The notes under the pieces: generated by a model | Told to the model about the DNA's origin: nothing | Databases searched by the model: none | Seen by the model: only the letters and a program-made list of their open reading frames with translations | NCBI GenBank assembly: GCA_951406725.2 | Contig: OX597832.1 | Coordinates: 11,656,001-11,720,000 of the forward strand | Length of the DNA stretch: 64,000 bases | Origin: Octopus vulgaris | Taxonomy: Eukaryota | Direction of reading: 5' to 3' | Program-made: the position numbers and the translations under genes | Shown: positions 1-64,000 of the stretch, piece after piece | How positions within the stretch are numbered: the stretch's first letter is position 1 | Layout: each line of letters opens with the position of its first letter

Positions 1-35
1 GTAGTCATCAGACTCAGTATAAGTAGACAACCACC

Positions 36-79
<44 letters not shown>

Positions 80-299
80 TCATACCCATACACACACATA
101 TATATGTGTGTGTATATATATGTATATATATATATAAATACACACACGCACATATATATATGTGTATATATGCAGATAAACATATATACATATATGTATG
201 TGTGCGCGTGTGTGTGTGAGTATGTGTGTATACATGTATATACACGCGTGTTGTTTATCCATGGGTGTATTCAATAGATAGCCCTCGGCTAAGCAGGGG

Positions 300-838
300 T
301 ATAGTGTCAACAATTGAGATCCAGAGATGCTCAATATAGGAGACACGTCGGTAAAGAGGTGCTATATTAGAAATCCAGGTGATTTTTCTACCTCGACGAA
401 AGTAGCCGGCTTTTCTGTAACGTTAATAAGCATCCTCTACTGGAATTACACTACAAGAGTTACATAATTATGTGCCCCTAGAAACGGCTGTCGTACATAA
501 AATACCACTCATTATTCCCTTACGTTTCTGTATCTTTGTAATCCATCTATATTTGTTTATTGTGTAAATGTATAAATATCCTAGTATTCATCAACTGCAT
601 ATTTTCAATCTTATCTTCTCTCTACATATATTACTGTGTATATGTATCAACACTTCATATATTTATGAAGCCCAAGCATGTTTGTCTGCATCACTATTGC
701 CATATCAGCTCTCTTGGCTTTCTTTTATAAGCATTCTTTACCATGAGATAGAGACTTCGGAGAGTAGCTCCAAATTATTTGAGCTCTGCTACGTGTATTT
801 TATGTTAGCATCTCTAGATCTCAACTGTTGACTCTGTA
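300..838. mobile_element. Element with terminal inverted repeats, probably an inverted PLE terminal (pLTR) remnant
   Basis: 300-331 (tatagtgtcaacaattgagatccagagatgct) is the near reverse complement of 807-838 (agcatctctagatctcaactgttgactctgta). The interior has a hairpin followed by gaaacggctgtc (~461-492), similar to the motif in the 53350-53716 palindrome. Flanked by microsatellites. Confidence 0.5.
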
Positions 839-996
839 AATATAGATATATCTACATAGAGATATACATATACATATCTCTTTCTTTCTTTCTTTTTTTT
901 TCTGCCTTTCTTTCTTTGTCTCTGTATTTAAACATATATATATACACACACACACACATATATATATATACAAATACATACATATATATACTCACA

Positions 997-1042
<46 letters not shown>

Positions 1043-1095
1043 GACATATACATACACACACCCACACGCATATATATATACATATATATACATAC

Positions 1096-1171
<76 letters not shown>

Positions 1172-1957
1172 CGGTGGATAAATATGCTCGTAAACTCCAA
1201 CCATACGTGCGTGACATATACGTAGACACCCGCAAGAATCTTTCAACGCTGAACATAGAGTTTATCTCAGTATAATTGTAGTAATAATTTTACATTTCAT
1301 TAATGGAATTGATTTTTATCGAATATTGACTCCACTCCATTACGTAGATAGACACTTATACACACACACACGTGTGTGTGTGTGTGTGTGTGTGTGCGTG
1401 TGAATGTGCTAGTGTATAATACGGATCTACTTGAAGCTAATCATGCTCGTAGTTATTCTACTTGTTCATTTAATCATTTAAAGATTTTTCATAATTTCTT
1501 TTCCTGATAATTTTCCATGAGTTTCTGACCTTATAACCTTATAACCGGAACTGATGCCAGATTGATTAAATCCAATGATTCAGAACAGGAAAGCTAGACA
1601 CTGTCTGTGAATATAAGCGCATGCGCACTGTGGATATATATATATATATATAATATTATTTTATGTATACCTATATTGTATGTGTATGTATGTATGTATG
1701 TATGTATGTGTGTGCGCGCGTGAGTATATATGCATGTGTCTAACTTATTTCAAGTTACTTTACATCACTAAGGGTAACATGTAGACCAGTACAAGGAGCT
1801 GCAAGTATAGGACATTGCTAGCTGTACTGGCAACCTTACAAAATTTGTGCGGTAGAAAACTCAATCTGAATGCCATTTAGTTCGAAAAGGAAATTCCATC
1901 AAAATATGCATGAGAACGAGCTGTTAATAACCAGCTACAGTCTGGCAGAGGTACATT

Positions 1958-2319
1958 CTTTTCTACTCTAGGCACAAGGACCGAAGTTTGTGGGTATTAG
2001 GTCGAACGCAGTAAGCAACTGGTACTTAATTTATCGACACCGAAAAGATTAAATGGAAATTCGACCTGGGTGGAATTTAAATGTAAAGACAGACGAAATA
2101 CCTATTTTTTACTAAACACAGAGAGAACAAACAAGGATAGACAAACGGATTAAGTCAATTATATTTACCCCACTGCGTAACTGGTACTTATTTAATCGAC
2201 CCCGAAAGGATGAAAGGCAAGTCGACCTCAGCGGAATTTGAACTCAGTACGTAGCGGCATATGAAATACCGCTAAGCATTTCGCCTAGCGTGCTAACATT
2301 TCTGCCAGATCACCGCCTT
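1958..2319 (-). mobile_element. tRNA-derived SINE family A, dimeric copy
   Basis: Two tandem bodies (…cccgaaaggatgaaaggcaa…gtcgacctc…gcggaatttgaactcag…) with the head at 2319. Perfect 12-bp TSD cagaggtacatt at 1946-1957 and 2320-2331. Confidence 0.9.
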
Positions 2320-3622
2320 CAGAGGTACATTGACATACTCATAATATAAAAGGAACAATTTTTAAGACTAAATTCCATTGAAGGACCCCAAGCATTTTGT
2401 TTTTATTTTTTATGGCATTTGTCTAGAAGGATATTCTAACATCAAATTTAAGGATCAATGAGCTTCTGGTCTGTCCTCCTATGTAGGCTGCTTGGAGGAA
2501 AGCTTTTCTGGCAGAAGCGCAAACGCATTTCTATATATGCTTCACTCACTACGTAACTAATTTTGTCTGCGGAAATTCTTAGAAAATAATGTATCGCAAA
2601 CTTTTGCAGAGAGAAGGTGCAGGGTAATATATCGTCACAACTAGCGGAAAATATATAATTTCACATCTCCACACGGGAGCATTGAGATTTTGTTTGCTTC
2701 TTTTTCAAACTATAGTGATGAAGATATTCAATAACACCTGTCTCAGTGATGTCACTACACAACTAGTAATCGGGAAGAACCTAAAATAATTAGTCTGAAT
2801 CAGTGTCTCTCGGCCATATTTTACCTGTGAATCCGTGATTCCTATTTGAGGGCAGACCCTCGAGGCCATACGATGTTAAAAACATCCTATTATATTTTTG
2901 TAATTAAATATTAAATATTGTATAAGAATTAAAATATTTTGTATAATGTAGATGTATAACCAGTGTATAGGATATAAATTTTAATAACAAAACCTTTTTT
3001 GTACCTCGGAGGGTCATATGGATCTTGGTTGAGACACACCTGTCTAAATACAGCTTGCCTAATTTATGGAATGGCCAGCATCTCTGAGGCTATCAGTTGT
3101 CCTATCTTTGCGATGCATGATGATACCAAAAATGTATATCTTTCAAGGCGTTGTACTCGGACAAGAGTTGACTTCCACGATTCATATCTATGGTTGCTAA
3201 CATAAAACACTTAACATTATGGTTGCTAACATAACCCAAACATTCACTTAATAACAGTCGTATTATGTGTAATGTATAACTTTGCATTTCCACTGTGTAA
3301 AGTTTATGCCGTGTACTTATTTCAATTTTATTCAACATCTTTTACATACGCAACTATTTCGTAATTGCTCTTGTCACGTATTCAAGAAAAAGAAATAAAG
3401 AGGAGAAAGTTTGGGAAAAGAAATAAAAACGATATTCCCGGAAATCACAGAAACAGATTATTTACTTTATTTACTAATGGACCCCCCTGTAAACATTCAC
3501 GAACTTTCGCATTTGCGTTTAAATCTCTATTGTCAACAACTTAATAGTTATTTATAATTTTATCTTCTTTTGTGAGTCCTGATCTCTGTAGGTTTTTCGT
3601 TTTAATACTATAAGATTATTAT

Positions 3623-4024
3623 GATGCACAGGATTGGCTGTGTGGTAAGTAGCTTGCTAACCAACCATATGGTTCCGGGTTCAGTCCCACTGCGTGGCAC
3701 CTTGGGCAAGTGTCTTCTGCTATAGCCCCGGGCCGACCAACGCCTTGTGAGTGGATTTGGTAGACGGAAACTGAAAGAAGCCTGTCGTATATGTGTATAT
3801 ATATATGTATGTGGGTGTTTGTGTTTGTCCCTCTAGCATTGCTTGACAATCGATGCTGGTGTGTTTACGTCCCCGTCACCTAGCGGTTCGGCAAAAAGAG
3901 ACCGATAGAATAAGTACTGGGCTTACAAAGAATAAGTCCCGGGGTCGATTTGCTCGACTAAAGGCTGTGCTCCAGCATGGCCGCAGTCAAATGACTGAAA
4001 CAAGTAAAAAGAGTAAAAGAGAGT
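3623..4024 (+). mobile_element. tRNA-derived SINE family B (CORE-like segment, internal TA/TG microsatellite)
   Basis: Box A-like tggctgtgtggt, box B-like ggttcagtccc, CORE-like ccttgggcaagt, 3' end …gcagtcaaatgactgaaacaagtaaaa. Near-identical copies at 11141, 14032 and 54921. Confidence 0.9.
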
Positions 4025-4924
4025 ATACACTTGGTGAAATATCCAAAAGTGAGGTGGTATTTGATTAGATTTTGAAACCGTGATATGTAGAAAAGATACA
4101 ACTATTGATAACCTGCACTAAAACCTATTAGGTCATTTTGTTTGGTTTGTTCGAAGTATCTAATAAAACAGCAATAGATTTTATCGATTCTCATCACCTA
4201 TCAGAATAGAGCGTTTAAGAAATCCGTGACTTTCTGTCTGTTGCAGTGGTCTAATTATATGAACTCGTGTCTATGCGGTTAATAATCTTGCTACTTAGAC
4301 TATTTTTAGATAAAAACTACTATGGAGTAGTGAAAGCTCTAAAGTGCCAATTTAAGAGAAAATATCGGTCATTGCAGCAGAATTGGGAAGCTCAAAGGTC
4401 AAGTAGATCATTAAGAGTACTTATCTTTAGCTAATCAAGGAAAAATATAACAACATCATTCAAAAATCATGAATATCACGAAAACAACAGTAATAAAAAC
4501 ACCAAGTAACAATTACGGAATTTGGACAACTGCAGGAAAATAATTAAAAACAAAGCCATTTATTAAGTCGCAAGTAGATTAGAAAGATACTTTAGATAAT
4601 AACCGGAAGTAATAATTGCTAAAGAATAACTGAAGACCTTAATTGAAGTAAGTAAACAAACAAAAAACTATAACAGCAAAAAGAAAAATTGTACACGAAC
4701 GAAAATAAAAAATGCTTGAAGAAGAAAAATCTAACTAAGACTGCAACTACCAAGATGTTGCTGTAAAATTAAAATATATGCATTGGAATTGTAGATTTAA
4801 ACACTAAGTAAATTGCTTAATAAATGCTGTAATTAAGGCATGAATACTAAGTATACATATTTATTTAACACAGCCATGTGAACATCAGGAGATAAATATG
4901 AAATATTACAACTCACAAATAAAT

Positions 4925-5356
4925 ACTGGTTTCAAATTTTGGCTCATGGTCAGAAAGTTCGTGGGAGATTTTCATTCGATTACATCCACCCCAGTCCGAA
5001 ACTGGTACTTATTTTATCGACGTCGAAGAATGAAAGGCAAAGCTGACATCGGCAGTATTTGAAATCAGATCGTAAAGACGGTCGAAATGGCGCTAACCAT
5101 TTTGCCCGGCGTGCTAACGAATCTGCTTCTTTATCGCCCACAAGGGGCTAAACATAGAGGGGACAAACAAGGACAGACAAACGGATTAAATCGATTACAT
5201 CGACCCCAGTGCGTAAGTGGTACTTAATTTATCGACCCCGAAAGGATGAAAGGCAAAGTCGACCTCGGCGGAATTTGAACTCAGAACGCAATGACAGACG
5301 CAATACCGCTAAGTATTGCGCCCGGTGTGCTAACGTTTCTGCCAGCTCGCCGGCTT
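4925..5356 (-). mobile_element. Two head-to-tail SINE family A copies (older 4925-5125, younger 5126-5356)
   Basis: Both carry the family A core and the gcgtgctaacg head segment. Confidence 0.85.
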
Positions 5357-5786
5357 GAATGTTACAAGGCTGAAAATATTCCAGAGAAGCTACTTAAGAG
5401 TTCTATGTAATTTATGAACAGCTTTTGTGAAATATCTATTGAGTTCCTACTGTTATGGGGAACCATTAGGTAAGAGGCTCTCAGACTAACGAAGACCAGG
5501 CCCCCACAAAAGAATACTGGTGAAATACTAACCTTTTTATCTCAAGCATCTCAGCAGATACTGGTTTAGGCACAAAATCCGTAATTTCTGAGGGGCGGCC
5601 TTTAGTCGATATCAGTGATTCCAATGTGTAGTGTATACTCTATTTAATTGAATTCGAAAGGAATAAAAGTAAAGCTAAACTTCTCGGGATTGGGACTCAC
5701 AACGAAAAAGGTTAGAGTAAATACGGCAAGGTATTTTTCCCCGCACCGAAAAGATTCTCTCTCCTACGCCTTGCCATTATATTGTT

Positions 5787-6001
5787 CATTTCAACTCTAG
5801 GTACAAGGCCTGAAATTTTGGGGGGAGTGGGAAATCGATTAGATCGACCCCAGTACGCAAATGGTACTTAGTTTATCGACCCCGAAAGCATGACAGGCAA
5901 AGTCGACCTCAGCGGAATTTGAACTCAGAACGTAAAGACAGACGAAATACTGCTAAGCATTTCGCCCGGCGTGCTAACCTTTCTGCCAGCTCACCGCCTT
6001 T
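5787..6001 (-). mobile_element. SINE family A monomer
   Basis: Full head, core and tail. TSD ttgccattatattgtt (5771-5786) / ttgccatcacattgtt (6002-6017). Confidence 0.9.
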
Positions 6002-6038
6002 TTGCCATCACATTGTTAATATGTTGTTGTGTATGAAT

Positions 6039-6246
6039 AAGGCGTAGAGATGGCAGAATCACTAGCATGCTGGGCGAAATGCTTAGCGGCATTGCGTCCC
6101 TCATCACGTTCTGAGTTCGTATTCAGCCAAATTCAGGTTTGGCTTGCATCAATTCGGCGTGGAAAAATAAAGTACCACTTGAGCACTGATGTCGATATAT
6201 AATCGACGTACTCCCTCTCCCACATTTGGGGGCCTTGTGCAAAAAT
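6039..6246 (+). mobile_element. Older SINE family A copy, inverted relative to its neighbour
   Basis: taaggcg…tggcagaatc…gggcgaaatgcttagcgg…acgttctgagttc…ggccttgtgc. Confidence 0.8.
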
Positions 6247-8199
6247 CGCGATGGGTGTGTATACGTATATGTATCTAGACATAGATGCACAAACATATAT
6301 GTATGTATGTGTATGAGTGTATGTGAGCGTGTATATTTATATTGAAAAATATCGATATTGACGGTTATATATAATCATTTGGATATGAAATTTCAAGTAG
6401 CAACACATATGGAGACACATTAAAAGTGAATCCTACAATAATATTTACAAAAAATAGAGGTATGCACATGGAAAAAAATGTATATAAAAAACGAAAAGCA
6501 AAAAAACAAAACGATATATATTGGTATAGAAAGACAAATAGAAAATAGTGTTTTGTAAAAAAAAAATGTGTTGATATAGAAAAATTAACAAGTTCATAGA
6601 ATATATATATATACAGACGCAAACACAACCACACTCACACATATCTATATATTCATACACTACACATATAGCTACTGTTGTCGCAAACACAGTTGTGTAC
6701 ATATATATACACGAAGACAAGTCTATACAAACAAACCAAAACACATGCGCTCAAACCGTACACGTACATACGCATACATATATTCGAACACATACATACG
6801 TAGTTAGAAACATTTCTCTTACTGTAAACAGCTATTAGATGCTAATACACACAAACACACACACATACAAACAAGCACACACACACACACGCACAAAAAC
6901 ACCCATACATATAATTTTTTTTATACATGTGTATGTTGATATAGATATAATTATCATATTTGTTTCCAGACATATTGATTGCAAGGTGAATTGTGAACAA
7001 CAAAGTTGTCACACGAAGAGATAATTGTTTTGTTTCCGCGATTTCTTCGAATTTGAATGAAAACATCCTACTTATATATCCTAATATAAGTAACCTTTTT
7101 ATTTGGACACTTTAATAATCTTCTTTGCATTTTCCATATTAACAAACCTATAATACACTCACTGAAGATTATTAGACCTAGCGAATTCAGAACATTTTTT
7201 CATCAAAATATACAGTATAATCGAAAGCAAACTACATTGCTTTAACGTTGAATATAGGTTATATTTTCTTCATATTGTTATAATTTATATATTTTTTACG
7301 AAAGGAAATTATTTAGGGAATATTACTTCTTTTCATTTTTGCACTCAAAGAATATAGATACATGCATGTATGTGGGTGCGTGCTTGTGTTCTTGTTCATG
7401 TGTGTTTGCGTGTATGATGTGTGTGTGTGTGGGTGGGTGTTTGCGTGTTCGATGTATGCATATATATAATATACACATTATATACAAATGTCAATATATA
7501 ATAGACATGTATACAAGGCGTTTGAAAATCCACTCCCTATTTTGAAAAATTAATTTTAAAGTAACCAGGAGACAGTTGATAATTATGATTAATGAGCTTT
7601 TTAATTAAAGATGAAACTTTAGAAAGATGAAATGATATAAATTCACTTTCCAATTAAATATCTAACTTTTCATAATAACTTGGAAAATACAGTTTAGCTT
7701 AGTTATTTTGCATATGTATTGTAAATTGGGTTAATGTATACGTAAATATGCACACACTCACATATTCATATTTTCATACATGCATATATATATGCATACA
7801 GGCATTGACTTATAAATTTTCAGTATACTTAGAAATATATGGTGGAGGCATAACGAAATACAAAATTCTAACGAGCTATTGATATTTATGTAACAATTGC
7901 CAATAGTGTGTTTAATACGTAAAATTGGTATATCCAAATGTATTACTCCGCTCCATTTAGAGATTATTTAAGCAATGTGTTGGTGGATGGTTTATGGGAT
8001 ATATGTGGTACTGAAAAAGGAACAATAAGTCCTGAAATATGTATATACACGTATTTTCTATCTTTTGTCGCATTGTTTACAGAAACGTAAACGAAAGACC
8101 GTACATTTCTGTGTTGGGTCTAATTTCTATAAAAAATCTGTAGCATTAACGTTAAAAAATTACACGCACCAAGAAACACACACATACCATATATATATA

Positions 8200-8635
8200 T
8201 ATAGTTCAAATTTATAGAAAAAATGACGAAGATAGGAGTAGGAACAAGAAGCAAGTGTACTGACGCTCGGAAAAATGGAAAAGTCTTTTACGTTTCTAAC
8301 CTATGCTCTTCGACAGAAAGGAATAAGAGGAAATAAATAGGAAAAAAAAAATGAGGAATGAGCGAGAGGGAGGAGACGGCTGAGGGTGCGTATTTTGGAG
8401 GGATTAGAGCGAATGGTGACACGCAGAAGGTGGTAGGAAGTGGTGCGGAGTATGGGTAGGATGCCAGAGACAGAATGTAAAGTAGGGTGGAAATGGAGGC
8501 GAAAACCTTTGGAAATGAGGTGATGGTGAATGTAGCGACTGAGAATGACAACATGACTACAGAAGCGTATTGTCTGAAAATCAGTAAAGGGAAGATTATT
8601 AGAATGTTGAGATCAGTGGAAAGGAAGCGTTGGGT
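8200..8635 (-). mobile_element. Penelope-like element remnant: N-terminal ORF fragment plus terminal repeat with hammerhead-like motif
   Basis: The minus strand (~8580-8350) reads FQTIRFCSHVVILSRYIHHHLISKGFRLHFHP…ILRTTSYHLLRVTI, resembling the H..FL..C….IPKGF N-terminal motif of PLE ORFs. It is followed by ctgtcgaagagcataggttagaaacgtaaaagac and ends in (TA)n. Confidence 0.65.
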
Positions 8636-9166
8636 TTTTTTTTTGGGGGGGGGATGTGGAGAACGAATGATTTATAATTAAGCATGCTGGAAAAAGGAGA
8701 AGAAAACAGAAAGAGAATAAAGGAAAAAAAAGTAAAGAAGAGTGAAGATGGCAAAGTATTAACGTACGGAGTTTAAAAGTTGAGAAAGTTGAGAAAATTC
8801 AAAATCGTGATGGATTAGAGCGATTTACATCTACGAAAACGACCAGTGTGATATGTGTGTGTGTGTGTATGTATGTGCATATGCATATATATGTTCATAG
8901 ACACACTTATATATATAGAGGGAAAAGGGAGGGAGAAAAGAGTGAAATTGAATTTATTTTCCTTCCAATGTCTTTAACATAACCTGTAATATTACATAAA
9001 ACTTCGTATATGGAAATATATTTAATCAATATCTCCACATCAACATGCAGTATTGAAAAAAAAATATTGCCTTCTAGTAAGTCTGAACACGCCCACTAGA
9101 TTTACAATGAAAGTTGAATGTTTTCCAACTGTAGCGTTCAACAGAAGGAAATCGTTGTATGAATTG

Positions 9167-9727
9167 TTTCATTGTATTTATCTTAAACGACGTCTCACAT
9201 CCAAAAGTGTCACGGTTTCGAATCCGTTAAGTTCCAAGGTTTGGTTTTCTGTGAACAAAACAGTAGAATTTTAAATTCATTTAATACTGCACTTGCTTTT
9301 AACTGGTTATTGGCGTCGAGACTAGAACAAACACTACATCATTCAAATCTTAATGTTCAATTTTCCTCAGGAACATATTTTTATCATGGATGGACGTCAA
9401 GTAGATTTTAAAAAGATCCCCATCGGCAATTTTGTCTTCTTGCTTTCATTGTATTTATCTTAAACGATGTCCCACATCCAAAAGTGACACTGTTTCGAAT
9501 CCGTTAAGTTCCAAGTTTGGGTTTTCTGTAAACAAAACAGTGGAAGCTTAAATTCATTTAATACTGCACTTGCAGTATTGGCTAGGTTATTGGCTAGGAC
9601 AAACACTACATCATTCGAATCTTAATGTTCAATTTTCCCCAGGAACATATTTTTATCACGAATGTTCGCCAAGTAGATTTTAAAAAGATCGTCGATGAAT
9701 CCCCATCGGTAATTTTGTTTTCTTTGC
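9167..9727. repeat. Tandem duplication of a ~280-bp unit (9167-9443 / 9444-9727)
   Basis: Both copies begin tttcattgtatttatcttaaacga and end cccatcgg(c/t)aattttgt…ttgc, with scattered substitutions and small indels. Confidence 0.9.
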
Positions 9728-10307
9728 TTGTGTGACTGCATGGACATTTCTACTTTCGAAAGCAATAATATCGTTGTAGCGATTGATGAATTAGCCAACC
9801 ATCAATCTCTTTTCATCAGTAAAAAAAACAAAAACAAAAAAAAACATGCTTTCTCCTCCCAAGTACTACAGGAAATTGAGATACTTTCGGGCTCTTTTAG
9901 CATTGTTGATAATAGATATAAAAATAAAATGTTTCACTTCAGTTACCCAAATGATTTTCGATAGAGAGCTGACGAAAGGATGTCATTACTTATGTTAAAT
10001 CTGCATATATTTAGTTTTTATATTTTTGCGAATAGGGGGTGCATTGAGGTTTCATCATTTCAATATTGTGTTTATATTGTTTTAGTGCATGCTAATTCGT
10101 TATGGTTTCATTAAATGGTTTCTAAGAGCAGTACTAGTCTTATTTGCTATAGTCGATTTGCTTCCGTGAACGTTTGTACTCGGAAATAAAACCAGTATTA
10201 TTCATTACAGAGAGTGAAATATTTCAGTAGCAGCTAGAATGGCATGAAGTCACGGCGATCTCCTCAATATTAATATGTTTGATTTCTGAGACAGCATATT
10301 TACTATT

Positions 10308-10705
10308 CGTTTCTACTCTAGGCACAAGGCCCTAAATTTGGAGGGAGAGGGCCAGTCAATTACATCGACCCCAGTACGCAACTGGTACTTAATTTATCGA
10401 CCATGAAAGGATGAAAGGCATAGTCGACCTGGGCAGAATTTGAACCCAGAACGTAAAGACAGACGAAATACCTATTTCTTTACTACCCACAAAGGGCTAA
10501 ACACAGAGAGGACAAACAAGGACAGACAAACGGATTAGGTCGATTATATCGACCGCAATGCGTAACTAGTACTTATTTAATCGACCCCGAAAGGATGAAA
10601 GGCAAGGTCAACCTCGGCGAAATTTGAACTCAGAACGTAAAGACAGACGAAATACTGCTAAGGATTTCGCCCGGCGTGCTAACGTATCTGCCAGCTCGCA
10701 GCCTT
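10308..10705 (-). mobile_element. SINE family A, dimeric copy
   Basis: Two bodies joined at gacgaaatacctatttctttactacccac. Imperfect TSD agcatatttactatt / atcatatttacaatt. Confidence 0.9.
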
Positions 10706-11140
10706 ATCATATTTACAATTATAAAAACAATTTCCCTATTCTAGAAAATGCTACATCTTAAATCAATAGATTCTAAAAATCTGCACGCTTCCGGAGAATA
10801 GCACACAGCTTCAACGTTTGATATTTTCAAATAACTATGGAAATGTTAAATTCTATCGATCATTTATATATTCACTGGGTTAAAATAGTTTTGATCACAC
10901 ATGATTGATATGCAATGCTCTGAAGAAAGTTCATCGACTGGAATAATTAACAATCCAGTGCCTTCATTAACAAAGGAAGCCTTTCTTATTTCGTACTTTG
11001 CAACTATGATACGGAAGACCTGTAAATATCTTGTAATTTCACGTGGAATAGATGAACAAATGAGGTCTTTTATTCATGAGAACATAAAAATTCGTGGGTG
11101 TCATTTGATATCGGATTTTCTTATTTCAATATGTTCATAG

Positions 11141-11548
11141 GATGTTCGCAGGAGTGGCTATGTGGTAAGTAGCTTGCTAACCAACCACATGGTTCCGGGT
11201 TCAGTCCCACTGCGTGGCACCTTGGGCAAGTGTCTTCTACTATAGCCTCGGGCCGACCAAAGCCTTGTGAGTGGATTTGGTAGACGGAAACTGAAAGAAG
11301 CCCGTCATATATATGTATATATATGTGTGTGTGTGTGTGTTTGTGTGTCTGTGTTTGTCCCCCTAGCATTGCTTGACAACTGATGCTGGTGTGTTTATGT
11401 CCCCGTCACTTAGCGGTTCGGCAAAAGAGACCGATAGAATAAGTACTGGGCTTACAAAGAATAAGTTCCGGGGTCGATTTGCTCGACTAAAGGCGGTGCT
11501 CCAGCATGGCCGCAGTTAAATGACTGAAACAAGTAAAAAAGAAAGAGG
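11141..11548 (+). mobile_element. SINE family B, full length
   Basis: Near-identical to 3623-4024 and 14032-14443. Confidence 0.9.
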
Positions 11549-12238
11549 TATGTTCAGGAATGCTTTCTAATACAGTGTCACGCTACATCCCTAAATTACT
11601 CGTTCAATTAATCAGCAATGTAAAAGTCAGGGATACGTGTGAATATATTTCAGTAGGCGAATTTTCCTTGTAGGGTTGCACCATGTTTGTATCTGCATGT
11701 TTGAGTACAATTTCATGTCATGTGAAAAGGATTCTCCTGAACTAACGAACTTTGTCTAAAAGAATGTGCAAAAACGCATGCACTCGCACAATACACACTC
11801 ACACAAGCACGTACACACGCACAAACACACACATATAATTACTTTTGAGACTAGTGAATATCGAAACACGCATGCAGTTATGAGAATTTTTATGTAAATA
11901 TTGAATTTAAAAATGCTTATGATAAAAAGTCAAATTCACCCAATGGTCTAACGCCATGTCTACATATGGAATGGCTTCACGTGCAACGAGCTGTCTTCGA
12001 CATTTTGATTCCGAAAGGGCTTTTCAATCGAACATTTACATAATGTCATCTATAGATTCAAAGTCTACTACTCCTAAGATGAACTAAACACTCACTGTAG
12101 TGGACCTTCGGTTCCTCTACCCCCTATAAAAGAAAGAAATCCGAAGGTTGAGCCTCCAAACGTGCCCCCTTAAAGCCTGGAACTTTTCAGCATCTCCTTG
12201 TGTGTGTGCTTATATATACGTATACACATACATATATG

Positions 12239-12301
<63 letters not shown>

Positions 12302-12642
12302 CGTGCGTGTGTAGACTGTAAATGATGATAATAGTAATAGCTTTTAACTTTATAAGCGTCAGGGCACAGTGAATGCTTATAAGCTTAAATCTTATAATTT
12401 TTATTAGTTTACATATATATATTCCTATATCTATTTATATAGATATTCATATATAAATTCGTATATATATATATATATGGGTGTGTGTGATTGTGTATAG
12501 AAGAATATATTAATAAAAAGAATTCCAACCTTGTCTGATTTTCACGTTTTATTTACAATCTTATAATGATATATTATAAGATAATATATTATAATTGAAT
12601 AAAATAAAATGAAATAGTAGAATGTTAAATATTCATTCTGAT

Positions 12643-12687
12643 TGAACTAGTACTTTCATGCATTGAATTCTGCAATCTTCGGGTTCA
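12643..12687 (-). ncRNA. Minimal type I hammerhead ribozyme-like motif (PLE type)
   Basis: Minus strand: tgaac CCGAAGA ttgca gaattcaa tgcat GAAA gtac TA gttca. It has a 5-bp stem I (tgaac/gttca), stem II tgca/tgca, a palindromic GUAC loop and a UA cleavage site. The core has U4>C. Confidence 0.65.
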
Positions 12688-12736
12688 TGTAGTAGTGTTG
12701 ACAGTCATGCTTCACAAATATATATGTATATATATA

Positions 12737-13080
12737 TTTACTTATTTTCTGTCATTGTTCCTTTCTGTGTTCTTTTCTGTGGAAGAGCGTAGGCTCGAAA
12801 CGTTAAAGACTTTTTCACTAATACATCTATTTGTTGTCTACACCACCTGTCTTCGTCTTTTATACATACATGCATATACATATGCCATATACAGACGCCA
12901 TGATAGATCGTTAGCCACTACACACATTTTTTTCTCCTTGTTTCTCTTTGTCCCTTTCTGTAGAAGAGTGTAGGCTTGAAACGTAAAATACTTTTTCTAT
13001 TCCTCAGCGTTATACTAATACATCTGTTTATTTTGTACACCACCTGTATTCGTCTTTGGTGTTTTTTCGAAAACTCTCGC
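12737..13080 (+). mobile_element. Two tandem PLE-terminus fragments carrying the gaagagcgtaggctcgaaacg motif
   Basis: Copies at 12737-12862 and ~12880-13080, same family as 8200, 13472, 15610 and 55400. Embedded in (TA)n/(CA)n. Confidence 0.7.
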
Positions 13081-13210
13081 TGCATATACATATATATGTA
13101 TACACGCACGCACGCACACACACACACGTATATATAAGGCGTTACTCAGGCACTCAAGTATGAGGCAACCGTATGTTATAGAAGAAACATTGTATCTTCA
13201 TTTAATACAG

Positions 13211-13260
<50 letters not shown>

Positions 13261-13415
13261 CGTGTGTAGACTGTAAATGATGATAATAGTAATAGCTTTT
13301 AACTTTATAAGCGTCAGGGCACAGTGAATGCTTATAAGCTTAAATCTTATAATTTTTATTAGTTTACATATATATATTCCTATATCTATTTATATAGATA
13401 TTCATATATAAATTC

Positions 13416-13468
<53 letters not shown>

Positions 13469-13471
13469 TAT

Positions 13472-13620
13472 ATTTACTTATTTTCTGTCATTGCTCCTTT
13501 CTGTGTTCTTTTCTGTGGAAGAGCGTAGGCTCGAAACGTTAAAGACTTTTTCACTAATACATCTATTTGTTGTCTACACCACCTGTATTCGTCTTTGGTG
13601 TTTTTTCGAAAACTCTCGCT
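13472..13620 (+). mobile_element. PLE-terminus fragment (chimera of the two upstream copies)
   Basis: The 5' part matches 12737-12850 and the 3' part matches 13040-13080. Confidence 0.7.
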
Positions 13621-14000
13621 GCATATACATATATATGTATACACGCACGCACGCACACACACACACGTATATATAAGGCGTTACTCAGGCACTCAAGTAT
13701 GAGGCAACCGTATGTTATAGAAGAAACATTGTATCTTCATTTAATACAGTATATATATATGTGTGTGTGTGTGTGTGTGCAAGTGAAATTATACACGGTT
13801 ACATGTGCACACAGATGTATGGATAAAACAGTACTTACCGTTATATGCAAACAAGTCTACACATATGATTATATACAAAATATATCCTATAAATACTTGC
13901 TTATACACAAATATATTTATATACGTGTATGTTTATATATATATATGTACACATGTGTGCGTGTATATATATATATATTTATATATATACACACATATGA

Positions 14001-14031
<31 letters not shown>

Positions 14032-14032
<1 letters not shown>

Positions 14033-14194
14033 GCGCAGGAGTGGCTGTGTGGTAAGTAGCTTGCTTACCAACCACATGGTTCTGGGTTAATTCCCACTAC
14101 GTGACACCTTGGGCAAGTGTCTTCTACTATAGCCTCGAGCCGACGAAAGCCTTGTGAGTGGATTTGGTCGACAGAAACTGAAAAACGCCTGCCG

Positions 14195-14243
<49 letters not shown>

Positions 14244-14443
14244 TTGTGTGTCTCTGTTTGTACCCCCAACATCGCTTGACAACCGATGGTGGATTGTTTA
14301 GGTCCCCGTAATCTAGCGGTTCGGCGAAAGGGCCCGATAGAATAAGTACCAAGCTTACAAAGAATAAGTGCTGGGGTCGATTTGCTCGACTAAAGACGGT
14401 AAACCAACATGGCCGCAGTCAAATGACTGAAACAAGTAAAAGA
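14032..14443 (+). mobile_element. SINE family B, full length, inserted in (TA)n
   Basis: Starts ggcgcaggagtggctgtgtggtaag, ends gactgaaacaagtaaaaga, with (TA)n on both sides. Confidence 0.9.
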
Positions 14444-14444
14444 T

Positions 14445-14482
<38 letters not shown>

Positions 14483-15439
14483 CGCATTTGTCTTTGAGTG
14501 TGTGCATATGCAGAAACAAACAGATATAAATATATACACATCACTGGGATGCATTCATGTAATATGTTGTAGTACACAGAATATTACCAATCACAAACAC
14601 GAACTGTTTATTTGGTTTAGTTAGAAGAGAAATACTCGACACGTAAAGACCACACATCTTAACCAAATAAGAGTAACATTTACTTTCTGGAACGTATCTT
14701 GACCAACATCTTAAGATTTAATATTCTTATAATGAACTCATTGTAGATGCGTTGCGTGTGCAGAATGGTAATTCGGTAACAAATCATTTCGCAATTAACC
14801 TCAAATTTATTCAGGCTCTTCGTGGTTTAGAAACCAGGAAATGTTTATATCAAATATAATATATTTATATATACGTTAAAAATATTGTCTCAACAGACAA
14901 TATTGATTTTTTTACCAGTATTCACATTAACATATTAGATATATATGTATGTATGTATATACATATATATATGTACGTCTTTTAACAAATGGTATGTATG
15001 AGTGTCGTGTGTCTATTTGTGTGCGTGGGTGTATGCTTGCGTGTATTTTTATAAATTAGGACGCTGAGAGGATTATATAAAATAAATCAATTTGAAATTT
15101 TTTTTCTGAGTTCGAATTAAACCGACGTTAAATTAACCTCTCAACGTTTCTAGATTGATAAAGTGAAAAACATAAGAAATGACTGGGATACCATCCTCTT
15201 TTTTCTCATCTGCTTCCTCTAATATATTTTTACTTTGGACTACTCTGTGAAATTTGGTATGCGATGTAATTTTATATGACATAAGGTGTTACAAATAATC
15301 TCGCTACGGAACACATGTAGTATTATCCACAATATCCATTCGCTCCGTGTTTTATTAATATCTATTTATCTATCTATCTAGCTATCTAACACTCCTTCTC
15401 TATTTCTTTATGAGTGTGTGAATATATATATTTATATAT

Positions 15440-15479
<40 letters not shown>

Positions 15480-15567
15480 TAAGGAAAAATATTCTGCATT
15501 TTTAAAAAAATTTTTCCTTACTTATCATTTCTCCACGTGCGGTCAACACAACCCCACCATTTATTGA

Positions 15568-15609
<42 letters not shown>

Positions 15610-15613
<4 letters not shown>

Positions 15614-15757
15614 CTTATTTATTTTCTGTCCTTGATCCTTTCTGTGGAAGGGCGTAGGCTCGAAACGTTAAAAACATTTTTCACATCCCGAGCGTTAAAC
15701 TAATACATCTGTTTGTTGTCTATACCTGTCTTCGTCTTTTGTTTTTTTGTGAATTCT

Positions 15758-15760
<3 letters not shown>
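15610..15760 (+). mobile_element. PLE-terminus fragment between two (TA)n tracts
   Basis: ctttctgtggaagggcgtaggctcgaaacgtt…cccgagcgttaaactaatacatctgtttgttgtc. Confidence 0.7.
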
Positions 15761-15798
<38 letters not shown>

Positions 15799-16762
15799 TT
15801 AGGGTTTTGTCTCTAATAATCTCTAAATCTGATTTTTTTCCCTGTAAATTTGGATTTATTCCCTAATATTTATTATATATATATATAATCAGTTATAAAT
15901 ATTCATAGATAGATATATAGATATTGTAGTACTGCAATTACTCGCTGTTTTCATCATTCTTCGTTCATTAGACAACACAAACTTGAGACCAGTAAGCTTG
16001 GTTCTTTATATGAAATATAAAGAAAACACAAAATAATTGATGAAACCTGCAACGCAGTAAACAGAAAAAGTAGTTAAGGAGGAAGTAATTCAAAGCGAAA
16101 AGTACGAAGAAAATAATTAAAAAATAATCAATAAAATATGCACGGGAATGTGATTAATTGCTAAAACACAAAAGAGGATACACAATAAACAGAATATATA
16201 TCAATATATGCCTTTGTGAGTCTAATTTATGTCTGTACATAATAAATGGTTCTCGGTCAGAATTTTTGATCTTGTGTGTTCAGCTGTTCGCTCTACAAAC
16301 CTTGCAGACTGTTTGTGTTATATGTAATTGACAGTGTAAAACAAAGGTAAGAGTAACAGTAATGTAAAGCTCTCTCTGTGAATATGTGTGACAAGGATGG
16401 CTATTGGAATTACAAGTAAAATCCGTCTGGCTGAAATTTGTTTTATTCACCAATTTTGGCTTCGCTCCAGACTATACTAACAATTATCCAAGATGCAACG
16501 TAGAAGATTCGAGACCGATATCTCATGATTTCGAAGTGGACATGTTAAGTATTCAGTACAACTCGACCTGGTCTTCCTGTCTCTCCCTCCCTACCTCTCT
16601 CTCTCTCTTTATCTTCTCTCTCTCTTTATATGTAATTACATTCGTATATATATATATATATATATGTTTACAAACTTATATATGTGTACACATAAGCACG
16701 TGTATAATATATTCACTTTTGTTGATATATAAATGTAACTCTGTACATATGTATACATATAC

Positions 16763-16800
<38 letters not shown>

Positions 16801-16818
16801 CATGTAAGCACAAACTCG

Positions 16819-16853
<35 letters not shown>

Positions 16854-16905
16854 TCCTATTTATATATGAATGCATGCTATATGTATACAACTATCCATCC
16901 ATCTA

Positions 16906-16963
<58 letters not shown>

Positions 16964-17459
16964 AAAGAGAAGGGGGAAACTTATTCATATATTCAACAAA
17001 ATACCTAACTTTATCCTCAAGTGACGTACATTAACTTACAAGCAAATAAATATGATATTTAAAACTATGTAAATTCAATATATCAAGGAACTATAAATAT
17101 GCATATATATATAAGGCCTTTAATTAAGCAATTAATCAATTAATGGCTGCTTCTAATTATTATTTAATTAAACATAGTTTACATAATGCAATAGCAAATA
17201 ACAAATGATTACTAGAACAATGGAAAATGAAATCAGCGACATATGCGTAATTGTGTTTATGCGCGGTTTCATGCGCGCGTGTCCCTTTGTGTATGCAACT
17301 CACTTAAAAGTAATGACCAATAAATCAGAATCCGAAGAATGTTGTATATATATTTCCTGATTCTATTACAGCTACAGTATTCTAATAAATATGATAAATA
17401 CCATAATAACAGCAATTTAACATTTGTATTAATTACTATACTACATATATGATTTTTCT

Positions 17460-17786
17460 TTGAGATTAATTAGAATACTTCTTGAGAGATTTGAAACCGG
17501 TTGCTAACAAAGTAATAAGATTTTTGAGTTGAGAGAGTTCCCGGTGTTTGTAAATAGGTGGTAGAGTTATTGTGTTTGTTGAGCTGTCGATGTGTACACA
17601 CAAGAGTTTGCATTTATTCACATAAGGATCTCACATAGTGAATTTCGGGAATTTCTTTAACATGTTCACCGTGCTATTTACAGATTGGATTTGAAGAGTC
17701 CATGCCGGCTTCTTTTGCTCTTTCTTCGTGAAACCAAGTGTTTCTAAGTATTTGAGCAAGTTTATTGGTACATAACCTAAAGGACT
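17460..17786 (-). mobile_element. 3' end of an RLE-type (R4/Dong/NeSL-like) non-LTR retrotransposon
   Basis: 17786-17631 translates SPLGYVPINLLKYLETLGFTKKEQKKPAWTLQIQSVNSTVNMLKKFPKFTM*, matching the GALG.VP..L…L..LG….LQ….GT..I C-terminus of restriction-like-endonuclease LINEs. A putative 3' UTR follows. Confidence 0.65.
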
Positions 17787-17811
17787 TATTATGTATATAT
17801 GTATCTATGTG

Positions 17812-18126
17812 TGGAGACGCAATAGCCGAGTGGTTAGAGCATCGAACTTGCGGTCGGAGGATTGTGGTTTCCATTCTCAGACCTGGCGTTGTGTGTTTAT
17901 TGAGCGAAAACACCTAAAAGCTCCTCAAGGCTCCGGCAGGGGGTGGTGGCCACCCCTGTTTTACTCTTTTGCCCTAACTTTCTCTCACTCTCTCTTTCTG
18001 TTTCATGGTAACGCTGCGATGGACTGGCGTCCCGTCCAGCTGAGAGGAAGACATACGCCACAGAAACCGGGAAACCGGGCCCATGAGCCTAGCTAGGCTT
18101 GAAAAGTGTGCATAAATAAATAAATA
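17812..18126 (+). mobile_element. tRNA-derived SINE family C (V-domain-like segment)
   Basis: Box A-like tagccgagtggtt, internal ctgcgatggactggcgtcccgtccag, (TAAA)n tail. 12-bp TSD atgtatctatgt at 17799-17810 and 18127-18138. Confidence 0.85.
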
Positions 18127-18173
18127 ATGTATCTATGTATGAATAATCCTATATGTATATATACTTAAATGAA

Positions 18174-18201
18174 TTTTCTTTTATTCTCTTTGCAGGTAAG
18201 T
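18174..18201 (+). other. Candidate recursive splice site (3' acceptor fused to 5' donor)
   Basis: ttttcttttattctctttgCAG|GTAAGT: a polypyrimidine tract and CAG followed immediately by a consensus donor. Confidence 0.4.
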
Positions 18202-18555
18202 TATTGCATGCAATGGATTACTTCTCTTCTGCATACAAATAACCAAGAAGTAATGAAAGATGTGGAGAATCAAAGGTTTACAATTGAAAAAATATAAATG
18301 TGTTTTCCATGACGGTAGGATAAACAAGTTTGCTCCAATATCTGACAACAACACGCATGTGTTAGTGTGTATGTATGTATTCATGTATATGGAAATGAAA
18401 TATATAATATAATGAATTATAGTATGGGCCAAAACTGACGCACAAAATAAGTTCCATATGCTCACGGATTTTCAAAGACACGCATGGACTTTTCTAAAGT
18501 AGAATAATATGAAAAAAATAATGAATAAACACGTATTTATACATGATGCGTAAAA

Positions 18556-18604
<49 letters not shown>

Positions 18605-18943
18605 CGATGATGATGAGGATAATAATAATGATAATAGTAGTAATAATATTAATAACGTAATATAAATGAAATGACTAATATTTTGGTGCGTGACTTTTAG
18701 CCCAACTGTATATACGTATATATTATGTATGTATGCTTTTATATAATTATGTATCTACGTGTATATATATATATATATGTATTCACATATACATATGCAT
18801 ACACACATATACCTATTCACATACACACACATTTATATACATATGCATACACACATATACATATATACATGCATACACATATATATAAATATATGTATAC
18901 AGATGCATATATATATATATTTATATATATATACATATATATT

Positions 18944-18978
<35 letters not shown>

Positions 18979-19419
18979 TTGTATGTTTGTGTGTATATGT
19001 TTATAGAGAAAATTACAAATTTATATTCATTGGACTGTGTTTTGTTTTGCTTGTTGAACATATGCTTTTGCATTTTTTCTCTGCATGAATATCAGTGTTG
19101 TGATAAAGAATTTTGTATCATTTTTTTGTTCATATCATTCAAACATTTTCTGTGTCAAGGTAAATGTGCTTCTGACTTCTCTTATCATTTGGTAAAATGA
19201 TGAATAGTTGTTTTCATTTGATAGATTTTTTTATGTGCATAATCATATTGTAACATTTCAAACAGTCACATATGCCTCATTCTTTATGTAACATATATGT
19301 ATATACATATAATAATGCATACGAATATACACATACAAATATACATACACGTACATAAATATATATATATACATACATATGCATATACACACACACATAT
19401 ATATATAGGTGTGTATATG

Positions 19420-19459
<40 letters not shown>

Positions 19460-19671
19460 TTCTTACACAAATGTAGGTGAATGGATAAAACTATTTCTCG
19501 TTTGTTACTATTTTTATAAGGTTGTTAAAGTACAGACATTTTGGAAATTTTCGAAAAGATAACTTACGTTATACATAGATAAAAAGTGTAAGTACATAAA
19601 TATATACACTTACAAAAATGCACATACACCCAAGTATACGCTGATATACATGTATAGATACATGTATACGT

Positions 19672-19704
<33 letters not shown>

Positions 19705-20303
19705 CGTTATACATAGAAACACACATTCATATATGCATGGTACATACATACATATATATATACATATATATATATATATTTAAATGGGCAAAAACATATG
19801 CATGTACACAGGCACTATTACACACAAATAAAGTTTTCTCAAAAAATTTATATCCTCCATTTTTTAATATTCATGAATTTCAAAATATTTGAAGATGATA
19901 AAAATCAACAAAAAAAAAACAAATAATAAACTAACAAATTTTTATTCAAGTGTGGCGATTTGATGAAAATTGAAATTACTCTTCTAAACGTTTATATCAA
20001 TATTGTAATACGAAGATTTCCTTATTATTTTACATACCATATTTCTTTTCTTCTTATTAAAATTACATTCCTCACCCTATTTAAGATAGACGCTGGTCTT
20101 TGAAGAGAAGCATTGATTTATACGATATTGCAGCTCTATAATCAAAACTGAGTTTTCGTTCATGAAACATGTGCCGAACCTTGAAGTAATGAATATAATA
20201 GTTTAGAAGTTGCTGCCTACACACAAACACACTCACCAAACGCGCACACGCTCACGCACATAGACACAGACACACACACCAAAAACACATACACACAGAT
20301 ATT

Positions 20304-20335
<32 letters not shown>

Positions 20336-20413
20336 CATACACATAAATTGTGAGAGGGAAGATATGGAGACTGTCAGATGTAGAGTTGTATGGATAAATA
20401 CGTAGATAAATGC

Positions 20414-20452
<39 letters not shown>

Positions 20453-20649
20453 TGTACATATATGTATACAAATGAATATATATATATATATATGTATATA
20501 TATGTATGTACATATACATATACGTATATACATACATTTATATGCACTCATAGATATATGTATATATATACGCACACACACACACACACACATATATATA
20601 CCATCAACCACATATTCATACATATATATGTATATATATATATATATAC

Positions 20650-20685
<36 letters not shown>

Positions 20686-21019
20686 ACATATGTATATACG
20701 CATGTAAATATATGTATATTATTATAAATAATCCACCCACATACACACACATGCATGCATTTCCATGTACAATTCTTCTACATATGTATGTATTTATTCA
20801 AGTATATATGTGTATTTATGTACATATCAATTATATTTTATGAAGTTTAAGCGATCTAAAGCCAAACGTATATCGATTTGCAGTTTTTATAAAGAATATT
20901 TCAAACACTTGTGACTTTGATATCGACATGCTGCAAATGCTTTTATCTGCAAGCATATTCTCACATTTGCTTGTTGTGTAGTAATACTATTTTATATCTA
21001 GAAATAGAAAGTGACATTA

Positions 21020-21180
21020 AATATATGAATATCCTTGGGTATCCATTTCTCTCGAATGCGAGTGACAATTATTCATCATTCTATGTCCTCAAATTGCCAA
21101 GACCACCAATGAACTGGCTGTGTATACAAATCCTTTTAAAAAGAAATACATGTGATGTTTCCAACTACGTGTATTCCTGT
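21020..21180 (-). mobile_element. Possible decayed PLE RT thumb fragment
   Basis: With frameshifts it reads …LKGFVYTA… then …LAFERNGYPRIFI, resembling the PLE KGFLHRA…F..NGYP..FI motif. Confidence 0.35.
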
Positions 21181-21387
21181 ACAATCTTTTTAAAAATATT
21201 ATTAGTTAGTAATGTACCGAATACTAACATAATTTATTTTTAATATATTTCATAAGCACGTTCAGATTCCACTGAGATCGATATGGCCTTTATAGAATAA
21301 GTCCTGGGGTCGATTTCCTCGACTAAATGCGGTGCTCCAGCATGGCCGCATTCAAATGACTGAAACACGTAAAAGAGTGTATATATA

Positions 21388-21515
21388 TGCGCTGATGACG
21401 GGTAAATACCCAGAAACCCAGGACAAGTGAATAAACAAGTTTTAAAATTGCCTTTTCAAACCTTCTTTCATATATATTTCCACTCGTGCGGTACCTTACA
21501 ACTTCACTTTATTTT
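21388..21515 (+). ncRNA. Degenerate hammerhead motif in a PLE-terminus fragment
   Basis: CTGATGA c gggt-aaat-accc a GAAAC ccag gac (21392-21424), then AATAAA at 21430-21435. Flanked by (TA)n on both sides. Confidence 0.55.
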
Positions 21516-21544
21516 ATATATATATATATATATATATACCAAAA

Positions 21545-22075
21545 TGAAGGCGACGAGCCGGCAAAGATGTTAGCATGCCAGGCAAAATGCTTAGCGATGG
21601 TTCCTACGTCTTAACTTCCTGAGTTCAAATTGCGTTGAGGTCAGCTTTGCCTTTCGTCAATTTCTGGGTGGAAAAAAATTGTTGGCCTAACTCTGAAACC
21701 AATAAATTCCAAAAGACGCAGACGTGTCTGTGTGGTAAGAAGCTTGCTTCCCAACTACATGTTTAAGACTCCAGTCCTATTTGTGTGGCACCTTAGGCAA
21801 AAGTCTTCTACTATAGCCTCTACTGAATGTGGTAGAAGAAAACTAAATGAAGACCCACGTATATCTGTCTATCTTTGTATTTGTTCCCCACCACCTTCTA
21901 ACAACCGATGATGGTTTGTTTACATCTTCGTAACTTAGCAGATCGGCAAAATAAACGGATAGAATAAGTACCAGGTTTACGAAAAATAAAATAAAAAATT
22001 CAGTACTGAATTACTTGTTATTTCCTTCGATTAAGATTCTTCAAAGTGGTGCCGTTGCGTGGCCACAGTAAAATA
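21545..22075 (+). mobile_element. Old SINE A fragment (21545-21700) followed by an old SINE B copy (21713-22075)
   Basis: Diverged but recognisable head and core motifs of both families. Confidence 0.75.
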
Positions 22076-22233
22076 TATAAAGAATTCATATTTTTTTCAT
22101 TTATTTCATGTGCAGCATTTATAATTTGCAACACGGTATATAGAGATATTACTCACAAACATCTTTTTTTCTACAAGAGCACTAAAACAGGTTTCCTTGT
22201 ATAACTACTAGCGGCAAAGTCATATTCCAACAT

Positions 22234-22466
22234 AAGGCCGCGAGCTGGCAGAAACTTTAGCACGCCGGGCGAAGTGCTTAACGGTATTTCGTCTGCCGTT
22301 ACGTTCTGAGTTCAAATTCCGCCGAGGTCGACTTTGCCTTTCATCCTTTCGGGGTCGATTAAATAAGTACCAGTTACGCATTGGAGTCGTTGTAATCGAC
22401 TTAATCCTTTTGTCTGTCCTTGTTCGTCCCCTCTATCTTCAACCCTTTGTGGGCAATAAAGAAATT
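22234..22466 (+). mobile_element. SINE family A monomer, young
   Basis: Close to consensus. TSD agtcatattccaacat (22218-22233) / agttatattccagcat (22467-22482). Confidence 0.9.
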
Positions 22467-22839
22467 AGTTATATTCCAGCATTCGAATGCTCACTTTGAT
22501 GACTAACCCGAGCCGTATCAGATTTTGTGCTTTAAAGGACGTGCATTATACCACACACAGACTGTTCAATATTTCTTTATTGCTCATAGGACACAAGCCA
22601 CAACTTATGATACTTTTCAAAGTCACTAACAACGTGTTAAATCTGGAAGCAGATTAATTCTACCACACAAGAATGGGAAGTATTCCTCTACCGGGTTTCA
22701 CATAGCTGCTGTCTTGCAAAATTTAGTCAAAATCTGTTCCTTATTTTTAGGCTATATTTACAAACACTTAGCATGTGATATCTAACCACAATCACATTTT
22801 TAACAAGTAAATTTATCATCAACACAAAGATAACCCGTG

Positions 22840-22901
<62 letters not shown>

Positions 22902-23559
22902 TCAGTCGTTTTTTTTTTTATTATTTGGAAATATTCTAATAGCTTATTTTATATAAATGACGTTTTGAAAATAACGAACTTGTTAAATAAATTATATATC
23001 TTGTAAATGCTATAAAATATATTATTAATTCCTGAGAGTTGACATTGCTGCTACTAAATGTTTAATATTGTTTTTAAAGTACTGACAGGCGTTACTTCGT
23101 ATCTATGACAATAAAACATACTGTCTATGCAAACAGGCACATTCCATAATCGCAGATTTTTTTCGTATTATTATTTATTGTATAGCTGTCAGAGAGGAGG
23201 TAAAACCCTCACCTTCAAAATATTTCTACTGCGGTTCAGATTATGCACAAATAAACGCAAAATTCGCTGGCTGTATTACACTGCCTTTACAAAAATAGAT
23301 GTCATATTGCCCTTAAAACGTACTGTCTGAGATAGGTGGTTAGGCACAATGAACTGTGTAGTTTTTGATAAACCATGACTTAAATTTATATTTTTTTAAA
23401 TAGATGGATTGATTATGATTGATATATGTGTGGTTATACATTTGTTCAATAAGCAAGACTACACAATAACAAGAAATTTCAAAAGAAAAGAACATCATAA
23501 AGCAACAATTCGGTACGTGATCTAAATCTATTCAAAGTACATGGAAATCAAACGTTTCT

Positions 23560-23976
23560 TATTTCTTTATTGCTCACATGGGGCTAAACGTAAAGGGGAC
23601 AAACAAAGACTGACAATGGGATTAAGTCGATTACATCGACCCCAGTGCGTAACTGGTACTTAATTTATTGACCCCGAAAAGATGAAAGGCAAAGTCGACC
23701 TCGGCGGAATTTGAACTTAGAAGGTAACGGCAGACGAAATACATATTTCTTTATTGCCCACAGGGAGCTAAACACAGAGGGGACAAACAAGGATAGACAA
23801 ACAGCTTAAGTTGATTATATCGACTCCAGTGCATAACTGGTACTTAATTTATCGACCCTGAAAGGATAAAAGGCAAAGTCAACCTCAGCGGAATTTGAAC
23901 TAGGAACGTAACGGCAGACGAAATACCGCTAAGCATTTCGCCCAGCGTGCTAACGTTTCAGCAATCTCGCCGCCTT
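23560..23976 (-). mobile_element. SINE family A, dimeric copy
   Basis: Two bodies. Perfect 19-bp TSD atggaaatcaaacgtttct at 23541-23559 and 23979-23997. Confidence 0.92.
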
Positions 23977-24670
23977 GAATGGAAATCAAACGTTTCTACT
24001 TGGCCAAAGACAGAACACAACATCGCAGCAGGAAGACTTAATCCTAAAATACTGGAATGGTATCTCTCATTTCTCAATTGAAACATCTTTGCTTCCGCTT
24101 AGGGAGCAAATTTCTCTGCCTTATCGTACCAACTTAGACCATAATAAGCCTATCACGTAGCTTCTCTGCTGTCGCTCGATCTAGTTGAAATAGAAGCTAA
24201 ACCACAGACACACACATACACACACACACACACAGAGCACCACCACCAGCATCACCACTATCACCATCACCATCACCTTACTGTCTTATAAATGGGGAAG
24301 CTGTTTTGGTTAGCATAAGCATAATACGCCAGAATAAATGAACTTGTCACAAATACAATACCATTGAACAAACTTATGTTCGATCCTGGGATGAGCTGGA
24401 GCTAAATAACAACAGCAACGAACACATATCATTAGTCCTTTAGAATATATATAATGGGCGATGTAGGAACGTAATTATTTGAATAATTGTGACTAACTGG
24501 AATACATTCATGAAAGATTTTCATTTTCCAACCAGAAGAATCAAATTAGACAATGAATATATTAATTTCATGTCGCCTTGTGTGGAGGAGAGCGAAATCT
24601 GAAATGAATATAATGTTGAACTACCGGAAGTAACTTTTCCGAATGGTATACTGGAAATTGCTACAGCGAT

Positions 24671-25897
24671 TGAACGGATCTTTCTTTCATTCAGTTAAAC
24701 ATTGCAGCTGCTTACAGTTCAAATGATTTCATCCTATTGTGCTAGTCTGGAACTTCGTAATCTATATCACTGACAAATAAGTGTTGTCTGAGCAATAGAC
24801 TCAACGCTATGCTTTTAATGTTACAATTGTATATCGCTCGGTTGCATATAATAAATAACTACTGTCATTTGTATTCTAAATATAAAAGAAAAATTTCTGA
24901 ATACATGTTTCCTATATAAATATATTATGAAACGAGCAAACTGCTTGATTTTCCTGCCTCATGGATAGTTTCAATCCGCTTAAGAACGTCAACACTTGAC
25001 TTTCTAGAAATAACAACGAAATTTCACGTAAATTAAACCCGAGTGTTTCATGAGAAAAAGTAAGATAGAAAACTACAACTGAATGACAAAATACATGATG
25101 TGCCTTATAAATCTGGTTACTTTGGAATCTGGCCTCTGCCGGACCAGAAGATGATGGAAAGCAGAAACTAACCTCGTCCGACGTGTGTGGGTGCTATGTA
25201 AACAAAGTCTGAACATCGTATTTCAAAAAGATATTGATGTTTTATCAAAACTGCAGCACATGTTAAACTAGGAAGTGATATAACTACTCCTGGTTTCTAA
25301 TCGAGGCTCACTGCCAAGAATTTTCATTGGAAGTGGATATTCCGTGGTTGAAAGGTACTTTCTTTTTATCGACACCGAGGGGATAAAAGCAAAGCTGACC
25401 TCAGCCGGAAGAGTCGGCCTCAGTAGCATTTGATCTCGAAAGAAATGCCGCTTAGCATTTTGCCCGGCGTGCTAACGACTCTGTTAGCTCGTCACACTAT
25501 GTTGTTATTTAGTTATAGCTGTAATTAGTTGTAGTTATAGCTGAACGGCTCTTTCTTTCATTCAGTTAAACATTGCAGCTGCTTACAGAACAAATGATTT
25601 CATCCTATTCTGGTAGTCTAGAACTTCGTAATCTACATCACTAACAAATAAGTGTTGTCTGAGCAATAGACTCAACGCTATGCTTTTAATGTTGCAATTG
25701 TGTATCGCTCGGTTGCATATAATAAATAACCACTGTCATTTGTATTCTAAATATAAAAATAAAATTCTGAATACATGTTTCCTAAATAAACATATGAAAC
25801 GAGCTAACGGCTTGATTTTCCTGCCTCATGGATAGTTTCCATCCGGTCAAGAACGTCAACAATTGACCTTCTAGGAAAAATCTACAAAATTTCACGT
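24671..25897. repeat. Pair of ~355-bp direct repeats (24671-25029 and 25542-25897) around a ~510-bp spacer
   Basis: Both run tgaacgg…tctttctttcattcagttaaacattgcagctgcttacag…aatttcacgt. The spacer contains an old minus-strand SINE A (~25290-25495). Confidence 0.9.
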
Positions 25898-26164
25898 GTG
25901 GGTAGCTATTAGCTATGGTTTATACTGAGTTCAATTTCCACCGAGTTCGATTAAGTTTTGCATCGTTTCGATATCCATAAAGCAACTGGATCGGTAGAAA
26001 GGTAGAGGGAAAGAGAGAGAGAGATTGTTAATGTCAAGGCATACATACGCACGCACACAAATACACACAAACACGTACTTACATACACACCACTTATATA
26101 TTTCCCACCGCATCAATATTTCAGGCCTCGTGCCATTAATAAGAAAGTTTACAATAGTTGTTGT

Positions 26165-26600
26165 ATAGCAGCGAGCTGGCAAAACCGTTAGCTCGTAGCA
26201 TATGATGATTCGCGGCCTTTCTTCTCGCTTTATTTTCTGACTTCAAATTCCACTGACATCGATTTACCTTCCGTCTTTTCAGGGCCAAGAAAATAAGTAC
26301 CTATTTCTTTACTACCCACAAGGAACTAAACACTGAGGGGAGAAACAAGGACAGACATAGGTATTAAGTCGATTATATCGACCCCAGTGCGTTACTGGTA
26401 CTTAATTTATCGATCTCGAAACGATGAAAGGCAAAGTCGACCTCGGCGGAATTTGAACTCACAACGTAGATGCAGACGAAATACCGCCAAGCATTTTGCC
26501 CGGCGTGCTAACGTTTCTGCCAGCTCGCCGCTTTAGGGCCAAGAAAATAAATACCGTTTGAGCACTAGGATTGGTAGAATTTACTTACACTCACAGTCAA
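26165..26600. mobile_element. Young minus-strand SINE A (26302-26534) nested inside an older plus-strand SINE A
   Basis: TSD agggccaagaaaataa(g/a)tacc at 26281-26301 and 26535-26555 lies within the older copy's core. Confidence 0.85.
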
Positions 26601-27159
26601 CTATGAATACTTCCTCTATTTAGGGGTATTTAATATATCCAGCTTCTCTCTAAAATTAAATTATTGTGCTTCCACTTTCGAAGAAGTTGGGTGTCTGATT
26701 CGAGAGAAATTTTTCTGACGAATAACAATATGGAAGCTACACCGTTATTTTAGATTGCTGTTATTCCGAAGAAAGCTCACCCTCTTCCATTATTTGCTAG
26801 TTGTGTTTTATCCTTGTTCTTTTTTATTCTTTAATGTGGTGATGGTAGCGAGAGAAGTAAAGAAGCTACTTGGGTGAATTAAATGTTTGCTTCCTGAATA
26901 AAATATTTAAAATATTCATGCCATTTGCAACAGCGTGGTGTGGCCTTGATATCTAAGCAGACCAAGTTCACACCACAGGACAACAGATAAGCTAGAGTGA
27001 TAATCTGTGACGAGAATTTTGTTGAAGCAATAAACAGATTAGGTTACGAACTCCAACACAGTGTTCGTATATGAGGGCCAGTGGTAATTTGCGCAAACAC
27101 AGGCACACTTACGCGCACACACATACATACAAATATTCCTACATACACATATATACCTA

Positions 27160-28050
27160 TATATAGATATAATATAATATATATACATATATACATATAT
27201 AGATATGTATATATATATATATGTGTACGTATGTATATGTGTATATGTATATATGTATATATATATATGTGTATATATATGTATATAAATACATGTGTAC
27301 GTATGTATATGTGTATATGTATATATATATATGCACATGTGTGTATATATATATATGTGTATATGTATATATATATATGCACATGTGTGTATATATATAT
27401 GTATATATGTGTATATATATATGTATATAAATACATATGTGTATATATATATATGTGTGTATATATATGTATATATATATGTGTATATATATGCGTGTAT
27501 ATGTATGCATATATATGCGTGTATATGTATGCATATATATGCGTGTATATATATGTGTATATATATGCATGTTTATATGTACGTATATATGTATGTGTAT
27601 ATATATGTATGTGTATATGTATATATGTATGTATATATGTATGTATATATGTATGTATATATGTGTATATATATGTATATATGTGTATATATATATATGT
27701 ATGTATATATGTATGTATATATATATGTATGTATATATGTATGTATATATATATGTATGTATATATGTGTATATATGTGTGTATATATGTGTATATATGT
27801 ATGTATATATGTGTATATATATGTATATATGTGTGTATATATATGTATATATATATGTATATATATATGTATACATATGTATTCGTGTATCTGCATAGAT
27901 ATACATACAAAAATATATACATATATATACACACATACATACACTAGCATAAGTATATACATATATATATATCATTATGTATAAATATGTATATATATAT
28001 GTGTGTATGTATGTGCGTATTGTATTTATATATGTATGTATGTATGTATA
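27160..28050. repeat. Compound (TA)/(TG) microsatellite, ~0.9 kb
   Basis: Alternating purine-pyrimidine tract; source of the YI/HT-repeat ORFs. Confidence 0.95.
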
Positions 28051-28955
28051 CACTCCAACATTTACATTTTTAATTATTTACAATTCCAATATTTTCAAAG
28101 TACTTTTGATATGGTTCTACGTGAATATTCTCCTCAAAACTGACATTCAAATATTAATATTTAAACAAGTTAACAAATATGGTAAAAAATTAATTAAAAA
28201 AATGATAATGTACATGATGAAGGAATAAAGTAAAAAAACAATATCGGATGATAATTTAAAGTGTGTGAGTTTCGTGAACGAATGTGTATAAGTGTGTGTA
28301 TTTTTGTGTGAGAGCGCGGGAGGCATAGTTTATATTGTGTGTGGTCGTCATAAAAAATGCAAAAATAACGTAAATAATAATTTAAATAACTTAGTTGAGT
28401 TGCAACATGTGAAAGGAAAGCGTAAAAAAGTCTAAATGATTTAGATGTCTATTTGTTAAAGAAAGGTAACAAAGATCTGTCGAGAATTGTAAACATCTCT
28501 CAAAGCATTGGGAAAAAAATATTTAAGAAACTACGAACACGTTTCGTACAAAAATTGTTTTTACAAACTTACACAGAATAAAATAATATAAGAAGATTCC
28601 GTGAATAACATTCAGATGTTTCTGTATAAATTGGACGTCACCAGCGAAACATTGATTTCTCAAGGCATAGTTTATATAAAATATTGGCTTTAGATTTTGG
28701 CACAAGACAAGCAAGTTCGTGGGGGAGCGGAGTAAATCAGTACTTTATGTACTGACACCGAATAATAAAGTCGTACTGGGTAGAATTTGAACGCAGAACG
28801 TAAAAACAAACGAAATCCCGTTCAGCATTTCACACGGCGTGTGAACTATTCTGCTAGCTCAACGCTTTTGATTGAAAAATAAGGTTAATATGCAATTGAA
28901 AGCTACTATAAGCCCTAAAATTTAAATTTAAATTAAAATGAAAACAAAGACAAAA

Positions 28956-29132
28956 CTCTTTTACTTGTTTCAGTCATTTGACTGCGGCCATGCTGGAGCA
29001 CCGCCTTTAGTCGAAGAAATCGACCCCAGGACTTTTGTAAGCCTAGTACTTATTCTATCGGTCTCTTTTGCCGAACCGCTAAGTTACGGGGACGTAAACA
29101 CACCAGCATCGGTTGTCAAGCGATGTTGGGAG

Positions 29133-29208
<76 letters not shown>

Positions 29209-29350
29209 GACGGGCTTCTTTCGGTTTCCATTTACCAAATCCACTCACAAGATCCGAAGCTATAGTAGAAGACACTTGCCACGCAGTGGGACTGATTCCA
29301 AAAGCATGTGGTTGGTAAGTAAGCTACTTACCACACAGCCACTCCCACGC
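28956..29350 (-). mobile_element. SINE family B with internal deletions
   Basis: Reverse complement of the family B consensus. It lacks short segments around ccactcacaag|atccgaagc and cacttgcc|acgcag. Confidence 0.9.
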
Positions 29351-29889
29351 ATATACTTTACACTTTTCATGTAAATAGATATTATCAAAACGCTTTTGTC
29401 CAAAATCTTGATGCTTTCTATAACTCCGGGTACTACTTCTAATAGATTCATATGTTGTCTTGAAATGGGGCTTGTATTTGTTCCGCTATGTCTCTATCAG
29501 TTTTCCTCATTAACTACTCAGAGGATGGGGCGATTTAGTAACCGACCCTTGGGCATACACCATATTCTATTGGATTACATGAATTTAATAGCTTAAGACC
29601 GCGTGCATACGAATGCACAAGCACGTACACACATGCACACGCATGCACACGTAGAAAACGTATGCGTGGGTGTGTGCACGTTTGTACGAGTGGAAAGAGA
29701 AAGGACACTTTATAATCGTAATAGATGGCTGATATGTGTATTGTTGGATTGGTTTATTAATTCCATTGCAGCCGTTTGATGACTGGCATAATATCAAGTT
29801 TTCTTTGAGATGCAATCACGTCTCACATTTCATAATGTATTAGGATACCAAATATAAATTTATAGGTTCGTAAACCGTCACTAAATTAC

Positions 29890-30140
29890 ACACCCATCCG
29901 TCAATTTTCGTTGCCAACTATTTATGGAGTCCTCAGACAGTTTCTCCATAGGATCTTCACTCAAGCAACCGTCATTAAACTTCTCTGATGGATGCCGAAA
30001 CTTGCCCAACTGCGACTATGGATATTATTTAATCATCTCGTTCGTCGTCTACACTTAGGTCTCTTGAGAGCTTGCACGACCCGGGGAATCTGTCTTCTGG
30101 TCTCTTATTACGGCATTTTAACATCTAGAGTCACATCTAA
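29890..30140 (-). mobile_element. Decayed 3' end of an RTE-type LINE
   Basis: Reads RPKCRRRTR*LNNIHSRSWASFGIHQRSLMTVA*VKILWRNCLRTP, resembling the RTE C-terminal RPRGRP..RW.D…A.DR..WR motif. Confidence 0.55.
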
Positions 30141-30639
30141 GTGTACATATTGGGCAATATAATTTGCGTCACAATTAAAGTCAATCGGCATAATGTAAAT
30201 AATACTCAACTTGCACATTTGTGTGTAAATCTATTGCAGTATTATTCATGTCATTTCAGCATTTCGATGTTTATATACCACGTATATAGAGTTATTTCGT
30301 CTAAAGATCTACTTCAGCACTAAAACGGTCTAAGATGCAGGGCAGTAGAATCGTTACAATCATGTGTTGGAATCGAACTCGATGTCTGTCAATTTGGGCA
30401 TGAGTCTTTTAATATAGCCTCAGATTAGTGCAAGCTCTTTTAATTGTTTAGATCATTTGACTGCAGCCATGTTAAGAAAAAACGGAAAACGAAAAAGGAA
30501 ACAGAACGAAGCAAAGCGGGGCGGGGATTTGAGTTAGTTCCCCTTCGACCGTAAAATATAAGGCTGAAAACATAGTTGCAAAGAGTCGGCGGTACAGCTC
30601 CTCAATTCGGAGAGGGTTGTACTTTCCAATTCGCTAAGA

Positions 30640-31045
30640 GGAACTAGCATTTAGTTCTTCGGATCTAGAATTTAGCAGTGTGTAAAAGATCTGGGCTCTT
30701 TCAGCTACGCATAGCTTATATTTCTTGATCCGTTAACATATGGTTTGGAATATTTTGATCAGTTTTCAATACATTATAATTGCTGTGGCGTTAGACTTCA
30801 AACACTTATACGTGACTAGGTAACTTAATACCTTTACTTTTGTTCTTGCGTCCCAAGGAAGACATGTGGTTATAATTTAGCATTGCTGTAACCTCTGGCT
30901 CATATATGACGGATTTAACCATACATTCCCAGTCGAGTGGCAAGTTCCTATGTCACGACAGTTACAAATGGCACTGGGCTTTTGGTGTTGTTCCTGTGTA
31001 ATGATGTTTTTCATATAGGATCATCAGCTACAAGTTCAATATTTA
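30640..31045 (-). mobile_element. Penelope-like element (Neptune-type) Cys-linker and GIY-YIG endonuclease remnant
   Basis: With frameshifts: MKNIIT…CNCRDIGTC(P)LDWECMVKSVIYEPEVTA … KLCVAERAQI…LLNSRSE. Confidence 0.75.
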
Positions 31046-31168
31046 TGCATATATATGTATATATGTCTTCGTATTTCGTATTTCCTGTTGTTTAGTTTTA
31101 TAACGTCCTGTACCCATATATGCAAGTATACATATATATGTAAGTATATACGTATATGTGTGTATATA

Positions 31169-31214
<46 letters not shown>

Positions 31215-31261
31215 ATTATATAATTGAACGCCACGCATCCGTTTCCGAGTAAGTATATATG

Positions 31262-31480
31262 TGTGTGAGTGTGTGTGTATGTATGTATATATTTGTGTGT
31301 CTGTGTTTGTCCCCCCAACATCGCTTGACAACCGATGCTGGTATGTTTATGTCCCCGTCGCTTACCGGTTCGATAAAATAAGGACTAGGCTTACAAAGAA
31401 TAAGTCCTGGGGTCGATTTGCTCGACTAAAAGCGGTGCTCCAGTATGGTCGCAGTAAAATGACTGAAACAAATAAAAGAA
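31262..31480 (+). mobile_element. 3' half of SINE family B
   Basis: gtgtttgtccccccaacatcgcttgacaaccgatgctgg…gactgaaacaaataaaaga. Confidence 0.85.
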
Positions 31481-33612
31481 TATATATATATATATATATA
31501 TATAAACATCTAAGTATGTGAAGATACATATATAAGCATACATATAGAGAAGATATTGTTATATATGTGTTTCTGTATGTGCATGCGTGTGTGTGTATTT
31601 GTGTGTGCATGCACATATATACATAGAGAGAGAGAGAGAGATAAACAGATAGATAGATAGATAGACAGATACATACATTCATACGTACGTACATACATAC
31701 GTAAGCTACTGGTATCGATATTGATATTTACGTGATATTAACAAAACCGCTTTAGTAGATTTCGATGATAATGGCACTTAATTTCCTTATCCCATTCTTT
31801 CACAAGATTCACACATACACACATACACACACACAAACAGACACACACACACGCACACATACTTTTACGCATACATACAGACGCACAGGCACACACTATA
31901 TATAACGATATTGTTAAATATACCTATATATACAATAACATATTAACATATGCCTAGAGAGATTTATGTCCAAGAATATATTTATGTATACAAGTACATA
32001 AAAAGTGACAGTTTTTTTTTGTTTAATTGTATGTTTGAATATACAATGTAAATGCATAAAAATATGTAGATTTATATTTACGAGTACATAAATATATGAC
32101 ACTGGTTGTTCTTGTGTAAATTTTGTTCATGCGTAAGTATACTAAATACAGAGCACAATTCAAAGATGACAATTAAATATATATATATTTCCAAGATTCT
32201 CCGCTTCATACGATAAATTACATAGACGCAGATAAGACATTTTATTATCTTTTTCTCTATCTAATTGTTATGAAAAGTTATTTGGTGTTAAATATGCATA
32301 TAAAATTCAATAGCGAACAAGGTGTACGCTGCCTAGATAATTATCTATTTCCTTTTAATATATAGTCACGTAGTCTGTAATCGACATTTTAAGCAACGTA
32401 AGCTTAATCATAATGTCTGAACATTTATATAATCTAACCAATGATGAAGCCTCTAGAAGGTCGTTCAAATTGCAAGAAATAACAACGAAATATTTTACAT
32501 ATCACATCCTCCGCCTGCAAAAACAAAAGCGAAAAAATGAGAGAGAGAAAAGAAAATGGATGTTGTATTACGCAGTACATGTCTGGGAAAACACATATGC
32601 ATTATTGACATCACATGTGATTTCTGTTTGGTCGATTAAGGCTAATTAACATGACAATAAATGCGTGTCTAAGGAATTACTCAGACTGGCAGAAATACCG
32701 GCCAAATTACATTTAAATCGTCGCTTTCTATATTCAGGTATATGTGCAAATACTTACAAATGACTTGAGTATGTTGTTAGCGATACACGAATGAGATGTA
32801 TCAGATTAGAATGAGTAGATATTATAGGAAATCTACACAGTCTATGTAATCAGATATACAAAAATATATGATAGTCATAATTGTAATGGCTTTGATCATT
32901 GTTGTACAATGTTAGGGCACATGAGGAGCCACAATCCAACGCAAAGCACGCATTTGTGTCATTTAATATTGGTTATTAGGTTAGTGAAGTAGCGATATCA
33001 ATAAAATCAACGGCAAAAACGCTTTTCGGTATTTCTTGACGAACTTTCCGTTCTCTATTCAAACACCACCAGGACTAATACAATAAGTACCAATCAAGAA
33101 GCGAGGTCGATTTATAATCAATTATTCCTCTCTCACCCACCGAGAGAGGGAAAAAAACCTAAATAATACACAGAAACATACAGTGTAATACACAAACAAT
33201 AGACATATGTACTTATCTGCAATACTTATGAGAAATAGTTAGATGTATAAATAAATAATTGTATAAATAGATAAATAAACAAATACATAAATATATTTGT
33301 CACATACCTGGGATAAATATAAGATACAGAGATAGATAAAATAAATCTATACAAAAAGAATGGATACATACAACATACAAAGCGAACCCAAACACACCAC
33401 ACATACAAACACAGCGCTTTTGCATGTAATGAAATATATTTAGTTCTCAATATGTATTGGTCTAGCATATTTACTTCGATGCTCTATCTAATAGGACACA
33501 ACCTAGTACTAGGATATTCATTTTTTTTAAATCATTCGGAATAGAACATCGGTTACAGCATTACTTCTTTGTTTCTTTGGTTTTCCCCTCCAACTCGTAA
33601 GCTCCCTCAAGA

Positions 33613-33893
33613 GTAAGCCTAGTACTTATTCTATCGGTCTCTTTTGCCGAACCGCTAAGTTACGGGGACGTAAACACACCAGCATCGGTTGTCAAGCGAT
33701 GTTGGGAGACACACAAAACACACACACACACACATATATATATACACATACGACGGGCTTCTTTCAGTTTCCATTTACCAAATCCACTCACAAGATCCGA
33801 AGCTATAGTAGAAGACACTTGCCACGCAGTGGGACTGATCCCAAAATCATGTGGTTGGTAAGTAAGCTACTTACCACACAGCCACTCCCACGC
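33613..33893 (-). mobile_element. SINE family B partial copy, twin of 29036-29350
   Basis: Shares both private deletions and the flank atatactttacacttttcat with the 29-kb copy. Confidence 0.9.
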
Positions 33894-35030
33894 ATATACT
33901 TTACACTTTTCATCAGAGTATATGCCATGCAATGGGACTAAACCTGGAACCTTGTGGTTGGTAAAAAAAAAAAAAGATGTCAATGAGGAAGGGTAGGATA
34001 CCAATCAATATTATTGCTGGCAGCAAATCTTTGTTGACTCACGTCCCCTAACTACACTGTCTTAAACCTATTGAGTACTAGAACGGTAGAAAGCTGGCAG
34101 AATCGTTACCGCGCAAGATAAAATAATTAGCGGTATTTCTTCTGGATCTTTCGCTCTGAATTTTAATTCATCCAAGATCTTATTTACCTTTAATCTTTTC
34201 GGAGTCGATAAAATAAGTACCAGTTAAACACTGGTGTCGATGTCATTGATTAACAGCTATTTCATTCTAAAACTTCAGACATTCCGTCAAATTTTGAAGT
34301 AATTAAAAATAATTTGCTCTTGTTTTTATAACTTTGCGTGGATCACTTTTAAATCAGAATTTGGAAGCAATATATCTCACTTGGATTTCACGATGAACAT
34401 TCAATTATTCGATCAACTAAATCACATACTCTGCAAATTAGCGAATAATTGAACGCGTGGACCATATTTCAATCTGAAGGCAAACCCACACTGATATGGT
34501 GCCTGAAAGAATTGTAAATTTGAATTAAAGGGAGAATTCATTCCAAAGTGTCTGCCCATTTCTTTCAACTCGCATCTACTAAAAAGACGTGGATCTACAC
34601 ATGATACGAGGCAATGACAAATGTCAAGATACCGGGACGAGGTATTTGAGAAGCGAGTTTGTTAAGTGTTCTGCCACACTATAGCAGTATATAAGTCACA
34701 ATGTGTTGTTACCTTGTGTATATCATATTTTGAAGAATGTAGTAAAACACCTATTTTAACTCTTTGTACAAACACGTATTGACGCATACAAACACAAACC
34801 ACTGCATACGTACACAAAACACACACAATGACAGATACAAAGAGAAATTTAAATCAAAATACAGAAACAATGTTTTTAAAGAGAGGCTAGCACTATATTG
34901 GTAAGTATAACCAAAATATAAAATAGTGTAGTATCGATTTTTAAAATACAAATGTGGAACGTTGCATAATATCATGGTTGCACATATTCAGATAAGCACA
35001 ATATATATACGTAAGTCTCTCTCCCTCTCC

Positions 35031-35064
<34 letters not shown>

Positions 35065-35241
35065 GTATATATATATAATATGCACAACAGACACGTGCAC
35101 ACGTATATATATGCACGTATGTTCCTCACGTTATTTGAAACACAGTAACAACCAGTACAACTTTGATTTCATTCAATGTCCCTTCAATATATATGTACAT
35201 ATATAAATCTCTATAAAGGAATGGACGGATATATATATGTG

Positions 35242-35298
<57 letters not shown>

Positions 35299-36243
35299 AT
35301 GTATGTATATATATTATATATATTTATGTGGATACCATGCACACATACATAAAGTAGTCAAATAGATAAAAAGATATATAGATAGAGAAACAGACGAACT
35401 GATAGAGGGATATTTTAATGGATTGAGAGAGAGGGAAAGAGAGAGACAGAGGGGGCATGAGAGAAGGTTAAGGGGGTCTATATGTCACCATACATATTAC
35501 TTATAACAATTACAGTGTTATAGTGATACACAATATGGAAAGTATCAGGCGATAATGGCGTCCATTTACCTAACTTGAATTTCCAGTTTAATCATTTAGC
35601 TGACGTTGATTAACTTTCATTAATATTTATATACACGTTAAATACGAACGATAACTTCATTCTATTCTCAAAGATATTTTATTATACGACATTCATTGTC
35701 TAGCTAACGCTATTCTTACAATCATTCAGCCCTTAATAGTTGCTTAGAACGGTCACACAGAAGCATAAACGTCATAGGTTTAGAACTAACGTAAGATGAA
35801 GAGAATTTCATTAATTCTAAACGACTAAAATCCCAAAGTCAATTGTCTACGCATCTATTACCTAAACAATGCGCATCGATATTCAAGTTTTCATTTATCT
35901 ATTTTTTAATTTTTGTTTTGTTTTATTTTTTTTTTTCGCTTTCTTTTCTAAGTAATTGGGATTCATTGTCAGAAAAAGCCTCTTCTCTAGAATGGAAGTT
36001 ATATGAGTGGAAACGGCAGTTAATATATTTTTACAATTTTAGCATTACACTCAACGTTGAGACAGTGCTGTGCTGTGCGGTGTGTGTGTAAGTGTGTAAG
36101 TGTGCGCGCGAAGCCTGTGTGTATATTCAGAGAATACATACTAAACACATCAAAAAGCTTTAATGACTGAGAATCAAAAACATTCACATACACGTACAGA
36201 GACTTTCATATGTTCAAACACACGCACATACGTACATACACAC

Positions 36244-36294
<51 letters not shown>

Positions 36295-36899
36295 CATACA
36301 CAAATACATACGTACGTACATATATACATACAAGCTTGAATACATGCATACACACATAAATATATAGTACATGCATTGGGATTATAAAACTCATCAAGGC
36401 CTTAAGATATAAAAGATCATGAATGAAACAGTATACTTTTCTTTACAACGTTGTTACAAGTTGGTTGGTGGTCAAAATTTATTCTAAGTATAAAAGAAGC
36501 GAAGAACATACATATGTACATACATACATCTATTAGATTCGCGAAACAATGGACTTGCACCAGAAAAAATTTCTTTGCCCTATTCCGGAGAAAAGCAACT
36601 GTACTGACTATTCCTGAACCACGTGTGAGTGATAGTTCTGATTGCAGTGACTGCACCTGAAGGCGTTGTCTACCTGTCTTATCATGGATATGGTTTTCAA
36701 GTTTGCTTTTCTTGATAGCAAGACCCAGTTTTCCTCTCGTATTTTAAAACCCTTCTCTAATTCCAGTCTCCAGTGGAAGCAATCCCCAGCAATGACGTCC
36801 TGCTTTTAAACTCTTTATATATCTTTTGCAGACATCTTTGCGAAAGTGCATGTCTTGGGATTTTATGTTATTCTGGTTATTTCTAAAGTGTTCTAAGTC

Positions 36900-37092
36900 T
36901 ACGTATTAAATTTAACCAGCTTTTTCTAATGCGCTATTGTAGAGTTCCTTATACTATTTAAAGATATCTTGGTTGGAAGAGCAGCGTGAAATTATTTAGC
37001 TGATGCTGTGTAGCAGTCCTCTTTTAATAAAGTGCGAATGGTTACTCGATGTGTTTATATATTTAAGGTTTGTATTAAGTTTTATGTGGGGT
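36900..37092 (-). mobile_element. PLE reverse transcriptase thumb remnant (may extend ~36600-38000, interrupted by SINEs)
   Basis: Reads NTNLKYINTSSNHSHFIKRGLLHSIS*IISRCSSNQDIFK*YKELYNSALEKAG, matching the Neptune-type YI…SNHP…I..RIS..SS…IF…Y..AL..SGY motif. Confidence 0.75.
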
Positions 37093-37094
37093 TC

Positions 37095-37390
37095 GTTGTG
37101 GTGCTCGGCTAGTTCAGTTTCTTTAGGTCGTGAGTTCCATAATCGGCGGTACGTTTTGTACTTGAGCAAGACAATATATTTTACGTTGCTCCAGTGAACT
37201 CAGCTGGCCTAAAAAGGTAGTCCCTGTATTTTCAAAGGGCTAGCTTTGTCACATTCTGTGTCACGCTGAAATTGACATTAAGAGTACGCATGCCTGAGGC
37301 GTGCCCAGCAACATGCACCTTAATTTCATGAGCAGGCTGTTCCGTTGATCGGATGAACGGAAACATTCGTCGTCCTATTTGAAGGAGTGA
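37095..37390 (+). mobile_element. Old CORE-like SINE (family E)
   Basis: Box B-like gtgagttc, CORE-like cttgagcaagac…atttta(c)gttgctccagt.aactcagctg. Confidence 0.55.
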
Positions 37391-37697
37391 GCGCTAGACA
37401 TCTTTGTTAACTGTGGAATGTAAGTATCTGAATTCGCACTTGAGGTGTATGGTTTCAGCTTTTTCTGTAGAAGACTTTCTCGACCCTGTTCAGTGAGTAA
37501 ATGCATTTGCTTCTCTCCTTACACCGATAAATATATTGCAGTCTCTCATGCCTTTGCACGGCTTCTTCCTTCCTGAATCGATAAAGCAGTTTGTATAGGT
37601 GACACAACCTGGAGCATACAGATTCATATATATGTTCAATTTCATATGTTAAGATCAGTTTCTTTATGCATAACAGATAAATACCTCAACTGATATT

Positions 37698-37908
37698 CTT
37701 TTCTACTCTAGGCACAAGGCCCGAAAGTTTTAGGGAGGGAGCCAGTCGATTAGATCGATCCAATATGCTACTGGTACTTATTTTATTGACTTCGAAAGGA
37801 TGAAAGATTAAGTTGACCGCGGCGGAACTTGAACTCAGAACATAATGACAGACGAAATACCGCTAAGCATTTCGCCCGGCGTGCTAACGATTCTGCCACT
37901 TCACCCCT
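37698..37908 (-). mobile_element. SINE family A monomer
   Basis: TSD tacct(a)caactgatatt at ~37682-37697 and ~37911-37927. Confidence 0.9.
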
Positions 37909-38547
37909 TATACCTACAACTGATATTGGAGCATTAAATGCTGTGTAAATTATATGTAAAGACAAAGTTATGTCTTGCGTATCGCTTACTACGTATCATC
38001 GAGAGAGCCTTTTCATCATCAAGGTGTCAGAATTTGCAGAAAGATGAACAAAGACGGTTCTTGCAGGGAAATTTATAAATCTTATTTTCCGATTTTCTTG
38101 CTACAGATATTGAGTAAAATTCTTACTTTTGGTTTGTGATTTATAAGAAGCATCTCCGTTAATGTTGATCTATAGTTCAACTGTCAGTCACCCAATGGAA
38201 TTTAATTCCTTTCAAAAACTTCAAATGATTCGTACTATAAAGGATAATGTTTTAGATAAACGGCATCGTTCTTCTTTTGCTCTTTTCTGTTGAGGTTGTG
38301 CAGGTTTCGTGAAATAGAATTTATATGATATTGAAATCCCGAATTAGAACCCCTTTTACAAGACATAACATTGTTCCACGCTATACACAAGTATTTCTAT
38401 CACACAGACACACACACGTATATGTATGTGTGTATGTATACTTATATACATACACAGACACACACATATATGTGTGTGTGTGTTTACTTATATACATACA
38501 CAGACACACACATATATGTGTGTCTGTGTATGTATATGTATATATGA

Positions 38548-38586
<39 letters not shown>

Positions 38587-38849
38587 CACAGTTAAGGTAT
38601 TATCGACACATAGAACTGATACAAACATTTAGACAGATAACAGAGGCTACACACATAGACATAGTGGTAGACAGACCGAGCCTCAATACAAAACACGAAT
38701 AGAACAATAACACCCACCACAACAACACAGCATATGACTGAAGAGTGAAGGGATGAGAAGAGAGGAAAAGCCAATAGAAAAAAACCCCAAAACCTAAATA
38801 ATACATAGAAACATACAGTGTAATACAAACACAATAGACATATGCACGT

Positions 38850-39101
38850 ATGTCAGAGAACTTGCAAAGAGGATTATCCACATTTCTCTTAACAAAGGGA
38901 AGGGTCCTGTCAGAAGGCCTTGATTGACCTGGGCGTTGTGACTCGTTCCCATCTCTGGTGAATTGCACAATCACTCTAGTAACAGTAGAAAGCGGGATCT
39001 CAAGTTTTCTGCGGTTTTACTGTATGCCCACCTTGAGAATGACCCAGAGTACGGCCTGTTTGAAATTCAGACAGTTCTAAGGTTCCTCTTATATATGGCA
39101 T
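38850..39101 (-). mobile_element. Tc1/mariner transposase 5' fragment (paired-like HTH), frameshifted
   Basis: From the ATG at 39101: MPYIRGTLELSEFQTGRTLGHSQGG… /fs/ KLEIPLSTVTRVIVQFTRDGNESQRPGQSRPSDRTLPFVKRNVDNPLCKFSDI. Typical Tc1 N-terminus (ELS..QRG.I…IP.STV..I…RPGRP). Confidence 0.8.
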
Positions 39102-40029
39102 GATTAAACAGTCACATATACAACCTGAAGCATAACAATGTTAATTAATACTAGATATAAACATTTACAAGTTAGAATAAACAGAAACCGATGTTTTATG
39201 GTGTGTCTATTTACTTCTGTCATGTCTGAAGGTCAAATTCAATACATTCGACTTTATTATTCGATGTATACCTCTTTGGCACCTCCAATAGAGGCTAAGT
39301 CGTGTAAGATTCTCGGCAACTAAATTTCAAGTATGTTAAACCTGTAATTATATCTACCGTTGTTATAGAAACGACATATGAAATATTTCATATAATATAT
39401 AGAACACGACTTCATTTCTGAATGTGATAGGAAGTCGATTTTAAGAGGCTTCTCTTGTTATAGCCATATGATATAATACATGGTACTTCGTAAGAGCTTG
39501 TAGAATCAATACAACGTATGATAACAATTTTAAAATTACGCTTCCAAGCAACTCGTTGTGCTTAATGGAAAAATAACTATTTTGGTTTCATGCTCCAAGA
39601 ATATTTCTAGAAATATATGTTTCTGCGGACGATGAATTTATTCAAATTGCTAAGAAGGCGATTGCTAATACCATCGAAATAACGAATAACAGTTATTTCC
39701 AGAAATATACACCACACACACGCACTCCCCCCACAACACAATGCGCACGCACATACACATGCACGGAGAGAGGGAGATACAGAGATACATACATACATAT
39801 ATTTGCATATATCTATATATGTATATGCCTATGTGAGTTTGTGTGGTTATGTGTATACAGACGTATGTATATATATATAATAATAATCTCCGTTCTTCCA
39901 TCGTCTTTCAAAAATTGCGCCCTACAGCATTGCGTGCTTTGTATCATATTCAGTGTATCATATGAGACATTTAGTTTCTTGGTGTTCTAATCCGATTTTG
40001 GTCTCTGCTGATAATACAACAAAAAAAAC

Positions 40030-40815
40030 CTCTATGTGAATACCCCCGGATCTGCAACCGGCGATGTAGCATTAGGACACAGTTCTGGACAAAAAGAATA
40101 GTTAGAAAAAGATGTGAAATTCAACAAAGGGCAACAGAGTAGGGAGTGTTCGTACCGAAAACTCAATGGATTAAGAACATCATTGATTTCATTCTATATG
40201 AATATATACCCAACGCATCTAAAATAAACCTACATTCTAAACACTATGATTCTCCCAAGATCTTAAGATTTTTGATAATTTACCCTACTAATGAAAAGAA
40301 ACACCTATCATCCTTTCGTAGAATCCTGAACGATTGACAATATGAACAAATGTTCCACTCACAACAGAAGTAATCTAGAAGTGGAGGCAATACAATTTAG
40401 TGGATTCCGATAAAGTACACTATAGTCTACAGTTACAGAGCCGTACAACGGAGTAACGGATTAACTCTAGAACGGAATACACATGCATGGGAACGTCGAA
40501 GAATCAAAGCCACGTATCAGTTTCTTTAGCACGAAGCAGAATTTCTCACATTATTAGGTATACGTTATGTTGCACTATCGTTTCTGTGCTGCAACCTCCT
40601 TCTAGTGCATTTTCAGACTGAATGATGAACAGACAAGTCTGTCTGAGATTGACGAGAACTTTCCTGTGGTCTGGTAAAAAGTTATATAATAGCAAATTTC
40701 CGCAATGAACGAGGAAGATGATCTTGTCTGTCCGATATAACAGAATGAGAAAACAATATTGATAATTTCTAGAGAGAAGCTAAAAATCAATCATCTGCTC
40801 GGGGAAAGACAACAT
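40030..40815 (+). pseudogene. Possible heavily decayed retrocopy of a MET/RON-like receptor tyrosine kinase
   Basis: Colinear fragments across frames: FILYEYIPN (TIG-boundary-like), RSGGNTI (TIG SGG motif), hydrophobic FLTLLGIRYVALSFLCCNLLLVHF, then ILIISREKLKINHLLGE (kinase subdomain I lead-in). Many stop codons. Confidence 0.3.
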
Positions 40816-40961
40816 TTATTACATAAAAGTTAAAACTATTGCGTGTGTAAATACTTGCACACACATTTAAACATACACACACTCTACATAAATATATGAT
40901 ATGAATGCATATAAAATATATGTGCATGCGTGTGTATATACATACATATATATGCATATGA

Positions 40962-40996
<35 letters not shown>

Positions 40997-41611
40997 TGTA
41001 TATATATACATATGCATATATATGTCTGTGTGTATATATATTTATATACGTATATATGCATAGGTGTGTGTCTAGATATATATGCATAACTATATATATA
41101 TATATATATATACATATATATGTATATATGTATATATATGTTTGTGTATGTCTAGATATTTGTATAATTATATATACATATAAATATATATACATATATA
41201 CACCATGTATATATATATATGTGTGTGTGTATATGTGTGTGTTTGTGTGTATGTATGTACATCTATTAACTCTACATACATGTACAAATATATGATTATA
41301 TACAAGTGTATTAATACTGCTCTGTCTTACTCGCTCCCTCTCGCTTTCCCCCTCTCTCTCTCTATTAATATATGTGTGCGCGTGTGTTTGTATATGTTTG
41401 AGATTATATGTGTGCTTTCAGAGTTTCTCTTGGTTTATGAATATATCAGCATGTTTGCATCTATATTTCTAAGAACATAAACATACATTGCTTCAGTGAT
41501 GTAGAAAATCTGTTATATAGATTGCCTCCAATCAAACAACTTCGGCGGAGACAACAAATTTGAATTGCAAGTCTAACAAAAATAACATAAAATAACCAAT
41601 AAAACTAACAA

Positions 41612-41672
<61 letters not shown>

Positions 41673-41916
41673 CATATAAAGAGAAGAAATGATACAGAGA
41701 AACCTCGGGCATTCAGACGTCCATATATGCAACGCAATCAAAAGCTGCATTCCCTATACTCCTAATAAAATCATGTTTAATATCGTATCATGAATGCATG
41801 GATAAGCTTGCTGTAAAACGCATAAGCGGAAAACATATCTAATGCTCATTTTAGTTTACATGGTTGGCTCGCTTCAGATATAATACTTTTGGGCAGGATA
41901 ATATATTTTCTACTAC

Positions 41917-41966
<50 letters not shown>

Positions 41967-43848
41967 CATTATTATTATTCATTGAGTATTTTTCCTGATA
42001 ATTTGGCATCGCTAGTGTTTCTGATATTTCGCAAATTAACTTACTACCGATATTCATTCATGTGGTATTATTATGATAAGGCAGTAGATTGGCAGAATAG
42101 TCAGTGCGTCGGACAAATGCCTTTTGTGGTATATTTCCTTAGAGTGCTTTAGTTACTCAGTTAGAAACCCACTGACGTCAAATTTGCCCTTTGATCTTTC
42201 CGGGAGTTTTGATAACATAGAATACCATCCAAATACTAGGGTAGATTTAATGGACTGTAATCTTGTTAAATCTGTGGTTGTCGTCTGCTGAAGTTCGAAA
42301 TCATTGTTACAACCTATTATGTGCAATGTTTTAGTATATATACTGTAATAGGTTAATATCTATTTCTAAAAATCTACCATTTCTTAATTTACATTTTCAT
42401 GTTGGTCATGATTTCGAACATCTATCATCGTACAACACTTGATCTATTTACTCGCCTTTTCATATTTTATTTCAAAACTTGATATATATATGTATACTTA
42501 TATGTAAATATATATATTCTCGTGTCTTGTGAATACGACTGTATTGTTTGTGCCTGCCAACCTTCTTCATGTCTTATAAATTGAAAATTTATAGGGTTAA
42601 TATCAGCACTAGAAGACATTCTCTTCGTGCGACTTCTATGTATTTGAAGATAATTTATTATGAAATCTTCTCACATCCATCATCCCATAAGTTGTCTTTT
42701 CTACTGTACCCGGGTATTATACGCTTTATACTAGAAGAGTTATTGTTTATTATCTCTATCTACGTAAGGATATGGTAAAACGTGTAGTGTCTCTTCTTAA
42801 ATGATTTCATTTGTAATATTTCCTGTGATGCAAGTTTAAATATAACAATCATTTCTGTTTTATATACGAGAGCATATATTTGCAGTGAGAGTCTACTAAA
42901 TTTCGCGCCACAAAAACATGATTAGCTTTTATGCTGGAATGCATTTTCATGAAATAGAAATTCTGTAGAGTTGCCATCAAATAATGTGTGGTGTTGATAT
43001 AACTCAACTTTAATTTACAGTCAATGAGATTCGTAAATCACCAAGGGCAGTCTCCAAGATTGATAGCAAAAAGACAATGAAGCGATGGTGGCAGTACAAT
43101 TCATTCTCACGAAAACCTTTTGTGACCTTGTGTCCATGTGGTAAATCCTTTTTATAAAAATGCGATGAATTTAGAAAATGCAATATAAACTTGACTAGCA
43201 GATCGTTTGAAAAGAGATCCACGGAAGGTGAAAATACAAATGAAGAAGACAAGTTTTGTGTCTGTGTTCTGTAATCTTGACTCACTTTAGTAACATCCAT
43301 CTCATGGATAAATTCTATTTTTAGCTAAAATTTTAATTAAATCGTTTCCTTAATCAAAGTATAGCCTATTATTGATCGGATTATCAAAATAAGTTGAATA
43401 GTTTGCGATAACTATTCAATCAATTAAGTAATTGCAATTATCTGTTATTCTCTCTTTACGAGTTCACTAGCAAATCCTAATATTGTTTAACTTACCACAC
43501 CTTATAATGCTTACAATCTAGTCTTTTATTTCTCGCCACTTATTCGTTTTCTAGTAATTAACTGCAAAACTTTAAAAGCCTATATAAACACAAACATGAA
43601 CATGTTCCGAGTAAATTGCATTTCGCTAGTGGAACAGATAATGTACAATATTCTTGTTTCTTTGATAAGATGCATGGTGGTGTGTTCATAAAGACATTCA
43701 AGATAAAACGTGCAAATAGAGTGTATATACATCAAAGATATGAGGAAATATCAATGGTGATAAAAGACAGGAATCGGGTTCTTATCAACAATGTGAACAA
43801 TATAACAAAAATACGTAAAAATGTCTCTACACAGATACATTGCTGTGC

Positions 43849-43910
<62 letters not shown>

Positions 43911-44252
43911 ATATATATACATACACATACACAGAACGAGAGTGAGAAAGAAATAATGAGGGAGATAGAGAGAGTAAAATCTATTTGCCAACGAAAATTG
44001 GCAGTCCTGATAAGGACGATGTTACTACATTTTTTAAACCTCAGGAAAGCATCTTTTTCAACTGGCTACTGACAAACAACTGCATCGTTATACCCCGAAT
44101 AAGGAAGAAGTTAATGTCACCACTCGGGCTTATGCAAGCATCCGTACATACACACACACATATATATATATATATACATGGATATAGTGTATGTATGCAT
44201 GCATGTGTGTATATGTATATATATATATATATGTAATGTATGTATGCATGTA

Positions 44253-44352
<100 letters not shown>

Positions 44353-44622
44353 CACACATACGGAAATGTCGATCAGTGAGCACTCAACACTGCATTGGTG
44401 TATAAAAAATTCCTTATTTGTGCACTAACCCTTGTTAAGAAAATATCTTCACAATTTAAAAGCTGTCACTTGGAAGAATGATGATCGTCTCTATTTTGTT
44501 TTAATCCAAAATGGAAACGAACACCATTCCTCCATTTGATGGGCATGAAAAATTGTTAAGAAATTACGATATTTTCTTGACCTCAAACCAATGTTTACAT
44601 ACATATAATGCATGTATGCAAA

Positions 44623-44958
44623 GAAGGCGCATAGCTAAGTAGTTAGAGTATCAAACTCACAACCGTGGGGTAGTGAGTTCGATTCTTGGACCGGGTTCTG
44701 TGTTGTGCTCTTGAGCATGACACTTTATTTCACGTCACTCCATTTCACTCCATGTAGAAATGTGTTGCGACGTCACTGGTGCCAAGCTGTATCAGCCTTT
44801 GCGTTTCCTTTGGATGACATCTGTACCGTAGAGAGGGGAGGCTGGTAAGCATGGGCGAACGCCGGTCTTCCATAAAGAACCGCGTCCGGACTTGTGCTTC
44901 GGAGGGTTAATTTATTGGCACAATCCCACGCACGTTCATGACGGAAGGGGTCTTTACC
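44623..44958 (+). mobile_element. tRNA-derived SINE family D (CORE-like)
   Basis: Box A-like tagctaagtagtt, box B gagttcgattc, CORE-like gtgttgtgctcttgagcatgacactttatttcac. Confidence 0.8.
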
Positions 44959-45730
44959 GTGCATGTGTGTATGTATGTATGTATTTATATATGTATGCAT
45001 GCGTTTGAGTATGCATGTATGGATGCATGTACGTCAATCTCATTTGATTCACCAGAACCAATAAAATACAGGACTCAATACAAATATAGAGTATTCTTTA
45101 ATATGCCATCACTGGAAAGGCTCCGTTTATCAGCATTCAAAATTTCCTGTTAAACTGAAATCAGTTTTCTTTTGAGTATTCACTGTCTGAGTATTTTTCG
45201 AAATATGAAATAGGAAATAAAACTTTGAAGGAAACATTTGTCCTTAAGTTCTTTTTTGAAAGCTTTGTGAACGACACGTAACAAAAATGGCTGCTTCAAG
45301 TCATGCCTTAGATTTCATTTCTTGTTCTTGTGGTAATATTATTATAAACGTCATAAACTCCATACAATCAGAGTCCTGAATCTGCGTTGCTGTTTAAGTA
45401 ATGTTCCAAAACAATACTTTAATTAATATTTTTAATTAGTGTTTTTAAAAAACAATGCATAAACAGATATCCATTTTGCATGCATCTATGCAGACGCATA
45501 CACATGGACATATGTACACAAAGAGATACACATATATACAAACAAATATATATTAGTGGTACACATACATGTATACATGTACACATGCTTATAAACATAT
45601 ATTCACATATAGCCAGCACCCACATATTAAAACGTATATCAATAAAACCTTGTAAGTAAACATTTCGAAAACCAAACTTGTGTGTGTGTGTGTGTATGTA
45701 TGTGAGCTAGAACAAAAGTCTCTGAGGCAA

Positions 45731-46210
45731 TTATTTGCATAAAAAATACTTAGCTGCGTGCATACAAGGCGTTAACATCTCATTTCTTTTGTTCAAACTA
45801 TTTACGCCTAGAGTCAAAATTCTAAGTTTTATCGCTCGCATAAAGGTCATACCACATCTTTGATTTGAAGCTTCCGTTCCTGCAATGTTGCGCATTATCG
45901 ACAATAGACCAGATAATTTTGCTTTAATGAAGACTTGTCTCTCGCAAGATACATAAACTCCGACATAGCCATAGCACGATTTTTGTCTGGGTCGACAAAT
46001 GAATGTGTATACTTGTAATAACGGTTTTTGTATTTGAGTTCCGTCAACCTAGTGTATGATTTAGGTTGACCACTACTGTTTGATACATATTTTTATTGTA
46101 AACTATCGACATTTGCAGACAGTTGCCATCTATTGGACAGTTCTCACGAATTCTAAAGTTGCATGATCTTTGCTGGCTAGCTGTTTCCATCTCTCTTCTA
46201 TTCAGCTTTG
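45731..46210 (-). mobile_element. Penelope-like element (Neptune-type) GIY-YIG endonuclease remnant, through to the ORF stop
   Basis: SCNFRIRENCPIDGNCLQMSIVY /fs/ KSYTRLTELKYKNRYYKYTHSF…MSEFM /fs/ IWSIVDNA… /fs/ SLNKRNEMLTPCMHAAKYFLCK*. Confidence 0.85.
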
Positions 46211-47747
46211 TGGCACTATACCCTCTGATATAACACGCAGGTATATATACATCAATATATACATACACACACCATACACACATCATCTCAGAGATATATG
46301 CATTCAGATTGATAACTAGCTAGATAGTTTTGTGCGAACTTTGAAGAGAATAGTATCCCATTGCAGGTCAAATCACAACGCATAAGTATACACAGCCAAT
46401 CAACAGTGTATTCTGCACCGGCAGTAAATGTGGTTTTAACTGCTGTGTATCTGTATTTAATGCTCTACTTGCAGGACACAAACTAAAATATGTCAGCGGT
46501 TTGAATTGCGGCTTTCAATTACCCTTGAATTTTTAATTTGTTTACAGTCGGCATGTGATAATTGCTATGAAAACTTCATTCCAGACTGTAATTAGCTGGT
46601 AGTAACCTTTACCATCATTGAGATGAACTTTTCGATTAAGAAGCACTCCAAAGAAAAACCTCATAGAAAACTATTAATCTAAAAGCCATTAAATTTTCTG
46701 AAAGCCATATAGAAATTGCTATGATAGCGCATGGTGTGAAAGACTCAGAAATTTGAACATGTAATATTAGCTGTGATAAGATGTAAATGGCGCCTCGTTT
46801 TTGCTTCCTTGTTTAATTTTGTTTCCTTTCCTGTTCTCAGTTATTTGGGTTATAAATTGCAAGACAGTCTTCAGAATATAACAAGAACTCGGATAAGTTT
46901 TCACACCATTCATACAAACAACAAGTTGAACCCCTAACTTTATTTCATTGACAACTTATTTTGTAATCGATTATTAAATTGTTAGTTTTACACTTGTCTT
47001 GGTTGTGGGGCCTTCGTTGATTTTTTTTTCCTTTTGTTTTGTTTTTGTTTGTTATCTTTACTTTTTTATAACTAAACCAAATCACGTTTTCATAACAGTG
47101 AGTTTTAATAGGCTTTTAATCTTTAAACCTCATTAATTGCTTCCGTTTTCCAATTTAACAATAATTGAAGAGCTGTTGACAATCGGTGATATAAAAAAAA
47201 TAAGTACACCCTACCAACATTTCCGCTTCTATTAATAAAACACCAATCATTGTTCTGGAAGAAGAAAAAAGTAATTATAAAAATAACATTATTTTTCTCT
47301 ACTAATTCCGTGACAATTGAGCGTAAAATTCTTATTGTAATTTTTACATGATGTATAATTTTTTAATCTATTTTTCTTCTATTTTGTCTACGGGTTTATT
47401 CCAAAACAATATTTTTTTCGTCTTTAAATGAATTCCCGCATCCATTATTGATTGGCAAGCGTATGTTTTATGTGTTTATTCAATTTTCTGTTTGTGTGCA
47501 TGTGTGTGTGTGTGTGCTGAGTGTGTTTGGGCGAGTGTTTGTGTGAGTGCGTATGTGTATGAGTGTGGGTGAGAGAGAAAGGAGGAGAGGGAGAGAGAGA
47601 GAGAAGTATGTATTTGTGTTTCTGTGATTGCTGTTTGATTTGATATTTCGATCAGTTTGGATTTCGATATTTATAAAGGAGCCACGTGCGTATTCATGCA
47701 TGTATGTATGCAACTATCTATGTATGAATGCAAATGTGCATATATAC

Positions 47748-47751
<4 letters not shown>

Positions 47752-47792
<41 letters not shown>

Positions 47793-48981
47793 ATATATAT
47801 ATATATGTATGTGTGTATATATATATATATGTATGTGTATATATATATATATATGTATGTGTATATATATATATATGTATGTGTATATATATATATATGT
47901 ATGTGTATATATATATATATGTATGTGTATATATATATATATATGTATGTATATATATATATATATGTATGTGTATATATATATATATGTATGTGTATAT
48001 ATATATATGTATGTGTATATATATATGTATGTGTATATATATATGTATGTGTATATATATATATATATATATGTATGTGTATATATATGTATGTGTATAT
48101 ATATGTATGTGTATATATATATATGTATGTGTATATATATATGTATGTATGTGTATATATATATATGTATGTATGTGTATATATATGTATGTATGTATGT
48201 ATATATATGTATGTATGTATGTATATATGTATGTATGTATATATATGTATGTATGTATGTATATATATGTATGTATGTATGTATATATATATATATGTAT
48301 GTATGTGTATATATATATATGTATGTATATATATATATATGTATGTATGTGTATATATATATATATGTATGTGTATATATATATATGTATGTATGTGTAT
48401 ATATATATATATGTATGTATGTGTATATATATATATATATATGTATGTATGTGTATATATATATATATGTATGTATGTGTATATATATATATATGTATGT
48501 ATGTGTATATATATATATGTATGTATGTGTATATATATATATATATGTATGTATGTGTATATATATATATGTATGTATGTGTATATATATATATGTATGT
48601 ATGTGTATATATATATATGTATGTATGTGTATATATATATGTATGTATGTGTATATATATATATATGTATGTATGTGTATATATATATATGTATGTATGT
48701 GTATATATATATATATGTATGTATGTGTATATATATATATGTATGTATGTGTATATATATATATATGTATGTATGTGTATATATATATATATATGTATGT
48801 ATGTGTATATATATATATATGTATGTATGTGTATATATATATATATGTATGTATGTGTATATATATATATATGTATGTATGTGTATATATATATATATGT
48901 ATGTATGTGTATATATATATATATGTATGTATGTGTATATATATATATATGTATGTATGTGTATATATATATATATGTATG

Positions 48982-49022
<41 letters not shown>
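47752..49022. repeat. ~1.27-kb compound (TA)n-TG higher-order microsatellite
   Basis: Unit (TA)n-TGTATGTG, shifting to (TA)n-TGTATGTATGTG after ~48140. Confidence 0.97.
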
Positions 49023-49026
<4 letters not shown>

Positions 49027-50051
49027 GCATATGTATGTGTGTTAGATGTTGCTTGTTTTTTCTGATAGTTGGAATCTATTCATCATGTTTACGAAGTGTT
49101 ATTAACAATATTTTTTATTGTTTTCCACATAATACATTGCGGCATGTATTTACATAGCACTTTGGTGATTTTGTTGTTTCCCAACGCATATATATATATA
49201 TATATTGAGAAGAATTTATACGTATCATTCGTGTTGTGTTATTCCCTGGTTGTATTTTGAACTCGTGGTGGGTAATGCCTTTGATAAACTAAAACATATA
49301 CGTAGGAATCTATTAGTGCTCCTTTTGAATGGGCTAGAGAAATAGAACATCATGTAGCAAAATGTATACATCCCATGAACATATGGATAACATAAATATA
49401 TATATATATTTTACAATGAGGGACGCGGAAGTGCGAAATACTTTACATGAAAGTGGCACTATCAAACGAAAGTTATTGCGTTTTACGAGATTGGGTGGTT
49501 GCAGCAAAATCGAAATCTAAGTATTCACTCACGGCCTTAACCATAAGCTGTTGAGAAAGAATCCAATCAAATGACGTTGACTATATAAGTGGCAAATATT
49601 TGGAAGAGAAAAAATCGAGATATTCATGTTTGATTCCCTAAAGAGAAGTTGTGAAAATTTACTATATTTATTGCGTTTTTATTTGATATGTTAGATGTTC
49701 ACATTCATTCATGAATACTGAACTCTTCCAAGTATTTTGACATTATAGTTAAAGGCGTGGAATCAGCTTCATAAAATGGAAATAATAGGTCCTAAATATG
49801 TGGTATACGTGGCACACTCCACTGCGCACATTCATTAACGGAAAGATAAATTACAAATTCTCATTTCACGAATATTTTCCTTATTCCATTTGTTAAAATT
49901 ATAGAGCATACCGTAAAAGTAATGCAACACGAACTTCAAAAATTAAACAAAATTTTTTTTAAATTACAGTAATCAACCCCGCCACCCATAATTGTCAAAA
50001 TATTCGTGACGGAATGTTTTCCCAGCACACAAGAGTTCATAAATTATTTAA

Positions 50052-50075
50052 CTTCTACTACTTCTTCTTCTTCTT

Positions 50076-50133
<58 letters not shown>

Positions 50134-50432
50134 CACCACCACTACTACTACTACTACTACCATCACCACTACTACTACTACTACCATCACCACTTCTACT
50201 ACTACTACCATCACCACCACCACTACTACTACTACTACCATCACCACTACTACTACTACTACTATTACTACTACTACTACTACTACTACCACCACTACTA
50301 CTAATACCGCCACCACTACTACTACCACCACCACCATAATAATAATAATAATAATAGTAAGATAATAATAATAATAATAATAGTAAGATAATGATAATAA
50401 TAATAGTAAAATAATGATAATGATAATAATAG
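50052..50432. repeat. Trinucleotide microsatellite (CTT/CTA/CCA, then ATA)
   Basis: Direct inspection; gives the poly-T/Y/V ORFs. Confidence 0.95.
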
Positions 50433-52330
50433 TTTCAAATTTTGACTGAAGGCCAACAATTTCGAGGATGGGGGTAAGTCGATTGCATCGGCCCCAGTGC
50501 TCGATTGGTACTTATTTTATCGAAACTGAAGGGGATGAACTCTGAACGTAAAGACAGACGATACGGCGCTAAGCATTCCGCCCTGCGTCCTAACGATTCT
50601 GCCAGCACGCTGCCGTGTAAGCTGTAAATAATGATTACTGGTTTATTATGTAAATGGCTAGCACTTTTGAGAGGAAGGAGAGTTATCATGCGATACCATC
50701 GACCCGATAATTGACTTTGTTTTTATCGGCTTCATCGGCTTCAGAGGAATAAAATTTTGTGTGCAGTAGGATTTAAACACAGAGCATATAAATACAGATC
50801 CGAAACAGATGCTGCAAGGTATTTCTTTCACAGTCTAACGAATCAGACAATTTGTCTCCATCACTACCATTAATAACTGTTTCCAATTTTAGCATTGGCC
50901 AGCAATTTTGTGGGGAGGGGTTCATGCGAGTATATCGATCCTAGTACTTGACTGGGACTTATATATAAGGCCTGAAATTTTTGGGGAGGAGGCCAGTCGA
51001 TTAAATCGACGCCAGTACGCAACTGGTACTCAATTTATCGATCCCAATAGGATGAAATGCAAAGTCGGCGGAATTTGAACTCAGAACGTAGTAGCAGACG
51101 AAATAAATACTTATTTCTTTACTACCCACAAGGGGCTAAATAAAGAGGGGACAAACAATGACAGCCAAACGGATTAAGTCGATTATATCGACCCCAGTGC
51201 GTAACTGGTACTTATTAATTGACCCCGAAAAGATGAAAGGCAAAGTACACCTTGGCGGAATTTGAACTCAGAACGTAGCGGCAGACGAAATACCGCCAAG
51301 CATTTTGCCCTGCGTGCTAATGATTCTGCCAGTTCGCCGCCTTCTCGGACTTATATTATCGATACAGAAACAACGAAGTGCAAAATCGACCTCGGTAGAA
51401 TTTGCACACAGATCATAAAGTGCCGGAAGAAATGCAACTATATATCTTTGTTTTCAGACGTGCTAACGTTTCTGCCAGCTTCTCGCGTTAATGTTAATAT
51501 CAATTAATTCTTACATTGGTTTCACATGTTGGCACACGGCCATGGATTTCGAGGAGAGAGTAAGTCTATTACATAGACCGCTGAGCTCACCTGCTACTTA
51601 TTTTATCGACCTCCGAAAGGATGAAAAGTCAAAATCGATACCGGTGGAATTTGAATTCAGGACGAAAAATATTGATGAAATATCTGTTTCTTTATTACCC
51701 ACAAGGGGCTAAACACAGAGGGGACAAACAAGGACAGACAAACGGATTAAGTCGATTATATCGGCCCCAGTGCGTAACTGGTACTTAGTTTATCGACCCC
51801 GAAAGGATGAAAGGCAAAGTCGACCTCGGCGGAATTTGAACTCAGAACGTAACGGCAGACGAAATACGGCTACGCATTTCGTCCGGCGTGCTAACGGATC
51901 TGCCAGCTCGCCGAGTATTATTATTTCCAATAGTGACACAAGATAACGCAGCGAGCTGGAGGGATGGTTAGCACACCAAACAAAAGTCTTAGCGACATTT
52001 CTCCCAACTTTTCGTCTGAGTTCAAATACCGTTGGGCTCGACTTTGCCTTTCATTCTTTCATGGTGTATAAAATAAGTAACAGTTGAGTATTTGGGTTGA
52101 TGTAATCGACTTGTCCCCTCTACCGAAACTACTGGGTTTGTGCCAAAACTTTGAAATAAGATGGATACCAGGTCAATAATTTTAGGGAACAGGATAAGTC
52201 GATCTTATCGACTCGAGTTCTTAAATTGTACGTTTTATTATCGACCCCGAAAGGATAACAGACAAAGCTGACCACGACTGTATTTGAACTCAGGATGTAA
52301 AGAGCTAAAAGTAAATAACGCAACGCATTT
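50432..52330. mobile_element. Dense SINE family A cluster (about 6-8 copies, nested and in both orientations)
   Basis: Old minus copy 50432-50615; dimer ~50965-51343 nested in an older copy (TSD-like ggacttatat); dimer ~51520-51913; plus copy 51945-52155; old minus copy 52165-52330. Confidence 0.85.
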
Positions 52331-53349
52331 TTCAGACTCTTTTGTTTTTATCTCATTGAAGGTTACCTACATAACTAAATATACCGATGGCTTAGAACGT
52401 GCCATGAGTTCAGTTAGTGGAAAAGGATTATGTTCTTAACAAGCGCTGTTAGGCGGTTTCGGAATTGTCTACGCAGAATACAAAAGTAGATTCTCTAGGC
52501 TTTCCTTCAGCATTTTTTCTTTGTTTTGTTATAACAAGACACAATGATATCGGCCAGACACAGACAAGTACGCCAATCCTGATCTTGCACTCAACATGAA
52601 GAAATGCAGCATATTATACAAATTACACTGTCTACATCTCTATTAATTCTAGCATTCTACCTTCTCAGTTAGGTATTTAATTTCATTGATCGGGATAGAA
52701 TGAAAGCAAAGTTTAGCTTGAAATTTCTTGAAATTAGAACTTAAAAGACAACAAATGGCGCAGCCATTTTCCTCGGTGCTTCAAAGATTTTACCAAACCG
52801 TCGCCTTAATACTTCGCTGGAATAAATATTATTGATAATAGGTTGATAAAAGCCAAAATTGTCAGCTAATTTCAATTTGACTTACGACTAAGTTGAAGGG
52901 GAAATAAATATTGTAAGTATTTCTGTTCAGCCTTCTAACGTGCATAACATCTTCAGTGTTACAGTTACACAGTCGCAAGGAAACATAGTTAATATTACAT
53001 GTATTAGAAAACTTAAGGCGGAGGTGGTGCTGAAAGCGCCTTTGTGTTTAGGAAAATACCACGGAAAATGAACATAAAATTCCATTGTTCCCGAATTTAT
53101 GCATGTATCAAAAGGTCTTTGACTGTCTAAAGTATAAAACGATACAGTATAAAAGTACGCACAAAAGCGTATATACAAAGAACACCAGACCCCCATGTGT
53201 GTGTGAGGGGTCTGTGTGTCTGTGTGAGTGCGCGTGTGCGTATGTGTTTGTCTGTGTGTGCGTGTGTGTGTGTGTGTGCATATATATAATCAGGTATCTT
53301 TCCTTGATAGGTGCAAAGAATGACTGAATTGTTATTTCAGATATAAAAC

Positions 53350-53716
53350 GATAATCAATCGACAAACATCAGCCTGTAGATATTCATTTATATCTATTTA
53401 TTAATGGATTACAATCATATGTATAATTAATCAAAATAAACAAATGAAATAATCAAATAAACAAGTAAATAAATAGATAACTAAAAATGAAGATATGAAT
53501 AAGAATAAATGAATAAGAATGAGTGAAATATATTAAGCCCTTACAGCTGTTTCTACTATGGGGCAACCCCATACTAGAAACAGCCGTAAGAGCTTAATAT
53601 TTTTTCACTCATTTGTTCTAATTCATTTGATTATTTTGATTACTTATACTTATGATTGTAATTAATTAATAGATATAAATGAATGTCTACAGGTTGATGT
53701 TTGGCGATTGATTATC
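53350..53716. mobile_element. ~370-bp imperfect palindrome, probably an inverted PLE terminal repeat
   Basis: Outer arms gataatcaatcgacaaacatcagcctgtagatattcatttatatctat / atagatataaatgaatgtctacaggttgatgtttggcgattgattatc; centre tatgggg-caa-ccccata. Confidence 0.8.
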
Positions 53717-53769
53717 CTCTCCATTTTCTTATTTGCCTTATATATATATACACACACATACACACATAC

Positions 53770-54520
53770 TTGATAGACTATCAGATTTATCGCTTTCTCG
53801 TACAATACAATGGTGAGTCTGTTTGAAGTAACATTCAAAGCAGCAGCAAACCAGGTCGGCCTTTACTGCAACGAGAGTAAGACAGAGTTTATCACGACCT
53901 CTTCCAAGTTCACTGAACTTAAATCGCTCAGTAATATATCAATCAAAAACGTTGACGACTTCAAATATATTGAATCACACATAGCAGTCTCTCAAAAGAG
54001 CCTTCGCATCTGCAAAGCTCTTGCTTGGAATGCATGTAACAGACTTGATAAGATCTGGCACTCAAACCTTCCACACAAGTTAAAAGTTCAAACATTTAGA
54101 ACACTTATTGAGCCGGTCTTTCTCTACGAATCAGAGACTTGGACCTTATTGGCTCTCTTATAAAAGCAACTAGGGTGAACCAATCTGCTCAGAAAGATCT
54201 GGAACATCAGTTGGAGATCACACCGAACACTTATTAACATCTACAGAAATCTGATACAAATATCCCTCAAGCTAAAACAGAAACGGCTACAATTTGCTGA
54301 CGACTGTCATCGAGCAGAGAAAGAGGTTATATCATCTCTGCTCTTATGGCATCCTTCTGGAAGCGTTTTCTGCAGGAAACTGACATTTCCAGATACTATG
54401 TCTCGGGAGTCAGTGCTGGATATTAGAGATCTGAAAACTAAAATGAGGGACCGTGTAGTGTGGAAAGGTATTGTCAATGGAGATCCGACGAACCATAGGT
54501 TGGTCAAAGGATGATGATGA
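53770..54520 (+). mobile_element. RTE-clade LINE, 5'-truncated 3' fragment (RT C-terminus), decayed
   Basis: ORF 53810-54163: VGLYCNESKTE…VDDFKYIESHI…KALAWNACNRLDKIWHSNL…KVQTFRTLIEPVFLYESETWTL. It continues past a stop as LLRKIWNISW…RLQFADDCHR and ends in a (GAT)n tail. Confidence 0.9.
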
Positions 54521-54525
54521 CAAAA

Positions 54526-54848
54526 CAATGACAGCCAGTTTTAGCGTTTGCATAGCACTCAATGCCGAAATTCGGTAGTAGCCCTTCTAAGGTTTTTTAT
54601 ATGTAGATTATTGCTTATCTGTCATGCCTTCGCTCCAGCGAGTAAAGTTTCAGTCTTCTCAGCCTATCCCTGTAGCCCATTCGCTGCACTGTTTCAGTCT
54701 TTTTAGTGTAGTGACGTTAGACTGCCTCAAGCTCCGTTGTTAGTTTAGCACAATGGGGTGACCATAAATGGAAGCAATAGTGCAGGCGGCTGCGAATAAA
54801 TTATTTCCACAGGGTTAACATAGTTTCTTAGTTTGTTGTTTTGAAAGA
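54526..54848 (-). mobile_element. CR1-clade LINE ORF2 C-terminal fragment, decayed
   Basis: FKTTN*ETMLTLWK*FIRSRLHYCFHLWSPH…ELEAV*RHYTKK…YRDRLRRLKLYSLERRHDR*AIIYI*KTLEGLLPNFGI. Confidence 0.88.
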
Positions 54849-54920
54849 ACTCAGTATCTATACTGTCAGTTGTCTGCACTTTGCATATAAGTGTATGTAT
54901 GTATGCATGTATGTATATAT

Positions 54921-55329
54921 CTCGTTTACTCGTTTACTTGTTTCAGTCATTTGACTGCGGCCATGCTGGAGCACCGCCTTTAGTCGAGCGAATCGACCCC
55001 GGGACTTATTCTTTGTAAGCCCAGTACTTATTCTATCGGTCTCTTTTGCCGAACCGCTAAGTGACGGAGACGTAAACACACCAGCATCGGTTGTCAAGCA
55101 ATGCTAGGGGGACAAACACACACACACAAACATATAGACACACACTTATATATATATATACATATATACGACAGGCTTCTTTCAGTTTCCGTCTACCAAA
55201 TCCACTCACAAGGCATTGGTCAGCCCGGGGCTATAGCAGAAGACACTTGCCCAAGATGCCACGCAGTGGGATTGAACCCGGAACCATGTGGTTGGTTAGC
55301 AAGCTACTTACCACACAGCCACTCCTGCG

Positions 55330-55331
<2 letters not shown>
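54921..55331 (-). mobile_element. SINE family B, full length
   Basis: Reverse complement of the 14032 copy; its head abuts (TA)n. Confidence 0.92.
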
Positions 55332-55399
<68 letters not shown>

Positions 55400-55400
<1 letters not shown>

Positions 55401-55586
55401 TTATTGATTGCTAGCCACTAAACCTTTTTCATTTTCTCTCTCTGCTTATTTTACGTGTGTTACATTCTGTTGAAGAGCGTAGGCTCGAAACGTAAAAGAT
55501 TTTCTCACTTCCCGAGCGTAAAACTAATACATCTGTTTGTTGTTTTCACACCCGTCTTCGTTTTTTGTTTTCTTTTTGTAAATCCC

Positions 55587-55587
<1 letters not shown>
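55400..55587 (+). mobile_element. PLE-terminus fragment with hammerhead-like motif
   Basis: ctgttgaagagcgtaggctcgaaacgtaaaag at 55467-55498, between microsatellites. Confidence 0.7.
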
Positions 55588-55620
<33 letters not shown>

Positions 55621-56009
55621 TTAGATATGTATGTATGTATGTATTTAGATATGTATGTATGTATGTATTTAGATATGTATGTATGTATTTAGATATGTAT
55701 GTATGTATTTAGATATGTATGTATGTATATAGATATGTATGTATGTATATAGATATGTATGAATGTATGTATATAGATATGTATGTATGTATGTATGTAT
55801 ATAGATATGTATGTATGTATGTATATAGATATGTATGTATGTATGTATATAGATATGTATGTATGTATATAGATATGTATGTATGTATATATATATATTT
55901 AGATATGTATGTATATATATATATAGATATGTATGTATATATATAGATATATGTATGTATGTATATATATATATATAGATATGTATGTATATATATATAT
56001 ATATGTATG

Positions 56010-56040
<31 letters not shown>

Positions 56041-56378
56041 ATATATAGATATATGTATGTATGTATATATATAGATATATGTATGTATGTATATATATAG
56101 ATATATGTATGTATGTATATATATAGATATATGTATGTATGTATATATATAGATATATGTATGTATGTATATATATAGATATATGTATGTATGTATATAT
56201 ATAGATATATGTATGTATGTATATATATAGATGTATGTATGTATATATATAGATATATGTATGTATATATATATAGATATATATATAGATGTGTATGTAT
56301 ATATATATAGATATATATATAGATGTGTATGTATATATATATAGATATGTATGTATATATAGATATGTATATATATAA
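55588..56378. repeat. TA/TG/GA compound micro/minisatellite
   Basis: Units such as tttagatatgtatgtatgta evolve into atatatatagatatatgtatgtatgt. Confidence 0.95.
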
Positions 56379-57283
56379 TATTACATGAAGTAAAATAAAA
56401 CATTTATGGAGAAGCGACGCATTTAATATCGTATAAATGCGCAAGAATATCAAACATGTCACACATACTTTACGTCAAATAAAGGAAGTAATTTTGGTTG
56501 TCATTGTATTTTTCCATAAAAAACTTTTTGCATTGTTATTGTTATTGTTGTTTTTGCTTTAATACACAAAAATGAAAATTGCAATATTTGAGACTCATAG
56601 AGAAGACAATAGTCGCAGCTCATATTAACTGCTTGTATAACTTCTTCAAGTTTTACAGTTTCTTTCATTGGTCGAAACAAAATGCAGTGAAACCTCACTG
56701 TATACATCTTTGTATCCAGTAAGTCTAATAAATTGTAAGAAAACAGACCGAAATTGATGACCAGGAATGGATGTGTATTTAGCTAATAATCTGAAATGAT
56801 ATCTTACCAGTTTATCAATGTAGCTAACACAATATTTGAAATTGCAAGCCATACAATATTCTGCTACACGTTTTAAACATAAACATATCGAGTGAATTAT
56901 TATTAAAATAAAAACTGCAGCAGATGTTGTCTCTGCTTAGTATACATGCTATCTTCCTAAAAATGTACACACACATACGTACATAAATATATATAATTAC
57001 ATGTCATTTTCTTGTAAATATGCTGACTTCATATCTCTCAACAGAATTTGTATTAAAATGCAACTTATTTTTTCAAGTAAAATTAATAGAATTATAATAT
57101 TTCGGAACACGCTTGCAGATTATAATAAAAAATATATAAATTGAAAATATTAATGGATATGATATTACAACAGTATTCTAGGTTTTTAGAAAAAATAAAA
57201 TCGATTTACACTCACAGAGAAAGTTATATATTGAAACTGAATAATTAACTAGAAGATATTAAAAACGTACATGCACACACATG

Positions 57284-57329
<46 letters not shown>

Positions 57330-57363
57330 AATGATATATACATATAATATATATAAATATATA

Positions 57364-57428
<65 letters not shown>

Positions 57429-59560
57429 CACAAACATACACGTAGGAAGTTGCTAAAGAAATAGTACTAAGGGCTTTTAAGTTGTGTAGGAGGTTGCATA
57501 AATGAGTTCAGTGGCAATTTCTTGCAAACGTCAGGAATGTTAGATAAGTGCTGTATGGTCATTGTTCAACATCCTCGCTGTCTGAGTTCAAATGCCGCCA
57601 ATGTCAAACTACTTTTTTTTTCATCTTCCGATATCGACAATGTACTGGCCATGAACTGAGAGCATTCATTCTTTTCTCCTTTCTTTTCTTTTTTACACTT
57701 TTTTCTTTCTTTTTTCCTTTCTCTCCCTCTATCTTTTTTTCTCTTCCCTCTCTCTTTTCTCTTTTCCTCTCTCTCTCTTTCTTGAACCTTTAAAAACAAG
57801 GTGGCGAATTGTTAGAAACATTGACGTTTCCTTTAGAATGCCTTGTATGGTATTTGATGCAACTGTTTGGGCCTTGAATTTAAATATCCCGTAGATTGCA
57901 TTGCTTTATATCATTTCGGGGTCGATAAATTCGCTTCAGTATAGGACGGTGCACTGGCTGAAATGTAAACATATTACACCGGATGCTTTACGATTTGCAT
58001 TCCATATTATTTTGTTCGGAGTAATCATCCAGCGAAATAGCTAGATGGAGTGAAAATTTAACTTATCCTCTAGTATAATATCATCATATGGTCATAAGTA
58101 CCATTCTTTTGCAAGCCTTGGGGCCAACTCACCGAACTGATTATATCTTCTAGCCTCCCACTTGAATCGGAAGGTCTGCATTGTCACACTCTTATGACTG
58201 CAATTTATATTGTATAATTCCTTAAAGGGATATCGAGAAGGATCAAGCGAAAAGCCAACGACCTCCTCTTATCTTGTTTGTTATCAAAAACTTTCAAAGG
58301 ACCTGAGAGAACGTGACGAGCATAGGTGTACCCATGCTCTGTTCCACACGGAAGCTATTAAATTGATATTAAATTGATAAAAGTTGCATCGATCGAATAT
58401 CTTCATTACAACTTCTTTTATCAACTCCATACAGAGATAGTTCAAAGTTGAAATCGTTCGAACGTTCTTCTTGCTTAACCTCAGATCAGTGATGTTGAAG
58501 CATAATATATGACGTGTGGTACGATTATCCCCATTTTTAAGGGGATCTTTTTAAGGGCTATATTATCCAAGATTAGTTACTGCTATTAGATTTCAATTCA
58601 TGGTGAGGTAAATTCAGAAATCGAAAGATACACGACTAAATACTCACAAGACCTCTACTCACACGCTCCACTGATTCCATCATTCTGTTATTCTGTCATG
58701 AGTCAAAGAAATCCGTAATGCAATTTATGACTGATTTCAATATCTTTAACAATCTCTACTTAAAATCAAAAAGAGGAATGTAGTCGATTTATCCGACCTC
58801 AGTTCATGACTGGTACGGGATTCTTCTTGAAATTGGGAGACTAAGAATTAAATTATGCATGGAGAATTGAACACTGAAGTTTCACGGGTGTAGCTTAATA
58901 TTTCAAATCAGTCTTTCTAATATTTGCCCAAACATTACCGCATCTTTTTCTTTATTTTATGTAAATTCTTTGTTTTACTACACTACAGAACCTTCTAGAT
59001 AACTTCCAGAAGCATATGAGTTATTCTGTCATGTGAGAGCTTTAGTCGCTTTCGCGCGATACATATCTCTTTTCTGAATAAAAAGCCATTGCCTCTTCAC
59101 AATACAACAGTCGGTTTCAGGCACTTCACCCGACTCCATAGCTTGAATCGTACTTATTTGATCAACCCTGGAAAGATGAAAGGTAAATTCGGTACTTTTT
59201 AAATTTGGACTCCATAAGTAACTATCAGTAACAAAATATTGTAAGACATCTTGTCTTATAGCATTTCGACCAATCTACCGCCATCTCTAGTAAGTAATAA
59301 TAATTTACTACGTAGGCAAAAAGCCTCAAATCAGAGAGATAGTGTTATTTGATTAAATTAACTCCAGAACTACACTGGTTTTTATTTATCGAAATCTGAA
59401 AGTTGCTAGGCTAAACTAACCAATAAAGCTTTTGAGATCAGAATATGCAAAAAATAAATAAAGGTGAAACGAACATCACAAGACACTCATCTGATGCTCT
59501 ATTGATTCTGTGAATATGTCACACTCTCTAAATAGTAATGAAAATAATATGTACATTAGA

Positions 59561-59765
59561 GAAGGCGGTGAGCTCGCAGAATTTTTAGCGTCCTGGGGGA
59601 AATGTAGCAGCATTTCGTTACGTTCTGATTTCAAATTCCGTCGAGGTTGAAAGTACCGTTCATAATTTTGGGGCTGATAAAATACATACCAGTTGAGCAC
59701 TGGAGTCGATGGAATTGACTTAGCGACTTCCAAGAAAGTGCTGGACTTGTGCCAAAATTTGAAAG
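59561..59765 (+). mobile_element. Older SINE family A copy
   Basis: aaggcggtgagctcgcagaat…acgttctgatttcaaattccgtcgagg…cttgtgccaaaatttgaaa. Confidence 0.8.
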
Positions 59766-60414
59766 TAATATTTACCTTAGCAATTTTGCGAGCTTAACCA
59801 ACTCTACGACTATTGCAAATATTTAAATTTACAGCCAAAACATACAGCAAGGATGCCGAATAGCTTGGAGCAACTTTGCCGCTCAGCATACCGCAGTTAT
59901 GCCTCCTAGCTTCAAGCAAATATACCATATCCATTCTACACCGTTTGACAATGTCCTCTGTATTGAAATACTTGAAATACGTTCGTACAGCTATGTTAGA
60001 AAAAGGTTATAAGTAAAGATAGCAGATTTATCTTGCATAATCAGTGGAATCGAGACAGAATAACAGAATGGCCGAATCAGTGGAACATTGGACAGAAGAT
60101 TTTTTTTTTACTACATATAGTTATAAACCAATCCGCCTTGAATCTGCATCCAGCTGACCTGAGACCTGCCAATAATAGCAGTAAGATCATTCTGGTTATT
60201 TAAACATTTAGTGTCGATAAAAGAAGAAAATTGAAGACGAAAATCTGTTTTAATTGATATTGTTTTCGTGCATGTCATCGATTCTCGAATCTATTTGTTT
60301 GTTTTGCAACTAAGCAGTATCATTTTTTCTTCGATCTTAAGTGTTTTTCTGTTTCGTGAATTATCATCATTCTTCTTTTTCCTGTATTATTTTCATTGTC
60401 GTGGTCGTTGTTAC

Positions 60415-60453
<39 letters not shown>

Positions 60454-61361
60454 CTACTCTAAGCGGTGCTGGTAGTAGTAGTAGTAGTAGAAAAATATTT
60501 TTTGATTGTTTTCTTTGCTTCTTTAACGAATAACCAATGCATAAAAGCTTTAAAGAAGGGCGCCTTTCAGGAATCAGCTAAGTGAATGCTTGACTTTCTA
60601 GAATCAACAGTTAAATCTCTGTCATACCACATCTCTATCACATAAGAAAAGGAAGGAAGTGTTGGATAATACTGTTCATAGATGTGCTTTGCGTGAAAGC
60701 AAACAATAACGACAGGATGATCACGGGTGGGAAGCCTTTGATCATAAGTCCGCTCGATGATAGCTAACCAATTATCTAAAAACATCAAAAGCCTTTAACA
60801 ATGCAATCAAATTAAAATCGCACAATCTCTAAAATAAAATTTTAAAAGAACAAATATTTCACTAAATTTACCTTAGCGCACGACTAACAACATCATGGGT
60901 ATTAATTTCTCATTAAAGTAGAACATCAAGTACTGAACCAAGGGTGATTATTTTTCCACTCCCAGGAATCAACTAATTTTAAACTAAACTACTAAAGAAA
61001 GATAGAGTTACTAAAAGCCGATGTGACGTGATCCTCCCATTGAGCTCCGTCGTTAAAGCGTTACAAGACTACTACCAAAACATGGACTTCATGTTTCTAT
61101 TAAGACATCTCAGCCAAGCTTCATTTTCTGTTCCAAAATAAAGCTACTCTTACATTTATTTTTTTATTATTATTTTTCCTTTCGCTATCGTTTTTTTTTT
61201 CTTGCTTTCTGCTTGCAACTAGCCTTTACTATATAATTTTTACCAACGTCTTCTTCTTCTTCTTCTTCTTCTTTCGCATTACTCATTTATTTTCCTATTA
61301 CTAAAAAAACCTGCCGTTAAAACGTAAATTCAATTAATAGAACCGCTATATGAGTAACTGA

Positions 61362-61369
61362 AGCAGCCT

Positions 61370-61437
<68 letters not shown>

Positions 61438-61610
61438 ATAGTAGTGGTGGTAATAGTAGTAGTGGTGGTGGTAATAGTAGTGGTGGTAATAGTAGTAGTA
61501 GTGGTGGTAATAGTAGTAGTAGTGGTGGTGGTGAGGGTAATAGTAGTAGTAGTGGTGGTGGTGATAATAGTAGTAGTAGTAGTAGTAGTAGTAGTAGCAG
61601 CAGCAGCAGT
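61362..61610. repeat. Trinucleotide microsatellite (GCA/GTA/GTG)
   Basis: Direct inspection. Confidence 0.95.
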
Positions 61611-64000
61611 CATAGTTTGTATTGCTATTATTAATAGTAATAGGATTAGGATTAACAGTGGCTACTGTAGTTATTTTTGTGTTGTAGCAGAATTTCCCTT
61701 TTAGCATAGATTTTCTATCAATTTTATTTTCGATTGAAGAACAATTCACTTACCAGAAAATAATAGGCTACGTTTTTTTTTTCTGTTGTTGGGTTTTTTT
61801 TTTTAATCTTAGAGAATAGATAAGAAAAATGGGGTGGTGGGGAAAAAAAACACAGCAACAAACACGTAAAATACTGGCAACAAAAACATCATCATCATAG
61901 ACAACAATAAACAATAAATAACACAACAACAATATTAACATCATCGACGTGAAAATTCAGTGAGCAATGATAATTGAAATTCTACTCTCTCTTTCTTCTG
62001 CCTGGACAGTCATTCCTCGAGATGGAATGACTTTGGTAGTTTCTTCGTTCTTTGTTTCTGCGGAGAAGGATTTTCTTTAGCATTTCTTTTAACAATTTTT
62101 CACTCAACAAGTTATTGTTAAATGTAGGAAGTAATGTATTCGTTCTGGTTATCTAATCATTTACTGTCGATGAAAGAAGAAAATTAAAGATCAAATCTGG
62201 TTTTTGATTGATATTGTTTTCTTTATGTCATTATTTCTTGTATCTATTAGACTAGTTAAACTTCTTCGTGGTTTTTGCAGTATTATTTTTTATTATGTTC
62301 TATCGGTGTAGAGATGGTGTAGAGATGGCGTAGTATCGTTCTTGTTGTTGTTACTATTATTGTTATTGCTGTTGTTATTGTTTCCTTCTTTTTATTTTTC
62401 TCTATTTTATTTTTTTTAATAATTTTTATCAACTTTGATCTGTTTTCTCTCAAACTTAAATTCCTACACAGAAGGACAAATGTTATGTAGCGATATAACC
62501 CCGCCCCGTTTGACTTCCAATATTAAACCAGAATAGAAGACTAAAGAACGTGAAGTAAGATAAGGATAACTAAAGAGAGGAAATTGTAAGAGCAGATGTT
62601 ACTGCTGATTGAGTAGATTGCTCAACATATTCTCGGCCTCTTGTTATTTAATTACTCCATCTTGACAATTGCTGTTTTGTCAGAGGGCAAGATAATTAAA
62701 CTCTACAACGTCGAGTTAAACAAAGAACTAAATGTTTCTCATTAGGTTACATTATAATGGATCTTCAACACTTTAACTAAGCAGAACATATCACCACTCT
62801 TCCACTTTATAAATTCAATAAATTTTGTGAAATTTTCACCCCATTTTTTGTGTAATGTTTTAACACTTACGTTACGCCCAAAAATCATTTTATAGAAGCA
62901 GTAGCTGATTTTATTTCTCAATATTCAATAATAAAATTAAACTGAATGAAATACAATATGGGCGTTGAATTTGTGTGTTTTTATGATTACATAACTAGAG
63001 ATATTGACTTTAGATATGGAATATATTTCCAATACCAGTATTTCAAAATGAACCATGATGAAAGAATTTTATATCCCTTAACCTTTATTGGGTTTCTTCA
63101 GATAATCAACTCAATTTAATTGTTTTAAAGTTTTCGTCCGGAAGAAGTGGATATCCCAGTTACTTGAGAGAATAGTGACGTTGATAAATTTGACGCATCT
63201 TTCAAACAACTGCAAGAAAAATATGAGTACAAACGAAATGAAACCAGTTAGTTATGAGGGGTGAATCATTTACAGAGCGACAAAAAGAAAAGTAGAATGA
63301 ATAGGCAGTAAATCTTTGAACCAGATTTATTAGTAAAATATTTACAGTTTTTCAGGTACCATTTTACCTTTAAAATGCATCATCTTTTTATACAGTAATC
63401 AATGAACTACAAAGAGAAATAATAAAATTGTAGGAGTGAAACATGCAGATTTTCTTTTGAGAGCGACAAATAGACGTTCAATTCAGAATGTCATTCCAAC
63501 AGCATTGCATGGATTTTGCATTTACTAAATTTTACTCTCGAATCTATGGTAGATGGGGTGGCTGTGACAGATAAGCTCGCTCAGCTTGCTTATTATTGGA
63601 AATAAATATGAAATGTCTTAGTAACAACGATCATTTCAACGTTACTGCAAAGCATGCCCGAAAGGCATTCACTACAAAAATGTAAATCCAGATACATGCT
63701 TGTTATTTCCCAAAGACGTTTAAAGGGCTGAAGAGATAAAATTGATGATGTAGTTTCTGTGACCAATCAATTTAATTCAAGTCGAAGCCAGTAAGGCATC
63801 ACGATTTCTAAAGCTGACACCCTGCAATACTTGGCTGCAACCTGATTGAGAGCAGATCATCAGTGCTGGTTCGTCTTAGTACATTCATATATGTCATTTT
63901 CCGAACACAAAGCATGTTATTATCATGTATGAATAAACCTTTTTAAACGATGGTTACCGGTGATCCTCACCTATTTTGCGGAACGTTTGAGAGCCTTGAT

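Follow-up and report, generated by a model that had tools for sequence, protein, structure and literature searches.

The window, by which we mean the whole 64-kb stretch of Octopus vulgaris DNA that was analysed, contains exactly six matches to a hammerhead-type motif in a pattern search that tolerated up to six mismatches (Table 1), and these are the six copies picked out in an earlier note on this sequence. Every one of them sits inside a stub of 120-190 bp with TA or CA repeats on both sides. The base at the position equivalent to N7 is G, A, G, G, U and C at 12777, 12958, 13513, 15642, 55467 and 8316, respectively, and thus all four bases occur there, as had been stated. At 13513 the stub is a chimera of local origin, with a 5′ part that shows ~97% identity to the 12777 copy and a 3′ part that follows the 12958 copy, so the six window motifs represent five independent insertions.

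The 4-bp stem I that the earlier note ascribed to the motif is found in three copies, at 8316 and, with one G-U, at 12777 and 13513, but is reduced to 3 bp at 12958 and 15642 and to 2 bp at 55467. The G-U pairs of stem II at 12958 and 15642, which had been read as retained pairing, are better described as decay transitions than as covariation: the two changes at 12958 are C>T transitions by CpG decay, in line with the suggestion that such decay could account for part of the variation, the change at 15642 is a single transition, and none is compensatory. Several window copies show plain decay. The 8.3-kb copy does adjoin an N-terminal fragment of a Penelope-like element (PLE) reading frame, as had been noticed. 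A Pfam search of window 8291-8671 returned no domain match, and the ORF piece was later confirmed by tblastn, with window 8630-8340 aligning to residues 21-117 of the element's reading frame at 62% identity (E 5e-24); taken with the adjoining stub, it represents either a copy with an internal deletion or an insertion that abuts the stub. An Rfam covariance-model search of window 7000-17000 gave 123 matches at E<=10, none of them to a hammerhead family, which bears out the expectation that standard searches would miss the motif.

Two further repeats were observed in the window. Broken frames at 53777-54511, which we take to be RTE-like, resemble the C-terminal part of a LINE reverse transcriptase. 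At 23560-23926, a SINE-like repeat found again in many loci forms 184-bp units in tandem; it presumably resembles octopus SINEs.

Table 1. Positions in the window of the hammerhead-type motifs and of the element fragments that carry them
Feature	Position	Strand	Remarks
C3 of the six motifs	12777, 12958, 13513, 15642, 55467; 8316	+; - (8316)	Pattern search
Hammerhead-type motif, copy 1	12773..12808	+	From sequence; numbering by comparison with A6 sister elements
Copy 1, stem I	12773-12776 (5′ strand); 12805-12808 (3′ strand)	+
Copy 1, C3	12777	+
Copy 1, U6	12780	+
Copy 1, stem II	12785-12796	+
Copy 1, GAAA	12797-12800	+
Copy 1, ACGU palindrome	12800-12803	+
Copy 1, H17 (U)	12804	+	Predicted cut 12804/12805
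5′-truncated PLE 3′ stub with copy 1	12738..12861 (approximate)	+	Short internal deletion; between TA-rich repeats
PLE 3′ stub, N7=A subfamily	12894..13081 (approximate)	+	C3 12958; two CpG C>T in stem II
Chimeric stub from local tandem duplication	13474..13620 (approximate)	+	C3 13513
PLE 3′ stub between two (TA)n arrays	15611..15760	+	C3 15642; A>G in stem II
PLE 3′ stub between microsatellites	55402..55586 (approximate)	+	C3 55467; stem I down to 2 bp
PLE 3′ stub, old subfamily	8203..8350 (approximate)	-	C3 8316; G10.1-C11.1 lost (decayed)
N-terminal PLE ORF piece, residues 21-117	8340..8630	-	tblastn; joined directly to 3′ stub

The parent Penelope-like element

Exact matches to the 25-nt pattern with U at position 6 (U6) number 17,610 in the 2.8-Gb genome, versus 0 for its reversed control. 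Full-length copies were sought from an entry point at locus L022, where an endonuclease reading frame lies just upstream of the motif; 150 of 18,676 candidates were scored and the 20 loci with the longest open frames were fetched. In 13 of these 20, motifs in sense orientation flank the ORF on both sides, a partial tandem arrangement that forms the pLTRs, with a motif spacing of 4,444-4,580 bp in 12 of the 13; in L102 the upstream motif belongs to another subfamily. The copies compared with L096 over 1,900 nt are 99.4-99.9% identical to it (19 of 19), indicating that the U6 family was recently active.

The ORF matches RVT_1 above the cut-off (E 1.3e-7), its GIY-YIG matches (E 0.0064 and 3.6e-4) fall short of the curated cut-off, and the motifs DKG, YIDD and IIYCI..YIGQT can be read directly in the translation. 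The parent is a PLE with a single ORF in which the reverse transcriptase (RT) precedes a C-terminal GIY-YIG endonuclease (EN+). This settles the identity of the parent, for which elements other than PLEs had been named in advance as a refuting outcome, and both the PLE terminus and the minimal type I hammerhead anatomy are supported. The window repeats are 3′ stubs of this abundant, recently spreading element. Some 105 nt past the predicted cut, the unit stops at a TATAT junction leading into (TA)n, and the stubs are bounded by TA repeats, matching the described lodging in (TA)n.

Between RT and endonuclease the ORF carries a C-X4-C-X2-C linker that matches CX2-5CxxC, a feature of Neptune elements, although Nematis elements also have a zinc finger in the linker (Craig, 2021; PMC8557442). 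With the PLEs described there the octopus element shares the C-terminal GIY-YIG, the CX2-5CxxC linker, the partial tandems and the targeting of microsatellites. It would be Neptune-type by its linker and microsatellite targets, an assignment made beside a protein tree that holds no named Neptune references. The Poseidon PLE of Anolis (Frangieh, 2024; PMC11167929) likewise has a pLTR hammerhead upstream of the element end and a motif that is intact in the genome; it differs in belonging to the Penelope/Poseidon clade and in the placement of its motif over the start codon, the octopus motif lying ~740 nt upstream of the ATG.

Some structural peculiarities were also seen. At L096:3788-4085 (-) no stop codon directly follows the endonuclease, and the ORF continues for ~100 codons into a pyrimidine-rich tract, the length of which varies between near-identical copies. 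The UAG|G of the loop was considered as a 3′ splice site following a pyrimidine tract but gained no support, there being no such joint among the contig joints listed. An inverted pLTR arrangement occurs at L011:1501-1672, where two motif copies 170 bp apart lie tail to tail on either side of a TA run.

A variant of the minimal hammerhead

Minimal hammerheads (min-HHR) in the pLTRs of metazoan PLEs were described with the consensus CUGANGAH, G-stem II-C, GAAAN, palindrome and NUH (Cervera and De la Pena, 2014; PMC4209133). The octopus motif shares with them a U-rich 5′ flank, a short stem I, stem II, an extra nucleotide after A9, the G10.1-C11.1 pair, GAAA and a palindromic CG-U-H in place of stem III, as well as occurrence in both pLTRs and a predominance of solo truncated copies. 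The extra A after A9 is already part of that consensus and, contrary to the earlier note, is no deviation, which leaves A6>U as the only one: in the core C3 U4 G5 A6 N7 G8 A9, every position agrees except A6. We therefore class the motif, which is homologous to the PLE minimal hammerheads, as a variant and not as a member of the consensus. The core change described in PMC4209133 is U3-A8, whereas here it is U6. An alternative register that would restore A6 through an insertion was rejected, since it breaks stem II and the A6 sister motif aligns base for base.

The U6 deviation itself stands firm, with 17,610 exact motifs carrying U against 723 with another base. Among the first 100 of these 723, counted by eye, C occurs 72, A 20 and G eight times, a spectrum that looks like decay. 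A natural A6U hammerhead was found nowhere in the literature searched, although alignments beyond that scope may show one: the text supplements of PMC3088659 held no match (its figures S6/S7 may be pictures), and nothing was found in the consulted text of the review PMC6765202 or of a 2026 preprint. A natural precedent is the A6C hammerhead of phage Bcep176 (Perreault, 2011; PMC3088659), which also has a pyrimidine at core position 6, but the base is C and not U, and it is a self-contained phage ribozyme as opposed to a minimal motif present in tens of thousands of copies.

The A6 sister family and the direction of change

A canonical A6 pattern gave 7,866 matches in the genome versus 24 for the control, mostly from one sister family with the same extra A, the same GAGC/GCUC stem II, but a 3-nt loop. 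Its ORF shares 62-66% amino acid identity with the U6-family ORF, and outside relatives from metagenome contigs share 52-54%. All five C3-G8 motifs found in those relatives have A6, and they come from 4 of 80 related loci; one further metagenome locus has a U3-A8 motif with A6. In the protein tree, which kept 23 of 24 rows (L345 was dropped for coverage under 0.35), the U6-family ORFs form a group (support 85) whose sister is the A6 family, and the metagenome elements branch outside. A decayed A6 motif is present in one row of the U6 family. Because the A6 sister and the outside relatives keep A6, U6 is likely derived, and it likely arose once, with the few motifs of the A6 outgroup as the basis for polarity. 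The variant is lineage-specific, as had been proposed, within the Octopus vulgaris genome and near relatives. Stem I differs with pairing kept, being CUUU/AAAG in this genome versus CGCU/AGCG in the metagenome relatives.

Several observations accompany this comparison. At L293:327, in a metagenome contig, a related PLE ORF is accompanied by a minimal hammerhead of the U3-A8 type whose stem II measures 7 bp. A metagenome U3-A8 match with U at position 6 does not have the extra-A layout and looks like chance. A YGAGCG box ~25 nt past the predicted cut (L096:7655-7670 (-)) is retained in the U6 family and the A6 family alike, in spite of the divergence of the 3′ ends around it. The box may be a protein-binding or promoter element; a role as an anti-ribozyme strand for stem II was rejected, as it persists where stem II differs and shows no covariation.

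Constancy of the motif

For a comparison among subfamilies, 179 distinct copies were clustered by their flanks, and five subfamilies of at least five copies each (117 copies) were retained; smaller clusters (62 of 179 copies) were left out. Among the five majority sequences, 2 of 36 motif columns vary versus 75 of 147 flank columns (Fisher p 1e-7), where the sample is largely core-anchored and the flank count is inflated by low-complexity misalignment. The two variable columns are exactly N7 (U, A, U, G, C) and H17 (U, A, A, U, A), and position 17 is never G. Given the core-anchored sample and the noisy flank alignments, copies were re-sampled with a flank-only profile over 684 kb, and U6 was present in 17 of 18, the remaining one having a deletion at position 6. 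C3, G8 and G12 are kept across U6 subfamilies whose ORFs differ by up to ~18% in amino acids. This selection-like invariance of the motif beside diverged flanks points to selection for the hammerhead fold. The GUAG loop is also invariant among subfamilies, which catalysis alone does not require.

The stems are invariant and not covarying among the main U6 subfamilies. Matches with both bases of pair 2 changed number 44, against 3 for the control; in many of them the pairing is lost, and full compensation of the stems is confined to a few singletons (L152, L156, L165). In the oldest subfamily, position 6 is about three times as variable as other U positions, with a base other than U in 17 of 100 copies versus 18 of 300 at three other U positions (p 0.002; counts made by eye), and the overall U/C/A/G distribution there is ~376/71/21/1. 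A flank tree, itself poorly resolved, showed no clear clades of A6 and C6 copies and required 15 changes versus a shuffled mean of 18.2, a value as low being reached in 10 of 200 shuffles. The excess may reflect either relaxed constraint or a mutable site.

An unrelated repeat family (L153, L160, L162 (1501-1526) and two more) contains a look-alike, CUGUUGAA...CGAAACG, with a mismatch in stem II, no stem I and G at position 17 in two of three. It is probably a chance resemblance or a decayed distant family.

Folding and traces of cleavage

Computed folding of the monomer is not better than that of shuffled sequences (z -1.4 to +1.0), and the computed active dimer lies ~7.5 kcal/mol above two monomers. 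This penalty is alike for U6 and for A6 loop-4 sequences (7.5 vs 7.3 kcal/mol). U6 permits a predicted monomer helix that buries the core through U4-G16.2, G5-C15.2 and U6-A15.1, for which the mean pair probability is 0.60 in 33 U6 sequences versus 0.10 (14) and 0.00 (23) in A6 sequences.

The 5′ truncations show no accumulation at the predicted cut over and above what TA microhomology gives: 29 of 74 start there, and one downstream TATAT site takes ~25 of the first 100 of 192, both counted by eye from different anchors. Some 5′ junctions (L128, L133, L139, L144) duplicate or invert the first 10 nt past the predicted cut; these are likely microhomology slips of the RT. Every copy has an intact cut site with ~105 nt beyond, so the templates were uncut or re-ligated at that site. 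This agrees with the findings of Frangieh (2024; PMC11167929) and would also fit selection for a slow ribozyme.

Discussion

We regard the motif as an A6U minimal type I hammerhead, present in both pLTRs, that is likely a slow, dimer-only and probably protein-aided ribozyme, and we give this reading as a whole a probability of about 0.58. Known systems are in keeping with it: cleavage by PLE minimal hammerheads is weak and confined to multimers (PMC4209133), the hammerhead of the Anolis PLE depends on the element's own protein while insertion in vitro can do without it (PMC11167929), and natural A6C hammerheads are slow in Mg2+ but active (PMC3088659, PMC7151607). In a tandem transcript, two ACGU palindromes would form stem III of a domain-swapped dimer, and cutting after GUH would take place only in that state, probably with help from the element's protein. 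The A6U change would lower the rate, such that most transcripts would stay uncut or be re-ligated and could serve as templates for reverse transcription. Reverse transcription may then start ~105 nt downstream of the cut at the TA-rich junction and leave 5′-truncated stubs in (TA)n, the window copies being, on this mechanism, inert by-products of reverse transcription and insertion.

A possible though unlikely alternative is that the fold has been kept and catalysis lost, U6 having switched the ribozyme off and left a structured signal for protein binding, packaging or positioning of the RT. Comprehensive mutagenesis of one type III hammerhead found that all single changes in the CUGA turn are low in activity (PMC9901934), so A6U may be near-dead, and the independence of Anolis insertion from cleavage (PMC11167929), the lack of accumulated truncations at the predicted cut, the core-burying helix of U6 monomers and the invariance of the GUAG loop beyond catalytic need all fit a silent motif. 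What such a signal does not predict is that N7 and H17 should be the sole free columns, with H17 avoiding G as the catalytic rule demands, or that C3, G8 and G12 should be retained across such diverged subfamilies; the equal dimer penalty of U6 and A6 loop-4 sequences also speaks against a fold that has been switched off. The loss could, further, have been neutral and have hitch-hiked in one master copy, with the motif now a dead passenger. Retroelement families do amplify whatever their master copy carries, and the window copies are plainly decaying, but a motif that stays fixed except at N7 and H17 through five successive subfamilies already makes this reading highly improbable.

The opposite departure, in which U6 is fully tolerated and the motif cuts like its A6 sister, because position 6 is relaxed in PLE hammerheads that a protein assists or is rescued by the GUAG loop or another metal ion, appears improbable to us. 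The U6 family is still spreading, it outnumbers A6 by 22,331 to 7,866 matches (to different patterns), A6C hammerheads reach near-normal rates in Mn2+ (PMC3088659), and the extra variability of position 6 in the oldest subfamily would fit a site under little constraint. However, a mutable site would equally explain that excess, the A6 and C6 copies do not form clades, and published changes at position 6 slow cleavage in Mg2+ (PMC3088659, PMC7151607). Returning to the slow, dimer-only ribozyme, a more specific and rather doubtful extension is that U6, by weakening the active site and also closing the monomer core in an inactive helix, makes cleavage protein-gated and template-sparing, and that this let U6 outspread its A6 sister.

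The literature leaves open why PLEs retain their hammerheads (PMC8557442). The octopus genome contains two sister families that have stem II in common but not the base at a core position regarded as almost immutable, and of the two it is the non-canonical U6 family that is more abundant and still spreading. In this one genome, descriptors built on CUGANGA miss tens of thousands of motifs. The cleavage rates of U6 and A6 and their effects on retrotransposition would bear on whether PLEs select for weak cleavage. If U6 hammerheads do still cleave, in the protein-gated manner just described, position 6 would serve as a rate dial for PLE hammerheads in general, with the U6/A6 pair as a natural experiment on why these elements keep their hammerheads.
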